In this document: positions 1 to 25,816 of the stretch, one piece after another | How positions within the stretch are numbered: the stretch's first letter is position 1 | How the letters are laid out: each line of letters opens with the position of its first letter | Virus record (IMG/VR): IMGVR_UViG_648276652_000013 | Reading direction: 5' to 3' (one strand) | From: a virus | Taxonomy: Duplodnaviria > Heunggongvirae > Uroviricota > Caudoviricetes | Length of the DNA: 25,816 nt | The notes under the pieces: model-generated | What the model was told of the DNA's origin: nothing | The model's database searches: none | The model's input: only the letters and a program-made list of their open reading frames with translations | Translations under genes and position numbers: made by a program

Positions 1-153
1 TTTGTGGCGTGTTTTTCTGGCCGGAGGTTCCGGGTATTTCAGGTACCGTCTGACGGTCCGCTCAGAGCAACCAACCTGAGTGGCAATATCAACAATATAC
101 GCACCTTGCTGGCGCATTTGCTTTATCATGTAAAAATCCTCTCTGCTCAGCAT
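1..153 (-). CDS. istA: IS21-family transposase IstA, N-terminal 51 codons (partial, runs off window)
   Basis: Translation MLSREDFYMIKQMRQQGAYIVDIATQVGCSERTVRRYLKYPEPPARKTRHK; HTH motif. Not in the ORF track because it is truncated by the window edge. Confidence 0.65.
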   Translation of the reverse strand, partial: MLSREDFYMIKQMRQQGAYIVDIATQVGCSERTVRRYLKYPEPPARKTRHK

Positions 154-254
154 GAGTGTTCCCTTTGTGGTGTAGGAACCTTAAGGAAACAACATGTTGG
201 GTGGAGCGGACAATCCAAATGGTGAATTACTGTCTTATATCATTGGCGCTGACA
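1..254 (-). mobile_element. IS21-family insertion sequence, left-end portion (element continues beyond window start)
   Basis: Minus-strand ORF from ATG at 153 runs to the window edge and has the N-terminal HTH of IS21-family IstA transposases (IS100-like, from memory). Read inward from 254 the terminus is TGTCAGCGCC, a TGT-type end typical of this family. The acyltransferase reading frame is cut off abruptly at this boundary. The exact end coordinate is an estimate. Confidence 0.65.
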
Positions 255-1065
255 GGTCAATCTATACAAAGATAGATTATTTAGAATAGCCCCCGCTACA
301 ATATTCACCGCACTGATTTCTATAGTCATAATATTGTATTTAACAAACTACCCAAACCCATCAAATTACCTACATGCAAAGGACGTATTTAGGTGGATGG
401 ATATGGGTTTATTTTACAATTATCCACCAATGAACTACTTCAAGGACTCTTGGATTTTTCTTGGTGTCTTTTGGACGCTGCAATGGGAATGGGGATTCTA
501 TTTTTCTCTGCCGTTACTATATCTCTTCAGAAAAAATGGAACAGCTTTTGTTCTGGCTCTGATGTTTATATTTGTTTACTTAATTGGATTCATACCCGCA
601 CTTAACAATATAAAAGCAGGAATATGTATATTATTTGTTGCGGGTATGTTGTGTTATGAACTAATTGGTAAGGTTAGGCTAAATAAAATAACATGCGAGA
701 TTATTTTATTGGTCAGTTTGGTTGGGATTTTCACTTATCAACCAGAGCTATACTCGACCACTATGCTGCCATGGTATTTTTGCATGCTATTTTCGATATG
801 CAAAGGAGCCAATTTATTTGGCGTGCTATCATTTAATGGTTTCGTAAGGCTTGGAAACGCCAGTTTTAGCATTTATGTTTTACACAGCGTTGTTTTGTAC
901 ACGCTTTTCACTTGGATGCATACGAGTAATATAATAAATGAGCCAGAAGACTTTAGGGTTATTTATTTAATTGGCAGCTTTGGAATGGTTTGTGTGATTT
1001 CATCTTTATGTTACGCATTGATAGAAAGGCCATTCATTAATCTTGGCAGGAAAGTTAAATTATAA
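255..1065 (+). pseudogene. Acyltransferase family 3 (O-antigen/polysaccharide O-acetyltransferase-like) integral membrane protein, 5'-truncated
   Basis: The track ORF 334-1065 begins at a TTG, but the frame is open back to 253 and encodes ...DRLFRIAPATIFTALISIV..., matching the mid-protein RxxRIxP motif region of acyltransferase-3 proteins. The protein is multi-pass hydrophobic throughout. The N-terminal roughly 100 aa expected for the family are absent and the frame ends at the IS boundary. Very AT-rich (about 28% GC in a 60-nt sample). Confidence 0.6.
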
Positions 1066-1066
1066 A

Positions 1067-1093
1067 GAAAGGGGCTAAAAGCCCCTTTCTTTT
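1067..1093. terminator. Bidirectional intrinsic terminator
   Basis: Perfect 9-bp stem GAAAGGGGC / GCCCCTTTC with loop TAAAA, followed by TTTT on the plus strand and a T-rich tract on the minus strand. It lies between the convergent acyltransferase and tail-fibre operon ends. Confidence 0.8.
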
Positions 1094-1146
1094 GGGATGG
1101 AAAGATAACACCCAGCATGATTTAGCATGCCATATCAGATTTATAA

Positions 1147-1320
1147 TCACACTGGCTCATCAAAATCACACTCTGGGCAAATCCAGCATTGGAAGCCGTA
1201 GCGCTCTCCCTGATACATTTGCGTTCCACATATGGGGCAAAATCTTATCTCGGAGGCTGGATTTGACGCCTGGTTTTCGTTTTCTGGTGACGCATTAGAA
1301 TCTGCCATGATTTTCTCCAT
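1147..1320 (-). CDS. Small zinc-ribbon-like protein (57 aa), function unknown
   Basis: ATG at 1320 overlaps the tail fibre assembly stop (TAATG). Translation MEKIMADSNASPENENQASNPASEIRFCPICGTQMYQGERYGFQCWICPECDFDEPV has two CxxC pairs (CPIC ... CWIC, plus CPEC). Absent from the ORF track because it is under 60 aa. Confidence 0.4.
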   Translation of the reverse strand: MEKIMADSNASPENENQASNPASEIRFCPICGTQMYQGERYGFQCWICPECDFDEPV

Positions 1321-1736
1321 TAAACAGGATATTGAGCAATAATCGCAGCCCTGTCATTTGCATACTGCAATTTTCTTGCATTGATCTGTGCTAGGACGGA
1401 GTCCTTTTTTGCTGTCTCATTAACACCACCATTAACGGCTGCAGCTAACCACACCCTGTTTAGTTTCTCAATATCATCCTGATATTCGCTGCTAAGTGAA
1501 GAAAGCGCTGATTTTCTCAGTTCAGAATTAGGTGGAGCTAACCTGTCTACCCAAGAAGGCATTCCATTAACGACACCTAGTTGTTTACCTTCAGGTGGCG
1601 CTGATGTAAATGTCTGAAAAACCATATCATCAATTTCAATGATATCAGATAGATCCCACCCGGCAGATTCATAATCTTGCAACATCGCCTTAGGGAAAAA
1701 TGAAACATGTAATGCTGACCATACGTAATTGTTCAT
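1320..1736 (-). CDS. Tail fibre assembly protein (chaperone)
   Basis: Internal ATG at 1736 (MNNYVWSALHVSFFPK...) overlaps the tail fibre stop. About 139 aa, placed directly after the fibre gene, with an N-terminus typical of Tfa proteins. Confidence 0.7.
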   Translation of the reverse strand: MNNYVWSALHVSFFPKAMLQDYESAGWDLSDIIEIDDMVFQTFTSAPPEGKQLGVVNGMPSWVDRLAPPNSELRKSALSSLSSEYQDDIEKLNRVWLAAAVNGGVNETAKKDSVLAQINARKLQYANDRAAIIAQYPV

Positions 1737-1737
1737 A

Positions 1738-2799
1738 TCAACTCCCAAACGCCAGGTAATAAATAGCGTACGTGCCGCTTGTATTCGTATAAACGTTAAA
1801 ACGGTCAGTTCCAGGGATATATGTATTAAACGAGACTGTGTCGGCATATAACCCGTTGCTGACTAATGTCACGACAACGCTTGAGCAAGCATTTGGGAAT
1901 GGTATTGGGAAGAAGACCTCATTACCTGCAGTTCCAGAGGCGATTCCAGATGCATTACCCCCCATCACCACCATGCCACCAGGAAGTTTGTACCAAAAAG
2001 CTGATGCTGTAGATCCGCTTAAAAACGAACTCATATCAGGTATTTGTGACGCTCCCGTACCTACGTTTCTTGTGGCTGTTGTTCCAAGCCCTAGGACGCT
2101 CCTTAATCCTGCCGCATCTTTTCCACTAAGAGTGGTGAGAGTTGCATTCAGAGGTTGGGCACCAACATCCGACGCAGACGGCTTACGCTGGTCATGGTAC
2201 AACTCACTGATTTCAGGATTTCCATTATAAGTCTGTCGCCCAAGGAAAGCTCTGAATGCCCCACCATATGAAACAGCCAGCTGCGCCCATTCTGTCGATG
2301 TCGGGCCTGCTGCCTGCATTAAAGCCACACTTAGCGGGTAAAGATTGTTCGCCTGATATGGTTCATACATGAATCCACCGACATGGCTATTCCCGGCTGC
2401 ACTACCTTGCAGCCTACTCCCGACACCAAAATTTCCCTTATGTAAAACGTCTGATAAACCAAGGTTTTCGAGAGCCGTTTTCACCGTGCCATCCGATTTG
2501 ATATCACCAAACGGATTCTTGCGGCTCAGGTATTCAACAGCAAACCCCGATCCCAGCAATTCAACAAAACCGGGCAGATCACCATTATCAAGCACATCCC
2601 GTTGCGTTTTATCACTTACAAACTGGGCCAGAGCTGCAGCAATAAAGCTGGCCTGCCGAATAACCTTATTGACTTGCGCACTGGAGGCTTTCCCTGCTGT
2701 AAATCCGGATAAAAGCGCGGGCAACGCTTCCCATTCCTCCTGCGATATAACATTGGCATTTCGATCCGTTGCAAACGCTTTAAAGTCATTTTTCGCCAT
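1738..2799 (-). CDS. Tail fibre protein
   Basis: Starts MAKNDFKAFATDRNANVISQEEWEALPALLSGF... (internal ATG at 2799 overlapping the upstream stop). Gly/Ser/Thr-rich C-terminal half; located between baseplate genes and Tfa. Confidence 0.7.
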   Translation of the reverse strand: MAKNDFKAFATDRNANVISQEEWEALPALLSGFTAGKASSAQVNKVIRQASFIAAALAQFVSDKTQRDVLDNGDLPGFVELLGSGFAVEYLSRKNPFGDIKSDGTVKTALENLGLSDVLHKGNFGVGSRLQGSAAGNSHVGGFMYEPYQANNLYPLSVALMQAAGPTSTEWAQLAVSYGGAFRAFLGRQTYNGNPEISELYHDQRKPSASDVGAQPLNATLTTLSGKDAAGLRSVLGLGTTATRNVGTGASQIPDMSSFLSGSTASAFWYKLPGGMVVMGGNASGIASGTAGNEVFFPIPFPNACSSVVVTLVSNGLYADTVSFNTYIPGTDRFNVYTNTSGTYAIYYLAFGS

Positions 2800-3479
2800 C
2801 AGAGTAATACTCCCCATGCTCCTACATCAAAACCACTGATGAATTCGTTATCCATATCAAAACCAAAAAATTTTGAGCCTTCCGATGGGGTTTCCACCGA
2901 AGGTGTTTCAATGCCACCCGCCCATACCCCGGCAGCTTTTACTGTGAGATACCCCTGTTTAATTGCCGCAATTAACTCACGCGATACATCTGAAATATCA
3001 GTATCAGGAAAGACCCAGACCGATATCGTCATGTCCTGGTTATCGACTATCTGCATTCGCAGCCCGGATCCTGCTGTTGCAGCGTCAAGAATTGCCGGAA
3101 GCGAATCATTCCGTCCATCCCAGTTATTAATCGCAATCTTCGCTTTAAGAATGACACGATAAGTTTCATCGCTGAGGTACATGTATCCGGAATCAGGATC
3201 GTATGGTCCCTGCCATACCCCCTGATCATATCCAAGCCCGTCGGTATCCCAGCTGAAATAGACACCTGAGATAGGCTGGCTGACAACACGGCTACGTCCG
3301 ATCCACAATCCCAGAATGTCAAGTTGCACACCAACCGCAGAGTCAATATCAAATGCAGTAATCAGCCCTCTGGTGGCAGCCGCAACATCAATAAGCGGCC
3401 GGGTCATCAGATCAACATGCGCAAGAAATTTAGGTTTGGTGGCGTGGTAGTTCGTGATTAGTTCGGTGTATTTGCTCAT
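2799..3479 (-). CDS. Baseplate/tail protein (Mu gp48 / P2 gpI / DUF2313-like)
   Basis: 226-aa ORF immediately downstream of the baseplate-J-like gene, coupled by overlap; position and size fit the gpI/gp48 family. Family assignment from memory only. Confidence 0.55.
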   Translation of the reverse strand: MSKYTELITNYHATKPKFLAHVDLMTRPLIDVAAATRGLITAFDIDSAVGVQLDILGLWIGRSRVVSQPISGVYFSWDTDGLGYDQGVWQGPYDPDSGYMYLSDETYRVILKAKIAINNWDGRNDSLPAILDAATAGSGLRMQIVDNQDMTISVWVFPDTDISDVSRELIAAIKQGYLTVKAAGVWAGGIETPSVETPSEGSKFFGFDMDNEFISGFDVGAWGVLL

Positions 3480-4675
3480 GACTCCACCGTTATAACGATA
3501 TTTTCCGGGGTACAGGACGCAGATTCGTTGTATCTGATATCAATGTTTGATGACGACAAAGCCCCCGGGGATTTCCCAATCGTCAGTTCCTGAATATCGT
3601 AATAGCGTGCATTCCCGCCACTCACCACGCCAAGATTCGCCGGTGAGTAAATGCGACTTAAAAGGACCGAATCACCAATCGTCAAACTATTGATATAGTC
3701 GGAAATAGCCTGCTGGATCTGCTGCCCTATCTGTGAGGTATAACCCGTAAAAACTTTTAATTTAATCCGGGCATAAACAGGCACATCACTGGAACGCGAG
3801 AATTTGATTACATGGGGATTGCCGTATTTATCCGGAACCGTAACGGATGTTGTACCGTGAGTGGCTGTCCCCTGGCCTTTATTCCCTCTGATAGCCTGAG
3901 CAATATCCGTCACATCACCGCCATCCACAATTACAGCAACAGAGTGTGGCGGTAACCCGTTACCGTCCTCCGAACCAGTATCGTTTTCATAGAGTTTGTG
4001 GCGGGTTACACCGGTAACATTAGAAACAGCACCATCCAGTGCTTCAAATGGGGTTATTGATGGCAACGCAACACTTTGCGACTGGCGGATACGTAACTCA
4101 GCATCAGTTTCTGCCGGAGAGCCAACAGTAGCCGCAGCAGGATTAGTTACCGAAACCCAGCCACGGGTTGGCGTATTAATTTCAGTGATAGTTCCAGCCA
4201 GCGCCGCCACTGCACCACTGACGGAACATGTTGCGGTCGCCATCACTGTACCATCCACGCCGACCACCACTGAAGCAGGCAAACGCCATATCACATTATT
4301 ACTGTCTTTCACGCTGCCATTAATGATGGTTGTTCCGGCAGTTCCTGTAAGAAGCAAATCAACCGTAGAGTTCGTCGCGCCTTTACGTGAAATACCATTT
4401 ATTTTCACGTTACTGGTCAGTGCAGCCCCATAGCCGGTTGCCGGTGAAAAACAGTTGTAGACAGTTATCGCCATATTATTGGCATCATGAATCGCCAGCG
4501 CCATCAGAGCCACCATCTGGCCGTCTTTGCTGTCCGGTTCGAGGTAGGCATCACTGCCATAAATCTGCTGAAAATAGCTAATCAGGGTGCTGAGTATCGT
4601 CTGATAATCAGGCGCACTGATCCCCTCCGCGGTTACCTTTGCAGATAAACCGAGAGAATCAAGGTTCAGAGCCAT
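3476..4675 (-). CDS. Baseplate J-like protein (Mu gp47 / P2 gpJ family)
   Basis: 399-aa ORF in conserved synteny spike-wedge-J-I-fibre; start overlaps the upstream stop. Confidence 0.65.
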   Translation of the reverse strand: MALNLDSLGLSAKVTAEGISAPDYQTILSTLISYFQQIYGSDAYLEPDSKDGQMVALMALAIHDANNMAITVYNCFSPATGYGAALTSNVKINGISRKGATNSTVDLLLTGTAGTTIINGSVKDSNNVIWRLPASVVVGVDGTVMATATCSVSGAVAALAGTITEINTPTRGWVSVTNPAAATVGSPAETDAELRIRQSQSVALPSITPFEALDGAVSNVTGVTRHKLYENDTGSEDGNGLPPHSVAVIVDGGDVTDIAQAIRGNKGQGTATHGTTSVTVPDKYGNPHVIKFSRSSDVPVYARIKLKVFTGYTSQIGQQIQQAISDYINSLTIGDSVLLSRIYSPANLGVVSGGNARYYDIQELTIGKSPGALSSSNIDIRYNESASCTPENIVITVES

Positions 4676-5028
4676 TACGCCTCCGATGTAACAGTCGTTA
4701 TTCCATAGAGAGTGTCGATTTCAGCGGAAAACATGACACGTCGGGTCGTGGTATCCACCGTCGTATTGAAAGAGAGGATTGATTTAACGCCCTGCGTTTC
4801 GAGGATGCGCTTACGGATCGCCAGGTTGTAAGTTTCTGGTTTTTGCCTGCCCAGCACGGACTGGATCCACGGTGTTCCCTCTGTGGTATCAAGAAACCAT
4901 TGCCCATACCACAATTCGAATCGCGTTTTCACAGCCTGCGCTACGGCCTCAGGCGAGTTAATCAGCCAGGTGTCATCACCGCTGCCAAAGGTGTAATCGC
5001 CATCGGCGTCTTCACGTCTGTATCGCAT
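4675..5028 (-). CDS. Baseplate wedge protein (Mu gp46 / P2 gpW / T4 gp25-like)
   Basis: 117-aa ORF between the spike and J-like genes, translationally coupled on both sides. Confidence 0.55.
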   Translation of the reverse strand: MRYRREDADGDYTFGSGDDTWLINSPEAVAQAVKTRFELWYGQWFLDTTEGTPWIQSVLGRQKPETYNLAIRKRILETQGVKSILSFNTTVDTTTRRVMFSAEIDTLYGITTVTSEA

Positions 5029-5780
5029 CAGTTTACTCCGTCGGTATTGCTTCCACCGCGCTGAACACCACCATGAGTGTGCGTATCATCGATTGGCTTG
5101 CCGTTAGCCTTCACGCTACCCAAAAACTCAACAGCACCAGTGATTTTTGAAGCCACACCAGAAACAACAGACCCCACCATGCCTCCCATCCAGGTTAACA
5201 GGCCATGAATGGTTACTTTCTCAGAAAAATCAGCCAGAGGGGCAACCACATCAAGGCCCCCCGGAGCGACAATTTTAATTTTCCTGGTATCAGGATTAAG
5301 CTCAAAATAGGTGCTGCCGTCATCACTACGCAACTGTGTGGCACTGGTATTAATACCGCTAATCTTCCTTGCCTGCGACTGGGGACCGACAATACAAAAC
5401 GCATCCGATAAATCATGCATTCTGTCATCGACCGGCTCCTGTATCCCGCCACTCTGCCACCAGAAATCAATACAACGATCGGCAAAAATCACCAAACATT
5501 CATCACCGGCTTTAACTGGAAACGTTAGCGTACAGCCTCCGCCACGCGGGAATACCACTGGCACATCCACCAGCAATGGGTAATTTTTGGTAATGCGGTT
5601 GCCGTCGTTATCAATTTCAACGTAACGGATAGCAGGCTGTACAACCGCCGTCACCGCATCAGGAGCGAATGACTGAACAATGCCAGGCAAGGCGACACGG
5701 ATCTGGTTCTTTGTTGTTTCCCGTTCAGATTTAAATGTTTCGGCAAGGTCGCCGCTGCGGGTCTGGTCAGATACTGCCAT
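5028..5780 (-). CDS. Baseplate central spike / assembly protein V (Mu gp45-like, gp138-N family)
   Basis: 250 aa with a C-terminal DDTHTHGG motif typical of spike-tip metal-binding HxH; SD GGAG upstream of the ATG at 5780. Confidence 0.65.
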   Translation of the reverse strand: MAVSDQTRSGDLAETFKSERETTKNQIRVALPGIVQSFAPDAVTAVVQPAIRYVEIDNDGNRITKNYPLLVDVPVVFPRGGGCTLTFPVKAGDECLVIFADRCIDFWWQSGGIQEPVDDRMHDLSDAFCIVGPQSQARKISGINTSATQLRSDDGSTYFELNPDTRKIKIVAPGGLDVVAPLADFSEKVTIHGLLTWMGGMVGSVVSGVASKITGAVEFLGSVKANGKPIDDTHTHGGVQRGGSNTDGVN

Positions 5781-5798
5781 TTAGTAGGCTCCAGAAAG

Positions 5799-5830
5799 CA
5801 AAAAACCCGCCAAGTGGCGGGTTTGAATTT
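5799..5830 (-). terminator. Intrinsic terminator ending the two-gene insert
   Basis: Stem CCCGCC / GGCGGG (5806-5811 / 5816-5821) with loop AAGT; on the minus strand it is followed by a T-run (complement of the A-run at 5799-5805). Sits 15-45 nt past the stop of the 142-aa gene. Confidence 0.75.
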
Positions 5831-5844
5831 TGAGAAATTTCAGC

Positions 5845-6273
5845 TTATGCAGTTAACGAGTCATCACCAATCTTCAGTAATTGATTAACGATTGCATCGA
5901 CCTCTTCCGCATCCAGAATTACACTTCTCGCGGTAATCCGGTTGATTTTCCGCTCAAGCTTGTAATCAGAATTAACACGTTGGGCATGCGTCATTTTCAG
6001 TTTAACGCCGATTTTCTTTACTGCGTTAACATCAACATCGTTAAGTGCAGCTGCCTCACCACTACAAAAGGCCGTATAGACTCGCATGTGAACTCCACCT
6101 TTTAGTTTTTCACCATCTTGTGTAGCGGTCGGTACCAGATTGTTGGTGATCCGTAAGGCGGAATGGTACATACCATAGTATGCTCGGCTAATAGCATTTC
6201 TCGTCCACATCTCACCGTTTAGAGCCAGGGAATGCTTAGCCAATTCAAGAAAACAGGTATGCTCAACCGACAT
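5845..6273 (-). CDS. Hypothetical protein (142 aa), distal gene of the inserted cassette; possible HEPN-like R-x6-H motif
   Basis: Start overlaps the upstream gene stop (ATGA at 6273). AT-rich (about 38% GC in a 60-nt sample versus about 53% in neighbouring tail genes). Contains RAYYGMYH (R-x6-H) near the N-terminus. No family recognised. Confidence 0.6.
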   Translation of the reverse strand: MSVEHTCFLELAKHSLALNGEMWTRNAISRAYYGMYHSALRITNNLVPTATQDGEKLKGGVHMRVYTAFCSGEAAALNDVDVNAVKKIGVKLKMTHAQRVNSDYKLERKINRITARSVILDAEEVDAIVNQLLKIGDDSLTA

Positions 6274-7004
6274 TAGAGTTCCCCGGCTTCAAAGCATCCG
6301 ACGCATTCTGAATCCGCAAGCCCCGCAATAATAATCTCATCAGCCAAGGCATTATTCATCTGCGAAAGAAGCACTGGATCGTCTGTTTTGACTTCAACGA
6401 ACAGCGTATCAAGTTCTGACATTACATAAAAAGCATGAGCGCCAGCAAGACGAGCGCGGTACTTTTCTGCAACGTTCATCATGAGCCGCCCAATAGTTTT
6501 TAGCTCCTGAGCATGATCTTTTTGGGTATGCAGATAATTGAGCGTGTCATACCATTTGCCCATATCTTCAGGGCGCGGTACTTCCATTGCAGTTAGCATC
6601 GGCATCACCTTTTCAAGCAAATCGATATCAACCCAGTATGCAGAAATTGTAGCAACCTCAGCCAATATCGTTGGATTAAGTGAATCAGATGCTTTCTGAA
6701 TCATCACATACTGGCGAGCATGCAAACCTAAGTTACGCAGCGCAATCGTATAGTTACAAAAAGAAACTGGATCGTTAGGCGCTATTCTCAACCCCCGCTC
6801 ACAGAGTGAACATCCTTCATCTATTTCACCAAGAACAAGCTTAGCTAAGCCTTCAATTGATAGCCCCTGATAACGTTCAGGTAGTTTCTTCGCTTCACGA
6901 ATGATTCGATGGATTTCAAACTCACTCAGAAGGTTTTCACCCTTAGTTAATGAAGGAGTCAGAAGATCTAACAGTTCTCCTGATTTTGGCTGCGCTAAAC
7001 TCAT
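6273..7004 (-). CDS. Hypothetical protein (243 aa), proximal gene of the inserted cassette; probably all-alpha, repeat-like
   Basis: ORF preceded by a 149-bp non-coding leader with AGGA upstream of the ATG; AT-rich; no family recognised. Confidence 0.6.
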   Translation of the reverse strand: MSLAQPKSGELLDLLTPSLTKGENLLSEFEIHRIIREAKKLPERYQGLSIEGLAKLVLGEIDEGCSLCERGLRIAPNDPVSFCNYTIALRNLGLHARQYVMIQKASDSLNPTILAEVATISAYWVDIDLLEKVMPMLTAMEVPRPEDMGKWYDTLNYLHTQKDHAQELKTIGRLMMNVAEKYRARLAGAHAFYVMSELDTLFVEVKTDDPVLLSQMNNALADEIIIAGLADSECVGCFEAGEL

Positions 7005-7153
7005 GTTTTAGTTATTCCTGGCTTTAATGAAGTAGCATATCGATGGCAATCCACCATCAAAAAGTCAGTGCAGTGTAATCGCTCGTCTCAAAAAACAACA
7101 GTTTTTAGAGCACATTTTGTTGTTTTTCAGGCGTTACGAATTTCAGGTTACCT

Positions 7154-7495
7154 TCACCCAGCCACTTTTTTACAAGGGAAAGATCCGATGATTTTCGGCG
7201 CATCCATGCTGTTCTGCAGAAGCTGGACATTCAGGAATCGCGTTTCGGTACCAGGGCGACGAATGTATTCAAAGCCGTAGTTGTTACCGTCTTTGGCAGG
7301 CATAAGCCCCATGTCTACTTTCAAACCATTGGTACCCAGTTCGGTGATTTTTTGAGAGGTAACTCTTTCACCGTTGATAGTCGATAACTCGCCCTGGTTT
7401 GCAACCATAGTGTAGCCACCGCATTTAACCGTGAAGCCATCCGCCCACGCGCTGCACGCAGAAAAGACAGCTAACAGAAAAATAATACCCCTCAT
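7154..7495 (-). CDS. Small secreted protein (113 aa) with N-terminal signal peptide
   Basis: MRGIIFLLAVFSACSAWA followed by DGF: hydrophobic core and AxA-type cleavage site. Mature part has two Cys. SD GGGGA overlaps the hub gene end, so it is tightly coupled to the hub gene. Confidence 0.6.
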   Translation of the reverse strand: MRGIIFLLAVFSACSAWADGFTVKCGGYTMVANQGELSTINGERVTSQKITELGTNGLKVDMGLMPAKDGNNYGFEYIRRPGTETRFLNVQLLQNSMDAPKIIGSFPCKKVAG

Positions 7496-7498
7496 TGC

Positions 7499-17237: not shown

Positions 17238-18458
17238 TTACCCTTTACGGTTTGCCCAGAATTCAGCGTTTTGTTTGTTCAGGGAAGCGATACTGGTCAT
17301 GCCCATGTTTGGGCGCTGTGCATCGCCGGTGGTGGCGCGGGTGTTTCGCCCTTTGGCAATCTCAGACACGGCATTAAACGCCATGTCGACCGATTGTTTC
17401 GGCAATTTGCGGATATCCGCATCACCGACTATCTGGCGAACCAACGTTTTGTCAGCAGAAGACAGAACCTCGCGTTTGAACGCGGTCGGTTTCATCTTAC
17501 GGCTCAGATCGATACCCGGAATGATAACTTCAGCACGCCAGGCTGAGTCACCAGTAATCGTGGTTTCCTCTTCATCGTCCTCGCCGTCACCGGTCGGATT
17601 ATCGTCAGGCTTATTGTCGTTATCGCCCGTGGCATTTCCGTCCAGCTTAGCCAGCAGGGCTTTCAGTAATGTTTTGAGGTCATCATCACTGTCGCCGGTT
17701 GGACCTCCACCCATCTCTGGTGCTTTGTCCGGTAGTGGTTGCTGCGGGGACAGGTTGATGTTGAGATTAACGCCCTGCGGCAAATCCCCCTCATCTCCTG
17801 TAACCGATGCGGGAGCCGACTCCACCAGTTCGTTCATGGTGTCGGCATCTCCTGTCTTGATGGCTGCACGCATGCGGTTCCACCAGCTTTTCTTTTGATT
17901 TGCCATTGTGTCTCTGTCTCCAATTGCACAACGATTTCCGGCTCTGCCTTTAGGGACAAGAGCCACATGGTTTCCAGTAATATCGACCTGCTCGGCTTTA
18001 CCTGGCTCGGTCTGCTCATACTCCGCGTCATAGCCGCACGACACTTCGCGCAGGCCATCTTCGATAAGCTGAATGGCGCTTTCGTCTTTGACGATAAGGT
18101 CAGCCAGCATCAAATCAGACTGCTCACCCGTCCCGCGCCGGACATTCTGGAGGTGCCCGACAGCAAGCTCTTTCCAGTTCTCGGGATTTACCAGCCGCAC
18201 ATTCCCGTTTTCATCTTCAGGATGCAGGATCGTGATGCTCATCCCTTCGAATGAGGCAAGCGTGGCCGGATGGAATACCTGCTCAGGAGAACGTGTGACG
18301 ACTATTTCACCGAACTTATCGGGTTTCAGTTTTGGCAGGTCATCAGCACCATAGAGCTGCTTACCTGTTCGTCCTATCGGCACGTCTTTGCACAGCAACG
18401 AGCCGTCAGCCAGCTGATAGCGGGTTTCCCCCAGCCGGGTATTGAAAAAATATTTCAT
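17238..18458 (-). CDS. Prohead protease / scaffold protein (DUF2213-like)
   Basis: 406 aa with an acidic low-complexity stretch (...DGEDDEEETT...) typical of scaffold regions. Confidence 0.55.
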   Translation of the reverse strand: MKYFFNTRLGETRYQLADGSLLCKDVPIGRTGKQLYGADDLPKLKPDKFGEIVVTRSPEQVFHPATLASFEGMSITILHPEDENGNVRLVNPENWKELAVGHLQNVRRGTGEQSDLMLADLIVKDESAIQLIEDGLREVSCGYDAEYEQTEPGKAEQVDITGNHVALVPKGRAGNRCAIGDRDTMANQKKSWWNRMRAAIKTGDADTMNELVESAPASVTGDEGDLPQGVNLNINLSPQQPLPDKAPEMGGGPTGDSDDDLKTLLKALLAKLDGNATGDNDNKPDDNPTGDGEDDEEETTITGDSAWRAEVIIPGIDLSRKMKPTAFKREVLSSADKTLVRQIVGDADIRKLPKQSVDMAFNAVSEIAKGRNTRATTGDAQRPNMGMTSIASLNKQNAEFWANRKG

Positions 18459-18472
18459 GTGTTACCTGCGAT

Positions 18473-19246
18473 TCAGGCGGGATAAGAATGGGAGGAGGGA
18501 AAAACGATTTCTTTATAACAGCGACAATTCGGGAGCTCGCCAGCGTGACCGGTCATGCCATCAAGCGTTGGAGGTTTGCCCCATTCGACAAATTTACCTT
18601 CCATTTCCCGATGAGAATGCCTGACATCACCATCTTCGGCTGTACGCCAGATATAACCATTCGAACCAATTGACAGCGCACGTGCCTGATCCAGCGCGCC
18701 GGTTGCACGTCCAAGTTCAGTACGAGCAATCAGGTCAGCTCTGGACTTTGCTATATCACCCGATGCGGCTATTTCTTTAGCAAAATGTTCTGCTCTCCCA
18801 CCGGTCACAACAGCTTCTATCGCCCGATTCTGGATGTCGTACACCCTGTCAGCCGCCTCGAGGGGGAGCGATTTGATGTACTTGACCTGTTCGGTGATGA
18901 TGGATTGCATCACCTGGCCCACAGGAGCGCTTTCCACAAGATTGCGGAGCTCGCGACTGATGTTCTTGCTGTGTTGCCGCCAAACTTTCTCGTTCTGCCG
19001 GGTTAGGTCCGCAGTAAAGTTTTCCGCGACCTTTGTCGCCCAGGGGGTGATGATTTCACTGTAGCGTTCCAGCGCCTCAATAATTTCCGTGATACTGTCA
19101 TTTGAACCATCGTAGCGACCATTTACGATGTCTCCGACCCCCCGCGCTATCCTGCGTAGGCTGGTTCGATAGCGGATTTCCGCCTGACGGTTCCTGCGGT
19201 TCGTCATCAGGTTCGCCGATGCCGGGCGGCGCTTCATCTTCGGCAT
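18473..19246 (-). CDS. Head morphogenesis protein (Mu F / SPP1 gp7 family)
   Basis: C-terminal ...HAGELPNCRCY... motif region typical of Mu-F-like proteins; sits downstream of the portal. Confidence 0.7.
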   Translation of the reverse strand: MPKMKRRPASANLMTNRRNRQAEIRYRTSLRRIARGVGDIVNGRYDGSNDSITEIIEALERYSEIITPWATKVAENFTADLTRQNEKVWRQHSKNISRELRNLVESAPVGQVMQSIITEQVKYIKSLPLEAADRVYDIQNRAIEAVVTGGRAEHFAKEIAASGDIAKSRADLIARTELGRATGALDQARALSIGSNGYIWRTAEDGDVRHSHREMEGKFVEWGKPPTLDGMTGHAGELPNCRCYKEIVFPSSHSYPA

Positions 19247-20564
19247 TCTCGATGTCCTCGTCGGTAATGGATGCCCCGATGCCGGTTACGTCAGAATTTT
19301 CGCGCAAATCAGTCATAGCGGCTTTCAGTGTCATCAGACCATCACCCAGCGCTGTACTGATTGCGTTGGTGGTGTTTAACGCCACCGTTGAACGATCGAC
19401 ATCAGACATTTGCCAGAGCGGGTTAAACTCAAACGTGAAATCATCCGGGAGCGGCTTGCCAAGTTCCGAACGATGCATGATGTCCAGTATCCGCCGCACC
19501 GGAAGACGTAAACGTCTCTCCTGCAACGAACTGATGCGGTCGTAATAGTTGGCAAGGTCTGCATCACCGGTAGAAAATCCTTTCGGGGACTGTCCGAACA
19601 ACCGCACCAGTGGGATACCAACAGCGCCACTAATCTGTTCTGCAAACTGTGAAAGGATGTCATCCAGACCACTGAAGCTGTACTGATGAGTTTCAAACTT
19701 ATCCCGCGAGTCCATGAGCGTCATGCCTTCATTGCTCTGGAACTGTCGAATCAGGTCAATATTCTTCAGCAACGCTTCATACGCAGGACCACCAAGTGCG
19801 ATAAGCTCGCGTAGCTTCTCCACGCTGTAGGTGCGCAAATGCGCTTTGTAGACCAGTTGCGCCGCGCCGACAGTAGCGCTGTCGAACGCGGTAAGACGAT
19901 CCCAGATACGCTCTACAACCGACATTCCCCATTCGTTCTCGGTCATCTTCTGCTGAAATGGCAGCGTGACGCCATCAAAGCGAATCAGTCGACTGTGATG
20001 AATGCGCCAGGCAGGAATTCCCGTTGCTGTGGTCACCACATCGTAAAACTCAGGTTTACCCAGGTCCGGCCCCATATCTTTAATGCGGCGGGTCAGTACC
20101 GGGTCAATCATCCAGCGGTCGAGCGGGAGAATCCCCTTAAACTTGCCTTTACCGATGGTTTCGGGTCGCAGAGGGGTCATTGGTGCCTGCCCCTCAATCA
20201 TGATGAAACCCACCGCGCCGCCATAGAGGCGCGACCATTTCAGCACGTCGTTCAGTGCATCCCAGATTTGCAACTCATCCAGTTGTGATTCGAGAATGCC
20301 GCGATCTTTTGCATCAATTTCCGAAGTGATGCGAATGCCTTTGCGGGTCATATCATCCGGGATAGCATCGACCGCTTCGCCGATAATCCAGGACGAACGA
20401 TAGGACCATTCCACCAGCATGCGGTTACGACTGGTAAAATTAGCCCGGTAGGTGGATGCTGAGTGCTGGTTAGGTGTCTGCATCCCTACGCGGGCAATAA
20501 AATTCTCATAACCATCGGCTGTGGCCTGCGCAGTTCGCCGCAGGGCTTGTTTGTTTCGTGCCAT
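19098..20564 (-). CDS. Portal protein
   Basis: 488 aa immediately after the large terminase; acidic C-terminal tail. Confidence 0.7.
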   Translation of the reverse strand: MARNKQALRRTAQATADGYENFIARVGMQTPNQHSASTYRANFTSRNRMLVEWSYRSSWIIGEAVDAIPDDMTRKGIRITSEIDAKDRGILESQLDELQIWDALNDVLKWSRLYGGAVGFIMIEGQAPMTPLRPETIGKGKFKGILPLDRWMIDPVLTRRIKDMGPDLGKPEFYDVVTTATGIPAWRIHHSRLIRFDGVTLPFQQKMTENEWGMSVVERIWDRLTAFDSATVGAAQLVYKAHLRTYSVEKLRELIALGGPAYEALLKNIDLIRQFQSNEGMTLMDSRDKFETHQYSFSGLDDILSQFAEQISGAVGIPLVRLFGQSPKGFSTGDADLANYYDRISSLQERRLRLPVRRILDIMHRSELGKPLPDDFTFEFNPLWQMSDVDRSTVALNTTNAISTALGDGLMTLKAAMTDLRENSDVTGIGASITDEDIENAEDEAPPGIGEPDDEPQEPSGGNPLSNQPTQDSAGGRRHRKWSLRWFK

Positions 20565-22186
20565 CAGGCCTGTCTCCCTAGCAACTCCCAGATGTTCAGG
20601 GCTGAATTCATTGGGGCATAGTTGATCATCACCGAGTCGGCAAGGTTTGGCGACCGGGTTCCATCAGGCTGTTTATCAATAACGATTTTTCCCACACCAT
20701 TAATGGAATAGGTCGGCTGCGAAAGCTCGATGATGAGTTTATCTTTGAGTGCCATGCTACTGCTGATTGAGATGATTTCGTCCGGGTTGTAAGCCATACC
20801 TTCAACCACGGCGCGCCAGGTATTCTGAAAAAGTTTACGTAACCGCCACCAGCTCTGGGCTTTGGCGTTAGCGAAGAAGTCCTTGTTCAGACGTGCGGCT
20901 TGCCCGTTGTCCCCGCGAACAGCTTCATCATCCGGATCAAATACCGCGCCACTACCTCGAAACGGTGTGGCGAGTATTGACGGTCGACGCGCAGCGTTAC
21001 GCAGTTCGTTGATAGCGCGTGCATCGCCGCGAACGCCAGCGCCCAGTCCGTCCTCGTCAAAGCGAAACTCTTCGAGGTTATCCTGTTCGCAAAAGCCGAA
21101 AATCTTCTCGACGGACTGATAAATGTCGCTGCCCACACCGGACCATTCCCGCACATTTTCCAGGAGGAAGCCATGACGGGTGGAAAAGGCATTTTTGTCC
21201 CTGCCTTCGTCGGCGACATCCATCGCGCCAAGTCGTTTGCCTGTTGGCTGGATACCCAGTTTGATATGCGCATCAACGGCAGCCTGTACCCATTCGGATG
21301 GAATCAGGACGCCTTCCGCTGATGCGCTGTAGTTCAGATCAAGTTCCTGTGCCACCACCACCGGATTATCGATTTTCTCGCATTCCCTGCGATACCACTC
21401 TTCATCCTTGCGAGGATCATCCCGCCAGTGGAATGTGAATACCGGTATCTTCCCGCCATGACGCTTCTGAGCGAACGGGTTAGCCATGCCGTTAACTGAA
21501 CTCAGGTCGATACGGCAACGCGTCGTTTGTGACAACGCCGCATCAATCAGCAGAGGACGCTGAAGGAATGCAGCCTCATCAACCAGATAAAGCGTGGTAC
21601 GGTCACCACGACCAATATTATCGCCAGCCTCGCCTTTGATAACGGCACCAGTTTCAGGAAACTCAACACGCATATATGGCGCGTGCTTCTTCTCACTCCA
21701 CGAACCGCGAAACTCTACAGGTAGCGTTTCCACGAACTTGCGCGCCTTCCAGAACAATGCTTTCGGGTCACCAGTGCTGTCGACGTATTCCTCTTTACGG
21801 GAGCCAAAACCGATAACCATTTCTTTGTTGAAGAGACAAAGCGAGCATGCCAGTCCGATCGCGGTCCAACTGAGCCCCATTTCACGGGATTTTTCGGTAA
21901 TACCATTCTCCCGATTGCTCCAGCGTTCCATAATCCAGTGGATCCACTCCTCCTGCTTAGGGAAGAGTAAAAACGGAATGGTCACCGGCAGGCCATAATC
22001 AATATTACGCGGGTCCGTTGTCATGCCCCAGTCGATGATGAACTGAGCCGGATTGGTTCGGTAAAACTGTTTTAGTGCAGGCAATATTTCAGGATTCTGG
22101 CGAATGCGCTGTAGGCGTTCCATCCGCCATTCAAAAACCATCTGGTAATCAGGATCTTTAAAATCGAAGGGGAATGGTAACGGCAT
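20564..22186 (-). CDS. Terminase large subunit
   Basis: 540 aa; ...[10 protein letters not shown]... Walker-B-like segment; coupled to the small subunit. Confidence 0.8.
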
Positions 22187-22190
22187 ACTC

Positions 22191-22742
22191 TTAGCCCATC
22201 ATTTTTCTATACGCTTCTGCAACCTGCTCCGGCGTTAAGTTGGTAATTTCTGTTCTGACTGGTCCTCCGTCAGCACCAGTCACTTCATTTTTGACATTGT
22301 CTTTAAACGCCTGAACAGAAACATGACGCCCGAGCAACTCAAGGTTTTTAACCTTATCAGGCCATTTGATTTTCTTCAGAAGTGCGGCGCTATCTGCGGA
22401 TGCCATCTCCACGACATCCATTCCTGATAACGTTGTGCGCCATACCTTAGGCCAGTCTTTAATGGGTTTTAGCTCACCGTTTTGCAGGAGAATGTCAAGC
22501 ACATCCATCTGGTCGATTTCAATAAGGCGATTAAGTACATATTCTGCATTAATACCAACAAGATCATTGCGTTGCGCTTTCAGTTCGGCGATTCTTAACT
22601 TGATGTCAGGTTTTGACAGGTTTTCGGATGCGGTACGGTTAGCTGTCTTTGCGCTGTACCCCGCCCGAATAGCCGCTTGCGTGGCGTTTAAATCGATGAG
22701 GTACTCGCGACAGAACATCTCTTGTTTGTCGGTGAGTGCCAT
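22191..22742 (-). CDS. Terminase small subunit (Terminase_2-like)
   Basis: N-terminus [34 protein letters not shown] is a hallmark of this small-subunit family. Confidence 0.8.
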
Positions 22743-22766
22743 GACAAAGTCTCAATTGGATTGAAA

Positions 22767-23039
22767 ATGAGTGATTTATTACTAATTAAAAACTGGTTAA
22801 TTGACCATCATGCACTATCGATTTTCTTTGGGTTTTTATCGGCTGGGTTATGGATCAAATCAGCAACAGCCAAAGTCAAAACAGGTAGAAGCACCGTTGT
22901 AGCAATTACATTTGATGATCCCAAAAAAAATGTAGATCTTCACGAATTTTTCTTAACTGCGCGGTTACAGTCTAAATATAACTCATATGCAGCTTTCGCT
23001 GCTGCTGTAACTGTGATTTTGCAAATGGCTGGCTATTAG
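22767..23039 (+). CDS. Small membrane protein (90 aa), plus strand, opposite to the late operon
   Basis: From the internal ATG at 22767 (MSDLLLIKNW...): an N-terminal hydrophobic segment (ALSIFFGFLSAGLWI) and a C-terminal hydrophobic tail; AT-rich. Weak RBS, so uncertain. Confidence 0.4.
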   Translation: MSDLLLIKNWLIDHHALSIFFGFLSAGLWIKSATAKVKTGRSTVVAITFDDPKKNVDLHEFFLTARLQSKYNSYAAFAAAVTVILQMAGY

Positions 23040-23127
23040 AAAACCTTAACCAGGATATTATTTACCTTTATCAATATCAGTTAACGGCTCAAAGTGTAAT
23101 GGTTCCACATTCTCCTAATGGAGTTAT

Positions 23128-23241
23128 TTACTCGCCCGTCTCGGTAGCCAGCTGCATAAAGCCATTAACCAGCTCAGGCTGACGTCGTGACGTCTTGCCC
23201 GTAAAGGTTTCGCCTGTTTGGGTTTGGTAGATGTCGGACAT
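23128..23241 (-). CDS. Small ORF (37 aa) with strong Shine-Dalgarno
   Basis: AAAGAGG lies 6 nt upstream of the ATG; translation MSDIYQTQTGETFTGKTSRRQPELVNGFMQLATETGE. Not in the track (under 60 aa). Could also be a gene remnant. Confidence 0.3.
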   Translation of the reverse strand: MSDIYQTQTGETFTGKTSRRQPELVNGFMQLATETGE

Positions 23242-23355
23242 TGAGAGCCTCTTTATCTGCTTGTGGGGATATATGGTTAATTATCCTCTGTAGGGGATAC
23301 TGCCATCACAATGGGGAGAATCATCGTAATGGCAATAAAAACCGCCCATAGGCAG

Positions 23356-23763
23356 TTAATCTGAAAGACCAAATTTCTTTTTTGCGTAGGATTTTAGAAG
23401 CTCTACACCAACATCTTTCAATACCGATAATGGTTGATCGCTAATTGTTTTTAGCTTCTCAAAAACATCCTTTTGTTGAAGGGTTTCTGCAAACTCTTGG
23501 CCTGATGACGTGAGTCTTACATTGGCTGGCCATTCACGGATTTCATTAAGCCCAATAGTAAGTCCTAATTTCTTAGGATCGCCTATTTCTAGAAAATGGT
23601 TACTGATATAACCTCTCTCAATCAATTGGTAGTAATGAAAGAGTCCTTTATCGCTGCTTATTTCGTATCCAGCTTTTTTAAGGTCATTAGCTGATATCAA
23701 TGGTCCGCCAGCCTTAATAAAAACCCCTAACATTCCCTTCAAGTATTCCAGATCGGTCTGCAT
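23356..23763 (-). CDS. Hypothetical protein (135 aa) in AT-rich island
   Basis: Clean ORF, about 35% GC in a 60-nt sample, between Rz and the terminase genes; no family confidently recognised. Confidence 0.55.
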   Translation of the reverse strand: MQTDLEYLKGMLGVFIKAGGPLISANDLKKAGYEISSDKGLFHYYQLIERGYISNHFLEIGDPKKLGLTIGLNEIREWPANVRLTSSGQEFAETLQQKDVFEKLKTISDQPLSVLKDVGVELLKSYAKKKFGLSD

Positions 23764-23821
23764 AAATTACCTCCATCCTGAGAAATAGAGATAATATTAC
23801 CCTTAAAATTCTTCATTAACA

Positions 23822-24283
23822 CTAATTTGAACACTGCTCTTTGATGTAGTCCTGCAAGTAGCCGACCTGCTTCGTCACTGTGACGATTCGCTCTCTGAGG
23901 GTGAAATAATCCCGTTCAGCGGAGTCAGTAAGTCCGGGGCTGGAAGCATCGCCCAAGCTGCCGGTGCCGGTCTTTCCGCTCGCTGGACATCGGGCATTGA
24001 AGTGCAGCCCACACTTGCCAGTGCGAACACAACGCTGCAGATCATCAAGCTGCTTTTTCGCATCAGCTAGTTCTCCGGTGTATTTAGCATCGAGTGCATC
24101 AGCATCACGCTGGCGCTGCTGCATGTCAGTAATGGTGGCGTTCGCCTTCTCCAGTTCACTGGCCTTGTTATCGCGCTGCTCTTTGTAGGCGATTGCGTTA
24201 TCACGGTAATGATTAACAGCCCATGACAGGCAGACGATGATGCAGATAACCAGAGCGGAGATAATCGCGGTTAACCGACTCAT
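23822..24283 (-). CDS. Rz: i-spanin Rz
   Basis: From the ATG at 24283, [34 protein letters not shown]... is very close to lambda/phage 21 Rz: N-terminal TM segment plus coiled-coil periplasmic domain. Confidence 0.9.
23875..24063 (-). CDS. Rz1: o-spanin Rz1 (lipoprotein embedded in Rz in +1 frame)
   Basis: 62 aa: signal sequence, lipobox-like ...ASVGC, then a proline-rich mature part (...[26 protein letters not shown]), as in lambda Rz1. Confidence 0.85.
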
Positions 24284-24371
24284 GACATCAACACTCCAAC
24301 GGCCAGAAACCACGGCCACGCATCGTTGCCATTGAATGCGAGCAACGCTGCCATGAAAAAGCAAATCATGC

Positions 24372-24869
24372 TCATTGTTGCCCCCACAAACAGACTTCAC
24401 GCTCAATCTCACGACGAGTCATCAGACCTTTCCATTGCTTACCGCCAGCGTATGTCCAGCGACGTAGCTGATCACATGCGCCTTTGATATCGCCCTGGTT
24501 TATTTTGCGAAGAAGCGTCGATGTTCTGAAATTGCCAGCACCCACGTTGTAAACGAATGAGTAAAGAGCGCCGCGCGTTGTTTCCGGTATATCGACTTTG
24601 ATGTACGGGTTAATTTGTCTGGCGACCGTGGCAAGGTCTTTATTCAAGAGTGTTTTGCATTCTGCTTTGGTATACGTTTTACCGAGCATGATGTCTTTTC
24701 CTGTATGCCCGTGACATACAGTCCATACACCAACAATATCTTTGTATGGTATGTAGCTGACACCTTCCAGACCATCGTTACCACTTGGGCCAGTGATTAA
24801 CACTGATGCTATAGCAATTGCTCCGCCACCAATAGCAGCAGCAACGACTTTTCGTAATGATGGAGGCAT
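24372..24869 (-). CDS. R: SAR endolysin (phage 21 R21-like lysozyme, T4-lysozyme fold)
   Basis: N-terminal Gly/Ala-rich signal-anchor-release segment ([18 protein letters not shown]), then an E...D...T catalytic triad region ([23 protein letters not shown]); start overlaps the holin stop. Confidence 0.9.
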
Positions 24870-25084
24870 TATTCACCTCTCGCAGCCTTGCGCTTATCTT
24901 CTTTAATCTTGAAATAAAGGTTTGTCAGGTACGTCAGCAGGCCAAATACCAGACTACCCAGCACACCGATTGCAGCCCACTGTGACGGAGTTACTCTATC
25001 GAGCAACTGTAAAAACCAGTAGCCAGCACTGCCTGCGGAGGTGCCGTAGGCAATGCCTGTTGAAATTTTGTCCATGGATTTCAT
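24869..25084 (-). CDS. S: Pinholin (phage 21 S21-like), dual-start motif
   Basis: From the ATG at 25084, [71 protein letters not shown]: two TM domains and an M-K-S-M dual start. Strong SD GGAGGTGA upstream. The track ORF's upstream extension is rejected. Confidence 0.9.
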
Positions 25085-25170
25085 AGCCTCACCTCCGCAC
25101 GGAACGGATGGCATAGTTATTATGTGTAGGCTTTCAGACACATCAATCAGAGCCTTAATTGATATATATG

Positions 25171-25816
25171 TGGATTTGCCCCTATATTTCCAGACACCTG
25201 TTATCACTTAACCCATTACTGGCTTGCTGCCGTAGATATTCCCGTGGCGAGCGATAACCCAGTGCACTATGCGGATGCCATTCGTTATAATGCTCGAACG
25301 CCTCTGCAAGGTTCTTTGCTGCCGTTAACCCGTCTGGTTTGGGCATGACACTGATGTAGTCACGCTTTATCGTTTTCACGAAGCTCTCTGCTATGCCGTT
25401 ACTCTCCGGACTCCGCACCGCCGTGTTCTTCGGTTCAAGCCCCAACATCCGGGCAAACTGCCGTGTTTCATTAGCCCGGTAGCATGAACCATTATCCGTC
25501 AGCCACTCTACTGGAGACGCCGGAAGCTCGTTGCCGAAGCGGCGTTCCACCGCTCCTGGCATGACGTCCTGTACTGTTTCACTGTTGAAGCCGCCCGTAG
25601 TGACCGCCCAGTGCAGTGCCTCACGGTCACAGCAGTCCAGCGCGAACGTGACCCGCAGTTTTTCTCCGTTATCACAGCGAAACTCGAACCCGTCAGAGCA
25701 CCATCGCTGATTACTTTCTTTCACAGCCACTCTGCCGGTATGTGCCCGTTTCGATGGCGGTACAGCGGGTTTTCGCTCAAGCAACAGCGCATTCTGGCGC
25801 ATGATCCGGTAAATAC
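25171..25816 (-). mobile_element. IS2 (IS3 family), right-end inverted repeat and 3' portion; element continues beyond window end
   Basis: Terminus TGGATTTGCCCCTATATTTCCAGACA at 25171 matches the IS2 terminal inverted repeat as I remember it, and is followed by the InsD coding sequence. Confidence 0.85.
25182..25816 (-). CDS. insD: IS2 transposase OrfB (InsD), C-terminal part (5' end outside window)
   Basis: ...[41 protein letters not shown] ... [34 protein letters not shown] integrase core of the IS3 family, recognised as IS2 InsD. Confidence 0.85.

Follow-up and report, generated by a model that had tools for sequence, protein, structure and literature searches.

The DNA analysed here (the window) corresponds to contig ADWU01000053.1, over its full length of 25,816 bp, from the draft assembly GCA_000179155.1 of Escherichia coli MS 119-7. 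Its first 254 nucleotides (1..254, minus strand) are, by identity to annotated copies, one end of ISEc62, an IS21-family element: the end next to istA, on the side of the left inverted repeat. This end includes the first 51 codons of the istA transposase (1..153, minus strand), whose translation, MLSREDFYMIKQMRQQGAYIVDIATQVGCSERTVRRYLK..., carries an N-terminal helix-turn-helix recognized by the Pfam models HTH_23 and HTH_7 and gives a partial match to the NCBIfam model transpos_IS21. Immediately beyond it, on the plus strand, lie the 3' 811 nucleotides of a gene for an acyltransferase-3 (AT3) membrane protein (255..1065), extending from the third base of codon 106 to the TAA stop codon at 1063-1065 and assigned both by identity to intact copies and by a match to the Pfam Acyl_transf_3 family (PF01757). 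As the earlier note had it, the reading frame is open back to the IS boundary: it is open from position 253, with the preceding in-frame stop, TGA at 250-252, lying inside the IS terminus. Two residual products can be read from this frame, namely a 243-aa one from TTG-334 (334..1065, plus strand), which appears in the list of open reading frames and for which no called gene is recorded, and a 222-aa one from ATG-397 (397..1065, plus strand), which is the recorded GenBank product EFK43622.1 (HMPREF9346_04787).

Downstream, genes for tail-fibre assembly, tail-fibre and baseplate proteins run convergently towards the AT3 gene. The last gene of this tail operon encodes a 57-aa zinc-ribbon protein (1147..1320, minus strand; Zn_ribbon_TFIIB, PF13453, E 8.7e-6), whose counterparts in relatives carry the annotation zf-TFIIB domain protein, and it is preceded in the operon by a 138-aa tail-fibre assembly protein (1320..1736, minus strand; phrog_188, E 5.4e-17) and a tail-fibre protein with a gp53-like C-terminal domain (1738..2817, minus strand; PF21882; phrog_1396, E 1e-76). 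Between the convergent units lies a hairpin with a perfect 13-bp stem, bordered by a run of A on one side and a run of T on the other (1064..1092; free energy -19.7 kcal/mol, z -3.7, unmatched by any of 200 shuffled sequences). It resembles an intrinsic terminator that works in both directions and serves the AT3 gene as well as the tail operon. The GC content of 255-1065 is 34.9%, as against 50.6% in the remaining window, which bears out the earlier description of the gene as low-GC prophage cargo beside a tail-fibre module. No tRNA genes or Rfam families were found in the window. Promoter-like matches are at chance level: a hybrid site at 249..278 (plus strand) pairs CTGACA, contributed by the IS terminus read outward, with TAGATT across an 18-nt spacer and agrees with the consensus at 9 of 12 positions, and the scan that found it returned four sites where shuffled sequences gave an expectation of 5.1; likewise, TAGACT-18-TATAAT just upstream of the start of the intact gene is a consensus-level match only, again at chance level. 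The low GC content, a promoter-like site and a terminator are nevertheless, in combination, typical of independently transcribed prophage cargo (morons).

The ISEc62 junction and the 5' part of the gene

The segment from 1 to about 258 is 99.2-99.6% identical to annotated copies of "IS21-like element ISEc62" on hundreds of E. coli replicons (megablast), and over the 254 nucleotides of the IS end it is identical (254/254) to the copy in strain JNE21-003 (locus L002), a complete 2125-bp element with both istA and istB annotated. The element terminates in the window in the inverted repeat TTGGCGCTGACA (243..254), which ends in CA and has its sole window copy here; in the JNE21-003 element this sequence pairs with TGTCAACGCCAA at the opposite end, 11 of the 12 positions being complementary, so that TGTCAACGCCAA and TTGGCGCTGACA together constitute the 5'-TG...CA-3' termini characteristic of the IS21 family. 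The boundary between element and gene falls exactly at 254/255: megablast matches to the intact acyltransferase gene begin at 255 with 100% identity, and from there to at least position 1400 the window is 100% identical to 11 complete E. coli genomes that carry an intact 375-aa gene (WP_062896641.1, annotated there as "acyltransferase family protein"). Position 255 corresponds to nucleotide 318 of this 1128-nt gene; hence 105 codons and 2 nucleotides are missing from the window and 269 of the 375 codons (72%) are kept, in keeping with the earlier claim that the frame encodes the C-terminal part of an AT3 membrane protein truncated by an IS21-family element. Matches this close, extending over hundreds of bases, are not of the kind that chance produces.

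That note had also advised looking for the other IS end and the 5' gene fragment outside the window, and both are present in the same assembly. When residues 1-108 of the intact protein were used as a homology query, they recovered P0136 (HMPREF9346_02067) of MS 119-7, located where contig ADWU01000011.1 (113 kb; locus L011) ends. This contig holds the 5' 321 nucleotides of the AT3 gene against the other end of the IS and stops within that istB-proximal end, right after the AT3 part. An IstB_IS21 fragment at the end of the partner contig and the istA N-terminus at 153-1 of the window thus display the istA-then-istB order of IS21 elements. The IS end on the partner contig is identical to the JNE21-003 copy at 222 of 223 positions, and both IS ends have the same orientation.

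The two junctions share the tetranucleotide GGTC. In the window the junction reads ...GCTGACA/GGTCAATC, with one copy of GGTC at 255..258. On the partner contig it reads ...GACTGGGTC/TGTCAACGCC, the GGTC copy lying at L011 10339-10342, and continues past the junction into the istB-proximal IS end as ...GACTGGGTC/TGTCAACGCCAAG. As GGTC is present on both flanks and is single in the intact gene, the insertion generated a 4-bp target-site duplication. Target-site duplications of the IS21 family are short and direct, typically 4-8 bp, and the GGTC duplication is within this range; the JNE21-003 copy of ISEc62 differs in being flanked by a 6-bp duplication. With respect to its istA-istB layout, TG...CA repeats, short duplication and 99% nucleotide identity the element is therefore an ordinary ISEc62. 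When the two halves of the gene are joined and the IS and one GGTC are removed, a 1128-nt ORF results whose protein is identical to WP_062896641.1 and which differs from the allele of strain NT1F10 by only 2 synonymous changes. The recorded product of the 5' fragment corresponds to the fusion predicted for a 4-bp duplication, with its start called 7 codons further upstream, and ends in 47 IS-derived residues; an exact look-up of seven predicted 5'-fragment/IS fusions, for target duplications of 3-9 bp, returned no record.

The partner contig reads, in order, fadJ, fadI, yfcZ, fadL, yfdF, mlaA, yfdC, tRNA-Arg(CCT), a 385-aa IntS integrase, a minus-strand UmuD/HumD-like gene and the AT3 5' end, with intS and the tRNA-Arg(CCT) gene argW both intact 0.7-2.1 kb upstream of the AT3 start. 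We infer that ADWU01000011 and ADWU01000053 are joined through one ISEc62 copy, based on the matching 4-bp duplication, the consistent orientation of the IS ends and the exactly contiguous reading frame. The true locus would then run argW, intS, humD, AT3 codons 1-107, ISEc62, AT3 codons 107-375, terminator and zinc-ribbon ORF, and onward through the tail-fibre assembly gene, the tail fibre and the baseplate genes. The left flank is missing from the window through an assembly break, since the contig starts inside a repeated IS. Accordingly, the truncation suggested from the window stands as a description of the remnant there, while the gene itself is interrupted and not deleted, its 5' 321 nucleotides being preserved on ADWU01000011.1.

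Two alternative accounts of the junction were weighed against simple insertion. A chimeric assembly might be suspected because the junction lies a mere 254 nucleotides from the end of a draft contig, and the same junction is absent from complete E. coli genomes, just as an exact search with the 49-nt IS/gene junction found no match among species-representative genomes, a set that, with one genome per species, is uninformative on the point. An independent contig, however, bears the matching second junction, complete with the target duplication that an insertion predicts, and the break falls exactly at the terminal CA of the IS; a chimera is thus exceedingly improbable, and we reject it on the reciprocal junction. 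The IS might instead mark a larger rearrangement, whether a deletion, an inversion or recombination between IS copies, which removed or displaced the integrase or an attachment end; this is close to the earlier proposal of a recombination scar standing in place of integrase or attachment-site sequence. The window on its own does contain just one IS end, and in another strain an ISEc8 at codon 318 of the same gene is followed directly by the host gene evgA, the rest of the prophage having been lost, which amounts to an IS-associated deletion there. In MS 119-7, by contrast, both halves of the gene survive, each next to a different end of one IS type and with these ends oriented alike, the halves share GGTC where IS-IS recombination would leave unmatched flanking duplications, and they rebuild the exact ORF. 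With argW and intS also intact upstream, the scar proposal is not supported, and a rearrangement is so unlikely that we reject it in favor of simple insertion.

Family assignment and predicted consequences of the split

The frame from 253 matches PF01757 over profile positions 71-322 of 326 (E 1.3e-15, 57.7 bits, against a gathering cut-off of 31 bits), while the intact allele matches positions 2-322 with 102.4 bits; the protein also matches phrog_3333, "O-acetyltransferase" (E 1e-46). Its best characterized relative among all phage records is OacB of phage Sf101, to which it is identical at 30% of 352 aligned positions (E 2e-38). A tblastn search at E <= 1e-3 did not pick up Sf6 Oac, no specific NCBIfam model or equivalog covers the protein, and no relative in the PDB was found by sequence. 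We used the AlphaFold model of P0001, a 90%-identical homologue of equal length (pLDDT 93, pTM 0.91). A Foldseek search against the PDB gave no match at E 0.001, the only PDB match of high probability being a weak resemblance to human HGSNAT (probability 0.92, TM 0.43, E-value 0.22); we know of no solved AT3 structure.

The AT3 core comprises ten transmembrane helices, and AT3-only proteins have about 330-400 residues. The intact 375-aa allele conforms to this size and architecture, and the fragment in the window has lost the first three helices. In the P0001 model, which is all-helical, helices at 5-19/23-29, 38-65 and 73-99 are predicted before the break and a helix at 106-135 begins at it; from these positions, the IS would remove the N-terminal helix together with core TMH1 and TMH2. 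The intact allele displays the three motifs of the OacB group, DGxRGxLAxxVxxHH (D41-H55), FFxITG(Y/F)LFxxK (F86-K97) and WxLxYEWxFY (W179-Y188). Alignment to full-length relatives confirms that residues 1-105 are missing from the window frame, and with them 8 of the 20 columns invariant in a 46-sequence alignment (R44, V51, H55, V83, F86, F87, L93 and F94). The R/K-X10-H motif of TMH1, formed in the intact allele by R44 and H55, is absent from the window ORF and lies, like the FFxIT motif, on the other side of the IS, as expected from the earlier suggestion that the N-terminal catalytic region is missing. Kept in the window is the RXXR motif at the cytoplasmic start of TMH3 (274..285, plus strand), with R113 at 274-276 and R116 at 283-285, both invariant in two alignments.

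Mutagenesis of homologues indicates what this division might mean. Alanine substitution identified seven essential residues in OacB, namely R47, H58, W71, F98, R116, R119 and S146 (PMC8952252). The first four align with R44, H55, W68 and F94 on the lost side of the break, and R116/R119 align with the retained R113/R116. In Salmonella OafA, substitution of the R-X10-H motif (R14A, H25A) leaves less than 1% of activity (PMC7448272), and modelling of OafB places the acetyl-CoA thioester beside His25 in a pore bounded by TMH1, TMH2 and TMH9 (PMC9833829).

In light of these observations, we hold with considerable confidence that a recent, simple insertion of ISEc62 split and inactivated a prophage AT3 gene that, when intact, most likely acylates O-antigen. 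An ISEc62 copy of about 2.1 kb transposed into codon 106/107 of the 375-aa gene, giving the 4-bp GGTC duplication, and did so recently, since the gene is undamaged apart from the IS. The intact protein is predicted to be an AT3-only inner-membrane O-acyltransferase that would take the acyl group from acyl-CoA in the cytoplasm and hand it, by way of a pore that TMH1, TMH2 and TMH9 line, to a glycan in the periplasm. The likeliest acceptor would be the O-antigen repeat, whose modification could change the serotype and block phages that use this glycan as their receptor. By taking away the N-terminal helix, TMH1 (R44-X10-H55) and TMH2 (FFMITAFLF), the split should leave neither fragment able to form the pore or catalyze transfer, and the conversion function would consequently have been lost in MS 119-7. 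Mutagenesis in homologues, the loss of motifs and the structural model together argue strongly that both fragments are inactive.

A contrary reading is that the 222-243-aa product is itself a functional short acyltransferase, or that the two fragments are co-expressed, the 3' one from the hybrid site at the IS end, and reassemble as a split enzyme. It could draw on the promoter-like hybrid site at 249-278, on an AGGTGG ahead of the ATG codons at 397/403 and on the retention of the native promoter-like site upstream of the 5' fragment. The hybrid site, however, does not rise above chance, and the R-X10-H and FFxIT motifs lie on the other fragment, with its IS-derived tail. Furthermore, homologues with good coverage have about 360-400 residues, not 243 (120 of 120 among the matches listed). 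We regard a short or split enzyme as highly unlikely, and membership in a complete shorter subfamily, which the earlier note had named as the case that would overturn its claim, is rejected on these lengths, much as its other such case, an IS boundary lying elsewhere, does not agree with the break at 254/255. Inactivation by ISEc62 thus remains the preferred reading, and the "hypothetical protein" entries HMPREF9346_04787 and HMPREF9346_02067 are to be understood as the two halves of one IS-split AT3 pseudogene. The event is a routine pseudogenization of an uncharacterized enzyme, each component being of a familiar kind, and its significance beyond annotation is small.

The cargo slot, the mosaic cassette and the candidate acceptor

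At the argW locus the AT3 gene comes right after intS and humD and is convergent with the tail-fibre genes in MS 119-7, NT1F10, 2013C-4974 and S1-INA-02-A. The resulting order of intS, humD, AT3, tail-fibre assembly and tail-fibre genes, combined with the GC contrast of 35% versus 51% and the terminator, is that of prophage cargo. The CPS-53 prophage of E. coli K-12 resides at the same argW site with the same integrase, the homology ending 5 nucleotides before the intS stop codon, and there the slot from intS to the tail-fibre assembly genes is filled by gtrABS (yfdG-yfdH-yfdI), which directs O-antigen glucosylation. The AT3 gene therefore occupies a known O-antigen-modification slot of this prophage type, although gtrABS is a three-protein, bactoprenol-linked glucosylation system, whereas here a single AT3 acyltransferase is accompanied by humD.

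Comparison with phage Sf101 points in the same direction. Its OacB 3/4-O-acetylates rhamnose III of the Shigella flexneri O-antigen (PMC4159516). Like the protein considered here it is AT3-only (390 versus 375 residues), the two sharing DGxRxxLAxxVxxxH, FFMIT(G/A)(Y/F)LF and WTLxxEWxFY, and oacB too is plus-strand cargo between the integrase and a convergent tail or tailspike gene (PMC4159516; PMC8952252). The differences are that identity is only 30% and the substrate putative, that the gene of MS 119-7 is split by an IS, and that the window has a contractile-tail, SEN34-like virion module where Sf101 is a P22-like podovirus. The Pfam family also includes Sf6 Oac and Salmonella OafA/OafB, which share the essential R-X10-H (TMH1) and RXXR (TMH3) motifs (PMC7448272; PMC9833829), OafA/OafB differing by a fused SGNH domain that the MS 119-7 protein lacks.

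Homology and position hence support, rather than prove, O-antigen O-acetylation as the candidate function of the intact gene. The enzyme probably acetylates a surface sugar such as the O-antigen, and on the same two grounds the gene can be termed a putative lysogenic conversion gene. It is possible, though clearly the lesser prospect, that this is a real AT3 acyltransferase acting on another acceptor, such as the enterobacterial common antigen (ECA), colanic acid or capsule, osmoregulated periplasmic glucans or peptidoglycan, in which case "serotype conversion" would be the wrong label. AT3 proteins are functionally diverse (PMC9558356) and modify many glycans, and the modest identity to OacB, the lack of an NCBIfam equivalog and the failure to retrieve Sf6 Oac are all compatible with such an acceptor. 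Against it, the best characterized match is an O-antigen acetylase, and the gene takes the place that gtrABS has in K-12 and travels with the tail-fibre tip. In addition, a 53%-identical homologue adjoins a gtrA-gtrB-gtrC operon, and a 42%-identical one adjoins a 734-aa tailspike-like gene in a P22-like prophage. With the O-antigen as the favored acceptor, the intact allele is a candidate O-antigen acetylase with possible effects on serotype or phage resistance.

This allele is rare: of 5426 complete E. coli genomes about 14 have it, and in a large collection 221 contigs encode the exact 375-aa protein; the gene was found neither on PLSDB plasmids nor, at the DNA level, in sequenced phage records. 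Enterobacter asburiae has a 90%-identical copy in this integrase slot. Taken as a whole, the window is most closely related to a 42-kb prophage of strain OkiPb01713, 99% identical, which lies between dacD and sbcB, the integration site of Sf101, and carries humD-AT3 at the end opposite its integrase. Similarity to other prophages is patchy: an argW-locus remnant (L001) is 99.5% identical only over 255-2526, and SEN34-like prophages (L004) match only from 2456 onward. The argW remnants and the OkiPb01713 phage have in common only 255-2526 plus humD, which lies upstream on the partner contig. Being limited to these parts, the sharing indicates that the segment behaves as a mobile cassette, which is mosaic and moves between different prophage backbones; 255..2526 is the window part of it, and its full content is humD, the AT3 gene, the zinc-ribbon ORF, the tail-fibre assembly gene and the C-terminal part of the tail fibre.

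The AT3 gene bears independent lesions in other strains, namely an IS1 at window position 358/359, the ISEc8 insertion noted above and a frameshift near codon 329. These recurrent lesions may reflect selection or the mere decay of prophage remnants. A bolder, and in our estimation doubtful, possibility is that the stretch from humD to the fibre tip forms a self-contained exchangeable module that couples recognition of a receptor to its modification, the AT3 enzyme acetylating the very glycan bound by the linked tip and the lesions being a product of selection. Were this so, the at least four independent lesions would reflect selection against the modification in some hosts, instead of decay without selection or a tendency of IS elements to enter AT-rich DNA. 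The backbones between which the module would move, unrelated to one another, are of the CPS-53 type at argW, in E. coli and Enterobacter, and of a lambdoid/SEN34-like phage at dacD-sbcB.

To our knowledge, neither the AT3 gene of WP_062896641.1 nor its ISEc62 insertion in MS 119-7 has been described earlier. Disruption of Sf101-like prophages by IS elements, with mobilization or loss of oacB, has been reported already (PMC4159516). The AT3 gene, struck by ISEc62, IS1 and ISEc8 in different strains, resembles these cases and adds one more example of IS elements eroding the surface-modification genes of prophages.

Genes of the cassette

The acyltransferase gene has been struck independently in further strains by IS1, by ISEc8 and by a 1-bp deletion. 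In L007/L006 an IS1 lies in the gene at the equivalent of window position 358/359, and a further IS1 is found at the equivalent of position 1119. In E. coli 2013C-4974 and in several draft genomes the gene is interrupted at codon 318, the equivalent of position 892 (L013), by the IS66-family element ISEc8; in 2013C-4974 the host gene evgA directly follows the element. The 1-bp deletion, in E. coli OkiPb01713, falls at the equivalent of positions ~921-924 (L003) and leaves a product of 331 aa.

On the partner contig of the same genome (L011, ADWU01000011.1), humD, which codes for a UmuD'-like translesion subunit, is oriented divergently from the acyltransferase gene. Just upstream of humD we observed a near-perfect LexA/SOS box, TACTGTATATATATACAGCA, at 9710-9729, which suggests that humD is SOS-regulated cargo. 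The terminator and the tail-fibre assembly gene are separated by a 57-aa minus-strand ORF with a TFIIB-type zinc ribbon (window positions 1147-1320), which is conserved in the cassette and is present in the Enterobacter copy (L016) as well.

Tail-fibre junction and virion module

Within the tail-fibre gene, homology to the argW-type remnants stops at 2526 and homology to SEN34-like prophages starts at 2456, and the resulting 71-bp overlap (2456-2526) is 93% identical to the K-12 tail-fibre pseudogene yfdL. This segment resembles a conserved linker at which recombination could exchange fibre tips.

The rest of the window (2202-24735) consists of a lysis cassette and a contractile-tail virion module that encodes a DUF3383 sheath-like protein, baseplate J, a DUF2612 wedge, TerL and a DUF1073 portal. 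Many E. coli strains have prophages that match this region at 97-99% identity, as do phages vB_EcoM-611R5/606R2, and identity to Salmonella phage SEN34 is ~82%; in relatives, lambdoid early genes accompany it.

Insertion elements at the contig ends

Besides the IS at the left end, a second, IS2-like element of the IS3 family occupies the right contig end (25171-25816); its minus strand encodes rve integrase-core domains. Its terminal sequence, TGGATTTGCCCCTATATTTCCAGACACC, begins at ~25171, a short distance upstream of the gene for the phage holin (24869-25084). With an IS at each end, the window is bounded on both sides by breaks in the assembly that fall within repeated IS copies, and the MS 119-7 prophage carries at least two IS insertions.

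Follow-up and report, generated by a model that had tools for sequence, protein, structure and literature searches.

A mobile TPR-HEPN gene pair in the tail module of a SEN34-like prophage, a candidate toxin-antitoxin-like abortive-infection module

Described HEPN systems and the present gene pair

The canonical Rx4-6H motif of HEPN domains is located at the end of helix 3 (PMC3710099). In the HEPN-T domains of the AF0298/UPF0332 type (PF05168, 2hsb; Anantharaman et al. 2013, PMC3710099), the replacement of the motif histidine by D/Y is an already known deviation, and the site is defined by Ex3[KR], the helix-3 arginine, and a conserved histidine N-terminal to the degenerate motif; the RNase activity of this subfamily is a prediction (PMC3710099). 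Genes for classical HEPN-T proteins are paired with those for minimal nucleotidyltransferases. In the 25,816-nucleotide stretch of prophage DNA analyzed in the present study (the window), a 142-aa protein of this type is encoded immediately downstream of a 243-aa TPR-like protein. AF0298-type HEPN-T is the best fold match of the 142-aa protein, and the two have in common the helix-2 motif aYYa(m/f)(Y/F)Ha, the helix-3 sequence R-x3-DY, the replaced motif histidine, the conserved N-terminal histidine, and the retained Ex3[KR]. The 142-aa family differs from classical HEPN-T in having a TPR-alpha/beta protein as its partner, and an additional invariant GG-x-H62 element within the insert between helices 2 and 3.

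Several described systems consist of a HEPN protein and a dedicated partner. In HepT/MntA (HEPN-MNT, type VII toxin-antitoxin), a small HEPN gene likewise lies downstream of a coupled neutralizing partner, a role that is proposed here for the 243-aa protein. Unlike MntA, the 243-aa protein is not a nucleotidyltransferase, nor does a minimal nucleotidyltransferase antitoxin lie beside the 142-aa gene, and the RX4HXY motif is missing from the 142-aa protein; therefore, neutralization by AMPylation is not expected. AbiV of Lactococcus, a small metal-independent HEPN RNase that degrades rRNA and is restrained by an antitoxin (bioRxiv 10.1101/2024.05.05.592566), was grouped with AF0298-type HEPN-T by Anantharaman et al. 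(PMC3710099). Its antitoxin is an RNA (type III), whereas searches of the cassette for such an antitoxin or another RNA element found no tandem repeats and only sub-threshold attenuator-like Rfam matches on the terminator hairpin. The motif of AbiV is R91-x5-H97, in contrast to the 142-aa protein, which is without Rx4-6H, and the PADLOC model for AbiV matched neither this protein nor 25 relatives at E values up to 1.

Members of the LA2681 and AbiU2 families of HEPN proteins share operons with TPR or Sel1 proteins (PMC3710099 Table 1), and DefensePredictor DS-28, comprising a HEPN protein and a 252-aa partner, is among the systems for which defense was replicated in E. coli (PMC13092281). These three resemble the present cassette as two-gene combinations of HEPN with a helical-repeat or unknown partner; however, all of them retain canonical Rx4-6H, and the gene order of DS-28 is reversed. 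The possibility that the pair is DS-28 itself or another system of that study was rejected because the hhalign probability was <1% for either protein, and the accessions and N-terminal peptides of the pair were not found in the accessible portions of the supplements to the DefensePredictor paper.

HEPN effectors encoded by prophages have also been reported, namely, HepS of the Gifsy-1 prophage of Salmonella, a single-protein effector with canonical Rx4-6H (PMC13043305), and Tha of S. aureus prophages, a HEPN-domain protein inhibited by the small antisense-encoded Ith (PMC11087260). Both protect the lysogen by abortive infection, with proteins of the infecting phage as the trigger (PMC13043305; PMC11087260). 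Compared by description only, they are similar to the present cassette in that the HEPN genes reside in prophage accessory slots. In contrast to HepS and Tha, the cassette would rely on a second protein, the TPR protein, for sensing, and the site of the 142-aa protein is non-canonical. The pair itself was not described in the libraries or in the literature retrieved on UPF0332 and phage, on Brunovirus or SEN34, and on HEPN combined with TPR and prophage or antitoxin.

The hub/spike slot and its cargo

The window derives from an E. coli prophage with a lambdoid early region and a SEN34-like late region, and the cassette is situated in the SEN34-like (Brunovirus) tail module. Positions 5700-7600 match E. 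coli WAT at 100%, in which the products of both genes are listed as hypothetical (WP_000050470.1 and WP_000110002.1). The ORF list and this annotation bear out the two genes proposed in the initial annotation, which are located on the minus strand at 6273-7004 (243 aa) and 5845-6273 (142 aa), as well as the 149-nt leader at 7005-7153 on the same strand, which is specific to the cassette and contains the ribosome-binding site AGGA at 7019-7016. The junction of the two genes had been read as an ATGA overlap at 6273; the actual sequence is TAATG, with this single base in common.

The insertion had been placed between the baseplate hub and spike genes, which is correct for the spike side (5028-5780, minus strand), where the membrane-puncturing spike is annotated as such and carries the PF18352 spike N-terminal domain (E 3.6e-43) and a GpV Apex motif. 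The cassette does not immediately adjoin the hub gene (7499-8560, minus strand; phrog_196 baseplate hub, E 5e-88, with a sub-threshold match to Pfam E217_GP41) because a 113-aa signal-peptide ORF (7154-7495, minus strand; phrog_3443) sits between them. This ORF, labeled 'STY1065/STY2022 family phage-derived protein', lies outside the cassette and is found alongside most cargo types, and represents the conserved upstream boundary of the slot.

The AT richness noted previously was confirmed by an exact calculation, in which the GC content of the cassette (5826-7153) was 43.1%, versus 52.0% in the flanking tail genes. The values for individual elements were 44.1% for the 142-aa gene, 44.0% for the 243-aa gene, and 37.6% for the leader, and those of the neighbors were 54.4% (hub) and 50.1% (spike). 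GC3 was also lower, at 0.38-0.41 in the cassette versus 0.47-0.61 in the flanks. The AT richness of the cassette is reached by 6.9% of same-size windows within the 25.8 kb. Including its control regions, the cassette is compact, at 1.36 kb, and should be straightforward to clone.

The flanks of the slot are common to 336 E. coli genomes, and the cassette is present in 33 of these; its presence or absence between syntenic genes, together with its deviating composition, is the pattern of a moron. At least 10 types of cargo occupy the slot, among which are small membrane proteins and a toxin pair of the YafO family, and a truly empty slot was not encountered in 60 sampled records. Each cargo type has a separate leader, and the alleles diverge at, or a few codons from, the stop codon of the 113-aa ORF (7154). 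This ORF and the spike gene delimit a slot that is a genuine hotspot for cargo. It is similar to the P2/P4 hotspots (Rousset et al. 2022, PMC9122126) and Hendrix-type morons in its conserved flanks and interchangeable cargo, with a leader for each cargo, a terminator, and a deviating composition. Unlike the P2/P4 hotspots, it belongs to another phage lineage and is located at the hub/spike junction of SEN34-like tails, for which no description of a slot was found in the literature. Against the PADLOC models, the slot cargos gave no match at E <=0.01, except for a weak HEPN_IX match of a divergent pair.

The downstream boundary of the slot is an intrinsic terminator (5797-5824, minus strand; AAACCCGCC-ACTT-GGCGGGTTT, then a T run), the stem-loop of which (5824-5803) has 9 bp with six G-C pairs and the loop ACTT, and is followed by TTTTTTGCTTT. 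A strong terminator private to the cassette had been proposed; the hairpin is real, but is not private. Of nine loci compared at the slot, eight end in the same hairpin with varying loops, and these eight cover all other E. coli cargo types examined and phage SEN34. At this position in Yersinia phage YP3, the terminator-like hairpin is a different one.

Folds and conserved residues of the two proteins

The AF2 model of the 142-aa protein (pLDDT 90.9) has a HEPN fold, with helices at residues 5-17, 21-40, 82-104, and 112-140 and an insert at 41-81. Seven of the eight best Foldseek matches in the PDB were HEPN chains (2hsb, 1ufb, 2q00, sacsin 3o10, and 1wty), and HepT (7bxo and 6m6u) and YutE (1ylm) ranked lower, with TM scores of about 0.5-0.67. 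At the sequence level, phmmer with the 142-aa protein gave no match among PDB sequences at E values up to 10, and a profile of the family had AF0298/2hsb as its sole PDB match (E 0.16), with both conserved blocks and motifs aligned. This profile reaches about 1200 cluster representatives (50% identity). Among 50 sampled homologues linked by the profile, 20 matched Pfam PF05168 (best E 6.8e-7), and relatives carry precomputed PF05168 and UPF0332 labels (JGI); the 142-aa protein itself reaches no Pfam threshold. The protein is of the HEPN-T AF0298/UPF0332 (PF05168) type, a membership that is transitive via homologues and not direct.

Scans of both proteins against Pfam, NCBIfam, and PADLOC gave no significant match, and PHROGs assigned both to families of 'unknown function' only, with no structural category. 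PADLOC-DB v2.0.0, a PADLOC search of both proteins having been suggested in the initial annotation, yielded no significant defense model; the best was HEPN_IX for the 142-aa protein (E 0.0094, 14 bits), followed by PDC-M71B (E 0.037). HEPN_IX was weakly matched by 18 of 25 relatives, with a best E value of 5.5e-4, and the divergent allele of E. coli 13E0780 reached 1.6e-4. Weak paired matches to PDC-M71A and PDC-M71B were regarded as noise and rejected as identities because few family members gave them (1 of 25 and 3 of 26), with E values >0.01.

Over 50 homologues with 23-47% identity, the residues E21, R25, Y32, Y33, H62, R99, D103, and Y104 are invariant. E21-x3-R25, in which the second conserved acidic residue resides, corresponds to Ex3[KR]. 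The canonical site at the end of helix 3 is occupied by R99-x3-D103-Y104, and the Rx4-6H motif is absent, with R99 being retained and the position of the histidine being D103/Y104 in all 50 homologues. The peptide RAYYGMYH had been likened to the HEPN RNase motif, and while the protein is indeed of the HEPN fold and family, this peptide (residues 30-37) lies in helix 2, not at the canonical site. It holds the alternative histidine H37, which at least 90% of sequences retain and which corresponds in the alignment to the histidine of 'AYYAMFHAA' in AF0298. The conserved residues of the family coincide with those of the AF0298-type site, namely, E21-x3-R25, R99, D103/Y104, H37, and H62.

The 243-aa protein contains tandem helix-turn-helix repeats that form a TPR-like solenoid of approximately 180 residues. 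The earlier view of an all-alpha, repeat-like protein holds for these repeats, but not for residues 186-240, which form a beta-beta-alpha-beta unit within a small C-terminal alpha/beta domain (alpha-beta-beta-alpha-beta). A phmmer search of PDB sequences with this protein returned nothing but a sub-threshold match to a TPR of TFIIIC, and no DNA-binding domain of the kind usual in type II antitoxins was recognized.

Mobility of the pair and its possible function

A partner of 242-279 aa is encoded immediately upstream of the HEPN gene in 13 of 14 contexts, and wherever the partner is full-length (13 contexts), its gene precedes the HEPN gene, with overlaps or short gaps at the junction. The homology of the partners is supported by HMM searches (E 1e-7 and 6e-7) and hhalign (98.6%, E 6e-16). 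The 243-aa protein is acidic (pI 4.84) and the 142-aa protein has a pI of 8.55; the respective ranges in Enterobacterales are 4.4-5.1 and 7.0-9.3, and the partners of three distant pairs have values of 5.2-6.3. The layout of the cassette is toxin-antitoxin (TA)-like, with small coupled genes, a putative neutralizer upstream, and an acidic partner of a basic putative toxin.

The pair occurs at four phage positions and at non-phage chromosomal sites in Gamma- and Betaproteobacteria. The phage positions are the hub/spike slot (E. coli, Salmonella, and Ewingella), the chaperone/tape-measure region of another myovirus (Serratia and Enterobacter), the 3' side of the tape-measure gene of a lambdoid siphovirus (Lelliottia), and the interval between the replication and lysis genes of Klebsiella phage Chronis; a further pair is carried by a prophage of Xenorhabdus. 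The non-phage sites were found in Methylocaldum, Polaromonas, and Methylomonas, with one more adjoining Rhs and IS genes, and no recognizable defense islands were present among the non-phage neighborhoods examined.

Control elements accompany the pair between contexts. The leader in the window contains a promoter-like element (7072-7101, minus strand) with a -35-like CTGTTG (7101-7096), an 18-nt spacer, and a -10-like TACACT (7077-7072). This element was not in the output of a strict consensus scan, presumably because its -35 is weak (two of six matches). Homologous leaders in Ewingella, Enterobacter, Serratia, and Klebsiella phage Chronis have TTGAA(A/G)-17-TA(C/A)ACT, and the palindrome TTACC-N5-GGTAA is found within the spacer in three of these, the left arm being degenerate in Chronis; the corresponding sequences are TTGTCG-18-TAAACT in Lelliottia and CTGTCG-18-TACACT in Salmonella. 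Judging from these sequences, the element may function as a promoter. A terminator follows the pair in eight Enterobacterales contexts, and the hairpin of the slot is also present 3' of the pair in Lelliottia, Enterobacter, Serratia, Chronis, and Xenorhabdus. The idea that the terminator is a scaffold of the slot only was dropped because the same hairpin trails the pair in these unrelated contexts. The conserved TTGAAR-17-TAMACT element, the spacer palindrome, and the terminator move with the pair, in line with the moron layout proposed initially. Considering its presence in 33 of 336 genomes, the other cargos at the slot, and the copies outside phages, the region is very probably a mobile accessory TPR-HEPN cassette and not a tail component, as the initial annotation had also suggested.

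We assign a probability of roughly 0.5 to the full reading of the region as a self-contained mobile moron encoding a TA-like abortive-infection TPR-HEPN module, including its anti-phage mechanism. The prophage-borne effectors HepS and Tha, together with AbiV, may serve by analogy as precedents for this reading. The pair would be expressed in the lysogen from its own promoter, and the TPR partner would bind the HEPN protein and keep it inactive in the manner of an antitoxin while doubling as a sensing surface. Upon infection by another phage, the engagement of the TPR groove by a phage protein or the loss of a labile partner would free a HEPN dimer, which may cut RNA through a non-canonical site composed of R99, the alternative histidine H37 or H62, and E21-x3-R25. 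RNA cleavage would then arrest translation and abort the infection. Expression in the lysogen is uncertain because the -35 in the window is weak, and the cassette runs in the same orientation as the tail genes and the late operon, so that expression could be late only.

The broader proposal of a widespread, undescribed two-component abortive-infection family, of which this pair would be the founding example and in which the TPR-alpha/beta protein senses a phage protein and frees a HEPN protein cleaving via an alternative His/Arg site, is put forward tentatively. If correct, it would provide AF0298-type HEPN-T with its first biological function and first catalytic evidence, and would make the hub/spike junction of SEN34-like prophages a new defense hotspot. 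Should the pair be a defense or toxin module, the repertoire of HEPN effectors would gain a partner architecture, TPR-alpha/beta with a non-canonical HEPN, and the UPF0332/AF0298 branch, in which catalysis has so far been predicted, would obtain a testable function. Hotspots, HEPN effectors, and TPR sensors are established themes, and the advance would be incremental rather than conceptual; the pair is a good candidate for a new defense family that is ordinary in kind and not categorically new. The slot, which belongs to a common E. coli/Salmonella prophage lineage, may also be mined for its YafO-like pairs, small membrane proteins, and several unknowns.

The gene order, which resembles that of TA modules, the translational coupling, and the combination of an acidic with a basic protein would also suit a plain addiction-type TA. 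Such a module stabilizes both itself and the prophage or island that carries it through post-segregational killing, and plays no part in phage defense. The scattered, selfish-looking spread of the pair, including sites by ribosomal-protein genes, IS, and Rhs rather than defense islands, and the YafO-family toxin pair in the same slot point in this direction. However, the partner does not have a recognizable type II antitoxin DNA-binding domain, neutralization does not require a structure as elaborate as its 180-residue TPR solenoid, and the pair strongly prefers prophage accessory slots in Enterobacterales; we consider plain addiction to be unlikely. The addiction and abortive-infection readings overlap because several TA modules are now known as Abi systems (PMC13064643).

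An even less probable explanation is that the HEPN-T domain is non-catalytic, with a nucleotide- or RNA-binding or regulatory role, and that the pair serves the phage through counter-defense, the control of host translation, or the chaperoning of a phage or host factor by the TPR protein. Eight residues, all polar or aromatic, do not vary even at 23% identity, among them Ex3R, the motif arginine, and a histidine; this pattern is more readily explained by an active site than by a loose binding surface, and the non-phage occurrences argue against a phage-specific role. A function of both proteins as assembly or structural accessories of the tail or baseplate, for which the position of the cassette inside the tail module, its co-orientation with the tail genes, and the similar location of four of the phage contexts in tail regions may be cited, is effectively refuted by the absence of the pair from approximately 90% of the E. 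coli prophages that have these flanks, its replacement by unrelated cargo, its location between replication and lysis genes in Chronis and outside phages in several bacteria, and its HEPN and TPR folds, which are not those of virion proteins and have no structural category in PHROGs.

Within the family, the partner evolves faster than the HEPN protein in all comparisons, and one distant relative has a shorter upstream gene encoding 167 aa.

Identity of the two encoded proteins

The 142-aa protein encoded at 5845-6273 (minus strand) is a HEPN domain, as several independent lines of evidence indicate. In its confident AlphaFold model (pLDDT 90.9), an insert separates two helical hairpins, H5-17/H21-40 and H82-104/H112-140. 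In a Foldseek search of the PDB, seven of the eight best matches were HEPN chains, among them AF0298 (2hsb), TT1696 (1ufb), 2q00, sacsin (3o10), and 1wty, with HepT (7bxo, 6m6u) and YutE (1ylm) ranking lower; E-values were weak (0.01 or worse), with probabilities of up to 1.0 and TM scores of approximately 0.5-0.67. A profile of 25 relatives had 2hsb as its sole match in the PDB, aligning 'sRAYYgmYHsAl' with 'STAYYAMFHAAKAM' and 'KLK..H..Rv.aDYkL' with 'KLSRAFDLREESDYGI'. PADLOC HEPN_IX weakly matched 18 of 25 relatives, and UPF0332 is the JGI label of several relatives. When 1.84 billion cluster representatives were searched with a profile, 1200 proteins were recovered at E ≤0.001, and nearly all of the 150 matches listed were standalone proteins of approximately 110-165 aa; 20 of 50 sampled profile-linked proteins matched Pfam HEPN (PF05168). 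Across these 50 proteins (23-47% identity), E21, R25, Y32, Y33, H62, R99, D103, and Y104 were invariant, and R30 and H37 were retained in at least 90%.

The initial annotation had regarded RAYYGMYH as reminiscent of the HEPN RNase motif. The Rx4-6H motif is located at the end of helix 3, an Ex3[KR] motif has also been described, and in the AF0298-type group the motif His is lost and a conserved His on its N-terminal side may form an alternative active site (Anantharaman et al., PMC3710099). The present protein matches this group by E21-x3-R25, R99-x3-D103-Y104, and H37/H62, so that RAYYGMYH, which includes the alternative His, is a true signature of HEPN-T but differs from the canonical catalytic motif.

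The 243-aa protein (6273-7004, minus strand) is predicted from its model (pLDDT 90.5) to be a TPR-like solenoid with a small alpha/beta domain, consisting of ten helices in residues 7-181 followed by a beta-beta-alpha-beta arrangement at 186-240. Its pI of 4.84 and net charge of -13 make it strongly acidic; the pI of the HEPN protein is 8.55. For either protein, no significant named match was obtained in the defence, family, or structure libraries searched.

Gene organization and mobility of the pair

Both genes are annotated by RefSeq as hypothetical proteins in E. coli WAT, the chromosome of which matched window stretch 5700-7600 at 100%. They were found where initially described, with a 149-nt leader (7005-7153) upstream of the 243-aa gene and an intrinsic terminator (9-bp hairpin, 6 GC, T run; 5824-5797) downstream of the 142-aa gene; the overlap proposed as ATGA is in fact TAATG, with one base common to the first stop and the second start. 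The cassette is wedged between the hub and spike genes, as suggested, but does not directly adjoin the hub gene because a 113-aa ORF (7154-7495, minus strand) intervenes. In the WAT record, the late genes are preceded by a Q-family antiterminator, consistent with the Q-controlled late operon initially envisaged. The AT-richness noted previously was borne out: GC was 43.1% in the cassette (5826-7153) and 37.6% in the leader versus 52.0% in the flanking tail genes (hub 54.4%, spike 50.1%), GC3 was 0.38-0.41 versus 0.47-0.61 in the flanks, and only 6.9% of equal-sized windows across the 25.8-kb sequence were as AT-rich.

The two genes form a single unit that is conserved and mobile: their homologues were adjacent, partner first, in many settings, and a partner of 242-279 aa was directly upstream of the HEPN gene in 13 of 14 contexts, the upstream gene in a Mitsuaria relative encoding 167 aa instead; in all comparisons, the HEPN protein diverged more slowly than its partner. 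In Salmonella (1139 collection blocks in the index) and Ewingella, the pair occupied the same hub/spike slot. In Serratia and Enterobacter, it lay in another myovirus, amid other morons in the interval from the tail-chaperone-region genes to the tape-measure gene, and in a lambdoid siphovirus of Lelliottia it immediately followed the tape-measure gene. Further locations were the replication-lysis gene interval of Klebsiella phage vB_Kpn_Chronis (the sole deposited phage genome with a match) and a Xenorhabdus prophage. The pair was also present at non-phage chromosomal sites in Methylocaldum (adjoining rplM-rpsI), Polaromonas, and Methylomonas (close to primase), and on a further non-phage contig with Rhs and IS genes.

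Four leaders contained a near-consensus TTGAA(A/G)-17-TA(C/A)ACT element approximately 55-95 nt upstream of the start codon (94 nt in Ewingella; about 57-66 nt in Enterobacter, Serratia, and Chronis), and the spacer held a TTACC-N5-GGTAA palindrome in three of the four, the left arm being degenerate in Chronis. The -10-like hexamer was retained, with weaker -35 elements, in Lelliottia, Salmonella, and the window; in the window, CTGTTG-18-TACACT (7101-7072) is a weakly supported candidate promoter. The terminator after the HEPN gene was of the same CCCGCC/GGCGGG type in Lelliottia, Enterobacter, Serratia, Chronis, and Xenorhabdus. These travelling regulatory signals, together with the composition shift, represent a classical moron layout.

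The cargo slot upstream of the spike gene

The site between the 113-aa ORF and the spike gene is a cargo hotspot. Of 5426 complete E. coli genomes, 336 contained its flanks, and only 32-33 of these carried the cassette (28 at ≥99% identity); the carriers were isolated from pond water and from dogs, otters, humans, chickens, pigs, and cattle. The inter-flank distance in a sample of 60 records fell into at least 10 size classes, and no empty slot was seen. Some classes encoded membrane or probable membrane proteins, one being hydrophobic and 176 aa long (1316 bp; probably membrane-located) and one containing DUF2335 (~1490 bp). Others included a DUF4282 protein (~880 bp), a protein annotated as HMG-box or hypothetical (979 bp), unknown cargos (1090, 1134, 1475, and 1959 bp), a toxin of the YafO family together with a partner of 190 aa (~1730 bp), a second, very divergent TPR-HEPN allele (1881 bp), and the window's cassette (1901 bp); phages SEN34 and YP3 had further different genes. 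At the upstream edge, allele similarity ended at the 113-aa ORF stop or no more than a few codons from it, and each cargo type had its own leader. At the downstream edge, the hairpin AACCCGCC-N4-GGCGGGTTTTTT was common to eight of nine compared loci, with variation in the loop alone and an identical spike RBS thereafter; Yersinia phage YP3 had a different terminator-like hairpin.

The hairpin AACCCGCC-N4-GGCGGGTTTTT, varying only in its loop, ended nearly all slot cargos and also followed the pair in unrelated phage contexts (window 5797-5824, minus strand; compared loci L002-L004, L017, and L019-L021 upstream of the spike gene, and L005-L007, L022, and L029 downstream of the HEPN gene); it may be a recombination anchor for moron exchange or simply a common convergent terminator. 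The second TPR-HEPN allele, at 1645-2798 of the E. coli 13E0780 locus (L019), shared 31% and 47% identity with the proteins of the window, had a different leader, and occurred in approximately 3 of the 60 records; its occupation of the same slot suggests repeated acquisition or diversifying exchange. The YafO cargo (locus L002, 2624-3040 and 3042-3614, both minus strand; Pfam E 3.5e-17 for the toxin) departs from the usual YafN antitoxin arrangement, the preceding 190-aa protein having a weak match to EAD5 (effector-associated domain) alone. In YP3 (locus L018), a 266-aa cargo gene lay between direct repeats of ~110 bp (about 1590-1700 and 2510-2620 of that locus) spanning a hairpin, the RBS, and the first codons of the next gene, which resembles an insertion footprint produced by duplication or recombination. 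The 113-aa ORF (GC 48%, intermediate) encodes an N-terminal signal peptide, matches phrog_3443, and is annotated in some genomes as a 'STY1065/STY2022 family phage-derived protein'. With most E. coli cargo types it separates the hub gene from the slot, and it may have originated as a moron that is older and now fixed.

Possible function and other regions of the window

The best-supported interpretation is that the pair is a toxin-antitoxin-like abortive-infection module, in which the acidic TPR protein would neutralise the HEPN protein and serve as a sensor. Infection by another phage would provide a trigger that frees a HEPN dimer, and this dimer would cut RNA via the alternative Arg/His site. 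Among prophage precedents, HepS of Gifsy-1, a HEPN anticodon nuclease, is switched on by the tail-tip protein J (PMC13043305), and the staphylococcal HEPN RNase Tha by tail proteins (PMC11087260); the HEPN RNase AbiV targets rRNA (bioRxiv 10.1101/2024.05.05.592566). HEPN-TPR and HEPN-Sel1 operons were listed by Anantharaman et al. (PMC3710099), and the replicated DefensePredictor system DS-28, a HEPN and 252-aa pair (PMC13092281), has a similar architecture but no detectable homology to the present pair. The pair may alternatively be a pure addiction module, or have a non-catalytic regulatory or counter-defence role; a role in tail assembly is contradicted by the distribution data and effectively excluded.

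The initial annotation had proposed an undescribed system. Prophage hotspot cargo that combines a HEPN effector with a repeat-protein partner is well known as a kind; the specific TPR-HEPN family and its non-canonical HEPN are without description so far, and neither the pair nor the slot was found described in the literature. The cassette is a solid candidate that is cheap to test.

Two other low-GC regions were observed. The most AT-rich part of the window (GC ~0.35 at 400-1000) coincides with an opposite-strand ORF (334-1065, plus strand) partially matching Acyl_transf_3 (E 2e-12). This ORF, at the prophage end, resembles a lysogenic-conversion gene of the O-antigen acyltransferase type; WAT is annotated there with tail-fibre assembly, gp53-like, and XF1762-family proteins, and the window may, therefore, differ from WAT at this end. 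The second stretch (22400-23800, GC 0.38-0.44), corresponding by WAT annotation to the interval from the lysis genes to the small terminase gene, contains ORFs at 23356-23763 (minus strand) and 22722-23039 (plus strand), both without a Pfam match, and is probably another accessory-gene slot.

Follow-up and report, generated by a model that had tools for sequence, protein, structure and literature searches.

The tail module of a temperate contractile-tailed phage holds, between the genes for the baseplate hub and the baseplate spike, a small gene whose product appears to be destined for export, and the question is whether such a gene supplies a part of the virion, belongs to the accessory genes beside it, or does something else in the cell envelope. 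The window, that is the whole stretch of 25,816 nucleotides that was analysed (IMG/VR record IMGVR_UViG_648276652_000013), is a prophage with its contractile-tail module on the minus strand, and is 100% identical to sequence of E. coli strain WAT. The first-pass annotation had described an open reading frame of 113 aa at 7154-7495, with a signal peptide ending in AWA before DGF and two cysteines in the mature part. This is confirmed, and the strand, which had not been given, is minus. The translation of 113 aa begins with MRGIIFLLAVFSACSAWA and continues after the predicted cut as DGFTVKCGG...FPCKKVAG. The features that the argument draws on are as follows.

7154-7495, minus: gene for the small, predicted exported protein (113 aa; PHROG 3443; NCBI 'STY1065/STY2022 family phage-derived protein'), stop codon at 7154-7156
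7442-7495, minus: signal peptide, codons 1-18 (MRGIIFLLAVFSACSAWA), predicted signal peptidase I cut after AWA
7157-7441, minus: mature domain of 95 aa, predicted 8-stranded up-and-down beta-barrel with Cys25 and Cys108
7502-7507, minus: Shine-Dalgarno-like AGGGGA, read from the sequence, within the final hub codons and 6 nt 5' of the small gene's ATG
7499-8560, minus: baseplate hub gene (Pam3 gp19 / phi92 gp137 / E217 gp41-like)
7090-7127, minus: AT-rich hairpin (AAAAACAACA ... UGUUGUUUUU) with a U run, directly 3' of the small gene
5803-7004, minus: two-gene cargo with a strong terminator (5803-5824), a unit separate from the small gene and independently exchangeable
6273-7004, minus: cargo gene, 243 aa
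5845-6273, minus: cargo gene, 142 aa, HEPN-like
5028-5780, minus: baseplate spike gene (Pfam PF18352 N-terminal spike domain and GpV apex motif), downstream border of the slot
12525-13670, minus: sheath
12074-12514, minus: tube
9452-11461, minus: tape measure
8865-9452, minus: Dit-like tube initiator
8563-8865, minus: plug (Pam3 gp18-like)
4675-5028, minus: sheath initiator
3476-4675 and 2799-3479, minus: wedge proteins
1738-2817, minus: fibre
23822-25207, minus: lysis cassette, with P21-type holin (24869-25207), phage lysozyme (24372-24869) and Rz (23822-24412)

Two further open reading frames lie towards the ends of the window. One at 334-1065 on the plus strand, downstream of the tail-fibre genes and opposite to them in strand, carries an Acyl_transf_3 domain (profile positions 112-322 of 326) and may be a lysogenic-conversion gene of the O-antigen acyltransferase type, or a fragment of one. 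The other, at 25182-25802 on the minus strand and just upstream of the lysis cassette, has transposase/integrase core domains (rve, rve_3) and may represent an IS element that has inserted next to the cassette.

The open reading frame at 7154-7495 is a real gene under purifying selection. For the same phage pairs, the median dN/dS of the mature small protein is 0.077 and that of the hub 0.053, while dS of the small gene is twice that of the hub (0.82 against 0.38). Taken with a dN/dS of about 0.08, this difference in dS indicates old alleles that have been exchanged by recombination, each of them under purifying selection; in the region-wise dN/dS of the variable N-terminal part, saturated pairs drop out. 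The hub stop codon TGA (7499-7501) is followed by a spacer of 3 nt and then by the ATG of the small gene (7495-7493), and the proposed coupling to the hub is supported by equally tight spacing elsewhere: among at least 536 IMG/VR contigs that encode a relative of the small protein, the gene starts 1-5 nt past the hub stop in 79 of the best 80. A promoter scan found no sigma-70 promoter of the gene's own upstream, the promoter-like sites not exceeding the shuffled count. Downstream, a spacer of 149 nt separates the small gene from the two-gene insert, and the hairpin at 7090-7127, which is absent from the terminator-scan calls and not separable from shuffled sequence (z-score -0.59), is possibly a weak terminator closing the conserved unit. 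Given a start 3 nt past the hub stop and neither an own promoter nor a convincing terminator, expression looks late and lytic, and we infer that the small gene is co-translated with the hub from the late tail operon.

Signal-peptide assignment relied on the classical rules and on conservation of the features despite drift in sequence. The n-region carries R2, the h-region GIIFLLAVFS is 10 residues long with a mean Kyte-Doolittle value of 2.92 (against 0.1-2.5 for the neighbouring tail proteins, most of which it exceeds by far), and A16 and A18 occupy positions -3 and -1 of the predicted cut between AWA and DG, so that the positive n-region, the h-region of 7-15 residues and the small neutral -3/-1 residues of Sec and signal peptidase I substrates are all present. 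Cys25 and Cys108 lie in the mature part and Cys14 inside the signal peptide. Residues 1-18 drift freely in sequence across 121 close homologues, yet a Lys or Arg near the start and a hydrophobic core persist, with Ala at -3 in 116 and at -1 in 120, and Cys25 and Cys108 each kept in 120; strong conservation of sequence starts only past the predicted cleavage point. The same holds for 188 full-length members, down to about 28% identity, in which the hydrophobic core is found in 98%, the -3/-1 site in 98% and the Cys pair in 99%. In two representatives, P0194 and P0214, the PHROG 3443 domain forms the C-terminus of a lipoprotein. Because the signal peptide and the Cys pair are conserved throughout the family and lipoprotein-borne versions of the domain occur, Sec export of the small protein to the periplasm, as the first-pass annotation had proposed, is very likely on the evidence of sequence.

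The presence of Cys14 and of lipid-anchored relatives raises the possibility that the allele in the window is itself an outer-membrane lipoprotein, cut by signal peptidase II before Cys14 (VFSA then C) rather than after AWA. The window allele and 18 other members (19/189) do fit a relaxed lipobox core, [LIVMFWSTAG]2-[LIVMFYSTAGCQ]-[AGS]-C. However, this is highly improbable, given that Phe at -3 breaks the strict lipobox [LVI][ASTVI][GAS]C, which just 2 of the 189 members pass, and that Cys14 occurs in only 7/121 close homologues while the AxA site is almost invariant; the latter counts also led to the rejection of FSAC as a lipobox of the family as a whole.

Comparison of the interval between hub and spike across relatives, which had been put forward as a check, was made on 40 species-level loci retrieved via the hub protein. 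The family gene stands right behind the hub in 32 of them, and seven of these 32 (L035, L037-L039, L041, L042 and L048) have the plain order hub, small gene, spike, without cargo. In L043 and L046 the spike follows the hub with nothing between, in L017 and L040 the contig ends just past the hub, and in the other four a different exported protein, as judged from its sequence, fills the slot: a 379-aa lipoprotein with domain X and domain Y in L024, a 246-aa lipoprotein with domain Y in L025, and related signal-peptide proteins of 154 and 182 aa in L016 and L026, respectively. These alternative proteins are built from modules, and domain X recurs in P0194 and P0214, where the architecture is lipoprotein domain X followed by the PHROG 3443 domain, and searches of the alternative slot proteins against Pfam, PHROGs and NCBIfam gave no matches other than this PHROG 3443 domain in P0194. 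In L016 (4896-5015) and L025 (6783-6890) a stretch of 20-25 codons from the 3' end of the family gene survives behind the replacing gene, encoding ...NSMDAPRIIGSFPCKKVAD and ...LNVQVVQANMDAPKVFGTYDCVKVG, and these 3' scars show a like-for-like replacement of the family gene. Short 3' remnants are likewise represented by the E. coli matches H123 and H124. An apparent fusion of hub and small gene in L036 (about 5975-6400, a 516-aa open reading frame) proved to be an artefact of a masked N run in the stored contig.

All isolated phages with the family, including SEN34, Mulock, YP3, vB_EcoM-689R2 and ST340-VIM1phi10.1, have the order hub, small gene, variable genes, spike. In other isolates the place is taken by other genes or is closed: in Hafnia phage yong1 the hub gene is followed at once by one for an unrelated secreted protein of 'Z-type' (L132, 3556-4032); Burkholderia phage vB_E192a, with a hub 31% identical, has a non-homologous 123-aa signal-peptide gene on the opposite strand between hub and spike (L134, 3415-3786); and in Edwardsiella phage ZHS and Acinetobacter phage BUCTT20 no gene separates hub from spike. 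As a close relative, the 'minimalist' phage MMNM of Klebsiella was considered and rejected. In these temperate myophages the slot after the hub is almost always filled by some protein that is exported by the signature of its N-terminus, and it is the position of the small gene, rather than its sequence, that the lineage conserves.

The family is found in SEN34-like temperate myophages, in prophages of E. coli, Salmonella (including Typhi, the source of the NCBI name) and Klebsiella; 287 of 5426 complete E. coli genomes have a relative of the small gene, always chromosomal. Named sources and loci are all from Enterobacterales except L015, contig CACSKA010000001.1 from an assembly labelled Chryseobacterium sp. 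18061, which has a 92%-identical hub together with the family gene; Elizabethkingia phage EKP1 (H13) likewise gave a short 93% DNA match in the phage collection. These two matches reflect either contamination or mislabelling, or an unexpectedly broad spread of hosts.

Given that the small gene lies between hub and spike, shares the coupling of its translation with the hub and is nearly universal in the lineage, it is possible that its product is a component of the virion or of its assembly, the hydrophobic N-terminus then being an uncleaved anchor or membrane-insertion segment and the protein residing on the hub-spike complex. However, there is only a very slight probability of this for several reasons: first, the AxA site and the Cys pair found throughout the family indicate cleavage and an oxidising compartment, and lipoprotein-anchored versions of the domain occur. 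Second, the hub in the window is a sequence relative of Pam3 gp19 and phi92 gp137, and the six components of the solved Pam3 baseplate include no counterpart of the small protein, the hub and spike genes being consecutive in both phages (gp19/gp20 in Pam3, gp137/gp138 in phi92; PMC9942802). Third, the gene is not always present, being missing or exchanged for unrelated exported proteins in L016, L024-L026, L043, L046, ZHS, BUCTT20 and yong1. Finally, among close relatives the small protein is the least conserved of the tail module, a pattern not expected of a subunit that would have to fit between hub and spike: in loci whose hub identity to that of the window is 92% or more, the mature small protein shows only 59-77% identity, with the exception of YP3 (98%). 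Because the homologous baseplate is complete without it, some relatives lack the gene and others have unrelated exported replacements, the small protein is very unlikely to be a baseplate or other virion part, which agrees with what had been suggested from the window alone, and its gene appears dispensable. The description of the PHROG 3443 protein as an exported, non-virion accessory protein can thus be given with considerable confidence.

The first-pass annotation had also supposed that the small gene might belong to the same cargo as the two-gene insert downstream. This part of the proposal was rejected, given the seven loci with the small gene but no cargo and the reassortment of alleles and cargos. 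Small-gene alleles of the window type (97-99% aa identity) precede at least four different cargos, namely the 243+142-aa pair of the window, a DUF2335 protein (strain A4), a DUF4282 protein (BCE049) and a variant two-gene pair with only 31% identity (13E0725), and conversely an identical DUF4282 cargo adjoins two small-protein alleles that are 59% identical to each other. The IMG/VR contigs show at least 10 cargo configurations behind near-identical small genes. The C-terminal tails of the small proteins place the cargo breakpoint within the conserved 3' end of the small gene, and this 3' end seems to be the recombination anchor for swaps of both allele and cargo. Many E. coli genomes match just the 3' half of the small gene.

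Of the cargo proteins in the window, that of 243 aa is phrog_22649 and that of 142 aa is phrog_5176; the latter has an HEPN-like motif RAYYGMYH (Rx6H) and a weak match to PADLOC HEPN_IX (E 0.009). Size variants of the two-gene cargo at this site encode 256+131, 266+123, 192+138, 207+125, 257+126 and 261+131 aa, and the cargo has the appearance of a polymorphic gene pair of the defence type, sited in a hotspot between hub and spike. It is this downstream cargo, and not the small gene, that is the moron-like element here. Lambdoid tail-region morons such as lom, bor and HK97 gp15 resemble the small gene in being accessory and non-structural, with envelope-located products encoded among late genes, but they are sporadic and have their own promoter and terminator, whereas the small gene has no detectable promoter, only a weak hairpin downstream and a GC content (0.48) between those of the hub (0.54) and the cargo (0.44). 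A reading of the small gene as a sporadic moron was therefore rejected, since the gene is near-universal (32/40 loci, 79/80 best contigs), coupled to the hub and without detectable promoter.

The small protein matches the phrog_3443 profile over residues 2-112 of 113 (E 8.4e-48), with 396 homologues in a set of 5.8 billion proteins, and the family is narrow, comprising 66 clusters at 50% identity among 1.8 billion representatives. A homologue from E. coli that is 59% identical bears the NCBI name 'STY1065/STY2022 family phage-derived protein'; given that the NCBIfam HMM library has no match to the small protein, the name probably comes from another type of rule. Pfam and PADLOC likewise gave no matches, and a profile search of PDB sequences returned a single insignificant one. 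Comparison with Spackle, Llp, Cor, Imm, Sie and the PADLOC set found no homology in sequence or fold, and the literature on SEN34, Brunovirus, STY1065/STY2022 and Hafnia phage yong1 contains no mention of the small gene and no virion proteomics. PHROG 3443 is thus already catalogued but uncharacterised, with no detectable homology to known exclusion, defence or inhibitor families. A second subfamily, of the type in Klebsiella phage ST340-VIM1phi10.1, is about 28% identical and retains the signal peptide and both cysteines, and the polar residues N41, Q48, K49 and N89 are invariant in both subfamilies.

In the structure prediction that had been recommended, AlphaFold2, run on an alignment of 61 sequences, gave a confident all-beta model (pLDDT 81) in which an N-terminal helix, the signal peptide, is followed by 7-8 strands forming a barrel; as to relatives, the barrel resembles avidin/lipocalin-like folds generically and no informative structural relative was found. 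Membership of the avidin/streptavidin family is not indicated, there being no Pfam avidin match. Cys25 lies on the first strand and Cys108 on the last, and because these two strands bear the invariant cysteines, a Cys25-Cys108 disulfide probably closes the modelled barrel. Periplasmic hydrolase inhibitors that are small beta-barrels (PliC/MliC, Brucella PhiA, LprI) are only 5-10% identical to the small protein, which has no Pfam MliC or LprI match, and given that avidins and designed barrels outscore the inhibitors of PliC/MliC type, the resemblance is one of common fold only.

A predicted periplasmic barrel that is probably co-expressed with the late tail genes, dispensable, encoded in a slot that is kept filled, and represented by old recombining alleles under purifying selection leads us to infer an accessory protein in a conflict-type envelope role. 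In the mechanism that is suggested, a small soluble periplasmic protein would be made with the hub from the late tail operon, its signal peptide would be cut after AWA, and the mature 95-aa barrel, probably closed by one disulfide, would act in the cell envelope on the traffic of phages. It might bind at a stage of tail-tip penetration or DNA entry that takes place in the periplasm, for example to the muralytic end of the tape measure, as T4 Spackle, which inhibits the tail lysozyme in the periplasm, does with gp5 (PMC7677548), or it might bind a receptor on its periplasmic face, as T5 Llp, which locks its receptor from the periplasmic side, does with FhuA (PMC9586334). The outcome in either version would be that related phages are excluded and progeny are not wasted on infected cells or debris. 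Considered as a whole, with export, a non-virion nature, the filling of the slot and an envelope action on phages taken together, this explanation is plausible although it falls somewhat short of being probable, and the more specific statement that the small protein is an entry-blocking or inhibitor accessory protein of the periplasm, which is drawn by analogy, is offered tentatively.

The analogy has limits in each case. T4 Spackle is, like the small protein, small, phage-encoded, provided with a cleavable signal peptide, periplasmic by prediction here, non-structural and dispensable, and it acts on the cell-wall-degrading tail tip of an incoming phage, as is proposed for the small protein. 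However, the two are related neither in sequence nor in fold, Spackle being absent from the fold matches of the small protein, and Spackle is encoded by an early gene unlinked to the tail genes, whereas the small gene is linked to the hub. The fold of Spackle is helical. The Cor proteins of T1, phi80 and N15 are receptor-blocking lipoproteins encoded beside tail or receptor-binding genes, and together with P1 Sim and HK97 gp15 they belong to the same category of entry blockers as Spackle and Llp. Llp and Cor are, as the small protein appears to be, small exported products of genes in or beside the tail cluster, they protect the infected cell and the progeny from phage of the same type, and some relatives of the small protein are lipid-anchored as they are. 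They differ in being lipoproteins where the small protein is predicted to be soluble, in showing no homology to it, and in the position of its gene behind the hub and not beside a receptor-binding protein. Given that no separate sigma-70 promoter was found and that the tight link to the hub speaks for expression late in the lytic cycle, exclusion by a prophage that expresses the gene is unsupported, and a role during lytic growth like that of T5 Llp and T1 Cor, in which latecomers are excluded and progeny spared from debris, fits the anatomy of the locus better.

Of the two versions, that of a hydrolase inhibitor is mildly favoured, because the predicted fold is a small barrel, the tape measure carries a lytic transglycosylase annotation, and in the related phage BUCTT20 a Pfam LprI lysozyme-inhibitor gene (38.9 bits; L135, 666-1022) adjoins the tape-measure gene. 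Small-protein alleles do not co-vary with the C-terminus of the phage's own tape measure or spike (in L004 these termini are 99% identical and the small protein 63%), which argues against a cognate lock-and-key pair with either. In comparisons of the window with L001-L048, tail modules that are nearly identical elsewhere are mosaic at these termini too: with a hub identity of 92% or more, identity is for example 57-99% over the last 200 aa of the tape measure and 41-99% over the last 120 aa of the spike, each varying independently of the small protein.

An inhibitor could also be directed at the phage's own lytic cycle, as a periplasmic helper that tunes the breakdown of the wall, for example by restraining the exported lysozyme or host lytic enzymes until the pinholin fires, or by setting the timing of lysis. 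The phage encodes a holin of the P21 type along with a lysozyme and Rz, and in such systems the endolysin is exported ahead of lysis; coupling to the hub implies late co-expression, and the barrel is generically like periplasmic hydrolase inhibitors. Nevertheless, this is improbable: the lysis cassette is complete and 17 kb distant, the small gene is linked to the hub and not to the lysis genes, whose modules vary as a mosaic from phage to phage in this group, some relatives do without the gene, and neither a Pfam match nor, by eye, the signature loops place it with PliC/MliC.

It is also conceivable that the protein does not act on phages at all and is instead a lysogenic-conversion factor benefiting the host, one that alters the envelope of the lysogen with respect to stress, serum or antimicrobial resistance, or the scavenging of a ligand. 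A protein that is exported, non-virion and dispensable, in a prophage region that also gathers accessory cargo, would suit this role, as would a barrel of the avidin- or lipocalin-like kind typical of ligand binders, in which the invariant N41, Q48, K49 and N89 could make a binding site, and E. coli prophages carry an intact copy of the gene, one of them alongside a truncated tape-measure gene. However, the role is unlikely given the late-lytic look of a gene that starts 3 nt past the hub stop with no promoter of its own and no convincing terminator, the occurrence of the family only beside this type of hub and never free in chromosomes among the loci examined, and the lack of a Pfam match to avidin or any other ligand-binding family.

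Returning to action on incoming phages, a more general form of the entry-blocking explanation would extend to every occupant of the slot: all would be periplasmic entry blockers directed against the cell-wall-degrading tip (the lytic domain of the tape measure) or the docking step of incoming contractile-tail phages, that is, Spackle analogues with an unrelated barrel, diversified by the exchange of ancient alleles and by like-for-like replacement. In this full form the idea is a speculative one with little probability. Few means are known by which one phage blocks another at the envelope, and small exported phage proteins with a periplasmic action, for instance Spackle, Llp and Cor, belong to these; very few families of them have been characterised. 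For annotation, the small gene is a stable landmark, at whose conserved 3' end a hypervariable cargo site, probably a defence hotspot, begins. For the biology of these phages, a fixed slot, swapped alleles and like-for-like replacement together make a compact and testable hypothesis, with natural allele swaps at hand.

Follow-up and report, generated by a model that had tools for sequence, protein, structure and literature searches.

We analyzed a segment of about 1 kb located between the lysis genes and the terminase genes of a lambdoid E. coli prophage, within a stretch of 25,816 nucleotides (hereafter the window). On one side it is flanked by terS (22191..22742, minus strand), which matches the Pfam profile Terminase_2 (7e-40) and is annotated as "terminase small subunit" in the RefSeq annotation of an identical prophage. 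On the other side lies Rz with an embedded Rz1 (23822-24283, Pfam Phage_lysis). An earlier reading of the sequence alone (hereafter the sequence-only reading) had placed three open reading frames in this interval, of 135, 37, and 90 codons, and an ORF check recovered all of them. It had recognized no lysis or packaging function among them. We reached the same result, since the three slot proteins matched no packaging, lysis, or defence family in Pfam, NCBIfam, or PADLOC (PADLOC-DB v2). When PDB sequence searches were added, the 135-aa and 90-aa proteins still had no match above threshold, and PDB gave nothing useful for their families. Rfam had no match within 22000-25816, where the two leaders described below gave chance-level matches only.

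The segment is AT-rich, as had been proposed. The GC content of positions 22767-23763 is 39.6%, relative to a mean of 50.1% in the window, and falls in the lowest 3.2% of 997-bp windows (sd 4.4%). This AT-richness is uneven, and a tblastn map of the loci resolves the segment into three modules of separate ancestry, moving independently, rather than the single island that had been suggested. The first is an AT-rich module with the 135-aa gene (23359..23805, minus strand, 37.4% GC), whose limits are set by how far the similarity to E. coli M10 reaches. The second consists of 229 bp of backbone-like DNA (23130-23358, 48.9% GC), with a conserved leader and a 37-aa stub. The third is an AT-rich cassette in reverse orientation (22743..23129, plus strand, 35.4% GC), with the 90-aa gene. 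The portal-terL-terS block has 51.9% GC, and both AT-rich blocks thus show the deviant base composition of morons. In the Juhala/Hendrix definition, these are elements of deviant GC content with their own promoter and terminator, expressed from the repressed prophage (PMC3594210). An IS element lies between the late genes and Q in the window, and the prophage may therefore be defective, with a possible change in the selection that acts on its cargo.

The 135-aa gene and the truncated late gene

The 135-aa gene (23356..23763, minus strand) has a ribosome-binding site, GGAGG, 7 nt upstream of the ATG and runs in the orientation of the late operon. A terminator scan identified an intrinsic terminator (23340..23357, minus strand) overlapping its stop codon, and an equivalent stem and T-run follow the homologues in M10 and in three other loci (L012, L013, and L015). 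The gene recurs in the slot of Pantoea, Erwinia, Citrobacter, and Klebsiella phages. This consistent position could mean a role in the lytic cycle and not in the lysogen and, given the co-orientation, the gene may simply be a late gene. Expression from the lysogen, which the sequence-only reading had suggested, is inferred from the divergent orientation, and of the two intact genes the 90-aa gene is the one that runs opposite to the late operon.

The 135-aa protein matches phrog_585 over the entire length (1e-26) and has full-length homologues in 44 clusters. Relative to the 89%-identical copy of M10, its dN/dS is 0.08. Its score against DUF2513 (PF10711) is 15.4 bits (E 0.025), below the gathering threshold of 29.6 bits, and 24 of its 27 relatives match this profile at E<=0.1 (best 4e-5). 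Judging from these profile scores, it is a distant relative of DUF2513 and not a member by Pfam's rule. We found no mention of DUF2513 in a full-text literature search. The structure model is confident and shows a winged-helix fold, with an acidic winged-helix domain (residues ~1-97) followed by basic and highly conserved C-terminal helices (98-131), to which the basic charge is confined. The pI of the domain is 5.6 in the protein of the window, between 4.1 and 5.2 in 25 of 26 relatives, and 6.1 in the remaining one. A search of BFVD with the model returned weak matches only, to uncharacterized or winged-helix proteins. A MarR/PadR-like winged-helix repressor has a basic DNA-binding surface, typically on a basic or neutral domain, and the acidic domain found here does not fit this. 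The protein is more likely to be a protein-binding adaptor than a classical DNA-binding repressor.

The 37-aa ORF (23128..23241, minus strand) does have the strong ribosome-binding site attributed to it, AAGAGG, 6 nt upstream of the ATG. However, it is not a gene in its own right. It is a truncated remnant of a conserved late gene of 60-72 aa (phrog_6581), matching positions 1-41 of the 66 in the PHROGs profile, with an additional internal deletion of four codons. Similarity to the full-length gene stops exactly at the stop codon of the stub. Full-length copies (60-72 aa) were found in many other contexts. In other phages the gene sits just upstream of terS, in cultured phages it is the last gene before the end of the record, and in S1-type prophages it has a nonsense mutation.

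Immediately upstream of the ribosome-binding site of the stub are two direct copies of TATCCCC-N7-(G/A)GATAA (direct repeat D2, 23253..23299, minus strand). The TATCCCC boxes are nearly invariant in six diverse prophages and occur, in one or two copies, in 33 distinct contexts. We discarded the idea that the TATCC...GGATA boxes form RNA hairpins, since six sequences offered no compensatory changes in its favour. The leader of the small gene also contains a 16-bp RNA hairpin (23298..23337, minus strand; fold of a 126-nt segment, z -3.3), and relatives have a hairpin of different sequence at the equivalent place. Its 7-bp inner helix is 100% paired, with four compensatory pairs. Yet, some variants are plain intrinsic terminators. 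Since several of them are canonical terminators, the stems may be non-homologous swaps, and we downgraded this hairpin as a candidate conserved RNA element. The homology of these leader stems is uncertain.

Distribution of the cargo among related prophages

The type of terS found here is present in 370 of the 5426 E. coli genomes surveyed, with a coverage of at least 80% in 218. The 90-aa gene was found in 10 of the genomes and the 135-aa gene in 9, and cargo is present in only 9-10 of the 218 genomes having terS at this coverage. Hence, the cargo is dispensable. The proposal that the segment is accessory cargo placed where lambda has bor was borne out in this survey, in which around 95% of the E. 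coli prophages with the same terS lack it.

The comparison of relatives shows how the pieces are combined. In E. coli HZ13, the stub, the 90-aa gene, and terS accompany a Rha gene that replaces the 135-aa gene. E. coli M10 has the 135-aa gene, its terminator, and a full small gene of 69 aa, together with a different terminase, and lacks the 90-aa gene. The right-hand junction of the reverse cassette, which truncates the small gene, recurs in HZ13 and in K. aerogenes. Relatives with 98-99% identical terS and terL hold unrelated genes in the slot, and the slot elements adjoin at least four different terminase types. As judged from these alignments, the pieces of the slot occur independently of one another, and the arrival of the reverse cassette evidently removed the 3' half of the small late gene. 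The presence or absence of genes at one position among close relatives, another trait of morons, is thus also observed here.

These comparisons weigh on the alternative that the segment is not cargo but essential packaging or late machinery, such as a pac/cos region or an accessory packaging factor. It directly precedes terS, many phages keep the 135-aa family and the small gene in this position, and some small terminases have winged-helix domains. Nevertheless, an essential element would have to be reconciled with its presence in so few terS-bearing genomes, with its replacement by unrelated genes next to nearly identical terminases, with the damage to the small gene here and in S1-type prophages, and with the variety of adjoining terminase types. 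We regard this alternative as highly improbable. From the comparison of genomes, the slot genes are not required for lysis or DNA packaging.

Another explanation is that the 135-aa and 90-aa proteins work together as a two-gene system, such as a sensor or regulator with a membrane effector acting in anti-phage defence. The 135-aa gene is present in 9 of the 10 E. coli genomes with the 90-aa gene, both genes are AT-rich, and the pairing of a winged-helix protein with a small membrane protein would be plausible for a defence system. However, the co-occurrence in E. coli reflects near-identical prophages (99-100% identity), and the genes are found apart in HZ13, M10, K. aerogenes, Hafnia, Pantoea, and Erwinia. 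They lie on opposite strands with a backbone remnant between them, and PADLOC returned nothing above chance, its single match among 65 relatives of the 90-aa protein being at chance level. Nor did we find a fusion protein: the sole DUF2513 match among these 65 family members, in P0153, is below threshold and overlaps the second hydrophobic segment, and was rejected as a fusion. A two-gene system is thus very unlikely.

We conclude that the slot is probably an ordinary moron slot of a lambdoid E. coli prophage, with new members of uncharacterized families. More specifically, the segment is probably a mosaic cargo slot at the junction of lysis and packaging genes, in which at least two separate acquisitions surround a piece of backbone. 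The region provides a worked example of the build-up of cargo at the lysis-terminase junction of lambdoid prophages. Late-oriented cargo follows Rz, reverse cargo lies against terS, and the backbone between them decays.

The reverse cassette and its leader

The 90-aa gene (22767..23039, plus strand) matches phrog_14357 (PHROGs 4e-62) and has no Pfam family. The ORF list made by a program begins it at an upstream TTG (22722). Profile searches retrieved 42 clusters in one case and 467 representative clusters at E<=1e-3 in another, where nearly all of the best 150 of the 467 representatives have 75-100 aa. The family shows a conserved motif, S-A-x2-W ... T-x3-Q-x-K-(W/Y)-N. The protein had been predicted to be in the membrane, which agrees with its two hydrophobic segments (residues ~17-33 and 73-89) separated by a K/R-rich central loop. 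Both segments are found in all 26 aligned family members, except for one frameshifted C-terminus, with Kyte-Doolittle values of 1.2-2.6 over 17 residues and 3-7 K/R in the loop. The protein of the window has moderate hydropathy (1.44 and 1.50 over 17 residues). By hydropathy, it is predicted to be an integral membrane protein with two helices. Its AF2 model is poor (pLDDT 54) and shows two long helices.

Relative to a 69%-identical homologue, the dN/dS of the 90-aa gene is 0.08, with saturated dS. By these ratios, this gene and the 135-aa gene are under purifying selection. One could suspect chance reading frames in AT-rich non-coding DNA, since the ORFs are short, lack family annotation, and have an AT-rich composition. 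This is hardly conceivable given the dN/dS of both intact genes, the full-length homologues in 44 clusters (135 aa) and in 467 representative clusters (90 aa), and the confident structure model of the 135-aa protein. The suspicion is refuted for these two genes and is fair only for the 37-aa stub as a functional unit. The sequence-only reading had named two outcomes that would speak against it, namely ORFs that are not coding and a packaging-site region conserved in all relatives. The dN/dS of ~0.08 of the 135-aa and 90-aa genes contradicts the former, and the 9-10 of 218 terS genomes with cargo contradict the latter.

The lysis-terminase junction has the 90-aa gene in reverse orientation in E. 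coli, Klebsiella (K. aerogenes), Hafnia, and Pantoea (two prophages). In Hafnia it is directly convergent with Rz and is found alongside three different terminase types. Other contexts include positions after baseplate genes, Pseudomonas prophages, a chromosomal islet, and an E. coli homologue next to the RnlAB toxin-antitoxin genes and a tail fibre gene. Across these contexts the gene has no constant neighbour. We found no terminator-like structure downstream of it.

Some of these contexts recall a membrane-damaging toxin, or a lysis modulator of the holin or antiholin kind, and not an exclusion factor. The product is a small two-helix membrane protein encoded next to the lysis cassette, its gene converges with Rz in Hafnia, one homologue neighbours RnlAB, and a leader hairpin with overlapping antisense transcription is reminiscent of tightly controlled toxins. 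Yet, the gene is read against the lysis genes and is therefore not co-expressed with them, the protein is bigger than typical type I toxins and matches no holin family, and in chromosomal islets the gene stands alone with no obvious antitoxin. A toxin or holin is unlikely.

The leader of the 90-aa gene overlaps the first ~14 codons of terS in antisense and contains a hairpin (22700..22741, plus strand) within the 5' end of terS. Folded as plus-strand RNA, the hairpin reaches -22.1 kcal/mol (z -4.7, 0 of 200 shuffles), relative to -13.7 kcal/mol for the minus strand. In seven homologous leaders, 11 pairs are 92% paired, four of them with compensatory changes, a result reached by 4 of 500 shuffles; L007 has a weak hairpin. 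Upstream of the 90-aa gene, the enterobacterial contexts examined retain 45-250 bp of the 5' end of terS, including cases of a frameshifted terS. The Pantoea locus L094 keeps only a 45-bp remnant (93% identity), which is essentially the hairpin alone, and members of the family in Pseudomonas have no remnant. The region from -85 to -26 is 79-85% identical where the 90-aa coding sequence is 70-72% identical. Such a conserved block points to a possible regulatory region.

The important product of the cassette might instead be an RNA, with a leader antisense to the highly conserved start of terS that would block terS translation in the resident or in incoming phages. The persistence of the terS remnant and the high identity of the -85 to -26 region fit this explanation, and a phage-excluding antisense RNA, STnc6030, is known in prophage BTP1 (PMC7067206). 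However, the compensatory changes keep the hairpin and not its sequence, complementarity to the terS ribosome-binding site depends on a hypothetical transcript start, the 90-aa protein is itself under strong purifying selection, and the Pseudomonas members lack the remnant. This makes an RNA product quite unlikely. It is equally doubtful that the reverse cassette has a dual function, coding for the 90-aa protein with an mRNA leader antisense to the start region (~15 codons) of Terminase_2-type terS. If true, such a leader would curb leaky expression of the packaging gene in the lysogen, or sabotage the packaging of incoming related phages.

Proposed expression, role, and comparison with known systems

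A scan for sigma-70 consensus sites gave no usable site for the 135-aa or the 90-aa gene, with a number of matches not above that of shuffled sequences, and the sole plus-strand match near the start of the 90-aa gene overlaps its ATG. Manual and tool-based searches for sigma-70, sigma-54, and sigma-E sites revealed nothing convincing. An invariant T..A.T (TTAAAT, 22688-22693), without a -35 partner, is no more than a lead; from it, transcription would start where the leader hairpin begins, at its base. The terminator of the 135-aa gene would matter only for polymerase unmodified by the Q antiterminator, and the 90-aa gene runs counter to the late operon. These two features make it most likely that both genes are transcribed on their own in the repressed prophage. 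During lytic growth, convergent late transcription would silence the 90-aa gene. Its product would most likely form a helical hairpin within the inner membrane, with the positive loop in the cytoplasm, and might act at the envelope to the benefit of the lysogen.

Two families are better defined by this work. The ~90-aa two-helix membrane proteins have no Pfam model and show a strong habit of reverse placement in the lysis-terminase slot, and the acidic winged-helix DUF2513-like proteins are most conserved in their C-terminal helix. If the 90-aa protein is an exclusion or envelope factor, a widespread family is added to those carried by prophages; if the leader acts on terS, it is a new means of interfering with packaging. 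If neither is true, the finding is an ordinary one.

In lambda, bor lies between Rz/Rz1 and the first packaging gene, in reverse to the late operon, and encodes a small envelope protein that is dispensable for lytic growth. The 90-aa gene resembles it in slot and in orientation. However, Bor is an outer-membrane lipoprotein (Pfam Lambda_Bor), whereas the 90-aa protein has two internal hydrophobic helices, no match to Lambda_Bor in Pfam, and an N-terminus (MSDLLLIKNWLIDHH) without signal peptide or lipobox cysteine. Bor is the product of a prophage-expressed gene that provides a benefit (PMC3594210). The 135-aa protein has a counterpart in Klebsiella phage ST846-OXA48phi9.2, where a 31%-identical DUF2513 protein occupies the equivalent slot. 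It differs from DUF2513 in its acidic winged-helix domain and in its extra, strongly conserved basic C-terminal helices.

Accessory loci characteristically have genes antisense to lytic genes (PMC7067206). In Salmonella prophage BTP1, STnc6030 is a non-coding RNA of ~786 nt, expressed in the lysogen and antisense to late genes, which faces the tailspike and injection genes and for which exclusion was demonstrated (PMC7067206). The 90-aa leader also lies opposite a late gene, in this case terS. The difference is that STnc6030 is non-coding with demonstrated exclusion, whereas the 90-aa cassette codes for a protein and is known here from its sequence.

By analogy, the likeliest single role of the 90-aa product, which we propose tentatively, may be to block the entry of superinfecting phages, as HK97 gp15 and T4 Imm do. 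There is no sequence relationship with these proteins, as three Pfam scans gave no match to any known exclusion-protein family (YebO/gp15, T4 Imm, SieB) for the 90-aa protein or for its 26 and 65 relatives, and the position in the genome is different. The likeness lies in being small inner-membrane proteins (predicted here) encoded by morons in the late operon. HK97 gp15, a small exclusion protein of the inner membrane, has homologues encoded on chromosomes, and it shares with the 90-aa family the presence of homologues outside prophages in enterobacterial chromosomes (PMC3594210).

Composition and mosaic structure of the segment

The late genes of the window all lie on the minus strand, in the order holin (P21 type), lysozyme, Rz with embedded Rz1, the segment, terS (Terminase_2), terL, and DUF1073 portal. 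The three ORFs of the segment are located where the sequence-only reading had placed them: 135 aa at 23356-23763 (minus strand), 37 aa at 23128-23241 (minus strand, with AAGAGG 6 nt before the ATG), and 90 aa at 22767-23039 (plus strand). The same reading described an AT-rich island. The GC content is indeed low (39.6% vs 50.1% in the window, within the lowest 3.2% of 997-bp windows), but the island is not a single one: two low-GC blocks, 22743-23129 (35.4% GC) and 23359-23805 (37.4% GC), are separated by 229 bp of ordinary composition (48.9% GC), and the parts also occur separately. As judged from its relatives, the segment is made of three modules.

The whole segment was found in only 9 of 5426 complete E. 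coli genomes. Strain HZ13 has the 37-aa ORF, the 90-aa gene, and the same terS, with a Rha-family gene where the window has the 135-aa gene. Strain M10 has the 135-aa gene (protein 89% identical) with the terminator and leader seen in the window, and its small gene has the full length of 69 aa; there, a different terminase adjoins and an unrelated reverse gene stands at the place of the 90-aa gene. In prophages of strain S1, terS and terL are 98-99% identical to those of the window, yet other genes fill the slot. An essential packaging region would be conserved in all relatives, which this segment is not. The terS type of the window is present in 370 of the 5426 genomes (218 at ≥80% coverage), the 90-aa gene in 10, and the 135-aa gene in 9. 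These comparisons identify the segment as dispensable cargo.

Four relatives each have a reverse gene of their own immediately before terS: one of 112 aa (L002, 3521-3859), one of 72 aa (the S1-type prophage L004, 3635-3853), YodC plus DUF6953 (L005, 3403-3908), and one of 111 aa (L093, 3967-4302). The position abutting terS looks like one that generally receives reverse-oriented cargo.

Apart from this segment, the window is strongly AT-rich only at 1-1400 (minimum 36% GC). On the plus strand there lies an ORF (334-1065) whose Acyl_transf_3 domain aligns to just the C-terminal two thirds of the model. This ORF, which adjoins a minus-strand tail-fibre gene, may be an O-antigen acetylase moron in truncated form. 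At the other end, the window is collinear with the prophage of E. coli OkiPb01713 only to 25123. What follows is an IS element of the IS3 family (25124-25816; minus-strand ORF 25182-25802 with Pfam rve and rve_3), inserted 39 bp before the start codon of the holin at 25084; the otherwise 99% identical OkiPb01713 prophage has tRNA-Thr, tRNA-Asn, and Q there. The IS probably cuts the late operon off from its Q-dependent promoter, and the prophage may therefore be defective. The mechanically called holin ORF (112 aa, 24869-25207) starts at a GTG within the IS; the actual holin has 71 aa (24869-25084), as annotated in the OkiPb01713 prophage.

The late-strand genes and the small-gene leader

The 135-aa protein matches PHROG 585 from end to end (1e-26) and DUF2513 weakly (15.4 bits vs a cut-off of 29.6). 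Of its relatives, 24 of 27 touch DUF2513, and the protein is a distant relative of that family. Its homologues form 44 clusters, all in Enterobacterales except for one 32%-identical Myxococcales relative, and it is a real coding gene (dN/dS of 0.08 vs the M10 copy). In Pantoea, Erwinia, and Citrobacter, the homologues are likewise late-strand genes placed between lysis and terS, and in a Klebsiella phage a DUF2513 gene with 31% identity has this place. Phage Chlobot carries a more distant relative, which lies near the integrase gene. AlphaFold gives a confident model (pLDDT 88) consisting of a winged helix followed by three helices. Because the winged-helix domain is acidic family-wide and a basic C-terminal helix, PLSV(I/L)KDVGVELLKSYAKKKFGL, is the most conserved part, we favour a protein-binding role over that of a classical repressor.

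In every case examined, a terminator overlaps the stop codon of the 135-aa gene. In lambdoid late regulation, a terminator within a Q-antiterminated operon halts unmodified polymerase only. The usual argument from such a terminator, as in the definition of morons (PMC3594210), is that the gene would also be transcribed on its own. A promoter search at the gene gave none that could be assigned.

The 37-aa ORF, previously noted for its ribosome-binding site, is present with that site, but sequence alignment makes it a remnant rather than a gene in its own right. It aligns to positions 1-41 of the 66-position PHROG 6581, a small gene usually of 60-72 aa (33 distinct sequence contexts), and additionally lacks four internal codons. 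It ends at the exact limit of homology to the full gene, which is the junction with the AT-rich reverse cassette; HZ13 and K. aerogenes share this junction. In the cultured phages CobraSix, vB_EhrS_49/59, and Pocitis76, the small gene is the last before the record end, i.e. just before terS. In S1-type prophages (L004 4000-4119 and around 14 other E. coli genomes), codon 17 has a TAC-to-TAA nonsense mutation; the leader and downstream DNA are still about 80% identical to the window, and RefSeq has no annotation there. This repeated decay suggests that the small gene is dispensable.

A non-coding unit is conserved upstream of the small gene (23242-23358, minus strand in the window). It comprises the intrinsic terminator (23357-23340), a 16-bp hairpin (23337-23298), and one or two TATCCCC-N7-GGATAA boxes, of which the window has two, abutting the ribosome-binding site of the stub. 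The proximal box and this site are nearly invariant across the 33 contexts, with differing neighbours. Relatives carry hairpins of other sequence at the same site, with one helix in which pairing is complete (100%) and four pairs are compensatory. As some variants are plain terminators, an exchange of terminators, and not conservation of an RNA, may lie behind this. A search of Rfam gave nothing similar to these elements.

The reverse 90-aa gene and its leader

The 90-aa protein matches PHROG 14357 (4e-62) and no family in Pfam, NCBIfam, PADLOC, or PDB. The number of clusters in its family increased from 4 with a single-sequence search to 42 with a profile, and an exhaustive HMMER search gave 467 representatives (E≤1e-3), the best 150 of which are nearly all full-length (75-100 aa). 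W29 is invariant, and A26, T64, Q68, N72, and A76 nearly so. The earlier prediction of a membrane protein is borne out at this level: every aligned member has two hydrophobic segments around a K/R-rich loop, clear-cut in Pseudomonas members and moderate in the protein of the window. Its structure model, two long helices, has a poor pLDDT of 54. The gene is coding, with a dN/dS of 0.08 vs a 69%-identical copy, at saturated dS. Profile positions 28-66 also match two large proteins, P0110 (1711 aa) and P0224 (995 aa), in 12 and 7 stretches, which may be a loop-like repeat or low-complexity noise.

The gene lies backwards at the lysis-terminase junction in two prophages of K. aerogenes, three of Hafnia (with three terminase types), Pantoea agglomerans, and another Pantoea. 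An E. coli copy adjoins RnlAB genes and a tail-fibre gene, another copy follows baseplate genes beside a DUF2441 gene, two are in Pseudomonas prophages, and one is in a chromosomal islet. Across these contexts the 90-aa gene has no constant partner. That the 135-aa and 90-aa genes form a two-gene system was considered and is unlikely.

Upstream of the gene, the enterobacterial contexts examined have the 5' end of a Terminase_2 terS, which may be intact, a 43-82-codon fragment beside a different real terminase, frameshifted, or cut to 45 bp. Positions -85 to -26 are 79-85% identical, vs 70-72% for the coding sequence. They include a hairpin of -22.1 kcal/mol (z -4.7) on the plus strand vs -13.7 kcal/mol on the terS strand, the difference being due to G.U pairs. 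Across seven leaders, 11 pairs of the hairpin are 92% paired with four compensatory changes; it is weak in one context (L007). We read this region as a probable leader element of the 90-aa mRNA, from a small sample half confounded by terS coding constraint. An antisense action of the leader on terS (compare STnc6030, PMC7067206) is an alternative that we regard as unlikely. Pseudomonas members (L083, L096) lack the terS remnant; instead, a GC-rich inverted repeat, CCGGC-N-GCCGG, is conserved in them just upstream of the ribosome-binding site, about 15-45 nt before the gene start at 5001. Hence, a leader hairpin may be a general feature of the family.

Possible roles and relation to known morons

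The 135-aa and 90-aa genes would be independent transcription units active in the lysogen, and in lytic growth the reverse gene would be silenced by late transcription running through it. The 90-aa protein would reside in the inner membrane and act at the envelope. Our guess at its most likely single role, made with low confidence, is phage exclusion. The analogy here is with gp15 of HK97, a small moron-encoded protein of the inner membrane that also has chromosomal relatives (PMC3594210). A toxin or a modulator of lysis was considered as well and is less likely.

The 90-aa gene corresponds to lambda bor in where it lies and in which direction it is read, but by every test its product falls outside the Bor family and the other known families of small envelope or exclusion proteins. 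The segment shows the presence/absence polymorphism and deviant composition of morons, with an own terminator for one gene only; a consensus scan assigned no sigma-70 promoter to either gene. It is another instance of this already known kind of element.

Follow-up and report, generated by a model that had tools for sequence, protein, structure and literature searches.

An IS2 copy located 86 bp upstream of the holin gene in a lambdoid late operon: probable simple insertion and likely read-through

We analyzed a stretch of 25,816 nucleotides of DNA (the whole of which is called the window here) and found that an IS2 element begins 86 bp upstream of the start codon of a phage holin gene and has the same orientation as the late genes. 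This IS2 stands between the lysis and morphogenesis genes and any sequence upstream of them, and a full copy of the element would lengthen the distance by 1,331 bp. Considering the results described below as a whole, we think it probable that this is a simple insertion of IS2, that the upstream parts of the late transcription unit are retained just past the left end of IS2, and that read-through under the control of Q is likely. The sequence by itself cannot show what effect the element has on the expression of the late genes.

Few bacterial insertion sequences are as well known as IS2, which is classically polar. Lambdoid prophages commonly carry IS insertions between Q and S, a region that they can dispense with. 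The IS2 copy described here is an ordinary, recurrent type of insertion, and it matters little when it is taken alone.

The contig and its late operon

An exact-protein look-up with the large terminase showed that the window is the whole of the draft contig ADWU01000053.1 of the assembly GCA_000179155.1. An IS element is present at both ends of the contig, namely ISEc62 at the left and IS2 at the right. Because each end lies in an IS element, we consider both ends to be assembly breaks in repeats. The ending of a contig within an IS tells nothing about the sequence past that IS. At the left, positions 1 to about 262 are the terminus of the IS21-like element ISEc62, which contains the 5' part of istA on the minus strand and is 99% identical to annotated copies. 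An acyltransferase-3 ORF (334-1065, plus strand) abuts ISEc62. Since this ORF matches only positions 112-322 of the 326 positions of the profile, the acyltransferase gene is truncated and lacks its N-terminal part.

From 25084 down to 1320, nearly all of the minus strand is occupied by long, closely spaced ORFs belonging to the expected Pfam families. These families are holin, lysozyme, Rz, small and large terminase, portal, Mu-F-like, and capsid proteins, and further tail sheath/tube-like, tape-measure, and baseplate proteins. The exceptions are short non-coding gaps and one small gene on the plus strand (22767-23039). The terminase, head and tail genes thus come after the lysis genes on the same strand, in the closely spaced layout of a late operon, and the late ORFs of the window are intact. 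Rfam and tRNA scans of the window gave no matches. The window shares with the late operons of lambdoid phages (lambda, 21, 82, and the Stx phages) an arrangement on one strand in which an S21-type holin, a lysozyme, and Rz are followed by the terminase and morphogenesis genes, whereas it differs from them in having IS2 between the upstream module and S.

The lysis genes are as follows.

24869..25084, minus strand: class II (S21/EssD-type) holin, 71 aa; PF04971 'Bacteriophage P21 holin S', E=2e-35
24372..24869, minus strand: RrrD-type lysozyme (endolysin), 165 aa; PF00959, E=2e-45
23822..24283, minus strand: Rz-type spanin, 153 aa; PF03245

The holin, of which the ATG is at 25084, gave a score of 120.9 bits with PF04971, the cut-off being 26. 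By inspection, it possesses the dual-start motif MKSM (Met1/Met4) and two hydrophobic stretches. The lysozyme ORF overlaps the stop codon of the holin at 24869, and the hydrophobic segment at the N-terminus of RrrD, which was recognized by inspection only, resembles a signal-anchor-release domain. A 62-aa ORF embedded in Rz (23875..24063) is a possible Rz1, judged by its position only. We also observed that the reading frame of the holin remains open for 41 codons upstream, through the leader and into the right terminal inverted repeat (IRR) of IS2, as far as a GTG at 25207, and so forms an ORF of 112 aa (24869-25207, minus strand). This extended frame probably has no meaning; the chance of 41 stop-free codons is about 0.14.

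Identity and orientation of the IS2 element

The part of the element present in the window, and the terminus of it that faces the holin gene, are as follows.

25171..25816, minus strand: right part of an IS2 isoform (IS3 family), from alignments with IS2A and with the IS2 of 13KWH46; ends at the contig end
25171..25211, minus strand: IRR of IS2, 41 bp, the holin-proximal terminus; matches the terminus of IS2A

The 646 bp at 25171-25816 correspond to the right end of IS2. When these were aligned with IS2A of E. coli K-12 (NC_000913 381260-382590), the alignment was free of gaps and contained 29 mismatches, that is, 95.5% identity. The alignment with the complete IS2 of E. coli 13KWH46, an element of 1,331 bp that is annotated with a programmed frameshift, contained only 6 mismatches (99.1%). 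Such a match is far beyond what chance would give. With about 90% identity or more to the reference element taken as the mark of an isoform, the 646 bp in the window qualify as an IS2 isoform; the left 685 bp of the element lie outside the contig.

The terminus reads 5'-TGGATTTGCCCCTATATTTCC from 25171. The terminal sequence 5'-TGGATTTGCCCC... of the IRR is present, and the last 46 bp contain 1 substitution compared with IS2A. The 3' part of orfB/insD was found on the minus strand inside 25171..25816, with its stop codon at 25182-25184, and the partial OrfB product of 210 aa encoded there matches the Pfam families PF00665 (rve) and PF13683 (rve_3). The copy in the window therefore resembles IS2A of K-12 in its terminal IRR, in the rve domain of OrfB, and in the order of the genes relative to the IRR, and the difference between the two consists of the 29 substitutions in 646 bp. 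This variant is common in other E. coli, where RefSeq labels it only as 'IS3 family transposase'.

The initial annotation of this DNA had placed the IS2 terminus 86 bp from the start of the holin gene and had given IS2 the same orientation as the late genes. Both statements agree with our results: the interval between the two, 25085-25170, measures exactly 86 bp, and the transposase ORF with its rve domain and the holin gene are both on the minus strand. The initial annotation had also stated that the Q gene and the late promoter, if present, are displaced by at least 1.3 kb or lost. The extent of the displacement agrees with the 1,331 bp of the complete relative in 13KWH46. That Q and the late promoter were lost is pure conjecture, since the contig stops within a repeat.

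The leader left between IS2 and the holin gene

The sequence between the tip of IS2 and the holin start contains the following features.

25085..25170, minus strand: leader, from the IS2 tip to the holin start, 86 bp; 100% identical to the leader of the Rac-type lysis cassette
25119..25146, minus strand: promoter-like TTGATG-N16-CATAAT; 9/12 consensus matches; part of the conserved leader of this holin type
25135..25170, minus strand: predicted leader hairpin of 15 pairs including a 12-bp helix; MFE -25.8 kcal/mol, z = -2.39 (96-nt leader)
25166..25170, no strand: predicted 5-bp target duplication ATATG; from the empty site TTGATATATATGCTGG and from seven other IS2 copies, each of which has a 5-bp duplication

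The insertion of IS2 left the Shine-Dalgarno sequence, both start codons of the holin, and the whole leader intact. The initial annotation had seen no obvious late promoter or qut site in 25085-25170, and our scan, which gave only TTGATG-N16-CATAAT there, leads to the same view. The scan of the region for promoters gave 3 sites compared with 0.8 +/- 1.0 expected from shuffled sequences, and therefore the presence of this site is not evidence of function. We rejected the idea that the late promoter (pR'/qut) is contained in the 86-bp leader; the only match is one of 9/12 within an ordinary conserved leader. The base of the predicted hairpin adjoins the IS2 tip, and its z-score is no evidence of function.

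A separate observation concerns the opposite strand. The best promoter-like match of the region was TTGATA-N18-TATATT (10/12; 25159-25188, plus strand). It is a hybrid of a -35 in the flank and a -10 in the IRR, and it aims into IS2, antisense to the transposase gene.

The insertion event and the empty site

In order to describe the target of the insertion, the empty site was rebuilt from 13KWH46 by joining the left flank to the right flank minus one TATAT. The rebuilt site was 100% identical in all 30 complete E. coli genomes among the matches listed, and matches over at least 80% of its length occur in 757 genomes. The genome of 13KWH46 itself (NZ_CP019250.1) possesses its complete IS2, with a TATAT duplication, 83 bp upstream of the holin, that is, 3 bp from the site in the window. 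The two insertions have in common the IS2 variant, the orientation, the leader, and the holin gene. They differ in the 3 bp of position and in 6 SNPs within the IS, and the insertion of 13KWH46 lies in a Rac-type prophage whose terminase and structural genes are different. The flank in the window has three extra bases, ATG, before the IS2 tip, and this ATG matches the empty site. We therefore think that the IS2 of the window and that of 13KWH46 are independent simple insertions.

The exact junction of the window was absent from 5,426 complete E. coli genomes searched by megablast, in which only the 13KWH46 variant 3 bp away was found. Species-representative genomes and JGI metagenome contigs also lacked it when they were searched with a junction pattern in which 0-3 extra bases were permitted.

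In the event that we propose, an IS2 isoform would have moved by simple transposition into the AT-rich leader of the lysis cassette of a lambdoid prophage, with the target ...TATATATG.... The target duplication is predicted to be ATATG, the second copy of which would lie past the left terminal repeat (IRL). A simple insertion also predicts that the far junction would read GGGGGCCAGTCTA and then ATATGCTGGAGACGATG, and that the TolA-like/Q-like region would follow.

Insertions of IS2 before the holin gene were found in other genomes also. Those read, besides that of 13KWH46, are given below with the distance from the holin ATG, the orientation, and the duplication.

EC21Z-048: 55 bp upstream of the holin ATG, opposite, CAGAC
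CE20: 98 bp upstream of the holin ATG, co-oriented, CGATG
ET490 and ET670 (only ET490 was read): 139 bp upstream of the holin ATG, opposite, GTATT
NRZ94505, which has a different leader: 149 bp upstream of the holin ATG, co-oriented, ATTAT
98218 and two others (only 98218 was read): 187 bp upstream of the holin ATG, co-oriented, ACAGG

At least five insertions beyond that of 13KWH46 are therefore located 55-187 bp upstream of S21-type holins, in both orientations. With the window at 86 bp, there are seven sites in total (55, 83, 86, 98, 139, 149, and 187 bp). At the six sites other than that of the window (55, 83, 98, 139, 149, and 187 bp; loci L001 and L007-L011), both orientations occur and each insertion has a 5-bp duplication.

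The upstream region in relatives with the same leader

In the relatives that have the same leader, the order toward the holin is a DUF1133 Q-like gene, promoter-like sites with a hairpin, two TolA-like genes (of the type with a TolA C-terminal domain), a terminator, the leader, and the holin gene. The DUF1133 protein only just reaches the cut-off of the family Phage_antitermQ (26.1 bits, the cut-off being 26). The terminator is an intrinsic one, AGCTCGC-TACG-GCGAGC followed by T5, and lies about 30 bp before the insertion point. The sequenced phage mEp460_ev081 is arranged in a similar way: its leader is 95% identical, TolA-like genes are present, and its Q gene ends 2.6 kb before the holin. 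The same-leader relatives resemble the Stx phages in having extra genes between Q and S.

The initial annotation had started from phage 21 and lambda-type phages, in which the late promoter and the qut site lie several hundred bp upstream of S. This geometry does not fit the present lineage: in the Rac-type relatives with the same leader, about 2.3 kb separate the end of the Q-like gene from the holin, and the TolA-like genes and the terminator lie between them. Late transcripts in these relatives already cross kilobases and a terminator before they reach S.

In one of these relatives (L001, 12645-12849), we observed TTGATA-N16-GATGAT and TTGGCA-N16-TATCCT, followed by a strong terminator-like hairpin, AACCGCCTGTTTAGGCGGTT, with a T run. 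At 240-450 bp downstream of the DUF1133 Q-like gene, these promoter-like sites and the hairpin form a candidate for the late promoter and tR' pair of the DUF1133 Q family. To our knowledge, the qut site of this Q-like family is uncharacterised.

Late transcription across IS2

From the arrangement in the relatives, the IS2 of the window would be located downstream of the terminator of the TolA-like genes, about 2 kb downstream of the Q-like gene and the late promoter. These upstream parts are most likely on another contig, just past the left end of IS2. After induction, late transcription would begin at the Q-dependent promoter, and the RNA polymerase loaded with Q would cross the 1.33-kb IS2 in the sense direction and continue into S-R-Rz and the genes for morphogenesis, some loss being probable.

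Once Q is loaded, RNA polymerase becomes processive and resistant to termination, and the Q protein of lambda is a suppressor of polarity (PMC12360218). The latter property is credited there to Forbes & Herskowitz 1982, as far as that work is summarised in PMC12360218. Since the Q-modified polymerase suppresses polarity, read-through appears to be the likeliest course in the present case. Inside IS2, a simple scan of the late-gene strand scored no terminator-like site. In addition, the lineage with this leader already crosses about 2 kb and a terminator, and late expression through IS2 is therefore the best reading if Q and the promoter lie upstream. On that condition, it seems likeliest that late expression continues, perhaps at a lowered level. 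The situation predicted here resembles the relief of a polar IS by phage antitermination, in that the IS lies within a unit read by an antiterminated polymerase. For an operon transcribed by a Q-modified polymerase, the displacement of the promoter does not mean silencing.

Mosaic origin of the flank and the possibility of rearrangement

A different explanation is that the prophage has decayed, or that the IS2 lies at the site of a rearrangement. In that case no cognate module of Q and late promoter would exist past IS2, the operon would be orphaned, and the prophage would be defective. Such a state could have arisen by a deletion or inversion mediated by IS2, or by a recombination that joined the operon to a defective Rac-type element. 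We consider this explanation unlikely, with some room left for it because the contig is bounded by IS elements, the acyltransferase gene is truncated, and the lysis cassette is recombinant. The presence of an IS at both ends, with ISEc62 truncating the acyltransferase gene at the left, is a pattern typical of IS-rich, possibly decaying prophages.

The recombinant nature of the cassette became clear from comparison with relatives. The nearest relative of the morphogenesis module was found in the strain OkiPb01713 (99.1% over 8.1 kb), and its match extends only to position 25123 of the window. In OkiPb01713, two tRNA genes precede the holin, and the Q gene ends 365 bp upstream. No complete genome was found to possess both the morphogenesis module and the Rac-type leader, and all the matches of the module stop at 25123. 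In a four-way alignment, the window was identical to the OkiPb01713 type from 24300, where the alignment starts, to 24450-24500. In contrast, the 720 bp from 24451 to 25170, which reach the IS2 junction, showed 0 mismatches compared with the Rac-type cassette of the strain L73. Prophages with the Rac-type cassette have trkG and ynaK as neighbours. Because the identity switches from the OkiPb01713 type to the Rac type at 24451-24500, the crossover is placed inside rrrD.

24451..24500, no strand: recombination crossover interval inside rrrD; OkiPb01713 type at the left, Rac type at the right

This crossover joins the operon to sequence of the trkG and ynaK context, and the upstream partner could accordingly be a defective Rac-type element instead of the early region proper to this phage.

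Several results argue against the explanation by rearrangement. All of the seven comparable IS2 copies examined are simple insertions with 5-bp duplications and an intact far side, and the late ORFs of the window are intact as described above. The same hybrid rrrD was also found in an independent sample, that is, in a Logan contig (L006, run SRR16118458) which has the same terminase beside it, carries two private SNPs, and ends inside essD. Since the hybrid recurs in this independent assembly, the mosaic rrrD is probably real and not a mis-join.

We also observed that the identical 165-aa RrrD protein occurs behind three arrangements of the antiterminator gene (L016-L025). The first combines TolA-like genes with a DUF1133 Q-like gene whose end is about 2.3 kb away from the holin. 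The second has a 127-aa Q gene and a porin gene, at about 1.9 kb. In the third, the Q gene encodes 162 aa and stops 366 bp short of the holin. The occurrence of one RrrD in three Q contexts indicates that the lysis cassette is freely exchanged among lambdoid phages. Mosaicism of this kind is normal for these phages and is not a sign of decay, which speaks further against a rearranged or defective prophage.

IS2 as a possible source of transcription

A simple insertion with read-through from an upstream promoter is the explanation that we prefer, and whether IS2 could supply a promoter by itself has to be considered beside it. An outward -35 in the IRR, or read-through from the promoter of the transposase, would give a low expression of the holin, endolysin and spanin that is independent of Q. 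The IRR is the holin-proximal end in the window, and the outward -35 of an IRR is able to form a junction promoter; fusion promoters of this kind are described at ampC, acrEF, and neoR (PMC9330008; PMC3299598). The one at ampC is credited to Jaurin & Normark 1983, according to the account in PMC9330008. Furthermore, the homologous cassette of DLP12 is expressed in lysogens under a Q-type antiterminator, RpoE, and Hha (PMC7918800).

For the length of the IRR and the 17-bp spacer of the junction promoter, we followed PMC3299598. According to this spacer rule, the outward -35 would be TGGAAA at 25192..25187. At 17 bp from it the flank reads ATATAT, which agrees with TATAAT in 2/6 positions, and at 18 bp it reads TATATA, which agrees in 4/6 positions and has no conserved final T. 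An outward -35 with a -10 at 17 bp, the combination that defines a fusion promoter, was thus not found at the junction of IS2 and the leader, and the scan gave no outward promoter at the junction. We rejected an outward IS2 fusion promoter on the grounds of the spacing and the quality of the -10. The case of ampC is similar in that an outward -35 in the IRR faces the downstream gene (PMC9330008). It is different in that the -35 at ampC landed 17 bp from a resident -10 (PMC9330008), while an adequate -10 at 17 bp is lacking here. The indigenous promoter of IS2 is weak and is repressed by OrfA (PMC3299598).

The orientation of IS2 in other genomes also bears on this point. Among complete genomes with IS2 within about 1.1 kb of the cassette, 32 have it co-oriented and 42 have it in the opposite orientation, many of these genomes having IS2 inside rrrD and not upstream of essD. 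There is therefore no bias pointing to selection for a promoter. The initial annotation had named outward transcription from the IS as one route of expression for the late genes, and the -10 candidates at 17 and 18 bp, both inadequate, lend it little support, although what it proposed about function is sensible in outline. We think that a role of IS2 as a mobile promoter is very improbable.

Equally improbable is an artefact of assembly, in which the last ~1.3 kb (the 5' part of rrrD, essD, the leader, and IS2) would have been mis-joined from a Rac-type prophage of the strain via the identical rrrD stretch: the assembly is a draft, the join lies within 50 bp that the two prophage types share without a difference, and the window agrees perfectly with the Rac type to one side of these 50 bp and with the OkiPb type to the other, but the Logan assembly of SRR16118458, with its two private SNPs, has the same hybrid rrrD and terminase and makes a chimera at rrrD unlikely.

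Recurrent IS2 insertion around the lysis cassette

The number of IS2 copies near this cassette was compared with a crude uniform expectation. When about 2 IS2 ends per genome, an interval of 133 bp, and about 1,900 genomes with the site are assumed, about 0.1 occurrences of IS2 in the interval are expected, compared with 8 genomes observed. Because this uniform null is unrealistic and because the region was examined on account of the finding itself, the idea of a hot region is a lead only. It might be that the leader of ~190 bp before S21/EssD-type holin genes and the neighbouring rrrD form a preferred target of IS2 in E. coli, and that insertions are retained because they uncouple or cripple the lysis cassette, which would be a recurrent route for the host to disarm its lambdoid prophages; we regard this as rather doubtful. 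The clustering at the lysis cassette offers a small lead for studies on the target choice of IS2 or on the domestication of prophages.

Among phage records, nine contain a full-length or nearly full-length IS2, and 14 contain any match. In PhiR11_1, the one record inspected of the nine, IS2 was not within a recognisable Q-S interval.

The same variant of IS2 also splits the rrrD gene of Rac-type cassettes, as seen at L014 (714-1942) and L015 (759-1987), where the positions are different and both orientations are represented. The pattern in which rrrD is split in this way into three pieces was found in about 17 genomes, among those listed.
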